From Pelomyxa schiedti (taxonomy: Eukaryota > Protista > Evosea), in the NCBI GenBank assembly GCA_020536535.1, contig JAHLWZ010000423.1, forward strand, positions 186,001-250,000: a stretch of DNA of 64,000 bases. Direction: 5' to 3'. Below, piece by piece: positions 1 to 64,000 of the stretch. Each line of letters starts with the position of its first letter. The first letter of the stretch is position 1. The notes under the pieces are model-generated. The model was not told where the DNA came from. It searched no databases and saw nothing but the letters and a program-made list of their open reading frames with translations. The position numbers and the translations under genes are program-made.

Positions 1-3000
1 TCGATTACTTGCTCAAGATGGGGTTCAACCAAAGCAGGATTGAAGGACGCTACTTGCCCCAGTAATAACAAAATTTGGTTCTGCATGTGCTGTGTGTGAC
101 ACTTCCCCAATACGTGCATAAGAAGGCTCATATCAAACACAGAAGAGAGTTCTTGGGACACAGAGTTGCCCTGGGAGGGTGTGCTCTTTCTCTTGCTCTT
201 GATTTTTGGGAGGGACTCTGTTTTAGCAGGAGTTGCTTCTACCCTCGTATCGGACATGACAGTGTCCAGGTTCTTTTCAGTGGCAAGGTATTTGGTAATT
301 ACTAGCATCAGAGTGATAGTTTGTGGAATGGCATATTCCACGTAAGACAACGAAGATAATGGATGATCTTCGTCAGTGAGACATCTGAGAAATTTAAATA
401 GATTAGACAGAATCTGGAATGCCAGTATTCCTTTTGGTTCTTTTTCGATAAGGACATCCACTAATACAACCAAGTTATGAAGGGATTTTGTCAATTCCTC
501 TTCAATCGAATCTTCAGTGCAGCAGGCTTCAAAATATGGAAGGAGGTTGCCAATTGAGATCTCGGAGTCAATGAGGAGCTCCCGTATTGTCGATTTAATT
601 GCCTTATTTGAACCCATAAGAAGACTAAATTTTGGAATGTAAGAGGCCACGGAAAAGAAAAGTGAGTAACCTGCAAAACACTTCTAGAAGAGGTTTCTGG
701 GTATCAGCATCAATGTTCTTCCAGAAGGCAGGAGAGATCTGGAGCATCACAACTTCACACAAGGTGAAGGTGGTTGGTGCACTGCGTTCATCACCAAAAG
801 AAGCAGTGAACTCCGATTTCAAGGCCCTTAATACCGTGTCACGCAGTTCTGAACTCTCATTCAACATAGGAGCAGTATCTTGATTAAGCTGTTTGAAGGC
901 AGCAGCGGCGACATTGCATAAAGTCATCAATGGAGAAGAAAAAGGCAATAGTTTTTGGGTACCCTCAGGTAAAACCAGTTGCTCACATAGTCGCTTCATC
1001 ATTGGGTGTAATATTTCCAATTTGTGCTGGGATACAGTTGAAGATACAAGGTTGACAAGCTCGTAGCAGGCTCCGGAAAATCCAGTTTCACCAAATAGAA
1101 TTCCATGACTGAGCAGGAAACACTCCAAACTGTCAAGTTCTTCCTGTGAGAACTGCCCCACATTCAATTTACAAGCAAACAGGCCATGCAAAAAAGTGGG
1201 ATCAGCCTCAAGCTCCTTACGCACTTCCACTGTCATGAAGAAAAGAAATTTTTTGAGAATGGGTCCCTTTGGAGGGGGGTAGGATGAAGGAAAAATCGAA
1301 GGATTCGATGTCGCAGACGGAGGATCAGCACGTAAGTCTTGAATCTTAACATAAAGTAAAAATAAACAATCCAGGGCGGCTGCCCGCGTATATCTTGTTG
1401 ATGACAACGCAGGAACTATCAGAGATGGTACTAGTTGCACGAAGGTGTTGTAAGTGTAAACAACTTTCTTTGACTGAAGGAAGCAATGCAGTACTTTGAG
1501 AACTGTATATTTCCTGGAAGTACTAGCTGTGTCTCTCAGCCATATATTTGCCAAAAATTTGTACAGAACCCTAGGTGATTTGGAAAGAAAACATGTAATA
1601 GTATGCTTCAATAATGTCTTGGCTTCAGCAAATTCCCAATGGCATAATGCATGATCTACCATCGAATCGATAGTAGCTGCTGTGCCTTTATAAGGAAAAT
1701 TACTGATATTTTCTACAGAAAGTTGACAATCGTTATGGTCTTGCAGATGCATGACGACCCGTAACAGCACCTGAAATGCAAACTGGGGAGATGCCCCAGA
1801 AAAGAAATTCAAAGCAAAATCAGTGGGATCGGAGAATTCTTCCCAACTACTTGAAGTTTTGGATTTCTCTTTTGCAGCAAAGTGGACAGATAAACAATCC
1901 AGAATGCTGTCAAGTTGGGACATGGGAGTCCTTTTTTCAAGCTCCAACAGAACAAGAAGCCTCAGAAAAAGCGAGGATGGTTGAGTGAAGTTGTTCTTGA
2001 TGAATTGCACAGTGTGGACATCAGAAGATTGCACTATTTGCCCTACAATGTGCTTATTTATAGCGCAAAAATCCTTCTTTTGTACGAGTACATCATCCAC
2101 TGGACGTAGACGTGAAAAAACTTTGTGTCCAACTTTTGGTGCAAGCTTTACGGCTTCCAAAGAAATTTGCCACGTCGTTGGGTAGAAGAGAACCCAGTCC
2201 CAGAGAAAGCCCAGAACGTCATTTATTCGATTTGGGAACTTCGGCAGAAATTTGTGTACGATAAATCTTAATGCCGAGATTTTGGCACCGGCTTCGAGGC
2301 TAGATTCCATCACCCTCCTGACATCCTTTAGCAATGTTCCAGCCTCCACCAAATTGAGGTATGCAGGGATCTCAAATACTTCAGAGACAACACAGGGATC
2401 TTCATCAGCGATTCTCTCAGCAAAAATAGACTTCAGAGCATCCCTTGTGTCTATTGAAGAGATATTTACTTCTTTGATACTCTGAAGTGCTTTCAATCGG
2501 ACTGTTGCGTCTGGGTGTCGTGCAGACACAATCAAGACATTTGGTAGCCCACCTGAACCACTTGGTTCTACGATCTGATGGACAGTACCAGCCAGAACTC
2601 TGTCTGCGAATTGTAAAATCTGGTCATTTTCAGCAATTAGTCTTTTTAGCACTGCTGGTAGAGTCGTATCAAATTGAAGCTCGCGTTGAGAGAGGAACTT
2701 CATGCACTTGGCAATATTCACCTCGTCTAGTGAATGAACATAAGAGAAGTAACAATAAGAAGTAAAAGAACACACATTCAGGGTGCATGTATAAGCTCAA
2801 GAGACTTTCTGTTAGCCACTCCATACTTGAGTGTGGTGGGGCAACTTTGAGAAGTCCCCAGAATACCTCCCATTCGGCAGTATGAGTATCTTTCTTTGGA
2901 TCATTGAAAACCTTAAAGAGGGTAGCCAACACCACTTTGATCAAGGGTTCTATGTAATATCCCTTGCTGCTAAAGAATTTAACTGCTTCACATAACTTGC

Positions 3001-3981
3001 TACCTTCCTTCTTAACCATGGTTTCCACGAAGGCATCTTCAAATATATGAAGACACTGATAGCGACACAAGTTGGCCAAGCACATGCATACGCCTTCACA
3101 TTTCTCTGGGAAATAGCCAATAAAAATAGCCTCTAGCACAGCATCAAGCATGGCGGTGCTGAGCTTCCATGAAGAAACAAGGACAGAAAGTATCATAAGA
3201 GATACAGTGTGAAATTGCATATCAGAGCTGGCAAGGCCAACAAGAAGAGGTTTTGTGACGTCTTGTGCAATTGATGGAGATGACTGAACCGCCTCAAAGA
3301 AGAGAGCATAGTACAAAGATAAAAGTGCCTTATTTGTAATCTCTGCCTGGATAGATTCCATAACGGCATCACATACGAAGCGCAGCAGGGCAGTAGTTCC
3401 TGTGCATTCTTTCACCAGTAAGTGCCTAGATACTGGTGAACGTTTCCTAGCACAAGGGCTCAAAAATATCCACTTCGGTGGTAGTTGTAGTACTTGAAGT
3501 AGCTTCGCAAACGTAACTGTCTCGTGGTATGGCAGGGCACACTTCATTAGTGCGTCCACGTCATAGATGTGGCTGGAGTAGTTCCTTAGCAAGTATTCCA
3601 GCACTTGAGTAGCCGACGAATCCATGAAATGGGGGGACAAAAGGGTTAGGAGTTTGGAAATTTCCCTCCCAAGTTTTGCGTTCTCCTTTTCAGTGTGCAT
3701 TTGGCGCTCAAAACCAATTCCAGCGTCTGTAAATAGAGTCTCCTCGAACACTGCAAAGTGCTGGTCTTTGGCTATCAAATCCTCAAGGCCAGTTTTCCCC
3801 AGCCTTTTACCGTGTTATTGACATGAGCGAATTGGAGGGGAAAAAAGAACACCTACTTGTGGACAGTGGAAAGTGGCATTTTTTCTGCTTCTTGCGTGTC
3901 GAACAGAAGCGACACCGCGCCATAGAGCTTCGGCGTTCTTACATGTTCTCGTTGTCGGTCGATGGCCTCGCGGATAGACAT
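1..3981 (-). CDS. UTP10: U3 snoRNA-associated protein 10 / HEAT-repeat protein 1; multi-exon, 3' end runs off the left edge
   Basis: The first exon from ATG 3981 reads MSIREAIDRQ...SLLFDTQEAEK. It is followed by GLEDLIAKDQHFAVFEETLF and LLSPHFMDSSATQVLEYLLRNY...CALPYHET.TF.KLLQVL, matching the UTP10/HEATR1 N-terminal domain. Long HEAT-like helical ORFs follow (2669-3778, 625-2775). Confidence 0.9.
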
Positions 3982-4294
3982 TGTTAGGCCTTTACGATGT
4001 GGGCAGATTTAAACCCGTGCCGCAACACCCAGCACCACCAGATCTTGGATAATATAATAATTCGACGCAGGCAACTGCCATCAGATCAAAACCAAAAAAT
4101 CTTTCCCGGTGTGAACATGGCGACTGTGGATTCTCCCATTCTTGAAAGAACATGGCGAGTATGCAAGGGAGCACTAGTGCTATCGATCTCCCTCCCCAGA
4201 GTCCAGCTTCCTCCAGTCAGAGCAGGGAAAACAACAACCGCTCCGTGAACATCACACGAAACCCTTTGGGTGCCGATTCCGTTCACCGACAGCG

Positions 4295-7200
4295 ATGAAA
4301 CGCCGCAACAACGCCAAGAAGCCCAACAAGCAACAACAACAGCCCCAGGCACAACACGTTGGAGACGACGCCAAGGCCAACGCCGAGGAAGATCTCGCAG
4401 TGGTCGTCGACCCACACGACGGCGATGGCGTGGTGGTCGTAGGGACAACGACACCAAAGGGCACCCCCGACTCTCTCCGCGGTGACCACGACGCGAGGTC
4501 CGCAAATAGTCCCATAATCCTGCCCGCCGAGCAAGACAATGGCGACGCCGACGATGTCGATGGGGAAGACAGAGACAAGGACGCTGGAACGAACAAACCC
4601 AAACCCAAGAGCAAGAACAAAAAGAGGAGCGTCGGCAACAAGGGCTCTAAGAAAGTTGTGGGACAAACAATTGCCGACTCTGAAGTAGCGTCATCAGTGT
4701 CCCCTGGCGTTGAAGTTTCATCCTCGTCCTCTTTGCCGACGTCACTCACAGCTTCCTCACCAATTACAGCAAATGCAAATACAAATACAAATACAAATGC
4801 AAATGCAAATGCAAGTACAAGTACAACTACCACAACTACTACAACAAGTTGCACGTCATTCACCAAGCTAGACTCAAATGATTTGCTATTGGATGACGTG
4901 CTGAAGCCATCTGATGTCATTCATGTTAGGCTTGAGAATTCTTCGAAGTGGTCCTGCTCTTCCACGTGAGCGCCTCTCTAACTCTATTACACTGTAACAC
5001 CTTACTTCCTGTGGTTTTTTTCTTTCTTCTTCTCTAACTATGCTGAAAAGTGACGGAACTGAAGTTAAATGTGTGGAGGCAATGACAGAATTTGTAATTC
5101 TGTATGGACTTTCTCCAGGGACAATCAAATTAAGTTGGAATAAGGAGTGGTCACATTTCCTTGGCTTTGAAGCTCACAAGGAGGTTTCTCAAACGTTTTT
5201 ATTTACTTTTCTGACTCGGTGGAAGGACTCTCCATTTTTCGTTCATGATGCTGAATTCCTAACTGCATCTTCGGACCTCATTCCAATCGTGCACAGTACT
5301 CCAAGCAAAGGGGAATTGATTGTGTCATTGGGAAGTGCCAAATTTCCTGGAACCTTTATTTCCAGTACGATTTTGGATAGAGGAGTACTGGATGTAACAA
5401 ACAACATTATAAATGCTGCACACTTTAGTATGCACTTTGCCAGGGTATATTCTTCTCACCTTTTTTAGGGCTCTCTTTGAGTGTGTCCCACTTCAAAGAT
5501 CTTGAAGGTGCAAATTCTCTTTATAAGAACATGCTAGAATGGATAACCCCCACACTTACAACCTCCCACATACCACCTGAGAGTAGTAGACTGCTGCATA
5601 CTCTTGAACACCTTCCTCTTTCTCGTTTATTCCTTCCTCTAAGGCACTACTTGGGTGACAGTATCCCGTTCTACCTTCACATGGAGCGAGTCGAGTATTA
5701 CCATTTGTATTTGTCGAATGTTTTTAAGTCACCTTGACAGGCAAGAGCAGCTTTTTACACAAGCCCTGGAATTCATGGATCTTCACCCGGGATTATCGTT
5801 CCTCCATATAGGTTTAGCACAGGGTAGAATTCCTGTAATAGTTTGCGCTCTCCTTGGAGTATGTTACTTGATTAGACTTGCCCATGTCTGCACTCATAAC
5901 TCTTAAAGGGGCAACTTAATTACACTGCCTGGAATATTGACAATGCACTAGAGAAACTCATAAAGTTTATTTCATTGCCTTTCACACTTTTAGGTCACTT
6001 CATTCAGGTATCATATTGGACAAATATCTCCCCACTATGGGCCACAGAATGTGCGAGTTGATTTACAAAACTGCTTCATGTTTGAACCAACCTCAGAAAC
6101 ACAATTTGATCGCGTGTTGATCTGTGGGAAGGCCCCACAGGCCAGATTCCATCAAATGTGTAAATTAATTAAACCTGGTGGTCTACTTGTGGTACGTAGT
6201 TTTCTTCTTTCTAATTGACTTTGTGTTTTTGGACTGACCATTTTTACTTAGGGCTGCTTTGAAACCGCTTCAAAAGCCAAACTTGTGTTGGTGAAAAAGG
6301 CAATAGATGGCTCAATTAGCCGTGCCGCACTTCCATGTCCACTAGATTTAGATCCAAGTTCTGCTGTAGTCCCATTGGTAGCTCCACCAATGATATCTGA
6401 AGTAAAAGCAAGGGTAATTTTAGTTTCTATCAAATTTATCTCACTGTATGCAGTTTTCGCGGGTGAAAGGAGACTTTTCTGATGAAGAAGGTAGGCTAAA
6501 GCGTTTTCTAACCCACCAATTTGTTTTCAGAGTTGAAACAATGGCTCCTCTACATCAGTGATGCCTACGGAATTGAGCTGCCTGATTACTCAACAAAAAT
6601 ATTGGCTGCGGGATTTTCACTTTCTGTTATCAAGGAAGGTAAAATCTGAGAATCTTTTTCCCTTTATTTACTGCATTTTGTAGTTGGACTTGCTGAAGAA
6701 GACGTTGGTTGTCTTGGAATCCCTCAGTCACACTGTTCTGCCCTGAAATTCGCTATGGACAAATATGTCGAGTTCCAGAAAGCGTTGAGGGACGATACAA
6801 AAGGTGAAGTTCTTTGGTAACCCGACTTGACCCTGACATTCATCATTTAGTTTCGTCACAGGAGATGATTGTGAAACCAACTCGTGTTAAAATTACCTTC
6901 ACAAGGGTGGGTGTAGTGGAATCTGAGTTTGATGCAGATGTAGACATTGTCCTAACTTGGAAGGATGAGATCGCTTGGCGAGAATTTGCCGTAATTTATT
7001 CTTTGATGGCTATGACATCAGGCTAATAAAACTTAGGCTGAGAAGAATCTTAATGCAGAAACTAGCACCCAGGCGGAACCTGTGCACATTGCCCTCTCTC
7101 AGCTTCATCCAATACCGCTGCTTGGGTTTCCAAACTCCAAGGGAGATGTTACTTTGACTTCTGAGGCAGCCTATGTTGTCCCACATACGGGAATGATTGA

Positions 7201-8316
7201 GTATCATGTTTCCTTCAGTGGTACATTTACTGAAATTATGGAACTCCAAAAGTACTTCCTTGTCATTTTCTTTCTCCAATGACTCTCAATAGGTTTCCAT
7301 TCGATAGACAGGCTAGTTTTTTGTTTACTCTTTTCCTCTGGCTAATAAATTACCACAGCTTCTACACTTAAATCTTCAGCATGACACTCGAAAACAGCCT
7401 GATTTGAGGGTTATCTGGGATCTTAAGGATTTGTTGGAAGAAAGTGTAAAACCCAGAAATGAAAAGTAAGTGGCTCATTCTTTGATTTTCCAATAAAATG
7501 CAATAGGGAAAACAATAAGATTCTAGAGCTGGTGTCTGCTGACCGGGAATGGGCTCGAGCAGAAGCAAAAATAGACAAAGAACCACCAACTGCTGAAGAG
7601 CCAAGAGAGATTGAACAACTAATCCTTGTGGCTCAAGCTGAAAGTAAACCCCTCCTTTTTAATTGTGTGATTCAACCCTTTTGCCAGGATATTCCTCCTA
7701 CTTCATGTGGAATATTGTCTTTATGATGTTCCTAATCGTTGTCATGTCATTTTTGACTTTCACTATACCTGCTGATGATGGTTCTGGCCGACTTGGCTTG
7801 AACCTCACACTAATGCTGACTGCTGTTGCCTACAAGGTAAACTATTGTTAGTTTTTACTGGTAACTAATGAGGTTCAGTATGTCATTGCCGGCTACCTTC
7901 CCAAAACAACCTACCTCACTCTACTGGATAAATATGTGCTTGTGGGATTCATTGTCCTAGCTTCCGTAATATGTGAAAACTCTGCGGCCTCCGTAGCGGA
8001 GGATTCTGCAGCACCCTTCTTTGACAAAGTGGCCATTCTCACCCTCATCCCTGTATGTATTACCTTTTGCACTAAAAAACCACAACCCCCCAACAAACCA
8101 ACCAAATTAATACGCACCAAGCTGTGGTTGCTATTGCACGTGGGGATTGTGATAGGCTGTGCATTCGACTTCTTCAGGCAAAGCTGGGCAGAAGTAGAGG
8201 CCTCACAAGAGACCACAGAACCTATTTCCGGACCTGTTTACAAGGCAGATAGCACGATTCCTCCTGTTGCTGTTTCTCTGATCGCCGCTTTAGCTGTAAA
8301 AAAGGGTGCTAGGTAA
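4295..8316 (+). CDS. Cys-less pentameric ligand-gated ion channel subunit with N-terminal PIMT/PCMTD-like methyltransferase-fold and SAM-like domains
   Basis: Exons join in frame through short introns. PCMTD-like segment: FTQALEFMDLHPGLSFLHIG...FDRVLICG...KLIKPGGLLV. SAM-like segment: WLLYISDAYGIELPDYSTKI...EEDVGCLGIP. Channel segment: EFDADVDIVLTWKD, FSGTFTEIMELQKFPFDRQLL, M1 YFMWNIVFMMFLIV, M2 GRLGLNLTLMLTAVAYK, LPKTTYLTLLDKY before M3, then M4. Confidence 0.8.
4768..4848 (+). repeat. Coding microsatellite (GCAAAT/ACAAAT and ACN runs) encoding ANANTNTNTNANANASTSTTTTTTTT
   Basis: Directly visible hexamer and trimer tandem repeats. Confidence 0.8.
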
Positions 8317-8427
8317 TTGATTTTGTGATCCTTTTACCACACCGACACTTTCTTTCTATCATCTATCTCTATTGTATTGGGAAAAGAAACAAAAAAAAAC
8401 CAGTAACTACAAAAGAAGCTGTATTAC

Positions 8428-11400
8428 TTACAAAATAGAGATTGTGTCATCCACAAGAAACAATAATACCTTGTCTGCAAGGTGAGATACAGTCTTTTCC
8501 AGTGCTTCACTTCTTTGTAGCTCCCAGCTTTTTATCCCTTTCTTGCACAAGTCCGTGACAGGCTTTTTGGGGTTTACTTTTGCTTGTAGGACGCCAGTCA
8601 AGAAAGTCTGTAGCTGGTTGTTGATGCTGATAGATGTGACTCCCATTTGCGTGGAGAGTGGCACAGAGGAACGGAAGAAGTTCCGTTCAAGGGGGGATGG
8701 TACAGGTTGTCTGAAGTGCTCCAGTCCTTCAACAACGAGGTCATGTTGCTAAAATAGGCTTTTAGGTGGCTACTATATCATTTGTAAAATACCAAGTGAT
8801 GGTATGCATGCTTGTACATCTCCAACTGCATGTCGGCGCCTGTGGATTTTTCGGCATCATGGAAGTGCCTAGTCTCTAAAGATGAGAGGTCTGCTAGTGA
8901 TATAGGGCAGCCAACACTTCCTTCTGGAAAAATCATCTTTTGTGCATAGGAGACAGTCCGCGATACAGAGAGCTCCAAAGTGGGAGGGTCACCTTCCACT
9001 GCCCTCCGGGCTGCTTCTAGATCATAATGGTATGGAGGATTTGAGGGTTCTGGTAGTTTTGGAATTGGGTTGCTGTCAATGGGAATGGGAGTAGCTTCGG
9101 TATCGTGAATAGTGTTCGGCTGTGCAGTTTGAGAAACTATCTCTGAAGCAGCATATTCTGTTGTTAGGCACTCCTCGAGGAGTTCAAAGAATATGTAAGA
9201 GGATACACTTTCAGAATAGTGGAAGTGGGTTTGACAGAGCCGGGTCTCGACAAGACCCTATAGGACAGAAGTGAGTACGAATATTAACCTTCAGCTAAAA
9301 AGTAGCTCAAAAAAAAAAACCTGCATTTCTGTTAGAAACGATCGATACTGACGCCAATGTGTAAGTGCATTGTGCCTGAACAGGCACCTCTTCAAGCAAT
9401 CAATGAGATGCCTGTGTTCTTTGACCACTTTTTCTGGAGGAGTTGCTGTGACGGGGGACTCGATGGCCGAAGAAACCGTGGAATCAGTCCCATTGTATGG
9501 AGTGAATTCTGAAAGAAGAAGCTGCAAAATGTACTCAACAACGTTATCATACTCTGAAGCATGTTCCAGCGAAAAATGAATAGTGATAGCATCATCCAGT
9601 AAGAGCTCAAGAGCCCATTGGACAATATTTTCTGGTTCAACAGACTTGACTTCTTCTACATACCGTTAATCAACGGCGCGTTGTGAGAACTCAACCTGGT
9701 GTCTTTGTTCCTGGTGTAGCTACTTCGTCAATAAGATGATTGAGAATACTCTCTGCAAGAGCATCCACCTGACAATCCAATGAACTCCCTTCCTGATTCA
9801 TTGTGTCCAAATGGAATAGATCGTCAAGCAGTTTTTGGAATATGGAGCATGTAAGGATGTTGCACATATCTTCAGAATTTGTGGTGTTCTGTGATGAATT
9901 CAGCCAAAAATTGGAATACAGGAAGCTCAGGAACATCAGAGTTAATTAAATTGCTAGGGCTTTGGCTCACAACGTTCGGTTGGTTCTGTGGAAGAGAAGG
10001 AGCCAGCCAATTACTGAGTGCTTCATTAAGAAGGTAGGACAGAATGTCTGTTATGAGAGGATCCACCATGGAAAGAGCGAATTGGTTTTCTATAGTTTGT
10101 AACTGCTCGCAAGACTCTACAGCTTCTTGGGAGACTTGTGTTAACTGTTCGTGCTCAGGTTTGTGGAAAGTAGTTTCCTCATGGTTTGAGAAATCATCGC
10201 AAATAAGTTGCTCTGTGATGCCTTCTTTGTACTGTTTTTGTGAGAAATCCTCCTCACTTGGCTTGTCAATACTTTCAGTGAGCTCGGCATTTAGCTCTTG
10301 AGGGCTTGTCAAGGGCTCTAAATTTGCAAGTTCGTTTTGGGAAGTTTCCTCTCCAGTATGGGTTGCCTCATCACATATCAAAATTTCTTGTGTGTATTCT
10401 GGAGAGTATTCAGTTGATTCCTCCAATAACTGTTCCCCAGGTTGGACCTCGACCTCTCCTTCACCAACTTGGCTGTGGGGTTCTTCAATTCCCACCGCAA
10501 GAGTTTCTTCTTCCACAATTTCATGAATCTCCTGACTCCCCTCTAGGCAGATATCTGCTTTTTCTGTTAAATACTGGGCTTGCACGGTTGTAGAACTTGG
10601 ATCTGCATGTGAGTCCTGGGGTTGCCCCTCTGAGAGATCACAAGTTCTATCGTCTGGAAGGTCTTCTTCAGGGTTGATCACACCCTTTGTAGGGGTGTCA
10701 ATGTTCTCTTGAATGTTGTCACAAATTTCATTGATACAATTCTCTTCGGGGTTGTCTTTTCCATCTTTTTGAGGGGACTGAATGTCCTCTTGAGGGAGAC
10801 TCTCGAAAACATCCTGAAGATGATCGGTACTCTGATGTGACCCCACATCTTCTTGACAATCTCCTTGCGACTCTTCTTGGGTGTGAATCTGTTCACCTAC
10901 TGAAAGGTCGTAATCATTCTCTGTGCCTTGCGGGATACTTTCCAAGATTCCCAGAGGGCCGCAGTTTGAGTGATTTATGGAGTTATTTTCCTCATCTTCT
11001 TGAGGTAATTCAGAGAGCTCTTCTTCGGAGTTTACTTGTTCAGGAATGGTCTCAAGAATGCTGTTTTGTGCAACTTGATTATCTTGAACATCTTCAACAC
11101 ACAACGTTTCTTGTATAGATTTGTTTTCAGAATCACCCTCACACTGTGGAGAAGGAAGGTCTTCACCCACATTTGGGTAAGGATCGTCATGAGACTGTGT
11201 GCTACTGTTGGCAGAGATTCTGAGAGAATTGACTTCCTCGGTCCACTCCTGTGAAGAGTCATTTGGAGGCTCAATGCACTCTGATGGTTCCTGGGAATCG
11301 TGGTGTAAGTAGTTTTGTTCAGTGTCGAGGTTATCAGTAGCATTGGAAATTTCGATACTGTGATCCGGGGAAATGAGAACTTCAATAGAGGGAGAGTAAT

Positions 11401-14400
11401 CACTTGAGTGAAGATTCTCTTCTACGTCATTTGGTCCACCAGTGGCAGATACTTGTGATAGTTCGGTTGTATCTTGGATTTCTGGAATCGGGGTAGTTTC
11501 CCTCATATCGGGAACTTCCAGGTTATGGAAGTCATCTGTTGCCTCTGGGACTTCAGTTGTATCCGGTACTTCTGGGATGGGAGAAGTATCTCGTGCATCG
11601 GGAACTACCAAACCAAGTGGATTATTTTCATTTGTATTGGGCACTTCTTGTGCGTTGGGAGTATTTGATGTATCTTCTGGATTGTTCAGGCACATATCCA
11701 CAATTTCTGGACTACCAGTATTTACTAAAGGCTCGCTAGAAAATACTGTTTCACAGTTCTCATTCTGTGCGTTTTCATTGTCACGTGGCTCTGGCTCTTG
11801 TTGAAAGTCAAATTCTTCCAGAATTTGGTCTACTTCCACTGGTCCTATGTTACTGTCTCCATACTCCACGTCATGAAAATGCGATGGGAGTTCCTTGGCA
11901 AATTCCTTGCTTGTGCTTTTGTTTGCTATCATATTTTCATTTTCTATGACCTCAACAACCTCAAGTTGCTCTCTTACAGAAGCTTCAGTCGGGGGTTGAG
12001 GGTGGTCTTCTTTGGTGATCTGTTTACTTGAGGCACTTGGCTCCTCGAATGATGGTGTTTCCTTCGTCCTCAAGCCACTTTCAGAACTTTTAACGCCTTT
12101 AATGCCAGCCCTTTCAGTTTCTGCACAGCCACGAGGAATCTTTTCTGCGGTACTGTTTATCTCATTTACATTCACAGAGGCTGCTGCCTCGTGCTGGTCG
12201 TGCTGGTTTGTCAAGAACGTCTAGAGGGAAAATTAGGTAAGTTACTGAATCGGAGTACCTTTTCCAGCCGATCCAAAAGAAGTATTCTGCGAAAATATGT
12301 ATCAGCCAGAAGGTTTGCCTTGTCTCTTTCCAATTGATAACTTGAGGAGACAAGTGCTAGTTTTAGGGACTGTGAAAAAGGTGAACAGATGGAAATTGAC
12401 TAAGGCGTACGTTAGAGGGTTGCGCAGAGTCAGAATGCTCAAGAGTTTGCAGATAGGCACGGGCTTGTTGTAAAAGGTTTTGTTCTGTCAGTTGCATGCT
12501 ACTCGGAAGCACAGTACCATAAGCAACTTGGCCTTGTGTCAACTGGCACACTGAATGTAAGGAAACTTCTTAAATATGTGTTTACATTTGATATGAAAGT
12601 TTTAGCCCATTCAATTTCAGTCTCACGCTCAAAGTGTGTTTCTGGAGTAGGAATTAATGTTCCTCCCTGAGCGGTGTTTTCAGCACGCAATTGTATAGAA
12701 GTCTGGGGCTCAAGGCCAAAACTGAAACAGTAAGTAAGGATTTCAAGTTTTTCGATTTGAGCGACGAACGTTGTTTGAGAGCTGCTATCATGTGATTTCA
12801 AATTTCTTGCAGCTGTATTCACTCCTGGCTCGGGGGGGCGATATTGACTGAGTTGAAAGTCTGGTAAAGCTATTTTGTCCTTTTCTACTTGCAATTTGGA
12901 GCAATCGCGGTCTTCGGGCAAATAGCTTTGTTCATTTTGTAAAACCTCCGGAGGTTTTATCTGGGGAATAACGGGAATAGTGTATGAAACATCCTCATTC
13001 AATCCTGGTGTAGATTGCTGAACGCGCTTTGGAGGTTCAAGGATCTTGGTTTTGCTCTCCAGTTTAATTGTAGGGACAGTATTGGTAGGGAGAGGGGACT
13101 GCTCTGCAGGAGGACTACTAGTAACGGAACTTGAAAGAGCAGCAAATACATTTATTGGAGTGGAGAGTGAACTTTCCCCTGAACTGGGGGCTTCTGTATT
13201 TCTATTTTGGAAAACAGTACTGGACTGTGGCATGGCTTCTGAGGGTCCTCTTTGCCGCTGCAGTGCCCGAATTTCATCTTCAATAAGTTTTTGGGTAAGT
13301 GCTTGATTTTGAAGGACACTATTTAACGCCGTAGACTCCACCATTTGTGAGACATGAAAAGCGTGAGTACTAGAAAGTACGGAAATCTGGTGTTCGTCAT
13401 GTCTTCAATTTGAATTATTAAGAGGAGATGTACTTGTTTCAGTGCTTCCTCACATAATTTTATATGGTCCACATCTGAGGGCCACAGAGAACCGGCAGAA
13501 GGCGGAGGAATGTTATTGTGGTTTGGATGTACTTGAGGTTGTGCGTGTTCGGTAGTTACATTCCTGCTATGACATTTGCCAACGACAGTGTGAACGGGCC
13601 TTTCTGTGTAGTGGGAACAATGTACGTGTGGGTGCCTGTGATGATGTGAAACCATCTTTCTGGAATGTTTTCTCTGTGAGGTCATGACTTCTCGTTCGCA
13701 TGTCCGTTGGGAGAGGGTTGCTTCTACCAGCTTGGATGGGGATGATAATTCTGTTGATTCCTCAAGGGTGGGCTCTTCGAGGGGTTGAGTATCCCCTGCA
13801 TGCACTACTCCAGTATTGGATACTAGGAGCGGAATGATGCTGTATGGGTCGGCTAGGTGTGAGCTGTAGGAAGGCACATCAATTTGTTTTGCGGTTCGTT
13901 TTTTGTTGTATCGTCTCCATGCCCTTTGAATTATAACGGCTGCTCTCCATTCGATTTGGAGGGATGACCAAGTGAACTTTGGGCTTGAAGGTAATTGTTT
14001 GTTACTTGGGAGAAGGGGTTGAGCTTTGGTCGAAGAATGACTCACTTCACAAGTATCCTTAATTGGGTTAATTCTTTCATTTAGTTTGAGCTCGTCACAC
14101 AGAGGTCTAGGAGCGGTGCACAGCGGTACTACATTTGCTGACCAAGGAGGCCAAGGTGGTAAAGGAAGCGGGAGTGGCCCATTAGATTTTCGTGCTTCGA
14201 AACTGGGATTTGTTGGAGGCTGCGAAGGGGTTTTAGGATCAAGTCGAGGGCGATGAACTGTGGCCTCAGGTGGATATTTTTGGGACTTGTGGTTTGAACT
14301 GGGTTGACTGGTTTGCTGGACACCATTGGCAGATACACCCTCTGAATTAGGACCAGTGTAACTGTTTCAGTTATTTAGAACTTGTTCATATTAGTATGTT

Positions 14401-15290
14401 AACAACCTATCAGGCAATGGGGTTGATCGCAGATACTTAAGTCGTTTCTTTGCAATAAACTCCTGTAGCAGTCAAATGACGGTCATATCACTGAAAAGCA
14501 AAACCTGAATTTTTTTTTGTTCCTCAGCTGTTCGAGGTTTTCTCTTAGAGACTTCAGCTGAACTGGAATCCACCACTCCAGGTTTCACTTTTGGATGATC
14601 AAACACTGGAACAGGAGGTTTGTGGTGATAAGCAGGACTTTCATTGGGATCAGGGTTTGAAGGCAGTTTTTTCTTAGTATTTGATCCATCACAAACTGGG
14701 GGATACTGTGTAACAGCATCCACACAGGTTGTGAAAACCAAATTTGGCACCTATGCACAACTATTAAGCAATAACCAGCAGTGTGTCACAAACAGATTGT
14801 TGTAAGCAAGTGACAGACACGTGGAAGCCACATTGATTGTTGTCACTTCCTTGCTGTGCATTTCTAGCATCCAGTCCATTGGAAGACTTAGTTCCAGTAG
14901 GCTTTCTGGCACCAGAAAAAGGAAAAACAAAAAAAAAAAAAAAAAAAAAAAAAAAAACGAAATCAATAACAGTAGGATGGAACTAGAAAATGCAAAGCAC
15001 AATTACTTTGGCAGTGGAGCAGACTCGGGTACAGGAATATCGACTGAATCCCAAACGTCGAATTTCTTTGTTGTAACACTAGCGGCAGTGTGTGCTGTTA
15101 ATTCGGTAGTCGTATGGTGGTGGTGATGGTTACAGTGACACTGCTGTTGGTGTTGGTGTTGATGTTGATGGTGATGTAGATGTGCCGCTGGAGATCTAGA
15201 TCTATGCCCGCTGCGGCGCCGTGCCTCTTGTTCAATTTCTTCTTGGTGCCGTGTGAAGTGATACGCCGGTTGGTCGCCGTTGTCTCTCAT
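8428..15290 (-). CDS. Large multi-exon low-complexity protein with an IQ motif and a CEP350/DUF4378-like C-terminus (putative centrosomal protein)
   Basis: IQ-like AAVIIQRAWRRY at ~13930 and a 780-aa acidic disordered exon (9872-12214). The C-terminal EKTVSHLADKVLLFLVDDTISIL resembles the CEP350 terminal helix. All exons are on the - strand; the single-gene assumption was not fully traced. Confidence 0.5.
11465..11610 (-). repeat. Degenerate internal coding repeat (VPDARDTSPIPEVPDTTE / VPDMRETTPIPEIQDTTE)
   Basis: Two diverged copies within ORF 9872-12214. Confidence 0.6.
14929..14957. repeat. 29-nt poly(A) tract (poly-T in a probable intron of the minus-strand gene)
   Basis: Directly visible homopolymer. 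Confidence 0.9.
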
Positions 15291-15511
15291 GGTTGACACC
15301 CAGTCGAATTAATTGGAAATTACCGGAACCACAATTTAGGTTGGCGTGTGAGGCAACCGGTTTAATTTGGGGCTCGGGAGGCACCAACTCAACAAGGCAC
15401 TTTGCAAGCTGTAAAAGGATGAGAAAGCACTTTTAATAATGAGGCCATAGGCCGTTGAAATTTCACAGTGTTTGTCTGGACCTCTGATTTCCAGTTTTTC
15501 TTTTTCTTTTT

Positions 15512-17199
15512 TTAAAAATTTGTACAGCTGCCCACAAACTGACAAAGGCCAAGGGCCACCACATCAACATTGAGGCTGTTTGTACTCTGGCAGTGTATAC
15601 ATCCACAAAGAGGGGTGTGTGGTGGGCCTGAGGGTGGTGCAACAAGCAGTGCTTTTTTGAGCTGTGGGTGTGAGTTTTTTAGATAACAGATTGACACTTT
15701 GGCACCATATCCAGCTGTTGTGGAACTACTGAAGGCTGTAACGCCAATCGTTGTGTATCCTGTGAGTGTGTTTAGTTGAAGGCGATTTTATATTTTGTGT
15801 TTGGGTTTGCGGTCAGGTTTAGGTTGTAAAATAAACCTGAGGAATATAGCATACCCTTGTCCAGAAATTTCGCTCTCGAGAAAAGAAAGCCGGGAGAAGA
15901 AGTGGTTAAAGTTTTGATGAGTCCGGACCAAAGTAAGTTGATGTTTTCCGTTGACATTGTCCATCTTGTAAACCTTACAATGATACTTAAGTCTAGCCAC
16001 TAGAGTTAGAATTTCCTCGATACAGGGAATTGTACCACTCGGTATTTGTTGGTAGAATGGCATTAGCGACTTCACTTGGTGTGTCTGCGTTTGGGTTTGG
16101 GTTTGGGTTTGAGATTGTGATGCTGATTGTGAAGGTGCCTTGTGTGTTGGAGGCCGCTTCCGTGAAGATTCTTCCTGAGTTTTGTGATATTGTTGCATTT
16201 CAGATATTGTTTGTAGACATTTTAAGAGGTCTAGTTGTGTATTAGGTGCGCGTTGCTTTGGCTGTTCCGATTTTGTTTGATGATGTCTGTTATGCCGGGT
16301 GGGTAGCTGCTTCTTCGACTTTGGTGTTGGAGAAGGTGAGTGATTATCCACCATACTCCGGTTCCCTGGGCCGTGGGTTGTTTCTGTGCAAGGATTGGGT
16401 GACTGTGTGTCTGTTGGAGGGCTAACTGATGCCGGGGTGTGATCTGGAGTGGTTGTATTTGAATGGGGTGTTAAAATACATTGTGGGGTTTTTGGAGAAG
16501 CCGTTTGGGTTGGTGGGGCCTCAAGAGAAGAGTGCTTGGTGCTGGATGCATTCTTTGTGGGTTTTCTGTGACTATTGCCAATAATTTTAAATGACGCCGA
16601 GGTCAACAAACCACAAGGAAGGCTGTCCACAACCAATTGCAAGTCAGAACCAATGTGACTACAGGAGTAGATAAGTAATTGTCGAGGATGGGTGGTGGGC
16701 ACATACGTGACTGAGGAATTGCATCTACATCGGCACTGAGAAAATTCGAAAAACTCCTTCCCATCTGATGATATAGTAGGTCCTTTTGGTGCAGCAATAT
16801 GGACGAGTTTCTTCCCAGGAGAACAATGCATACACGTGGCAACTGTAACAGTTCATAAGTTTGCTCAAGGTTTATCAGGATATCAAACGTTACCACGGTC
16901 GGTGTTGCAAATACAGCACTTGGCGTCCGTTCCAGCAGCCCAAATTTGAGCATCAGTTGGACATCCACACACCTGTCTCCACCCTGGTGGGGCCACAATG
17001 TGCACCTTAACAGCAAGTCATTTTTAAAAAAGAACTTGGGAAGATATACAAAATAAGATACATAGCCTCAAATGAAACTCGCATTACGCCACGAAATGAA
17101 AAAAAAAAAGAGAAAAAATAAAATAAAAAGAATAGGAATGCACACCGCAAAACGCGTTCGTTTGGCGATGGCCCGACAGGAAACAGCCAACTCCCACAT
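15512..17199 (-). CDS. Hypothetical protein (Ser/Thr/Pro-rich middle); boundaries uncertain
   Basis: Overlapping minus-strand ORFs 16603-17016, 15788-16831 and 15512-15697. Candidate ATG at 17199. No family recognised. Confidence 0.4.
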
Positions 17200-17568
17200 C
17201 TCTAAAAGAATAGTGTCAGGAAATCAAATCCTCTCTTAAAGTGATGAGACACACCTCGCTGCTCAAACTTTTTCGTTTTATTAACTTTCCTTTGCACTGA
17301 ACTGAACGTTCGGTTTCTCCTATTTATTGACGTTTTTTTTTCTCCCCGTGCCTACACCTGGCCCTGTGGGAAAAACGGGGGAAAACAATGCAGCAGACTG
17401 TATGTCCTCTTTCTGTGAGAGCTTCTCTTCTTTTAATTACGGACCTTCAAAGATCTGCATTCACAAACAAACAACCGAACGAAACCTCCAATGGACAGGA
17501 ACCTGGCTTTTCGCGCGAATGTTTGCCCACCTTTTTCGTCTGGGGTTCCGGAAAAATTGATGATCACG

Positions 17569-19529
17569 ATGGCCGACCTTGGAGACGAAACGGCAGCTGG
17601 CTGCAGCGAAGAGAAAAGCAGCCTCGCAGCACCGCCGGTGCCGAGCTTCCGCGCCAAGCTCGAAGACGTGTCGGACGCCGTGATCGAGTATCTGCTGGGG
17701 TCGTACTGCGCCGTGTCGGACATCGCGCGGTTCTCGCGCACGTGCCGCCGGTTCGCGCGCTTGGTCGGGCTCCCGGACCGCGAGTCGTCGCTGTGGCCCC
17801 GCGTCGCGTCGCGGTACCTGCGGGTCCCCGTGCGCCTGCTCGCCTCGGCCTCCCGCGACGACCTCGAGTCTCTGCGGCGGTCTTGCGGCTGCCCGGCCTG
17901 CGCCGCCCCGCCTGGTGGTACCCAACGCGCCAGTGCCGAGACGCCGTCGTGTGGCGGAGCAACGCCAGTCAGCAGTGCCGAGGCCAATCTCGGTGCCAGT
18001 CTAGACGACGGAGACAGTGAAAGCAGTAACGGCGATGGCGATGATGGTCACGACGACGACTACGACGGCGACAGGGGACACGACGGCGGAGACGTGCGCG
18101 TGCGAGTTACTTTCAGCAGCGACAGTGAAAATGGCAGTGGCAGTGAAAGTGACGACGGAGACGAAGATGTGGTGGCCGAGGGGGGCCGCGCAACCCCGGA
18201 TTGTGGGACCAAGGGCGGTTGGGGCTGTGGGCTGTGGGAGCTGTTGGGGGGGCACGAGGCTCGCGACTTGGTTCGGGAGTTTGTGACTCTTCCAAGGAAG
18301 CCTCGTGCTGCTTCGATGATGCATTGTGATGAGGTTCTGTGGGCCGAGTTCAGCCCCTGTGGCACTTATCTGGCAACCGCTTCCAGAGACAGGATGCTTT
18401 TCTTGTTTAAGACTGAGTCCATCGTCAATGCGTGCAACTCCTCCGGCGTTTCTCAAGGAGGGGTCCATCAGGAGGGTGCACTTGTGAACCCGTGTTCTGT
18501 GTGGAGAGCAGGTTTCGACAATGCAAAGGTGTCCTGGAGCAGGTATGCTTCCTCCACACGGATTTCCTGCAGCTTATGGTATCCATGAACTCAAAGCGAC
18601 TCCAAATTCTTGGTTGTGGACGAAGCAACGAATCATGGCACATATGTTCGGCAGACTTCTTCTTCTGTTGTTTTTGAAGTCTCTGATGGAGCCTTGATAC
18701 ACAAAGCCATTCTTCCTGGCGGCCACGTATCAATTCTTTATTCTGAGGTTTTGGTTTCTTTCCCCTAAAATCAAGTCCAGTTCTATTCCTATGCGTGGTG
18801 GATCGATGCTGGTGTGGTTGTATACCGGACATCACCATCTCAAGTTGTGATAAAGGACCTGATCCACAATACCTCACACAGTGCTACTTTTAAATTGCCA
18901 CCCATGGTTTCGCTTCTGACACTTCCAGTGCCACAAAACCAAGGAACTTACAGAAGCGTGATTGCAACTTTGAGTGGCCGTTCTATGTTTTCCGATGTTT
19001 GGTTTTACAAGCTGAATGAAGACCGGTCGAAATATGAGGTTTTAAACCTTCTCTTCCAAAAGAATTTGGACTTGATTCCCGTTCTCCCAAAAAACAAACA
19101 AACAACAAAACAAAGATTTGTTGGAAAGCAAGGCACTACCCCAGTGTCATTGTTGGATATCACATATCACCCTGTGGGAAGTACATGATAACAGCGACGA
19201 GACTTGACACAGCACAAGACCAAGTTCACGTGTACTTGTGGTCTCTGGAACACCGTGCCGTGGTTCGGCTGTATGAATCGCACGGCCTCGCCACCATTTC
19301 ACCCTTCACGTCCACGTTCATCCTCATGCCATGCTTTGTCAACAAGGGGCTGCGATACATCGCACTCCCTGACGAGGAAGGAAATCTCAGGCTGTGGAAC
19401 ACATTTTCTGGAAGCCTGGTGTGCCAAGCCAAGGCTCACACGAACTTGATCAGCCTCGTGGCATCGCACCCCACAGTTTGCTTGATGGTCACTGTCAGCG
19501 ATGACATGAAGGTCCAGTTCTGGATGTGA
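17569..19529 (+). CDS. F-box / WD40-repeat protein (FBXW5-like architecture)
   Basis: F-box LEDVSDAVIEYLLGSY...DIARFSRTCRRF...LW. WD repeats HCDEVLWAEFSPCGTYLATASRD and AHTNLISLVASHP...VTVSDDMKVQFW. Confidence 0.8.
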
Positions 19530-19588
19530 TGTGTGCACTTATGATACGAAAAAAAAAATAGAAGTGGAAGGGTAAAGATTCTATTGTT

Positions 19589-22585
<2,997 letters not shown>

Positions 22586-23013
22586 CTGCGTCTGGATCTC
22601 GTCCTCTCTGCTGACTCGCTGGACTTTTTTTTTTTGCTTTTTATTCGCGTTTAGTGAATCGCAAGCAAAGGCCATTTTTGTTTCTGACAGTTGCCAAGGG
22701 ATCTTAGACACCAGTACTAACTACAGGTGTTGTCTCAGGGGCAGGAAGCTGATCTTGGTAGATTCCCTTCCAGGGTCTGTGATTCCTCAGTGAACAAACT
22801 GTTCTCGTTTTTCGTACTCTTCCATCATTTTTCCAATAAGGTTCTTCCTTTCCACTACGGCTCTACCCCGAACGGATCCCAATCGGTCCATTTGCACAAT
22901 CGAACTTCGATTATTTACCAACAAATCAACACAATAACACCCCGGACTACCACTCCCACCCCACCGTACTCCCAACCAACAAAGCAAACAACATACCACA
23001 CCCACCCACAATT

Positions 23014-23962
23014 ATGTCTATACGGTCGTGCACGTCGTGTATAAGCAGTCGCCGGCTAAGATCCCTCGCACTGCCAGTGGCCCTTCTCCTCAGTGCGGTT
23101 GCGATAGTTAGTGTCCAAGGACAGCCGGCGAGCACGTGCTGCAGCTCTCTGAGGGAGAAGGAGCACATTGGTAGGTATTGTGGGCTGGATAGGGACGTCA
23201 CTACGTGTGGGTACAAGTACAACACAATGTGTCATGAGTGGAACGACCACGGCCAACACATAAACACTGCCACCAAAGTCGATCTCGTGTGTACAACCTT
23301 TTTTTTCTTTCTTCGTTTTTCGTTTCCATTTTAATTTTTTTTTCCCCCAGGCAGTTGAAACCATGATTAATGACGATGGGGAGGATTGCCTGAGGGCTTG
23401 GCTGACATGGGAATGCTCCTTGTGGTGCGTAACGTGCACAGAAGGCGATGATGGAGCGTGGACATACCATGGCGCCTGCAGCAAGTTTGTTTCCCAAGCA
23501 AAACCTCCTTTTTAAAATGTATTACATTTGTATGGCTGTATGTATATATGTTAATTTGTATTTTAATTCCAGATAGTTAAACGCAGCCCCTACCACACCA
23601 ATCAAAATCCCACTTACACCACTATCTTTCAGCCTATGTGATGACTTCAAGAGCAAGTGCCCAACATTGGTCACTAACCCGGACTATGGTTCTATTTTCA
23701 CTTGCAACAGTTCACTCTACAACTCAGACCTGGCAACATGCAACAAAGTCAAATACTGGGGTCAGTTCTCTTCTTCCTTTGTGTCATTTAAATAACCATG
23801 TAAACAGACAACACACAGAACAACCTTGGGTGGGGCCTGATGTCAGCAACTGTGTTCACGCTGGCTGGAATAATCGTAGCTGGATTCATATGGGAACTCT
23901 GGGGATACAACATGTATCAAAGATACCTTGACAAGAAAGTAACAACACAGCTTGGCCACTAA
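23014..23962 (+). CDS. Type I membrane protein with a Cys-rich extracellular domain (Frizzled-CRD/folate-receptor-like spacing)
   Basis: Signal-like LALPVALLLSAVAIVSVQG. Cys pattern CLRAWLTWECSLWCVTC...GACS..LCDDFKSKC. C-terminal TM LMSATVFTLAGIIVAGFIW. Stop at 23960-23962. Confidence 0.6.
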
Positions 23963-24107
23963 AACAACGAATTTTTAAACTTTTTTTTTGTTGCTTTGCC
24001 AAGAAAGAAAAAAGGTGTAAGGGGAGTGAGTTTTCTCCACTCCCAATAAGGACTTTCTTTCACTTGAGTCTCTCCCGCAATAAAGCTACTAACCAGAAAG
24101 CCCCCAC

Positions 24108-25765
24108 TTACCTACGGCCGCCTCTTCCTCTTCCTCCACCACCTCTCCCTCCTCGCCGTACTCCCCCACTGTGACCACCTCCTCTCCTGCCTCCTCCCAT
24201 TCTTCCTCCTCCCCCCATTCTCCTTCCCCCACCTCCCATCCTCCTTCCGCCGCCCCCCATTCTCCTTCCCCCGCCGCCCATTCTTCCCCCTCGGCCCCCC
24301 CTTGCTCCACCCTTGGTCTTGCCAAGAAGAGAGCCCCAGGTCTCTTTCTTTTCAGTTGCGGGAATTCTAGCTGAGACTTTCAAGTTTAATGCCGACGACT
24401 GCGGCGGCGGAGACACTGACGGAGGTGGCGGAGATGCGGCCGGTGGAGGAATGTTTTCCCAAGCCAGGATAGATGTCACACACTTTTTCTCGCCGTTCCC
24501 CTCTGCTGCCGGTTTGGTAGTGGCTTCAGGTTTCTTTGTGGTAAATGTAGTACTGGCGGTTAGACCGCCACCTTGCCGTAGTCCAACTCCACCTATTCTT
24601 CCCAGTCCACCTCCACCCATTCTTCCCCGGCCACCTGCTCCCATTCTTCCCATGCCACCCCCACTTCTTTGTGGTTGCGACCGCATGCCGCCACCAGAAG
24701 GGCTCCCTCGAGCAAAGCTGGAGCCAGATCCACCAAAGGAACCTCCCCCGGAACGAGTGGAGTTCAGAGAACCCCACTCTTCAGGAACTTCTTCAAGTGG
24801 TTGATGGGAATCACTTGGGGTCGGTTTAGGTTGCGGTGCCTTTGGAGGCAGTACACCTGCCGCTTGCTTTCGTGCCATAGCAGTGAAAATGTCGGTATTC
24901 TCCTCTTTACCTGTGCCCACTAATTTAGCGCTCATGGCAGCGCCACTCCCTACACTGTTGGTACTTGCCGGGGCATTCTTTGTAAGTTTACCGAGAAGGT
25001 GCTCAGCCATGTTATTCATAACAGGTTGTCCACTACGTGTTTTCTGGTTGAGCTTTCTGGTAACTTCTTGCCGTTGCTTAATATTTTGCTTGACCTGAGC
25101 TTCATGCTCCTCCTTTTCTAAGCGCTCCTCAAACTTCTCTCTCAGTTCATGAGCGTGCTGTGCATGGTATTTGCGTAGTGACCAAGGCAGATGTGCAGCA
25201 TTTTTCATGTCTTCCTTTTTTTGTGCGTCATCTGTGCTTTCCTCTGGCTCATCGGCGGCAGGTTTCTCCAGCGCAAGCGCGAGAGCAACCGGATCAACTT
25301 TGACTGGAACAGCTGGGGACTTTGTTTGCGACACAGTTTGCCGTGCCTTCTTGGCTGGTGGTTGACCATTTACTGGAGCAGCTTCTTTGGGTGGCGTCTT
25401 CTTATCTGCGGGTTCGTCAGCATTTTCCGGGGTGTCCCATGTCGCCTCATCGAGGGAAATTTTTCCAGAGAAGAACTGTCAATACGTTAAAGCTAGTGGG
25501 TGTATGTTTTTAATAGTAAAACCTTGTCGTAAAACCCGTCAGACGAAGCGTTAGTGGCAGCGTACTTGCCCTTGTACTTCTCGTAGATCCGCTTGGTCGC
25601 TCCCTCCACGTCCTCTTGTCTTTGTTTTCCTGTTGTTGTTTCGATAAACAGAAAAACTCGGGTGAGTGGCAGTCCGGGCAATTAATAAAAAGATTGTCAT
25701 TGACATGTACCTATGGACTTGTACTCGTTGCGGCGGCGACCTTCCTTGCGTTGCGGGGTCCACAT
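24108..25765 (-). CDS. Fyv7/TAP26(CCDC59)-like rRNA-processing protein with an extended RGG-rich C-terminus
   Basis: Family motif RKLNQKTRSGQPVMNNMAEHLLGKL after a coiled coil. GRRMGGG/RGG repeats at 24110-24310. ATG at 25765 (MWTPQRKEGRRRNEYKS). Confidence 0.7.
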
Positions 25766-25980
25766 ATTCGTAGGTCAATTAAAATGCGATAGGCAACTGC
25801 ACTTTAAGCCGAATCTTTTTCCTGTTTTCTGTGTGAGGCTGAACCTGTTCCACTCGGTGCCAGCACTTCTCGAGGAGGTTCCTATAGTAGCGACTGAGAT
25901 CCCCCCAGAGTCCACCGGAGGGCAAATTTAATTGTGGAAAGTCTTTCAGTTGATCTGCTTAGTGAAATTGGGGCGTCGGA

Positions 25981-28900
25981 ATGAAGAGGCCGCGAGACGA
26001 AGAAGGCCCCAATGGTCGCGTCTTGAGCGACGGTAGGGAAATGACACTATTCCCCTGCGCATTGTGCTTTCCACTTATTTCGCATTGGCGCAGCATAAAA
26101 TCTAACAAAACACTCAAGATAGCGGACCCGACGACACTGACCTGGCCGACGATATCCAATATGCACAACCGCCTGCCTCTACTCAGCAACAAACCGCATC
26201 TACATCCACAAAATTCTTCGCGAGATCCACCCAGAAATCAGTAGCCACAAGACCGGGTGATGGTCAACCTACTCCCAAACGCCCCCGCAATGTCACGGCG
26301 AGTGGTGCTGGTGGCGGAGCTGGAAGGGGAGCGGGCAGGGGACGTCGCTCTTCCAAGCCGGGTGCTGCCGTGCAAATTACTCCACAACTTGGGGATAGCT
26401 CGCAGCCTTCTCAGTCACAATCCCAGTCTTCTGTTCCTGAACACGTTCGCGCCATGTATCGCGTTGCAAATCCACCAGATATTGAAGCTTGCAAGGTGGC
26501 GTGGGCGAGGCCTCCTGTCAAAATCACCACCAGGGATCCACTTGGTGTGCTGCTTTCACAAGTTCTAATCAAGATTTGCATTTGCCCTTCCTTGTGCATC
26601 AGGACTTACTCTACTGTTAGTATTCCAGAAACTAGAAATTGACTACACTGTGGGAGACCCAATAAAAGGAATGCCGGGCTCTCCTGTTAAGCCAGTTCCC
26701 ATCGTGAGAATGTTTGGTTGAACTAAGCCCTACATTTGGATTCAATCCTTATCTTTGGCTAGGTGTTAATGAAGCAGGAAACAGCATTCTTCTTAATGTC
26801 CATGGCTTTACACCATATTTTTACGTGAAAGCACCTCCTGGATTTCATGAGAACAGTTGTGCTGAATTCAGACATGCTTTCAATGTTTTTTCTTTCTGAA
26901 AGAAAAATGACAACAAAATTTTTACACGGATAAACAGGATGTTGCAAAGTCTTTCATGACAGGTGCTATGGCTCATCCACACAAAGATTACATCTTGGAT
27001 GTTAGGATCGAAAAGAAGCAGTCACTACTTTACTACCACAACAACATATTTGAAGATTTCTTAAGAATATCTTGCTCCCTTCCAAAACAAGTTCCACAGC
27101 TGCGATGTAAATTTTTTTTTTCCGCCAGGGAGTTGGGGAATCAGGCTTTAACTCATCATCTCTAGCATTATTAGAGAAAGGGGCCTTGTGGGGACGCAAT
27201 ATGCCTACCTATGAATCAGATATACTGTTTGTGCTTCGTTTTATGATTGATACCGGACTGAGCGGTTATTGCTGGGTCCGGATTGAGGCTGGGCATTGGG
27301 ATGTATGCTTCCACTTTCTTCTAATGCCTACTGAATGGAAATAGATACTGCCTCCAGATATGCGTACGTCCCATTGCCAAATAGAAGCTTTTTGCTCGTA
27401 TGTCGTTTTCTTTAGTTGAATAAGTGACGGGATTCCAGTGTGGAAGACATAAAAAACCTTGGTTTCGATAATGAATGGGCCAAAGTGGCACCTCTAAGGA
27501 TTTTAAGTTTTGGTGCTTCCTTTTGGTACTCTCAATTTTTTTATAACTCTGTGCAGATATTGAGTGTGCTGGCAGAAAAGGACTTTTCCCTGATGCTGCT
27601 CATGACCCTGTCATTCAAATAGCCAACATGATAACCCTTCAAGGTTTGTAGCTGTACCATAGGGCTTCTGTTCACATTCTTAGGTGATACAAAACCCATT
27701 ATCAAGAACATCATGACTCTGCGGAACACCTCTAGTATTGTGGGAGCCGAGGTCCTCAGTTTTAACCAGGAAGAAGCAATGTTATCTGCTTGGCAACAAT
27801 TCTTGATTTCTGTATCTCTCTCAATATCGTTTGCCGAAGTGATGCTTCCTGCAGGCCGATCCTGATATTTTGACTGGCTACAACATTGTTAACTTTGATA
27901 TTCCCTACTTGCTAGATCGTTGCAAGACAATTCTCCCAAGAGGACCACCAATCAAGTGGAGCAAAATCAAAGTAGTAATTTAAATCTTGTTGTGGTTAAC
28001 AAGTACCCAGACTTCGAGAGTTCAGTGTGAGAATGCATCATTTAAGTCAAAAGCACTAGGAAGGCGAGAATCAAAGGAAATCTGTGTGTTCAATATTTGT
28101 TCTGAGTTCTTTTAACTTCAAAAGCTGTTGATGGTCGAACTACTTTTGATATGCTGCAGGTATCCTCAGTAAAACTTCAAGGGTTCAACAAAAAACCTAA
28201 AACAGGTAATTCAAAGGGAGCACAAACTCCGCTCTTTTACTTTGAACTTTGTATCGGCAACTTTCTTGGGAGAGCAAAAGGAGGAAGTGCACCACTCGAA
28301 TATCACAGAGCTTTTTGATGGATCTCCTGACGACCGACGCAGGCTTGCTGTGTACTGCCTTAAGGTTCGTTTGCTGTCATCAAGGAGTACTAACTTTCCT
28401 CTTCAGGATGCCTATCTTCCACAACGCCTCATGGACAATCTCATGTGCCTTACGAACTATATTGAAATGAGTCGTGTGGTTGGAGTTCCATTGTCTTATC
28501 TACTTGGAAGGGGGCAGGGTATTAAGGTCATGACCCAGATTTACAAGAAAGCAAATGCAGATAACCTTTTGGTGCCATTTGTGCAATCTGAGAAAAAAAA
28601 AGGTAATTATGCTCTTACCAACAACAAGTTATTAACTTTCCTATAGACGGAAAGGAAAAAGGTTTTCAGGGCGCTGATGTTCTCAAACCAGTTAAGGGTT
28701 ACCATGATACACCTGTCACAACTCTGGACTTTTCATCTCTATATCCCTCTATTATGATGTCGCATAACTTGTGTTACTCCACTTGGGTGCAGTCTGAGGA
28801 GGCTAAAAATGCCATGAAATTGACCCCAGATCAATATGAAGTAACTCCCCAAGGAGGTACATTCAGTGTACCATTTTCTTCTTTGACCTCTTTAGCTATG

Positions 28901-30832
28901 TTTATACGATCAACAGTGAGGCAAGGAGTGTTACCCAAGATTTTACAAGTTGAGCTTGAAACAACTTATTTCATTGAGGATAACTGTTTTCAGAGCCTTC
29001 TTCAGGCACGTGCACATGCAAAAGAGCTTCTTAGTAAAGAAACTGACCCTGGCAAGCGTGCTGTCTATGATGGAAGGCAACTTGCATTGAAGGTCAAAAG
29101 AAGAAAACTTGTACAAACGTTCACTGCAATATACCTCAGATTACTGCTAACTCTGTCTATGGGTTTACTGGAGCCCAACGAGGAAAGCTTCCTTGTACAG
29201 ACATTGCTGCTGGTGTGACTGCTTATGGTCGTGCAATGATTCTCCTAACCAAAAATGTTCGTTATTACAATGAAATTTTGGCTCATTAGTGCAGTTAATT
29301 GAAACAAAGTACTCTGGTTCACGTGTCATATACGGAGACACCGATTCAGGTTTGGCATATTTATTTTTTCTTTTCTTGACAGTGTCCTAGTCATGGTGAT
29401 TTTTGATACTAAGGATATTTCCGAAGCAATGCGATTGGGTATCTCTCCTATCCTCTTTTTCTCATTTATCCTCTTCCAGGAAAGGCAGCAGCAGATGTCA
29501 TCAGTGAGGAATTTCCCAAACCAGTTCGCCTGTTATTTGAGAAAGGTACAAATACAAAAAAATCCATCTCAACTGAAACAAAAAAAAGTGTACTATCCAT
29601 ACTTGCTCATTACCAAGAAACGGTACGCTGGCTTATTATGGACAGACCCCTCACAGCCTGGTAAGATAGACACAAAAGGTCTTGAGGTACGGTGTTCCTC
29701 TCAATTTCCGCATGTAACCACACCATGTAGTCCGTAAGGCGTGACAATTGTCCTCTTGTGAAGCACGTGATGACAACGTGTCTAGAAAAGATTTTAATCG
29801 AACGAAACATTCCCTCTTCTATCGAGTTCGTCAAGGGCATAATCAGCAATTTACTACAGAACAAACTGGACCTCAGTTTACTGGTTATTAGTAAAGCCTT
29901 GTCAAAGTCGAGTTCAGTTTGTTTCCTGACTATATTGTGAAATGCCCAACCTCACTTTCCAGGAATACGCAGCGAAACAGGCACACGTTGAATTAGCCCA
30001 AAAGTTACATGCAAGAGACTCTGGTACCTGACATTTTCTTTCGAATGTGGGTATTAAAACCTCTCTGTAGCCACTGCCCCAGGAGTTGGAGACAGAGTTC
30101 CATATGTAATTGTTAGTGCATTCAAAGGTATGCATTCCCCTACGTTCAAGCAAAAATAGAACGAAAACTAATTAACAATCCAAGGTTCTCGAGCATACGA
30201 AAAAGCTGAAGACCCTCTTTATGCTTTAGAGAAAAATTTACCTCTCGATTATGACTACTATATCCACCAACAATTAGAACTACCAGTCACCAGAATTTTC
30301 AAAAATCTATTACAAGATCCGTCCTCGCTCTTTAGTATGTAGGATTCAATGCTTTACAGTGCTAAGAAAACAAAGAGGGAGAGCACACACGAACAAGGAT
30401 TATTACGACTCCCGTTGCAGAAGTTGGAGGCATCTTGGGTTTTGCCAAAAAAGTACAGTGCTGTGTGGGTTGCAGGTATGCTGATATTTGATAATAACAT
30501 GAGTTTTACTCTCTGGCAGAGCTCTACTCCCATCTAGTGACTCAGCTGCACTATGCACAACATGTGAGACTAAACGAGTCAGTCTCTACAGTAAGCAAGT
30601 AATGACCGTGCGGGAACTGGAGCAGAAATACTGCCGTGTCTGGACACAATGCCAACACTGTATGGGTAGCATGCATCAGCCTATCATATGTGCCAAGTAC
30701 TCTACTCCTTAACCATAAACACTCCTAACGCACATTCCCAGCCGCGACTGTCCCATTTTCTACATGAGGACCAAGGTAAAGAAAGACCTCCAGGAAGCTC
30801 AAGACACCCTTCAACGATTTGACGATTGGTGA
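25981..30832 (+). CDS. POLD1: DNA polymerase delta catalytic subunit
   Basis: Exonuclease motifs PLRILSFDIEC and [12 protein letters not shown]. Polymerase motifs [48 protein letters not shown]-terminal CysA/CysB motifs. Stop TGA at 30830-30832. Confidence 0.98.
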
Positions 30833-30930
30833 TGGAAAATTCCACCAGCCGGGAAAGCTCCTGCCTTTTTAAAACCCAATGGCCCATCCGCCCTTTGTGC
30901 CCACCAAACAACAACCAAAAAAAAGTCCCC

Positions 30931-32939
30931 ATGGACTTGACAAACGACAACTACTACGAAAAGTTGTTTGAGGGCGAATCAACAACATGGCTTGTTGAAG
31001 AAACATCACTCGTGTGGGCCTTACACAGAACATTCGAAGGAAACCTATGCATCAAGCCCACAACTGGTTCTGTGCGTCCCCTTTGTTTTTTTCGACTCTG
31101 GCAAATGGTGTTTCGTTCTCGTGCGTTGTTGTGTTTGTACTCCTGCGCTCCTTGAGTTAAATGTGATGAATTCGGCAGACATTGGTGCTCAATGCCAAGA
31201 CTGGGCAGGCATGTTTAAAATTGTTTGTGCCAACAACATTTGTTTCAGCTGAGCGCATGATTTCTCTTGCAAAGTGGAAAGCTGCTGAGGAGGTTGCAAC
31301 GTTGATACGGGCACTGCCTAGTGAGGAGCGTCCCACATCTATTTTTACTGCACATAAATGCATTGTTGACCCCTTGTCTGTACACATGTTGGATTTCCCT
31401 GGTATGGGAATTCCTTCCTAAAGTGTGAAAAAAGCCCTTTTTATTTGACTTGAATATTTCAAGATATCTCTATTGCATACTCTCGGGCCTATTTCCCCTT
31501 CAGAGCGATCATGAAAATTACCAAAATTCATGAGGATGTAGTCCGCTCCTATGACCCTAGGCTTAATGTCTACAATGTATACGATGATTGGCTTAAGACT
31601 ACCTCACCTCACTCTGCCTTCTTACGGCTTCTCTTGCTTTTGCGTTCAATTCTTGTAGATTATGACCAAGTCAAAGCAATACTTTGCAGCACGAATGCGG
31701 AAACCCTTCCAAATCACATTTGGCCAAGCATGAGCCAGTCTGCATGGATTGAAGTCGAAGCCCGACTGAAGGAGATTGTAATAAACAGGTGGCAGGCAAA
31801 CAATCCTCAACAACTCTCACCAACAGAATCGCAGCTAGGAAGCATTATTTTGGGAACACTGGTATTCATTCTCCTTATTATACCCACCATCTCACTTAGT
31901 TAGCACCCACATCCTGAGATACAAACAAATGTTGACTGGAGAGCACGGGCAATCGAAGCAACAGAATTATCTTCAAATGCTAATAATATATCCCTCTCAC
32001 AGTCAGAGGTGTCAGGGACTGTCACTTACGTAATTCCTGAAAACTTGATAAAGAAATTCGTAAGTCCGGACCACCCAATTCCATGCCTCACAATAATTAG
32101 ATATGCATTGCCGATGTTCACAGTCAAGTTGGTGGCATTTTATACGGGTACTCACCAACTTCCTCTGTGAGAGAAGTACGTTGCATTGTGATTCCCCCTC
32201 AGGTTGAGCTCTTTTCCAAACTGTGCACTCTAATAGTAGAAACAGTGTGGCTGTTCCTCAACAGTATCATTTGCCCGGCTGCAGTCTCACAGCCTCCTAC
32301 GCGAAATGGGGTTGCTTGGCTGGATACACACACAAACAAATCACTCTACTCACGTATCACCACACACTCTAGTAAGCTACGCCAAACTGGCAGAAGAAAA
32401 CGGATTCAACAATCTGAACATCATCACCAACATGCTCACCATAACTTGCTCTATTGTTTCCGGTGGTTGCTTGCTTCTTGCACACTCACCAACTCTCCCT
32501 GGCGTTGAATGGGGACTTACACAAGCAAAATCTTGCAGTGCAACCTGTGGTCTACCCTGTGAAGAATTCAGCCCCTCGTTCTACACCGAGAAGAAACTTG
32601 TAGTAGAAAGCAGCTTCATGGGCTTTTGTGTGTCACTTGTTCTTCTTTACCCTGACTGATTTCGTTGTTTCAGACCTCGTTCCCGACCAGATTCCATGGA
32701 ACTTCAACTTCATGCCAGATAAGTTCAACCTGGCCCTCGACTACACCCTGACAAACCAAAACCCTAAGGATTTCTATCACGAAACCCACCGTCCCATGCA
32801 CTTTTCCCAGTCGAATGGTGACGAGCCATCATCAACAAACACAACATGCACTACAACCAGTGCATCCACTACGTTCTCAACAACATCTGGCAACGAGGAA
32901 GCCTCAGCAGAAGATCTGTCTGAAGACCTCTTCTCTTAG
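30931..32939 (+). CDS. Stand-alone divergent Prp8 C-terminal protein (RNase H-like domain + Jab1/MPN + PROCT tail), ~550 aa, 7 exons
   Basis: HRTFEGNL..KP..G, LAKWKAAEEVATLIRALP.EE.P, DPLSVHMLDFP, NVYDDWLKTTS..SAFLRLLLLLR, HIWP, WRARAI, KKFICIAD, EVRCIVIPPQ, LGWIHTQ, WNFNFM and PKDFYHETHRPMHF all match Prp8 from domain IV onward. Six GT-AG introns keep the frame open. Confidence 0.9.
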
Positions 32940-33006
32940 AAAATAAGCAAACAAAGAGAGAAATACTTTGTGTTTGGTACATTTTGTTCCTTCTGTCTTT
33001 GGCCAT

Positions 33007-35475
33007 TCAGAGGTAATCAACAGGGGATAGAGCCCTCAGACCGGCTACACGTAGTTCCCTGACTCCATTGGCTGAGAACACTCTTGCACTTGTGAAAGTC
33101 TCCAGGCAAAAAACAACCACCATGGTGTGATCAGGAATCGGTGTAGTTCGTTCAGTGCAGCGAAAATCAATAACAACCCAGTCTGTGAAGGGAAAGGCCG
33201 AGTAGGCATCAGATATGAATCTCTTCCTATGCTCCCTCATACCGGCATCTACTCGGAGATGTGCGAATATTACAGAATGAGCTTGTGATGGAGAGAAAGA
33301 AGGAAGAAGAAAGGAACCTGTTCCCTCGCGCAACACTTCAATCCCCCACCTCAGAGAAGTGGTATTGATAAGAAGGTCAATGTAGCCTGTTGCGGCAGCA
33401 CCGCCACAGCCAACGTTGGTGCTGACACTAACATTGGTGGGCAGAAGGCAAGACAGTGTGCGATATAACTCCACCAGGTAGCAACTTTCCAATGGGTACC
33501 CATCCTCTTTTTTTTATTAATCATTAGTGGCTGGTTTTAGGATAATTTCTAATTTTTTCTTACTTGAAGACTTAGATTGTGTATCTGCAAGTACTTTTGG
33601 GTCAAATTCGGCAATGGCATGATGGACTAATTCCCTAAGGCTTGGAGGTGTCACACGTGGTTCCAAATGACGAACGAGCAATTTCTTTTTGTCTGTTTGA
33701 ATTTTAGAGCAACATGCATGACAAGGATTCAGACATGCATATATTCTGAATCAAAGGAGATGAGAAAGCGTAAGCTCCATCATGAATATAAACGACTCCA
33801 ATTTTCACCATACGTCCCAGTACTGCGGGGTCTGCTGTGCGGGAAAAGGTGGATACAGGAGACGGGCTTATGACAAGTTCAGTTAATGTTGCTAGAAGGG
33901 AGTCTTTCTGGACAGAGCTCAGAGAAACGCCATCAAGAATGATCGGAATAGAACGAGAGGACTGGTAATGATTGTGCATTGAAACTGCACTGTTCTGAGT
34001 GATACTCTTGAATGCAATTGTCAACCTGAGTATACATAGTTCATCACCTTCTCGTCAGATACTTTGTCTTGAAATTCGTGGAAGAGGCGGAAGACAATTA
34101 AAGTGGAAAGACCAACATGGAGACCTGTAAATTGAGCAATGCACCGAATGACAGGGTCAGTTAACTGGAAGAGTCCTGCATTCCCAGTGTTCATAGCATG
34201 ACAATATTCAATAAATTCCTCCTGTAGAGAGGAGGTAGGTGGACGTTGGTGAGAAAGAGGCCATGTAGAGATAAGGAGATAACCTCACGAAAGGAGAGAA
34301 ACTCCGCACTTTTCTCACATCCCATAAAGTCGACAGGAGTGGAGCCCTTTGGGGCGTTCACTTTCCCATAGGATGCAAGCAAGATAATTCTATTTCTAGT
34401 TGCACTTCCTTTTGCAGCTTTAACAGTACACCAGAATGAGCTCTCCGGCTCATTGTACGCTTTCTGGGCCTATGGATTCTGAGGAAGGTTGTGATTGAGG
34501 GGAGAAGTTACTTCGTCTATAATTAACGCAAATGGTTCTTGGATATTGAAGAACTTTCCAATTGGCATGTTGGAATTGGACAGGAATTTATCAAGGGGTG
34601 TATCCGCTTTCCCAGCCAATGAAATGACAGACACCTGTGTATGGAAGGGAAATTTAAGGTGCTCACAACTCAGTCAGATGAGTCAGAGGCATGCCTTCCA
34701 GCCTTTATTATGGAGATAGGCTTCAAAAACGTCTCCCAGACTCGTTTTGCCCGAATACGGTGGTGCGCGAACCAAAACTACAGGCCTGTGCTCCATGAAA
34801 CTGTACAACTCTTGGCAAGTACTCTCACGGAATGTGAGGGGTGAAGCCGCGCCCAACCCGTCTGTCTGGAAAGTGATTGTGCACTTTTCAGTTGTTTTCG
34901 CTCTTGTCTTGATATCTTTCCTGGGAGAAATTGGAGCTGTAATGGAGACCAATGTTAGGTTTACAAGAGGTAACGGGATAGAAACCAGGTATAGAGCACT
35001 TCTCTGAAAGGCCAAGAGCTCTCAGTGCTCCTTGAACGCTGCCTACAAGTTCCAATTTTGAGATAACTTGTTCAGGATCCATTCCTGCTAAAAGAGCATC
35101 CACAGACTGAAAGGTTTCTTCCGAGAGAGTTTTCATCATGTCCAGTACGGTCTTTTTTAACCTATTGCTCTTCTCCATGGTCTCCCTAACTCTAAGCAGC
35201 TCTTCTTTAAGTTGCAGGGCCGTCTCCACTACACCACCTGCCAAACTGGGGTCCTTCTGGGCCCTCTGCGCTGCCGCAAAAGCACGATTGAGAAGAGTCA
35301 TCAAGATTAGAGACTCGGTGGTGATCAACGGTAGCATCCTCATAATGTCCAGATCGTGGGGCGGTTCCACAAATTCAAGCACGGCGCCGAGTTTCTCGCG
35401 AATTGGCACATTGGGCATGTACTGCTCGTTTGGGCGGTGCGATTGTAAGGGTACGCTACTAGCTGCTGTCGGCAT
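33007..35475 (-). CDS. Crinkler/RHS-type protein: helical N-terminal header + P-loop NTPase + PD-(D/E)XK restriction-endonuclease-fold domain
   Basis: Walker A VLVRAPPYSGKTSL and Walker B FALIIDE(AQ). C-terminal ESCYLVELYR...GYIDLLIN...WGIEVLREG...EHRKRF...DWVVIDFR is the typical CR-REase signature. Confidence 0.75.
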
Positions 35476-35836
35476 TGTCTGTGACCCGGATCTATTGGTT
35501 TACAATTGGATCAAAAAAGTGTGATCAAAAAAACTTCCTCCGAAATTGTGTTTTATGTGCTTGGTTACAAAAGAAGTTCTGTGGGCTTTCATTCTGTGGC
35601 AAACTGGAGAAATTGAGCAAGAAGGGGGTGACAGGGTGATGGTGTGTTTTGTTTCTTGACCTTTATTAATTATAAACCGATTTGTTACTTAATACTTGTT
35701 GTGTGTTCTTAGTTTAGTAGTAATAATGGAAAAAAGAGGAAGGTAACGAAGTTATTTTAAGATGCTAGTTATAAGGTGACATGGGTGTTGAGATTTCTGC
35801 CTGTATTTATGCATGTATTCAATATGGCCTCCCACC

Positions 35837-37555
35837 TTAGACATCCAGTACAGAGAGAACACAAAACAAACGAAAATAAAATATTGAGTTGTTGGTGGAT
35901 GTAGTTAGAATAAGTTGGGTAATGTGATAACATAAGGCGTCGCTTGTTATATGTACTGGAGAAATGAGGGACGGCATACCAGGATGAGGAGGGAGCACTC
36001 GTCCATGACGTAATACACCATTTACATCATATCTTGGAGGCTGTGCAATGGATGGCCGCAGTACGGCAGCTGCAGCTGCTGCCCGCAGATACGGCGGTAC
36101 ACCTGCTCCCTGGGGCATTACATTTGCAGGAGTTGAGAGCAACGATTGAGGCTGTGGTGGTGGTGGGATGGGAATGAAAGGCTTTGACCCAAGTGGAGCG
36201 GGAGGGAGTTTTGCCCTGGCGGCAGACACTGCCGCTAACGCAGGTGTGGGTGGTATAAATGGAAGGTTTCCTTGTGGGTGAGGGAGAAGTCGTGGGAAAG
36301 GAATTTGAGGGGACCCTAAAGGACTAGGAGGTGGAATTGATGGAATAAGCGGTGCTCCACGGCCTGGGGAAGGGGTAAGTGTGGGCAGGGAAAGAGTGGC
36401 AGTTGGCAGAGGCCCTCGCCCTGAGAGTGGAAATTTGCACTGCATTTGAAATGAACTGTTGTTGACAAGTCCTGGTGCATTACCCAGGAGAGGCAACAAT
36501 GACCATGATGGCATGGATCCGGCTTGTAGTAACTGTGCTGATGGCGATGTGAATGGTCTTATATGGTTGATTGGCCCAGGGAGAAGGGAAGAGGAGTTGG
36601 AGAGAAGTTGGAGTGTGTTGAGAGCCCCAGGTGGAGGGGGTAAAAACCTGGATGGTGGAGGGACTGGAATTGGAATGAGTGGTCTTTTTAGAGTGGAAGG
36701 AATAAGGGGTGGTTGCTGTGGAGATGGAATAAGTGGTGGGCTAGGGACCAATGAACCGCTTTTCAACTTTGAATTCAGTAGGGCACTTGGTTTTAGGGGA
36801 ATTGCTGGCTTTGATGAAGATACGAGTTGAAGTGGCTGCTGGCAAATTGGCAATGATTGAAGTGGGTTGAGCTTGGCAATTGGGAGAATTCTATTCGGTT
36901 CGTCTAGAATCCCTATCAAACAGTGAATGGGTGGTAGAGTGCAACTTAAAGTAAAGGTACACAGACCTAATTGAGGTTGTCTGAGAAGTAACGGTGATTG
37001 GGGCACCTGACTGTGGTCCTGGTACACCTGTTGCAGAAGAGGAGGGGCACAAAGAGGTACCATAGGCGAAACAGAGCCTTGCATGCGCTGCTGCCGCTGC
37101 CGCTGTTGTTGCAGAACATATTGCAATTCGCTTTGGTTATGCAACAACAGCTGCTGCCTATCCAACTCAGCGGCGGCGCTCAAATAGTCCTCCCACTGCT
37201 GCCACTGCGCCGCGTACTCCGATTCCCTCTGCTGCTGTTGCAATGCCGCGTTCGCCGCCACAACTGCTGCCGCCGCCGCCGCTGCTTCCGAGGTTTGAAT
37301 TTGCATTTGCATTTGCATTTGCTGTTGTCGCTGGTGCGGTGGTTGAGCGGCGGTCAAGATCTCGTCACGACGCTGCAGTAATGCCGCGGATTGTTTGTTT
37401 TGGTGGTGTTGCTGCTGCAGCTGTTCTAAGATCTCAGCGGGAATGTAGCTCGAGTGCTGGGCATCTACGTCGAGAAGTTGTTGGTAGTATGCGAGTATGG
37501 CTTCGTCGTATGTTTGTGCTTGTTGCTGTTGCTGGTACTCGTATGACCCCAGCAT
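35837..37555 (-). CDS. Hypothetical Gln-rich / Pro-rich low-complexity protein
   Basis: 572-codon ORF starting with ATG; poly-Q/A N-terminus and Pro-rich C-terminus. May contain in-frame introns. Confidence 0.6.
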   Translation of the reverse strand: MLGSYEYQQQQQAQTYDEAILAYYQQLLDVDAQHSSYIPAEILEQLQQQHHQNKQSAALLQRRDEILTAAQPPHQRQQQMQMQMQIQTSEAAAAAAAVVAANAALQQQQRESEYAAQWQQWEDYLSAAAELDRQQLLLHNQSELQYVLQQQRQRQQRMQGSVSPMVPLCAPPLLQQVYQDHSQVPQSPLLLRQPQLGLCTFTLSCTLPPIHCLIGILDEPNRILPIAKLNPLQSLPICQQPLQLVSSSKPAIPLKPSALLNSKLKSGSLVPSPPLIPSPQQPPLIPSTLKRPLIPIPVPPPSRFLPPPPGALNTLQLLSNSSSLLPGPINHIRPFTSPSAQLLQAGSMPSWSLLPLLGNAPGLVNNSSFQMQCKFPLSGRGPLPTATLSLPTLTPSPGRGAPLIPSIPPPSPLGSPQIPFPRLLPHPQGNLPFIPPTPALAAVSAARAKLPPAPLGSKPFIPIPPPPQPQSLLSTPANVMPQGAGVPPYLRAAAAAAVLRPSIAQPPRYDVNGVLRHGRVLPPHPGMPSLISPVHITSDALCYHITQLILTTSTNNSIFYFRLFCVLSVLDV

Positions 37556-37790
37556 CGACTTTGGTTATTTTATTTGTTCTTTTGGGTTGGAGAACAGGAA
37601 CTGGGTGTTTGTGGCGTCTTCAGTGTTGGACTGCATCGGAGGACAAAGAAAGGGGGCACAGTCTAGAAGGCATTGACTGAGGGTCCTTCCCAGAGTTGGT
37701 ACAGATTCGTATCTATTAGTGTTTGTTTCTCGTCTTTTTTTTTTTTTCCCTTCGTCATTCCGGGTGTTGACCTCACTACAACAAAGGACG

Positions 37791-40700
37791 ATGCAGGAGC
37801 CGAGGCAGGGTACCGGTGACAGTGGTGCAACGACGACCATACCGCAAGATCCAAGCAAGACGACGGCGGTGGGTGGTACTACGACCGGCCAAGCCAATGA
37901 TCTGGCCGTGTCGTCATCGCCTCCTTCTTCTTCGCCGTCTTCTACAACGGCTAGTTCTTCCTCTGTTTTCTCTGTTGGTGGCGGCGGCGTTGTTTCGGCG
38001 GCGACCTCGTCTTCATCTTTGTCGGCGTCGGGAGACCGGCGAGAGGGTGGAGCCACTACGAGCGTAGCTCAGACGGTGTCGGTGGTGCCCGTTGAACAAT
38101 CGCCTGCGGCTGTAGAACAACCGGCTCAACTAATGGAAGAGGATGCGGTTGTGGTGTCACACTGGGGTTTTTATCCCTCCCCCTCTTCGATGTGTCTTGT
38201 CTTTCGGCCTTCTTTCCACTGCTCGCCCTCCCCTTCCTGCTACCTTTTGTCCCTTTTGCTATTTGGCTTCTGATTCGTCCCATTCAGAGCAAAAATTTAA
38301 TGAAATGGAGTCAAGGGTTGTTACAGCAGAGGGGGAAAGAGATGACGCACTTGCACAGCTAGTCGTAGCACGGACTGAGTCTCAACAACACAGTTTGCCC
38401 ATTTTGTTATATTTTGTTTTGTTTTACTATGTAAAGGTTCCATGCTTTTGGCGTGCCAAAAAGCTTTGGAAGCACAGAAACAAGAAACTGAAAAATTGGC
38501 ACACTCACTTAATTTGATCACCAAGGTAATTCTTCCCAAGTAAACACCAACACAAAAAGAACTTAATACCACAACAGGAAAAAGAATCCCAAAACCAAGA
38601 ACTGAAACTGCTCACCCACACTATCTCTAGGAAAGACAGTCAGCTTGAAAGCAATCGAGGTCCACTCAAAGGAATAAAATAATTAAACATTAACTCTGGG
38701 GAAAAAAAAGAGGAATTGAAGCTTGCAGACGAACGCATTGCAGCTCTCACAAGCACAAAAACACAGCTTGAGTCCAAATACATGCAACTGGAATCCTCAA
38801 GCTCAACCTTGAAGGTTCAGCTACTGTTGTTTTATACTTACTGTGTAACACTAAGTAGCTTAAATTGGATCATCTTGAAAACGAGGCGAAGATATTAACA
38901 CAAGAAATTGAGGCCTCTCAAAAACAGATGGAGTCCAAATCCCAGGAACTACTTGAAGAAAAAAAATTACGGGTGAGTCATCTCCACTTGTACAATAGTT
39001 TAACTCTTACTACAGGCAGGTCAAGTAGCGCAACTGGAAGCAAAACTTAGACATCTCGTGGAGCAAAAAGAATTCATTGAAAGTGAACTCAAAGCGACTA
39101 AGGTATCCATTCGCTTTTGCAGGCCTCCAGTAATTCTTTCCAAACAGAATCACTCACAAAAGCTGCAAGCCTCAACAGACAAATATGAAGCACAGATTCT
39201 ACAACTGAATAATGACATGGAAGCATTGAAACGACAATATGATGGGGAATTGATTGCTTCAAACAAGAAATATGATATAGTGAAGGTTCCTTTGTTACCT
39301 ACGAGGCCTTTCTTGTTGATTACTGCAAATAGGAACAAAGAGACACATGCCTCCAAAAAATTTCACACCTTAATGAACAAATCAGTGCATTAACATCACT
39401 TCTGGAGCAAGCACGTAACGAACACAATGCTGCTGTTTCCAAGGTGGAACTTTCAACACTCCTAGATTTACTTTTTACTTTGGCATTAGGCTGAAGAAGC
39501 TCTGGAGAAGTTGCACAAAGAAAACGAATCTCTGAAGAAAAAGATAGAAACCCCAAAAGATGTGCTTGATCCAATTGAATTTTCTGTTAATTGGCAAGAG
39601 GTTTTGTTTCTCCCCCCATACCCCATACTGGACTCTAATACCAACACAGATGTCCGGAGCCTCAATTGACGATTGGCGTGTCTTCTCTATGAATCTGGTA
39701 AGTGCAATCCAAAAATGTTTTCTCTAATTTTTTATTATCAGCAATCAAAGTACGAGGAATCTGTAAGGCTGTTTCATCGGGAAAAACAACTCCGTAACAA
39801 TGCCGAAATATGTCTTAACTTTTTCTGCAAAGTACCCCCACGTTACTTGAACTTTATCCAATTTCTCCAAAGGAACTTGAAACCAATGCACCTTCTTTGT
39901 CAGACAAATTATTGGAAAATAAGGAACTCAAGGAAAAAGTCTCAGACCTCACTGAAGCCCAGGCCCTCTCTGTGTCCAACTTAAGTGACCTGCAACAACA
40001 ACTTTCCAGGAAGGAATTAGATTTTGTGGCATTAAAATCAGGTGTGTTCCATACAACCGTCCTCCCTAACAAAGAATTGCAGTAAACAGAGATCTGAGTG
40101 ACCAAATTGCACACCTCCTAGAAACATGCACCGAGAAGGTAAATTCTATGAGTACAACAAACACGAGCAGCCAAATCAGCTTCAGTGATATCCAGGTAAG
40201 CAATAGTTTACTTGATGACCTTATACCCAATTTCCAGAGTCTCCAAGAGAAAAATCAACAATTACTATTGACTGTCCACAGACTTACACAAGAGAAGGAA
40301 ACTATTCTTCAGAAACTCCCTACAGACAAGCAAACTGTCAGAACTTTAGCTTCTAGTATTTTTGTTAAATATCTTTCAGGACAGCGTGAAGGAGCTAGCT
40401 AAAATGCGCGAAGAAATGGAGAAGGCACTTCAGAGGGAAGACACTCTTAGAAAGCAATGCCAAATATTTAAAGATCTCTACGAGACTCTACTTTTGGAAC
40501 ACAAAAAATGCTCTTTGGTATAGCCTGAGCTTATCTTCCTTATTACCTATTTTTCTGTAGGTCATGCCATCTGAACCATGTATCCAACAGTCTGTATATG
40601 ATACACTCAAGAAAGACTTTGATGAATACAGGGACCATTCAACAACTACACTCCAACAAATGAAAAAGGAGTGTGAGGATTTACAGCAACTTCTCAATTC

Positions 40701-43700
40701 CGCCAACCTGGACCTGACCAAAGTGCACACACAAGTGGACTTGTATAGTGGTAATTCTTTTACTGCTCAAATACCTGTACCTCATTTCTTTTAGTCAGGA
40801 ACGCACATTTGAAGGATGAGAACGACAAAATGAAATCTGAAGTAGAAGAACTCAGAGCACAAAACACAAAGCTCACAGAATCATTGGAAGCCCTTTCCAA
40901 GAAGTAACTGGATTAATCAATACATTACTAAATCCACATAGGAGTCATGAGCGTGAAGCTGAGTCTGTGTATATTCGACAAGAAGTTAAGTCTCTTAAAG
41001 TAATCAACACAAGCTTACTACGGGAAAAAGCTGACTTGAAAGTACTCCCGTACTGATCACCTTTTCTTCTACTCATTCACAATCAGGAGAGCTGTCAACA
41101 GTGGCAGACGGAGTCGGAACAGTTGAGATCAGAGATATCTCGGCTCTCGGCTTCTTTTTCTTCACTCACGTCATCTCGTGCAGCTGCAGATGCTGTTGCT
41201 ATTGCAGAGCGTAAACGCTTAGAGAATGATTTAGAGAAGGCCAATAAAAAAATGTGAGCACTTCAGCCCTTCCTGAGCACTAATTCTTTATTAGCATAGA
41301 GTACCAGAGGCATCTAGAGGAATCACGCAGCACCACAGAAGCCACACTTGGTACTCTTACAAGGCAGTTGCAAGAAAAAACAAGCTCATTGGCCGCAACT
41401 CAATCTGAATTGGAAATGAAGGAAGAACAACTTAAGAAAATGCTGGATAGCCAAAAAACATTTGAAGCGCGTTTCCAATCAGTTCAACAGGAACTTGAAG
41501 CCTGCAAAAAGACCACTCCTCACGATCCCCTGCAACTTGCCCTTCTTAAAAATGAAATTGCGAACTGGAAAGATTTTGCAGAACGGGTCACTTCCCCCTT
41601 AATAATTGTCTCACTTAACCTCAAATAGGAGAAGGCTATCTCCAAAAGCAATAAAGATATGGCAGAATCAGCAGAGAAAAGGAGAGCGGAAGTTGCACAA
41701 CTCCTTCAGAAGCAACAAGTCGACAGCAACTTACAACTTACAACATACCAATCCAAGATAGCTGAAGTATTATTTCTCAATCTCATGTGGTACTTATAAA
41801 TAAAAGCTGGAAGAGCGTAGTAAAAAAAGGGAGGAAGAGACCCAGTCATACATAGAGGAAAAAAAAGCTCTTCAGAGCAGGGTTGACGTATGTGCGCCTA
41901 CACACCACGCTTTTGATTTATCGCAGTTAGGCACTCCAATCAAATGTACATAGCCTTGAATCAGAAATAAAACAGTTTCAAAGTCAGCTAGCTAACAAAT
42001 CAGAAGCAGAGAAATTATTACAAGGTACACCTTCTGCTGTGTTTTCGGGCTAACATTCATCCAGTACAATTACATGATATGGAGTTAGCCAAGAATAAGC
42101 TGCAGATATCATATGAAGACGAAGTTAAAGCACGGGGAAGAGATCTTGAGAACATATCTAAGATACGTGCTGATCTGGCACATTTCACTGTATCTCTTTT
42201 TGGGTAGTAAAAAGAAGTAACGCACATTGCAGAGCTTGTATGAGTCTCTACACACACAGGCCGACACATGGAGAGAACAAGAACTAGATTACCAAAAGAG
42301 GATCGATACCCTTACATCGATGTACTCACAATTACTTCCCTCAGTTTCCTCTCGGAGATTAAGCTTTTTTTCAGAACAGAGACTCCAGCGTATCACAAAG
42401 ACACAGTTCAAATGGATCAGATAACAAAAGACTTTAGCATGAAAGGCGTACCCTCTTCCATTGTACGACATTGATGTGACGATTTTAGCTTATCACATGT
42501 TAGGCTGGGGTGATGACACCTCGTACCAATGAAGAATTACAAGCAGTGGTATGCACGAGATTCGCCTTATTCAATCTAATGACCATTACCTTCAGGTTGA
42601 ATGGCTACGAAAAGAAAAATGTCTTTCTGATTGCCAAAAAGAAGAACTGGAACAAAGAAACAAAAGGTATTATTCTTTGAGGCAAGTAATGACATTTCCC
42701 CTCCAACCAAACCTACAGGCTCCAATCTGATATTTCAATCCATCTCAGTGAAGTATCCAAGCTAAAAGAAACTACTCGTCAATTGGAATCTAAATTAAAG
42801 GTATTGTTTAGCTTTCCTACAGTAGTTAAGCTGAGTTCTTTACTCGTTTTCCCAGCTTTTCCCTTCTGTCGAGGAATTTCAGGAAATGAAAAACTCTTTA
42901 CAACAAGTAGAACTATTCAAGGAGAGTAATGTCACACTGAGAAAGGGCAAACAGTCCTTAGAGGAAGAAATCATCCTACTGAAAAGTATTCATTTTTCTT
43001 GTAATTCTGTTTTCTGAGATTCACTAGACGAGATCGCTGCCCTCAAGTGTGAAAAAGATTCATTCGATAAGCTTTCCCTGAACTTTGAAGCGCAAGTGCG
43101 GGATTGGAAGACCCGTTGCCATGCATATATTGTATGCAGACTCCTGCACTATTGCACTAAAAAAAAACAGGACAAAATGAAACCCATTGAAGAAAACAAC
43201 GCCTCTCTTTTAGAAGAGATAGCTAAATTAAAAGAACAGTGCAGTCAGAGTCGCGACCGAATATCGACCTTGGAAGTGGAAAGTTCTGCTTCAAAATCGG
43301 TATTGAAAAAGTATAGGTTTCCACGGTTTCTTAGCCGATCTTTATAGCAACTTCTGCAAGCGCAAGAAAAACTACGGCAGCAAAGTGAAGCACGGGCTCG
43401 TCCTACAAGTCTTGTCCGCCCAAGGCCTACCCCGGGTATGATAGCCACAAGGAATTATTACAGAGTAACACTTCCCCAGATATGAAGTCCCTAGAAAATG
43501 AGAAGGCTACCTTGGCGAGTGAAAGAGCTGCCTTTGCAAAGGAAAAAGCTGAGATGGAGCGCACAAACAATAAGATCGTACAGGTAAACTAACATTTAAT
43601 ACTGTACGTCCCGTTTCCCTCACATACACAAAGGATGCCGGTCAGGCACTGCTTAGCCACAAAGCCAGGTGGAACAAACTACAGAGTCTTGTACACGATA

Positions 43701-45062
43701 TTGCCAATGCAATACACGTAATTTCTTCCTAAATTTGATGTTTTGATCTCCTTAAAAACCATTAGGGAAAGCAAGCCATTGTCCAGTTATTGACTGACCC
43801 TCCTCCCAAATCCATGGAAAAAAGCCAAGATATCTTGAGCTTCTTTACTTGGCTTTCTACGTTTGTCTCTCAAGTCCTTATTCCATCTCTTCCTACTGGG
43901 GATACGTTGGGTGCACCTTTGGCACGTGGTGACTCACAACAAAAACTGGAAGTTGAGAGTTCGTCGGAACCATCAACCACGAGAATTGAAGCTCCAACAA
44001 CGTCAGCCCCACCTGAACCTTCAACACAGAAGTCTACTATTGTAAATCTGAAAAAAGTAACCAACAAGCCCGCATCTGATCCATCAATGCCCCCTCCCAG
44101 TACAGTAGATATTCAAAAGCGGCCTGTACCTATCTCTACACCAGCACCCACTCCGAGGATAGCAAAGCCAACAACCAGTACTCCTAATACCCATGTTCCA
44201 AATGTTCCAGCCACAGACAACATGCCAACAGCAGTTGAAATGAATTATGGAGTACCAGGTGAGCCAACTGCCCTGATCTCAACTGGGCACCTCTCCACTA
44301 TCCCCCCTGTTATGGATACAGATGTAACCTCGGGTCACGTTCCCGCCTTAATTCCTGTTGACGCACTCCCTACAGAGACTGCTAATCTTATGCCTCCTTC
44401 AAATACAGAGGCAGCAGTCCCGCCCCCATCTGTACCTATTACCATAGCCTCTCCAGTACCCGTACTCACCATTCCCACAACCATGTCTCCTTCCCTTCTC
44501 CCACCCACACCAACCATTTGCACAACATCCCTTTCTGCATCTACCAACCTACCGTCCCCTCTGGAATCCTCCTTGGAGTCATCTACCACAAACGCGATTG
44601 CTCCACAGGTACTCGAACATGGTGTGGCTTCTCCATTATCGGGTGAATTCAGCAAAGGCCCACAGATCCCGGAAGAAGAAACTGACTTGATAGAGGGAAA
44701 TGAAGATAGTGAAGCTGCACTCCCAAGTCATTCAGTTTCAGTGCAACTTTTCAAAACTAACCAAAGTTACAACAGAAAGAACGCGTGAAGAAGCTGGCCT
44801 AGACCAAGAAGTGTCAAAATCGAAACGCAAGTGCACAACCGCTCAACCAGTAACACCCCCACAGTCGGGAATAGCATCACCCACACCAGAGGAGAAGTCG
44901 GGAATTTCATCTGTAGAAGATGCAGAACTATTTCAGTTACCTCCGGAAACCACCAACCCCCCAGACACAGAACTACCAACAAACGAGCCCGAGGAAGGAC
45001 AAACACCCACGGAGCCAAGTGACGCAAAGACTGAAGACACTGAGGAGTATGATTATTTCTGA
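37791..45062 (+). CDS. TPR: Nuclear-basket nucleoporin TPR/Mlp1-like coiled-coil protein (many exons)
   Basis: Long coiled coil carrying TPR signature segments ISFSDIQSLQEKNQQLL, YEDEVKARGRD, LQAVVEWLRKEK and VELFKESNVTLRK, followed by a Pro/Thr/acidic disordered tail. Confidence 0.8.
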
Positions 45063-45277
45063 TTCCACTTTTTACTAACCCTTTTACAGTAGTTGAAGGC
45101 AATGTAAAGTGATGAATTGGCTGGATTGAAGAGGACTTTTTTTTGTATACAAAGCGCCAAGGGACGGATTGTTACTACACCTTGTGGCCATATTTTCGGT
45201 GGTAAATTCTGTCGTGATACAGAAAGCCACAACAAAATTTTTATTTTAAACGTATCACTCTCTAGCCTAAAACAAAA

Positions 45278-47060
45278 ATGTGGCGAAACGGTGCCGTTTC
45301 CCCAAGTGATGAGTCGCAAACAGCCAAGAGCGCAACCGAAACCACCGCGTCACCAGTCCTGCAACAACAGCCTCAGCCTCAATCGCCGTTACCAGGGGGC
45401 GAAACGGGAGGAGGGACTACTCCTCCGACTACGTTTAGCTGTCCAATATGCTCGAGGAAGTTTAACTCGGAGGCGGCGGTGATGAGGCACGTGGACGACT
45501 GCCTTACGGAGCAGTCGATGATCGGCGAGGGGGGGCAAACCAACGAGCCCAGGGTCGGTACCCCTCCTTTGACCAGTTGGAGCGCCGGCTCTCGCGCCCG
45601 CGACGAAGTGAGTTCCAGTACTGGGTCGGAGGTTTCTGGGGAACCTTCATTTAGGGAAATTGGCAGGAAGTTGGGTTTTGGCTGGGGGTCAAAGGGGCCA
45701 AGTGGCAGGGAGACCTTCAGTGGGAGTAATTGGGAAGAGCAAGAGTCTGGAGACCCTCGTTTGAAACTGGATTGGTCTACTCCCGGCCCGCTTAAGCCGC
45801 TACCTCCTGGTGACTCTGGATTCGATTCGGACAGCAGTGAAGATGAAGGAGACGTTTTTGATGCAATATCACCAGTACATGTGGAGAACAACGGGGCTAT
45901 CAAGTTCAAGTGTCCATATTGTATGTTGACCTGTCTGTATCCACTCGTCTACCGCCTGACAAATACTTAGATGGGTGCCTGAGGGAACTTGAAGCAGCCC
46001 GTCTCCTAAGGCACATCATGAGACGGCACACTAGGGGCTCACAGGCATACGCCTGTCCTATATGTGACTATGGTAAAGTGAGTTAAGCCTCCACAGCCAA
46101 AATCGTTTTTAATAAGTAAAAAACAAGATTGAGAGATACCGCGTAGACTCGAGCACAAACCTACTCTTCCACATCACTAGTGCTCACGCGTCTGAACTGA
46201 TGCCGCCAAAGAGGAATGCCCTAGCCCCAGAGCAATTTTTACCCGCATCTTCCAATACATTACCTCCACAGTCGCCACACAGCCCATACACCTACAGACC
46301 CTCCTCATACACACACGCACTACCAACATTGAGCCCCTTCCCTGCAGTAGACCCACCCAAGTTATCATACTCCTCTTCGCCACAACCCTCACTAACGTCA
46401 CACCTCCCCCCGTATCCTGCCCATCTCATCACTCCCAGCCTGGGTGCTCCTCAACTCCCACTTCCTCAGACTCCTGATAGTGGAAGCCTCAGTAGTCGTA
46501 TGGAGCATTTATTGGCCTTACAGAGGAAAATATCGCCCCAGGGTCCTGAACTTCATAGCCCAAGTACAACTGTCCCCGAGCCAATTCCCGAGACATGGCG
46601 TGCTGGCATTCGCCCAAGTTTGCAAGAATTTATCGAACCTAGCACTTCCAGCTGGAAGCTGCCGCCAGGGACAGCTTCCTTATCAAATCCTCTCAATCCA
46701 ATGAAGCCGTATGCGCCCGCACACACGAATCCAGGTTGTTTTTACACTGCAATTCGCAACTGACCATTCCACGTAGATCTTGGCACTGAGGAGGAAGATC
46801 TATACAGCAGTGAGCCCAGTGAACCAAGTGGCAGTAAACAAGACATGTTTGCCGGGTTTACATACAAGCCCAGCACGGAAAAACGCAGCACAGCTGAAAG
46901 CCTTCGTCTTTCTGAGATGCTGCGTCGTTCACCTCCCATCTATGGACCGAGTGTGATACAAGCAGATGAACCCACCCGCCAAGATCTCGTCACTGCCCTC
47001 CATTTGTTTATCAAAGATGGCCCAGATCCACCCTCTTCTGTAATCGACATTCTTGTATAG
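45278..47060 (+). CDS. Zinc-finger protein (UBZ4-like finger plus Di19-like C2H2 fingers)
   Basis: FSCPICSRKFNSEAAVMRHVDDCL; FKCPY.GC...LLRHIMRRH...YACPIC...NLLFHITSAH. Confidence 0.65.
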
Positions 47061-47179
47061 TACCAACATTATGAAGTTGGAACAGAAAATATCTGCACTG
47101 CTAATCACATGACACCTTAATTTGCCGGACCTTTTTTTTTGACCGAAACACAAAAAAACAATCAAAGTCGAAACAAATC

Positions 47180-49746
47180 ATGGCCAGCACAGAGCACGTA
47201 CCGACAACAGCGGAGCCATCTGCGACAGCGACAGGAGGCTCTGCGTCACACACGACAGCACCACCGGCTCATAATCCTTGGGGAAAGAGCACTGCGGCTG
47301 CACCCCAGCAGCAGCCGCAACCACAACAACGTGCGAAGAAGTCCGAAAAAGGGAGGCGCGAGGAGCACCAGCCGTCTCTGGCACATATAATGAATGAGGA
47401 AAAGACCCGGAAGCACCAAGAGGACACAGATCGAGCTTTGGCTGTGGCGTTGAGTGAGGCTCTCAATTCGGGGCCACCACCGCAATCAACACCCGGCGGT
47501 GCACACAAAAAAAGGTCGAAAGGCGGCCGGAAAACCCCAGAACACGTTGCATCAAACACGCCTACTCGCGATCATCCCACAAGTGATGCGCCTGCCACTG
47601 TCAACACACAACCCTCTAGTGTGGCACATGAGCCAGTGGCAGTGCCCAAGGCAGACCCAACTACAAAAGAACCGGCTGTAGTGTATGTCTATCCTTACAG
47701 GAGTGATTTCGGTAACTATGTTCCAGAGACAAAGTTAGTGATGAAGACTTAGCAAGAAAACTAAGTGAACAAGAGGACTATTTGTATGCCCTTCGTCTTC
47801 AGGAGTCCCTAGATAATCCCCCCGCCGATAGTGAAGTTAGCCAACGTAACGAGACAGGTAATAGCCACAATTTCTTTGATTTTATTTACATCTTCAGTTG
47901 TCACGGTTCATAAAACAAGGGAGACACCCTCCCACCACGCACGGGCCGCGCCACCATTAAAACACGAGGCCTCTGATTCGGAAGACAGTGATGATGGATT
48001 CACTGTGGTACAGAAGCCTGGTAAAAAGAGTTTGGCGACAAAGCATGACCCCGTTCTCTGTGGGAAGAAGAATGCCAAACGATTACAGGAAGTGTGGTGC
48101 CAGTTTTTACACCTAATTACTCAATCAAGCACAGGTTTTGGATGGGGATATGAGGAATCTATCGATTGATAACCCCACATTCAATTTATTGGTTAAGCAC
48201 GCCAAAAGAGAAGAGAGTAGAAGGTATGTCTTGTGCCTGTTTCAGTAGAAACCGATGCCCATCAACCTAGGATTCGCGTCAAAGGAAAGGAGGATACAAC
48301 CACTTCTGAGCAAGTACTTGATACGCAGACAAGATTAATTATTTTGAAAGTAAGTGTAGAAGGAGCAACCAACTCCCTAACGATCCTTTGTAGCTTATTA
48401 ACAAAGATCTCATTTCTGACATTAGTGGAGTTCTAAGTACCGGGAAAGAAGCGAGTGTCTACCATGCTAAACGGGGCAGGTGACAAGTATCTCAAATTTG
48501 CCGTTTGTTCACATGAAAGCAGTTATACCGATGCTAACTCGCCACCACAATCCTGTACTGAGTATGCAATCAAAGTTTTCCGGACAATCAATGAATACAA
48601 ACATCGCGATGTATACCTTGACGGACAATTCTTGCAGCAGTTTATTGCTTCAAAGCGCAAGCCCAAGAAGTGCCTCAAACTATGGGCACAAAAGGAACTC
48701 CAGAACTTGCGAAGGTATACCATCATCACCTCGTATTACGCGTCACCATAGATCAGAATTCACCGAGCTGGTCTCCCTTGCCCTCAGCCTGTTGGTCTTT
48801 TTTCACATGTACTGGTCATGCAGTTCATAGGCGCGAATGGATACCCAGCCCCCACTCTCAATGTATCCACCTTTCTTTAGCACAATTCACTAAGTTGCTC
48901 AGGATGCGGATATACCACCGGAATCCCTTGGCACTCTTTACTTACAATGCGCTGATTTGATGCGCAAACTATTTCAGAAATGCAATTTAGTTCATGCCGA
49001 TTTTTCTCCGTTTAATATACTGTACATTTGCTTATCTTTTGTAATTAGTTCTAACACTTGAAAGCTACTACGAAGATCAAATGTATGTCATTGACGTGGC
49101 TCAGGCAGTCCTCAATGATCACAGAAACGCGATGGATTTTCTTCGCCGTATGCTGCCCTTTTCTGTGGTTTGTCCCAACTAATGGTAATCCAGGGGATTG
49201 CGAAAATATAACTCGTTTCTTTAAAGGCCGAGGTCAAACACAGCAGTAAGGAAAAAGCTTTCACTTAAACTTCATAGGTGTGCCAAATGTTGCTAGTGTG
49301 CACAGGCTTTTCGATTTTATTTGCAATCCAAGTATTCCCGAGGAACTTGTAAGTGAGAAATTACAAGAGCTCACTTCCACACCTGACACCACTCCATCTG
49401 AGGTATTACCCCCCCTTGAAACACTTACACCCAACACTCAAACAGGTTGATGACGCTGTGTTCTTGCGTTCATACATGCCTCGCTCCCTGTAAGAACCCA
49501 CTTCACAGTATTGGTGGTCTAACGTAACTTAGAGCCGATGTTAAAGACCCCGCACAGGCCATCGAAGGTGTTCAGCAAGGTGACCCTGATTCCATCTCCC
49601 ACCTCACTGTTAGTGGGATAACCCCAGGGATGGTCTTGGGTATTGACGAAGAAGACGACGAGGAAGATGAAGATGAAGAGGAGGAGGAAGACGAGGCAGA
49701 AGGAGGGGAAAGCATTTTCGTCAAGGAGAATACACAACATTCTTAA
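47180..49746 (+). CDS. RIOK3: RIO-family atypical kinase, RIOK3-like
   Basis: Kinase motifs STGKEASVY, YAIKVF, WAQKELQNL, LVHADFSPFNIL, VIDVAQAV. RIO3-type N-terminal motifs SLAHIMNEE, TKHDPVLCGKKNA and TFNLLVKHAKREE. Confidence 0.8.
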
Positions 49747-49810
49747 AACATTTGGATACATAAAAGATACAATTTTGTATTTAGAAGAACAAAAAGAAAA
49801 ACACCCTCTA

Positions 49811-51248
49811 TCAACTGGAGGAAGAGGATGAAGAGGCTACTCTCTCACCGGTGTTTGTGGGTGCACCAGAACGCTTCCGTCGGGCACAGACTGCCACAAT
49901 TTCTTGCAGTACATCCGCAGAGAGTTGTTTGAATTGAGATGAGGTAAACAACTGGTCTGCGTTATCGGATAAGAAGAGCATACAACGTCGTCGTAACCCT
50001 ACAGCCGTTGGGCACTGCATGGCCGCAGCAAGTCTATCATATACATTATCAGCAGTTAAGGTAGAGGCTAACCTGTTCGCTGTTAAGGGATTCACTTTGC
50101 TGGAATGAAGCCATGAGAATTACCTATTTTCACAACATCCTCGTAGACCTGGTATATCGTATCTATCAGCTGTAAGAAGCAGGGATATTCCTTGTGTTTC
50201 ATAGACGCTGCTGGAGCTTACGCGCCCGGAGTACATAAAATACAGTAGCTCTTGGAAAACCTCATGGGCCAGTCAATTGGGTGTGAAAAAGAAAGTGGAC
50301 GAACATCGGGTTCGACTTCCTCTATCGCAACCTCGCCAGTTGTTGCTTCTTTCATCCCGCTTAGTCAGATTTAACAAAAAAAGACAAAAAAAAAGTTGTA
50401 CCTATCAAGCATAGCTTTCATTACTGGAGATCTTGCATAAAGGATCCCTCTATTTTCAATTTAGTAACAGGTTTAAGAGAATTTTTGGGACCCACTTATG
50501 AGCTGAAAATCTTCTTCCACGCACATTAAATCTAATGTCAGCTCCAAATCCACTTTTAAGTAGAGCAGCCATGTCGTCAGCTAAAGTGTCTGCTACTGGG
50601 GTGTGAAGGGCCACAGTATTGAGGGTCTCAGTGATTACAGTTAATCTTAAATGGACTGTCAATGTATCATCAACTAGTCGTGGCAGCAAGTCATCTGCCC
50701 TCACAATCTGAGCAAGACCCCAGGCTGTGCTGATGCGTTGAGAATCATCAGACTTTCTTCCAAAGACTACTGCTGCGTGTTCGTTTTTACAAGCAAGGGA
50801 AGCATTTCCACTTCGCAATTCAATACTATAGGTAACCTTTTATAAATGTTGGCTTCCAAAACAAAACCAAAAAGTGTTATTCAAGTTCACAAAGATCCCA
50901 ACAAACCTTTATCCGGTCTTCCGTGCCAAGGTAATACAAGTACCATCCACAAAATCCTTGATTCTCACCGCCACAACCACGCGGATAGCACTGCATCTTC
51001 CACCTCTCTCCTGCAGCATCAAAAGCCGGCGTGTAGAAATAGGGCTGAGCAATCATGCTATACTTTTTTATAGCGCACGTAAAAGCACCGTCCACAGAGG
51101 CAACTTCAAGCACACAATCGCAGTCCTTCCCGTCGCGGTCACTACAAACGGCGAAAAGAGATCCAGATCCCGACGACGAATACGAAGAATACGACGGAGA
51201 CGACGAAGTAGGTGAGGCAGATACTATTGGCGACGCCGAATATGACAT
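49811..51248 (-). CDS. MATH-BTB (SPOP-like) Cul3 adaptor
   Basis: MATH: FYTPAFDAAGERWKMQCYPRG, AWGLAQIV...LVDDTLTVH. BTB: ADIRFNVRGRRFSAHK.ILYARSPV..AM, FQELLYFMYSG, ADRYDI. BACK-like tail. Confidence 0.88.
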
Positions 51249-51406
51249 CCTGCCGGTGTGTCCGCGCCGAGCGTTGATGACTTTTTTAATTTGTAACAAA
51301 ATGAAACGCGAAAGGGTTTCTTTTTACAAAACGAAAAAAATAGATGTCAATTAGTGCCAGGAAGTGCCAAAAAACAAAAAAAAAAAAGGGAGGCTTGTAG
51401 CCCACG

Positions 51407-54400
51407 TCAAGGTGCTGCTGTGACGAGAATGAGGCCTCTTAGGACTCCCACAGGATACGCATGCCTGAGTATCTCTACTTCGAACTTGCATGCCACTCCA
51501 GTACTGTGTGTGGAGGAGGCTGATGCAGAGTCTATGGACTCCCCAATGGGTATTGCGGAGTGACCTGTTTTGTTTCTTGGTTATTATGTTGTTGGAAAAA
51601 CCTGGAAGTACAAACCGTAGATGTGGCTTGCAGTTTGAACTTGCACAAAGAGGTGCTGTCTCACATAGTACTCTGGGTCAGGTACATGGGCAAGGAGCTG
51701 TGGTATATCTCGGTCTGCCCAACACAAGCCTCCAGTTCCTTCAGCACCTCTAAGAGTGTGTTAACTATTCATTCTAGTATAGTTCGCATTATTACGGGGT
51801 GCTCGGGCGTGATTGCCAGTTTCTTTCTGGATTTAAAAACGGGGCTCTGAATAAAAGTACGAGATCTTCATAAGTATGAGGGTTGTACAAAGTTATAAAA
51901 ACTGTTAACCTGTTGCAGGTGGAGCAAGGTCTTCAGGTGTTGATTCGGAGGTTGGTGGGGTAGCTGAGGCTGATGCGGTGGAAGTGGTGGAAGTGGAAGC
52001 TACTGTAGTCGACATTAATGAAGGATGAAGTGCATTAGCAGGATAAAGAACAGCTGTAACACTCGTGATAGTGATGGAGAAAGGAGTCTCCAACAAAGGT
52101 GACGGCGCAAGCTGAGTGGTGGTAGTAAAAACACTAAATACAGGACTGTGATCACTTGACGTCAGCAAATCACAACAAAAATATTGTTTTTGCTCAAGTG
52201 GTGCCGCCCCTGGAAGAGTTTTCCACAGTACCCTATCACACCATGCTGGTATGCGCTTCTTCTATTAAAGACGTAAGCTTGATTCTAGTTAGTATTAAAC
52301 GTCTAACCTTTCCTCCAGTGTCATAATCGCGCGTGCCCACATGATATTTATATGTAGGACGGAACAGCAGCTCCCCTTCCTGGAAACCGTAGAACACTGC
52401 GTTTTTCGCTCTCTGAGCAATTAACTGATCTGCCTCAACCAAATGTCGCCAATCAGAGTTTTGAATAAGTTCTAAGGTCTTTTCCTTGGAGAGGTCAATC
52501 CTTGTTGATGTGAAAAAATGAAAGGTATTACGGCTTGTTACCGGTAGTTCAGATCACCACACCAAATAACGTGGTCAAACTGTTGCAAAATATTGAATTT
52601 ATTCATGCCCAGGTCCAAATTACTGGCTATAGTGTGAAAATGTTTATTACGTTCATCAACTCGGCTCTGGTTCATGTAAAAAAAGGAAAAAAGTTTAAAG
52701 GTTCTCACCTGATGGGCAGCAAGGTGTGACCCAATGAAGCAGAAGCTAGTATCATGGAACTGAAATGCCACTGCTGTTGAAGGGTTATTTACTTTTTTAG
52801 TTGAAAAACCATTCTACCAACAGCTCCCTTGTTGCCCAAAACAGTGGCTATTCCGGTATTTTCTGAGCTGTGCTGTATTCAAGTTATGGAGTGCCAGAAG
52901 AGTTTTAAATTACCTCAATATTTCTTATCTTCGCTATGTGAGAATTGTGAACAAAAACGGCCATCTTGACAGTCAAAATTGAAACCACTTTTGTTTGCAC
53001 GATTAGAGAATTTAGATAACTTACGTGCACACAAACATACGCACATTCAAGCCGTAAATAATCAGCACCAAGGTGCTCAATCACTTTTTCGAAGAGACTT
53101 TCGTACATGCACTCCTGAGCACATACAACGACAATATCAAAGTGATGTCCAGTGGGAATCCATAAAGAGACTGGTTGTTGTGGAGCAGCTCCACCTTGAC
53201 CAAGGTAAAGTTAGATACTAGTGGGAAACTGCACGCAGAGACCACACCCATATTCCAGGTCCCTACGAAAATTTTTACTTGTTCCACCCGAGGCATCTTG
53301 ATGTACCTTAGGACACCTTCTATATAACTGAAAGCTCTACCTTTGTAGTCAACATCATATTACATTGCCCAAGCCAACAAAGCCCGTAAAATCGCTCTCG
53401 TTGAACTTGGTTTATGAAACAGAGGTTCACATCATCAGTTGTTCTCATTCGCAGGGTTACTTTCCTTGGGTCTGTCTCCGATCTTCAGAAAGAGACCAAT
53501 TAAACTAGGCGAGGCCAGCTAAGTGTATACCTTACAGCTTGCAAAATTTGAGAGAATAACCACTGCTCTTTGTTTTTGTGTCGGACTTTGCAAAATCGAG
53601 TTATAATGCCGGTAGATAAATTGACTATGGGAATGTTACCCAAGTTACTTTCCCAGTTAAAGAGAGAGGGGAAAAGCCTTCGAGGGATCGTTTTTTCCGT
53701 GTAGTACCAATCCACACTTCAAAGGGAAAAATGTGAGCCTGTGAAAGGGTAATTTTATTTTTGAATTGGGATCAGTCTACCAGAATCCTATCTTGGAGTT
53801 TGATATAGAAGCTTGCCAGTCGGTGCTGCATTTTATTTTCCTCTGTAAGAAACAAAAAAAAGTCCCAAGAAGATGAGAAACCTTCACTTCAGCCGACTTT
53901 TCCTCAGTGGCCAAACTGGCCTTCATACCAGGAGGGGCCATGCTCACTGATTTTCCCGCGGAGCCCAGTTTCCCATCATGTACAATTTTGTCGCCTCCGC
54001 TCGCGTCAGTACCGGGTGCGGTCGGTACCAACGGCTCGCTTGTAGAAATCAGCGTCACTTTTGCCGCCGATTCTCCTCCCGTTTCGCTGTTATCGCTCGT
54101 ACTAGTGCTAGTAGTAGTAGTAGTCGTTGACGTCGTAGTAGCCGTGTGTGGTGTGGAGTTTTCTGCGTGATTTTCTTCAGCGGCCGCCGTTGTGCGGTGC
54201 GGCGATTGTGACTTCCGCGTCGCGCGTTCAGCCGTAGCAGATCCGCCCGACGAGGGGGCGGCGGCATCTCGCGCTGCCGATGTGCCATCTGCGGGAGAGG
54301 AAGGAGATCTCTTGCGCGTTTTTGCAGATCCAACGTTTGCTGTCGATGGATCCTTTGGCACAATGGGAGCGTAGTGCCGCCTCGCTCCGGAGTGACGATC

Positions 54401-54412
54401 TCCGGACGACAT
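51407..54412 (-). CDS. Inositol polyphosphate 5-phosphatase (SHIP-like: PH-like + 5-phosphatase + C2-like)
   Basis: IFVGTWNMG, GNKGAV, FCFIGSHLAAH, FDHVIWCGDLNYR, FRPTYKY, PAWCDRVLWK, SDHSPVF. Confidence 0.92.
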
Positions 54413-54542
54413 CGCGTGATTCGTTGGTTTTTTTTTTTGGGGTTTCGAACAACCAGTTTTCGGTTCTTCCCCCTTCAAAGAAACTCAAATCTGCACCTTT
54501 TTATTTCCTTTGATCTGGCTTGTGATTTTGAAGAACCAATCA

Positions 54543-55303
54543 ATGGAATACAAGGTGGTTGTCGTTGGTGGCGGCGGCGTTGGAAAATCGTCGTTGACCA
54601 TACAATTCATTCAGGGACACTTCATTGAGGGTGTGTGTGAGTCTATTGGTGGTTCACTTGGCTCCAATTGACCCAGTTGCTCTGTTTGTTGTTGTGCTTG
54701 CGGGGTGGTTTCCACAATTAGAGTACGACCCAACGATAGAAGACTCGTACCGCAAAAAAGTAGCAATTGACACTGAGGAGGAATCCCTGATTGACATCCT
54801 TGACACTGGTTGATAGTTTTGCCTTTTGTGGAGCTATCTTGTTTCTGACTTTTACCTTGTATGTGTTGCTTATGTGTAGCTGGACAGGATGAGTTCAGTG
54901 CCATGAGGGACCAATATATGAGAACTGGCCAAGCATTTTTGTGTGTATATGCCATTAACGCTCGATACTCATTTGATGAGATACGGACATACAGGTAATA
55001 TCACTACTTTTTTCCATGTTTAATTTATGCAACAGGGAGGTAATACTCAGAGTTAAGGATGCAGACACAGTGCCAATGGTTATTTGTGGCAACAAATGCG
55101 ACCTTGACTCTGAGAGACAAATATCAACCATGCAGGGAATTGAGCTGGCCAGGAGCTTCTGCTCCCCATTCCTGGAGACCTCCGCAAAGACAGCTTTTAA
55201 TGTACAAAACGCATTCTTTGAGCTCATAAGAGAATACCGGCGATCACAACCTAAGAACGCAAAGAAAGTCGTGAACAATTCCAGCAAGTGCTCCCTCCTT
55301 TAA
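54543..55303 (+). CDS. ras: Ras-family small GTPase
   Basis: [42 protein letters not shown], CaaX KCSLL. Confidence 0.97.
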
Positions 55304-55462
55304 AACTCTGTACGAACGGATAGAATGTAAACACCAAGCATTTTATGTATTAATAGAGTAGCCACCCGAGTCACAAAAGCCAAAACCCAAGCCAGAAAAC
55401 TACTCAAACCCAAGTCGGTACCCTCGGGTTCTAGTAATCCAAAAAATTTTTTTTTCCGGTGT

Positions 55463-56507
55463 TCAGGTGTGTTGGCTGTTTGCAATGGTCTGTGGTGTGC
55501 GAAATTGCATTAAAAATGCAGGAGAATGTGTGTTAAGGTTGTTGTTGGGTTGGATTAAGGTAGAGTGAACAGACTGTGGTGAGACTGTGGGAGATATCAA
55601 GCCAGGAAAGGAAGAACTGGGAGGCACAACAAGATTAGATGAGGCAGACTGAGGTGCGAAGTTTGATGACACAGGGTGAGGTAAAACAGGATTGGGTAAG
55701 ACTGGGTTGGCTAAAACTGACTGTGTCAAGGCAATGGTAGACAATGCAGGGTGAAGTAAATCATGGGATAAAACAGGTTGAGGCAAAGTTGAAGGCAATG
55801 ACACTGGGGTGAGAACAACAGGATGAGGTTCTATGGCTGGATTGGTGTTATTTTTTGCTTTTTTTTTTTGTGGCTGGGCTTTTTGTTGGGCTCTCAATTG
55901 GGTTATTATATCCTAATTTTTATTTAATATAATTCATAACGAATTATTATAATACTGATTCCAAAGGCACAGTGGTTGTTGCATGATAAGGAAGGGCATG
56001 TTTCTTGGAGAATAACCTCCACCAGGTCTCAGAGCATTCAGGTACAGATGTTGGTACTGTCTCTGGGTTGTGTGTTAAAATGATGTGTTTAGCCTAGAAT
56101 TTCATTACTCAGTGTTGTGAAAAACCTGAATTACCTGAGCTCGAATTTCAACTTGAGTGGGATGTTCATTTGCAGTTACTTTCTCATGCATCCAAGTGAG
56201 CAATTTGTCTTTTTGAGGGGGAGTCAACAATGGTGGTCGACCTTTTTGGCGCAAAGGACGGCCATCCCGATGAGCAAAGAAAGCTCTATGTACAACTGCT
56301 TTATCAACACCATGAATACGACTTGCTTGTGCAAAGGAAATTCCATTGTCAAACTATTTTCACATGTATAAGTATTAAAAAAATGATAGAATTAACAACA
56401 AGATGAAGGGCTAAAGCAAGCCCAGCAGGAGTGTCATCAATATGAAACTGTGGAGGCACAACCAAAGCCCTTACTTGCTCATCGGTATACTTAGTCTTGC
56501 GACCCAT
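55463..56507 (-). CDS. pogo/Tc5/CENP-B-type DNA-binding protein (psq-like HTH + CENP-B HTH) lacking the DDE domain; 4 exons, mostly missed by the ORF track
   Basis: Spliced translation: MGRKTKYTDEQ...|FDNGISFAQASRIHGVDKAVVHRA...KGRPPLLTPPQKDKLLTWMHEK...PTQVEIRAQ|AKHII...SETWWRLFSKKH...|DIITQLRAQQ, then a Pro-rich tail to the stop at 55463. Confidence 0.72.
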
Positions 56508-56590
56508 GGTTTTGTTTTCGGTTGTCGATCAATTTTAACAGAATCTGTTGATGCCGATCCCGGTTTAAAAATCCCGGACTTTTTTTCGTT

Positions 56591-59500
56591 ATGGGGAACG
56601 CCACGTCGCAAGACATCAACCACGAGGGTGAGCGGCACCGCGACGGCGACGGGGTGAAGCAAGACTACGGGAAGGCCTTGGCCCTGTTCAAACGAGCCGC
56701 GGCGGGGGGCAGCGGCGAGGCCCTAAACAACCTCGCTCTGATGTACCTCAACGGGCAGGGCGTGCCCAGCGACCCCTCCCGCGCCGCGGCCCTCTTCCAG
56801 GGCGCCTGCGACGCGGGCTGCCTCGACGCGATGTACCACCTCGCCTGCCGCCACGCGGAGGCGGGGGCCATGGCCGCCGCCGCGGCCCTCGTGTGGCGGG
56901 CCTCGTGCTGCGGCGCCGGGCCCGAGGCCGTGCGCGCCCACTCCCGCAGGGTCTACGACGCCGTGGGGGGCCGCGACCCGGGGCGGTGCGCGGAGCTGCT
57001 TCGGCAGGTGCTGGACGGCGGCGGGGGCTGCGCAGGGGAAACCGCCTCGCTCGCGGCGTGCTACCTCGCGGCGCTGCACCTGGCGGGAGGGGGCAAGGGC
57101 GGGGTGCCCAGGGACGGGGCGCGGGCCGCGGCGCTGCTGCAGCGGGCCGTGGACGGGGGCAGCGCCGAGGCCATGAACGCCCTGGGGATATTGTACGAGC
57201 GGGGGAGCCGGGGCTACGGAATCCCGCCGGAGATCGACAGGGCGGTGGGGCTCTACCAGAGGGCGGTGGATTCCGGAAGCACTTCCGCGCTGATCAGCCT
57301 CGCGTGGTGCTACAGGGATGGGCTGGGAGTGCAGCGAGATGTGGGCAAGGCGGTGTCATTGTTTCAGACCGCCGTGGACCGCGGCGACCTGTGGGCTCTC
57401 AATGGCCTTGGGTGGTGCTACACATGTGGGGGTGAGGGCGTGAAGAGGGACTACAACACAGCGGCATCGCTGTTTCAGAGGGCTGCTGATGCCAGTTGCC
57501 CTGGGACTGGCCTGGGGTGGTGCTTACAACGTGGGTGGGGTGTGGAAAGGTGCACAATCAAAGCGGCTTCACTTTATGAAAAGGGTGTTTCTGCTGGAGA
57601 GCAGGGTTCTGTGTGGGGTGGTGGCGGGGAGAGGGGAGGAAGGGGACCCCTCGCAAAACCGGGTTTCACAGTGTTTCTGGGTTTTTGTTTGGAAAATGGT
57701 GAAGGTCTGGCTCAGGACACAGCCAAAGCACTTTCACTTTACAACGCGGCTGCAGAAAATGGAGAGTCCTTTGCCTTTGCCCACCTAGCCCTGAACTTGT
57801 TGCAAGAAGGTGGTAGCAGAGAAGCCAGTGCGGCAGTGTCACTTCTCAGGAGGGGTGTTGACTTTGGAGACCCCAAGGCGATGTTTCACCTTGGGATGTG
57901 CTTCAAAGATGGTGTTGGCGTTTCTCAAGATAAGTCTGAGGCATTTCACCTGCTCCAAAGGGCTGCAGGCCTCGGACATAAAGAGCCTTCAAAAATCCTC
58001 GCAACTCTGCCTCCACCATGCCTTCCGCCAAAACCATCCAAGACAGCGCCTAAACTTACTCCATGCACATCCACACAGGAGGTACTACAAATTCAAGAGC
58101 AGTCAATTCGAACCAAAACAACATCACCTGCGGCACCACAGTTGCTATCAACACGTACACCCACTCCAACAACACAAAACGCAGAGACTGCAACTAAGGG
58201 AGCAGACACAACTTCCTCAAATCCTTCCAAACCCTCAATTTTGGCCACACTTGCGCAAGATATTCTAAGCAGAGCACAAGAAGGCGATAATGACAATGAC
58301 AGTGCCAACCCACAGAGTCAAATATCCAACATGGAACAAGTATGTCTCTGGCTTGGGTCCCTTGGCATCGATGAAGAGAGTTTGAATGTCATCAAAAACA
58401 ATAAACTTGTGAACTATTCAGTGCAACAGTTGTGCAATCTTGGCATGGTTGGTGATGCAGAACTAGGGAAACTCATTGTGGAGGAGGTGCAAGCAAACCT
58501 GGCAAACCAACAAGAAGAAGAACCCCCACGTCAGCGGGAATTTTTTGGTTCCACACAGCCACTTGCTGAGATGAATTACAAGTGCTTTGCATTCGTTGTT
58601 GGGAACGGATCATATTCTCAGTGTCCACTCACAAACACCATCAACGATGCGCAGGCGATTGCTCAGGTTTATCTCTCAAACTTGGTTTTCTCCATTTTGT
58701 TCACTTTCTTTCACCAGCTACTCGAAACTAGATGCAAGTTCGAAGTCACATGCCACACAAACTTTCCAACACTCAAAGAATTCATCATTGCCCTGGAGGA
58801 ATTCAAGAAAAAACTTAAGCAAGCCAAAAAGGCAAACAATAAGGTAACCAATAAAGAAAATCACATCCCAAGTCATCTCATCCTGTTCTCCATTTGTCAG
58901 GTAGCAAGCATTTTCTACTTTGCCGGACATGGAAGGCAACTGAAGGGGCACAACTTCCTGCTAATGACCAGTGACGAGTCTGCCTTCACCGAAAAAAATT
59001 TTGAGCAACTGAGGATTGCAGCACCCATGCTTGGGTCTGTTTTGGATGGAATCAAGAACTACTCTGATTTGACAATTGGAATTATGGATGCTTGCCGCCA
59101 ATCTGATAGAAATGACGGACCCGAGGAGTTCCGGGTATTCCCCCTTTCATTTTTATTCACAACCAGCATGCCCACTCACTAACACAATTTTCAGACACGT
59201 GGATTTGGGCCAAAAGGAGGAGAACATTTGACTAAAGAGGATTTTCCTGTTGGCTGCATTGTTGTCTACCCCACTGGCCCAGGTTCGTTTCTTTTCTAAG
59301 TTTTCTCACACCTCCCACCTAATTAATAATATTTGTACAGGGGAGCTGACGGGTGACTCTTGCACTATCCCTCACAGGAAGGATCATGGATTTTTCACTG
59401 GGTGTTTTCTTGAGGGTGTGTTCCCCTTTCCAAAGAAGAAAAAAAATCAACACTACCCAAAGCAATGGATCTCGCCAGACCAGGGACACCCTTCACTGAT

Positions 59501-59599
59501 ATTATTGATGATATAATTGTGATGGTCCAGGGATTGTCTGATGGTAAGCAGAGCCCCTGGCTCTCAAAGAGTGTTGGAACCAGATTTTCTCTATTCTAA
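56591..59599 (+). CDS. Sel1-like-repeat protein with a SAM-like segment and a C-terminal caspase-family (peptidase C14) domain
   Basis: Multiple SEL1 repeats (ALNNLALMYLNGQGV, AMFHLGMCFKDGVGV). SAM-like MEQVCLWLGSLGI. C14 motifs AFVVGNGSY...LTNTINDA, FYFAGHG, IMDACR, HGFFT, QSPW. Stop at 59597-59599. Confidence 0.88.
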
Positions 59600-59896
59600 G
59601 TTGAATACTGGATACCCTGAGCCTATCAGATTGTGAAACTTTAAAACCTCCTGACTTAGTCACAGAGCTCCTGAACACAGTCCAAATTCTCATCTAAACC
59701 CTCTGTTAGTCAATGCCATGACTTGTTGTCATTCTTGTTATGTTAGGAAACCCACAAGAAAATGAGTCCTCTTTGGCATAAATGAACAATTTCCTTTTGA
59801 GTTCACGCACGTTTTTTTTCTTTGGCATTCTCACTTCCCTGCTCTGCTGTCACCAGATCTCGGTTTTTTTCCGCACTTTCTCATCATAAAATTTTG

Positions 59897-61301
59897 ATGG
59901 GGTTGCTGGCTGACCCCGTGCGTGCGGCAAGGTTGTCGACTTTAGTTGCGAGCACTTTGTCTCTGATAGCATCTGCTGCGACTGTTGTGTTCTACTGTTT
60001 GCCCTCGGGGAAGTTAACTGGCAAGAACGTGACAACAAACAATGACCCCGCGAGGAGGCATAGCCCTTTCTTAAACATACAACATCGCTTGCTTTTAGTG
60101 GGCGTTGCTAATCTATTGTCAAAGGACAACACACACTGGTAATAAAATTGTAGCACGACTAGTTTTCTGTATGCAGACAGCAGATATGTTTTCATCCCTC
60201 TTTATGATAGCGTCTACTGTTATGCTTCTTTGGTTTCCCGAGCAGTATGCGAACAATTTCTAATAACTCGGTAATAAAGGGAAAAAAGATACTCACTTGG
60301 TTGTTGTGTCAGCTTACGCGCAGCAATTCAGGTTATGGTTTTGTCCAGTTTCGCATGGTCGACTGCTGTTGCATTCTATGTATTCAGGGACACCTCTTTT
60401 GCTGTTGGTGAGGTAGGACTCTCTCGTGACGTTAGGAGAAGCTTTTTACCAAATACTCACGTACCCTCACCTGCAAACAGACAGATATAGTAGCAACAGT
60501 TATTTATTCCAAAAGTTGTTCGATACTTCCTTGTGTCGGAAGATGGAATGCTGAATTCATTATTCTGAATGTTGTTATATGGGGGTTAACAGTGGCCTCT
60601 TCCATATACCTTGTTGCATCTGGTAACTTTATCGCGGATGCAACGGGCTGGTATTTTCCGCTACATATACTCTCTACACTGACATTCACAGGTGCCACCC
60701 TGAATTGTTGCTACAGTGGATACTTTGGTACGCCCCGATGATCATAGTTTTCTTGGTCAATTTAGTTCTGTACCTGCTTGTACTTCGAGCAATCAACAAA
60801 GTTTTCCGACATTTCAACTCTGAAGCATCAAAACTAAGGTAGGGACTCCCAAAATCAATCTCAGAGGGTGAAGGCCATTTAATATTAATGGTATTAGCTT
60901 ACCTCTTTTGGTTCAAGACACGCCGTGAATCCTAAGATTATTCTGTACTCAATGGTTATACCACTGTGCTGGGGATTCAGCCTAGCAAACCACATACAAA
61001 TGACCGTCGATCCGACCCTGCAGTGGGTGTGGTTGTGGATCTTGGGAGATGTAGCAGCCCCGCTCCACGGTACAGGGCGTATCTACTGTGAAGTCTCTAA
61101 AATTAATTATTAGGGTTTTTCAATTTTTGGGTGTACAGCACAACGTCAAGTATTGTCAAATTTCCCTGTGGCCGGCACAAGGAAACCCCCACTGCTGATT
61201 CTACCCCTTTCCTCCCTGGTGAGATGGTAGGTGACAGCAGACCAATATTCCATGAGTCAGGAGACCTAGCCAGCCGTATTGTGTATGACTATGAACCATA
61301 A
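59897..61301 (+). CDS. 7-TM GPCR, cAMP-receptor-like / GCR1-type
   Basis: TM1 STLSLIASAATVVFY, TM3 SSFAWSTAVAF, GWC in ECL2, TM5 WYAPMIIVFLVNLVLY, TM6 YSMVIPLCWG, TM7 PLHGFFNFWVY. Confidence 0.8.
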
Positions 61302-61816
61302 ACTTCTTTGTTTAAACTGTAGAGTTTCTAAAACTTTTTTTTTTTGGTTGATTCAACTTGTCATTGTGTAATGGTAAGAGCCATAAGCCAGGGCACAGCT
61401 GCACATTGAAGGCTGACTTCTGTGGAATTGGATTGTGCAAGAGGTGGCAACAGTCTTCCCAGCCTCATATTAATCACCAGTGGGGGTGATTCATATCCCT
61501 TACTTTTGTGCTTAGAGACCAAACAGTGCGGCACGTGGTTTCCACGCACGTGGCGCGCCGTCAGGGTAGGAGACGACCACTCATGAGCGCTGTTTTTGGC
61601 CCCTTTCGCTGATAGAATAGAGCGTTGTTATGCTCTATCACAATATTGTAGAGCGGAAAAAAGTCAAGAGAGAACCCAGTACCGGCAGAAGAGGGGCATA
61701 CACACAGCACGTAATTTGGGAGTGCAGTTTGGAGCGGTCCCAGTGGGTGCATTTGGAGTTTGGTGCCTCCACGGCTTTTGAAACTCAAACTGCCTGTAGT
61801 GCATATCTGGAGCCCA

Positions 61817-61920
61817 AGGGCGGTCATTTTACATAGAGGAAAAACCACATGATGTAATTTAGGGGCGGTCACCTATCATTTCCTGTGTAAAATGACCACC
61901 CTGGGGCGGTCATTTTACAC
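61817..61920. repeat. Cluster of GGGCGGTCA(TTTTACA) direct repeats plus a 36-bp near-perfect palindrome
   Basis: Copies at 61818, 61863 and 61904. GTGTAAAATGACC-accctggggc-GGTCATTTTACAC spans 61885-61920. Confidence 0.85.
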
Positions 61921-62060
61921 TTTGTATCCTGCAGTCAAAAACTCCAACCAGAGGTCCCACAGAGTGTTAAACAGGTTAAAAAAGTGTTTCCCCGCATTTT
62001 CCATCGGTCATCAGTTCTCAGAAAAAACTCCGAGCGAAACTGTGGTGCCGGTTGGTGGCA

Positions 62061-64000
62061 ATGAAGTCCGAAAACGAACCCCCGAAGCACAGGCACAACA
62101 CACGCAAAACCTCACTACACCATTCAACTCTTGCAGTTTCACCAATGTGTGTTACACCATGCAACACAACAGCACCTCCTCCTCCACGAATTTTAGCAGT
62201 GAATGAACATCCTCAACAGCTCCATGTTCCACAAGTTGGTGGTAAGTCTGGTCCCCTTGATGCAACAATCAATGAGTGTTCAGAGGACTTTGCTGTTCCT
62301 GTTTCATCACAAGACAACATCACACCTATTGTGGTGTCAGACTCCCCCCCTCAAAGTGCTATTGTTGATACAATCTTGCCTGTATGTTCATCCACACCAG
62401 ATGAACATGGAGTGCCAACCCCCACATCTGTTACCTCAACTGAGGTCACACCCACAACATGTTCTTCTTCTTTCCTGAATGACAACACATCAGTGCCTGT
62501 GCTCCCACATGATACTCTCACAGAGCTACAAGTAAACACATCAGGCCCATGTGCCATGTCCACAACAAATGACTTTTTGGCTGAACCACAACAAAACACT
62601 GGTTCACATGTATGTCTTCTCCCCCAATGTGATCTTCTTAAAATGTAATAGACTTCAATATCTGGTTCACCCACTTCTTCCTGTACAACAGTGTCACAAC
62701 CACGAAGAACCAAGTCGAAAGTTGAAGGTTGTGTGGGAACAAAACTTTCCCTTACATTTTTTTAGGTTGTATGGATGTAATCAACCATTCTTTTGCATTT
62801 GAACAATGTGCCCCAGAGGAAAAATTGCTGCTCTCCAAGTGGAAGGACCTCAACAGTGAGGAACTGAATTCAATTCTTGAATTTTGTGAAGGACATCCAA
62901 AAGTAAGCTTAATGTCATCACATCTCAAGCTTCTCAGGCAAGAAATTGAGGAAAGAAAGATTGAAGTCTTGAAACAGGAGAAACAACAAAGTAGACAACA
63001 ACAAAAACAAAGCCTGTTCATACACTGTTGAAAAGGGGTTTGTATGGCAAGGGGAGGGTTGTGGGCAGCCTGTTGATGGGGTGTTAATTTGGGATGCTGC
63101 AAAAGCTGAGAACACAAAAACCACCAAGTATTTTATTCATCTTGAATGAATGGATGGATACATTTGGGTGTAGGTATTTGTGTTGGGGTTTTTGTATATT
63201 TGTATTGGGATTCTTGGTATTTTTTGTATAGAAATGAGGTGACTTGGTGTGTGTTTATAAAGGAAGGGAAAGGTCTTGGGTATCTCAATGATCTTTCTGT
63301 GAACTTGATTTCCGAACTTGGTAAGTGATGACTCAGCCTCCAAGTCTCCAGTCTCGAGTCTCGTGAGTGTGCCTTGTGCACAGTTTGCCTGTGTGTTCAC
63401 AGAATCACACACAAGAAGTAAGTAATGGCAAAAACCTTGGGGTGCATCCTGATTGTTGTCTTTGTACCAATTGACAACATTCAATCCATCTCACCAACCA
63501 ACCCAGAAGATGTACAAGTTTGTCTAGATATAGCTGTGGGTCTTTGTGAGGCCAGCAGTGCCCGCATCCACAAAGAGAGGTCTGTTTCAGGGGTGACTCA
63601 ACCAAAAGCTTCAAAAATACCCAAAACCTCCAAAACAACTCCATCTTCTCAAACTGATGCCCCCACTGTCATTGCACTTGGTTCTACATCACATACCCCC
63701 CAAAGTGCATCTTCTGCACCTGTGTCACTCAGCCAAGCATTGACTGAAAGACAAAACCAAGGTGGAAATGCAAGGATTGCTATGACCGCTATGCAGGTAA
63801 CACAGGCACTTGCCACACAATCTGTTGTAAGTGAGCTGTTTTTTAAATGCTTTGGTCGACACAACTCCAAGAGACTGTGGCTGCCTTGAGAGCTGAGAGC
63901 AAGGCACAGCTTCAATGCATACATGAACAACACAGAAGCTGCTTTGGAAGCACAAGCAAGAGAAACAAGAGATGGAAAAGAAGCATCAAGCTGACATTGA
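62061..64000 (+). pseudogene. CpG-depleted, intron-containing, apparently frame-disrupted coding region, possibly part of a mobile element; runs off the right edge
   Basis: Plus-strand ORF pieces 62061-62648, 62729-63031 and 63425-63889. I could not join them without frameshifts or stops near 63010 and 63930. CpG is very scarce. Confidence 0.4.

Follow-up and report, generated by a model that had tools for sequence, protein, structure and literature searches.

A separately encoded Prp8 C-terminal module in Pelomyxa schiedti, apparently kept by selection and proposed to regulate Brr2 in trans

Prp8 is regarded as an indivisible, near-invariant, single-copy scaffold. In the stretch of 64,000 nucleotides of the Pelomyxa schiedti genome analysed here (the window), a gene at positions 30931-32939 codes only for the RNase H-like, Jab1/MPN and tail regions of Prp8, which raises the question of whether it is one half of a split Prp8, a decaying duplicate, an error of assembly or a paralogue with a function of its own. 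An earlier note on this DNA had preferred a paralogue acting in trans on Brr2 or the spliceosome to a Prp8 that is split or trans-spliced.

Exons were joined from the window sequence and searched singly with Pfam and sequence searches, after which the deposited protein was used. The gene, on the plus strand, consists of seven exons and six GT..AG introns of 41-107 nt, and its 1668 nt of coding sequence (555 aa and a stop) showed neither an internal stop nor a frameshift across the 555 codons. The joined exons matched at 100%, over residues 1-555, the P. schiedti protein KAH3762961.1, which had been deposited under the plain name Prp8, in agreement with the intact seven-exon gene of about 550 aa that had first been read from the sequence. 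Pfam matches, taken exon by exon, covered positions 5-46, 50-121 and 123-230 of PRP8_domainIV and positions 2-60 and 62-108 of PROCT, in register. The introns had been called tiny; they are short rather than tiny, and the data at hand show no tie between the short Prp8 gene and short introns.

[quoted passage not shown] Exon 2 (31179-31401) contributes aa 48-121 of the same domain, including W80, V115 and the loop of aa 63-77, which is diverged, and exon 3 (31464-31861), beyond intron 2 (31402-31463, 62 nt, phase 1), contributes its helical C-terminal part (aa 122-254). Directly 3' of intron 3 (31862-31903, 42 nt, phase 0) lies a deletion in the interdomain linker; exon 4 (31904-32059) codes for the shortened linker and the start of Jab1/MPN, including N301 and K305. 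The Jab1/MPN core lies in exon 5 (32101-32202) and in exon 6 (32246-32627), which also holds the first half of PROCT, while exon 7 (32674-32939) holds the RP13 region (P498, F501, E504, H506, R507, F511), a disordered spacer, the EDLF-type tail and the stop. Introns 2, 3, 4 (32060-32100, 41 nt, phase 0) and 6 (32628-32673, 46 nt, phase 1) are likewise at positions common to full PRP8. Intron 5 (32203-32245, 43 nt, phase 0) is not in full PRP8, and the deposited protein has the same exon join at this point.

The upstream neighbour is POLD1 (DNA_pol_B, zf-C4pol), whose TGA at 30830-30832 leaves, as had been noted, a gap of 98 bp (30833-30930, plus strand) before the ATG of the short gene. When full-length Prp8 was used in a tblastn search over the 64-kb window, no Prp8 match besides the short gene was obtained, so the view that the C-terminal regions stand as their own gene, with no N-terminal part in cis, was upheld. 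A misassembly between 30832 and 30931 had been considered; it is unlikely, because contigs re-assembled from two runs covered 29400-34400 in one piece and with 0 differences, the two runs being probably from the source sample and hence a check on the assembly rather than independent data.

Transcription was borne out by RNA, since the junction of intron 6 was found spliced, in the gene's own sense, in one single-cell RNA run (X3). Other RNA contigs reached only the 5' end of the short gene, so that RNA coverage comprises its two ends. The short Prp8 gene is thus transcribed, and one of its junctions spliced, as seen in a single run from a single study, a result that concerns neither level nor full length. 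At the boundary with POLD1, the stop codon of the latter overlaps an ATG at 30832 (TGATG); from this ATG, 33 codons stay open in the frame of the short gene. One POLD1 RNA contig terminated at 30924 within an A run, which might represent a site of polyadenylation or else internal priming; a second contig covered 30786-30950, from the end of POLD1 into the start codon of the short gene. The TGATG overlap possibly reflects read-through with stop-restart translation, or chance; an in-frame fusion or read-through protein with POLD1 was discarded as the frames differ across the 98 bp. Downstream, a convergent spliced gene lies on the minus strand at 32995-35475, with two CT..AC joints in RNA and a Walker A/B-like P-loop region giving just a faint match to STAND NTPases. 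The RNA contig of this gene is continuous with the final exon of the short Prp8 gene, which suggests that the 3' ends of the two genes overlap. Further along, at 35837-37555 on the minus strand, there is an open frame of 572 aa that is Gln/Pro-rich, of low complexity and without a Pfam match.

A complete, conserved PRP8 was found elsewhere in the genome, on the minus strand of contig C79 at about 40036-47950. In the genome contigs searched, the PROCN, U5-binding and U6-binding domains occur as a single copy, on C79 only, whereas domain IV and PROCT occur at two loci, C79 and the short gene, and no further one; a second N-terminal Prp8 half was not found in the assembly. A split or trans-spliced Prp8, which the earlier note had kept in play, is therefore rejected. 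That the short gene starts and stops at natural domain borders would suit half of a split protein, or an artefact of assembly or contamination, but the complete PRP8 with its single-copy N-terminal domains, the contiguity of the locus in re-assembled contigs, the introns placed as in the host gene and the host Prp8 as nearest sequence make this reading extremely improbable. Nor is the short gene a Prp8 orthologue in the sense of the U5 snRNP scaffold, which is a single chain of 2300-2400 aa bearing PRO8NT, PROCN, RT/RRM, U5-binding and U6-binding domains, against 555 aa here, those domains being confined to C79.

All five introns of the matching full-PRP8 region were present in the short gene at identical positions and phases, the short gene having one more. 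Because these five positions and phases are common to both genes, the short gene is, as judged from gene structure, a DNA-level partial duplicate of the host PRP8 and hence a paralogue, and a retrocopy, which would lack the parental introns, is excluded. Host full Prp8 was the closest sequence to the short copy (43%; 42.5% in the gene-pair comparison). In a tree from which other long branches were left out the two grouped together with weak support (68), and with the other long-branched sequences kept the placement of the short copy was not settled.

The short and full genes differ at a pS of 0.785 (saturated) and a pN of 0.39, with 42.5% identity. In simulated neutral decay to the same identity about 17 stops accumulated and 0/200 copies were free of stops; the share of conservative changes was 0.375 in the short copy and at most 0.31 in the simulations. 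Because stops are lacking, pN is below pS at saturation and conservative changes are in excess, sequence comparison indicates that the short copy is kept by purifying selection, a statement about past selection drawn from one genome; a very recent loss of function may be compatible with such single-genome data. A pseudogene or decaying duplicate, for which a dN/dS near 1 had been named as the sign, was rejected on these pN and pS values, the intact frame and the spliced junction.

Constraint is much relaxed in comparison with full Prp8, since the end branch of the short copy (4.79) is about 25-30 times longer than that of the host full Prp8 (0.18). Among near-invariant columns, 129/230 were kept and 44% were changed. 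The short copy is, as had been observed, far more diverged than Prp8 orthologues and yet free of stops (about 40% identity, against 60-85% among orthologues). 'Targeted remodelling' was dropped as a description of the overall pattern, the patchiness of conservation not being significant (permutation p 0.11). The very long branch and the altered near-invariant columns could also be expected of a once-useful duplicate now relaxed, or re-used outside splicing, for example as a Jab1/MPN pseudo-enzyme scaffold; its transcripts could partly be POLD1 read-through, given that RNA contigs lie at the two gene ends only and one crosses from the end of POLD1 to the start codon. The 555 codons without stop or frameshift, the excess of conservative changes, the six intact introns, one of them not in the parent, and the retention of the Brr2-contact residues and terminal EDLF speak against it, and we consider this reading improbable.

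The AlphaFold model (pLDDT 85.5, pTM 0.56) contains both Prp8 folds and does not define their relative placement; as its input was an alignment of canonical Prp8, it is biased toward the canonical fold. The RNase H-like fold (aa 1-253) superposed with Z 33-34 and an rmsd of 1.7-1.9 A over 251 residues, and the Jab1/MPN fold (aa 263-517) superposed on Brr2-bound human Jab1 with Z 35 and an rmsd of 1.6 A over 247 residues. The linker between the two is 12 aa long, where about 58 aa are usual, owing to a 46-aa deletion that starts directly after intron 3. In 118/118 other measurable sequences the linker has at least 55 aa, and in nearly all of them 55-62.

Within the RNase H-like domain, the positions of human D1781, D1782, T1864 and Q1894, which we take to be the RNase H metal site of Prp8, read E23, E24, A105 and R135. 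The loop at aa 63-77 keeps 2/14 conserved residues, and the beta-finger core is half conserved. The core of the contact with Aar2 is formed by human W1839 and V1874 (PMC9629490), and the short copy retains both residues, at W80 and V115. For the Brr2 interface and the residues underlying it, which were named from the yeast structure (PMC3677097), yeast residues were mapped via human numbering and the offset stated in that paper. Eleven of the twelve interface or scaffold residues are identical to the host full Prp8, including N301 and K305, which correspond to the Brr2 contacts N2188 and K2192 of yeast. Against a background of 56-62% at conserved columns this retention gives a binomial p of 0.01-0.03, in a small and non-independent sample, as the residues neighbour one another and several are structural. 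The retinitis pigmentosa (RP13) positions P2301, F2304, H2309, R2310 and F2314 are kept in 5/5 cases. The tail is acidic and ends in EDLF, the commonest Prp8 ending among the homologues, and the spacer before it has drifted, being longer, Thr/Ser-rich and disordered. At the level of sequence, then, the surface for Brr2 binding (11/12 residues) and the inhibitory tail (EDLF) are intact.

By a Sec63 domain search, the host genome holds one Brr2 (C793), in which both FN3 aspartate positions are preserved, and a single ASCC3-like helicase (C306), the latter probably divided between contigs (C306:1-5100 and C2372:1-1629). No extra Brr2 paralogue was detected in it by this search, and the genome has one Aar2. 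The earlier paralogue reading stands as regards origin, selection and transcription. TSSC4 was not detected in the host, in a search run without a positive control.

The large domain and the N-terminus of Prp8 provide binding to U5/U6 snRNA and Snu114 and a nuclear import signal. Having neither, the short copy would build no U5 snRNP and do no spliceosome scaffolding, since without the large domain it should be unable to bind U5/U6 snRNA. We propose instead that its Jab1 surface binds the single host Brr2 in competition with full Prp8, and that the acidic EDLF tail enters the Brr2 RNA tunnel, so that unassembled or recycled Brr2 would stay inhibited. The RNase H half could bind Aar2 too, which would provide a possible exchange switch, and the role would be that of a placeholder, buffer or brake for Brr2 in U5 snRNP assembly or recycling, not that of a catalytic spliceosome part. 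The 12-aa linker would lock both domains close together, as fits the loss of a need for the domain movements of the splicing cycle; it could also make the RNase H domain clash and hinder Brr2 binding, a kind of clash that occurs in the Aar2-bound state (PMC3677097). Published work has shown that Jab1 on its own binds Brr2 and, when it carries the tail, acts as a Brr2 inhibitor in vitro (PMC8934646), and that the RNase H domain on its own inhibits U4/U6 unwinding (PMC4045393) and binds Aar2 (PMC9629490). On whether the short copy is a free protein that keeps the single Brr2 bound and inhibited away from the spliceosome, a proposal drawn here from sequence and model, we see the balance as about even.

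The same anatomy might be thought to suit an accessory factor on assembled spliceosomes, such as the minor spliceosome, or one that has to handle the RNase H beta-finger or Brr2 in trans at some stage. The genome of P. schiedti contains about 90 minor introns (PMC10639083), conservation extends to half of the beta-finger core, and RNase H and Jab1 each form a unit that is structurally independent of the other (PMC4045393). However, minor spliceosome structures (7dvq, 8y6o) contain ordinary full Prp8, both sites are already occupied in cis within the spliceosome, the metal-site residues are changed and the 555-aa sequence has no basic nuclear import motif, so that we regard such a role as quite improbable.

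Compared with the C-terminus of Prp8/PRPF8 (PF12134, PF08084; human about 1761-2335), the short copy has the same two folds in the same order, the same tail motif and likewise the contact residues for Brr2 and Aar2. It differs in being its own gene without N-terminal, RT, linker or endonuclease domains, in its interdomain linker of 12 instead of 55-62 aa and in the changed metal-site positions. Its borders are nearly those of the Prp8 C-terminal fragments made in the laboratory (3SBG; Aar2-RNase H-Jab1, 4ILG; Brr2-Jab1, 4BGD, 4KIT and 7OS2), which fold alone and in vitro can bind Brr2 and Aar2, or regulate them, in trans; these are engineered, whereas the short copy is a natural gene, apparently under selection. 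The job proposed here, to inhibit Brr2 by binding it or to keep its place while U5 snRNP is assembled and recycled, resembles that of the assembly placeholders TSSC4 and Aar2 (PMC8934646, PMC3677097). These two are not homologous to the short copy and bind Prp8 and Brr2, whereas the short copy consists of copied Prp8 surfaces.

Diverged Prp8 genes with the RNase H domain only were found in two strains of Anaeramoeba flamelloides (KAJ3431121.1, KAJ6235765.1) and in metagenomic eukaryotes (P0128, P0033). Further RNase H-only listings were L024:8001-8798, L025:8001-8774, L031:110-1045, P0055, P0291 and P0122, with Rubus argutus among the sources. Like the short copy, the RNase H-only copies start at the domain IV border, and where tested no other Prp8 parts were found within 8 kb of them; unlike it, they lack Jab1, the tail and the Aar2-binding Trp, and none is nearer to the short copy than to ordinary Prp8. 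In two predicted gene models the Prp8 RNase H domain has a fusion partner, a ubiquitin-like domain in P0056 and leucine-rich repeats in P0034, an arrangement suggestive of integrated bait domains. Spin-off of Prp8 domains thus appears to recur, and the form with RNase H, Jab1 and tail and a cut linker seems so far to occur only here.

These fusions bear on another reading, in which the short copy is a decoy or bait, a soluble Prp8 C-terminal copy that would absorb a Prp8-directed protein of a virus or symbiont, or signal its presence, and would retain the native surfaces no further than mimicry requires. It is precisely the Jab1 region of Prp8 (aa 2094-2335) that enterovirus 3Dpol binds (PMC4072778), Prp8 RNase H domains recur on their own or fused to ubiquitin-like or LRR partners as integrated baits do, and the short copy evolves fast. 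On the other hand, it is a single copy with no family expansion and no attached signalling or effector domain, and its identity to Prp8 is just 42.5% where close tracking of the target would be expected. We know of no agent of Pelomyxa that targets Prp8. The retained Brr2 surface would fit action in trans, and the same data would fit a decoy, a role that we hold to be unlikely, though it is the main rival to the regulation of Brr2.

No orthologue of the short copy was found by phmmer with exon 3 over 1.84 billion representatives, and neither a whole-protein word search (8000 candidates of 0.55-1.75 times its length) nor the ESM Atlas gave a protein nearer to the short copy than to ordinary Prp8. 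The matches of 500-650 aa that were examined are conserved Prp8 fragments or single exons with the full linker and were set aside as orthologues; diverged orthologues could be hidden among matches of this size. Neither the short copy nor the RNase H-only Prp8 genes were described in the literature searched, most subscription journals lying outside that search.

Taken together, the short Prp8 gene is real, selected and, within the literature searched, undescribed, in one species and with a function that is proposed. In the fuller reading, the C-terminal part of Prp8, encoded naturally as a gene of its own, would regulate Brr2 in trans and exchange places with Aar2. It would then be a control factor of a new kind for U5 snRNP assembly or splicing, derived from the most conserved protein of the spliceosome, and an instance of a broader tendency among protists, so far undescribed, to release the Prp8 RNase H domain as a separate or fused unit. 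This reading seems to us plausible, at somewhat less than an even chance. To our knowledge, in-trans effects of RNase H/Jab1 on Brr2 are known from engineered fragments only. A gene that has these borders in nature and persisted while divergence ran to saturation would demonstrate that the module can be used alone by cells. The short copy would also serve as a natural mutational scan, in which the Brr2 face, the Trp and Val of the Aar2 interface and the tail end were kept and the linker, the metal site and loop 63-77 were dropped, and this pattern may mark the surfaces that work outside the catalytic cycle, the retinitis pigmentosa residues included.
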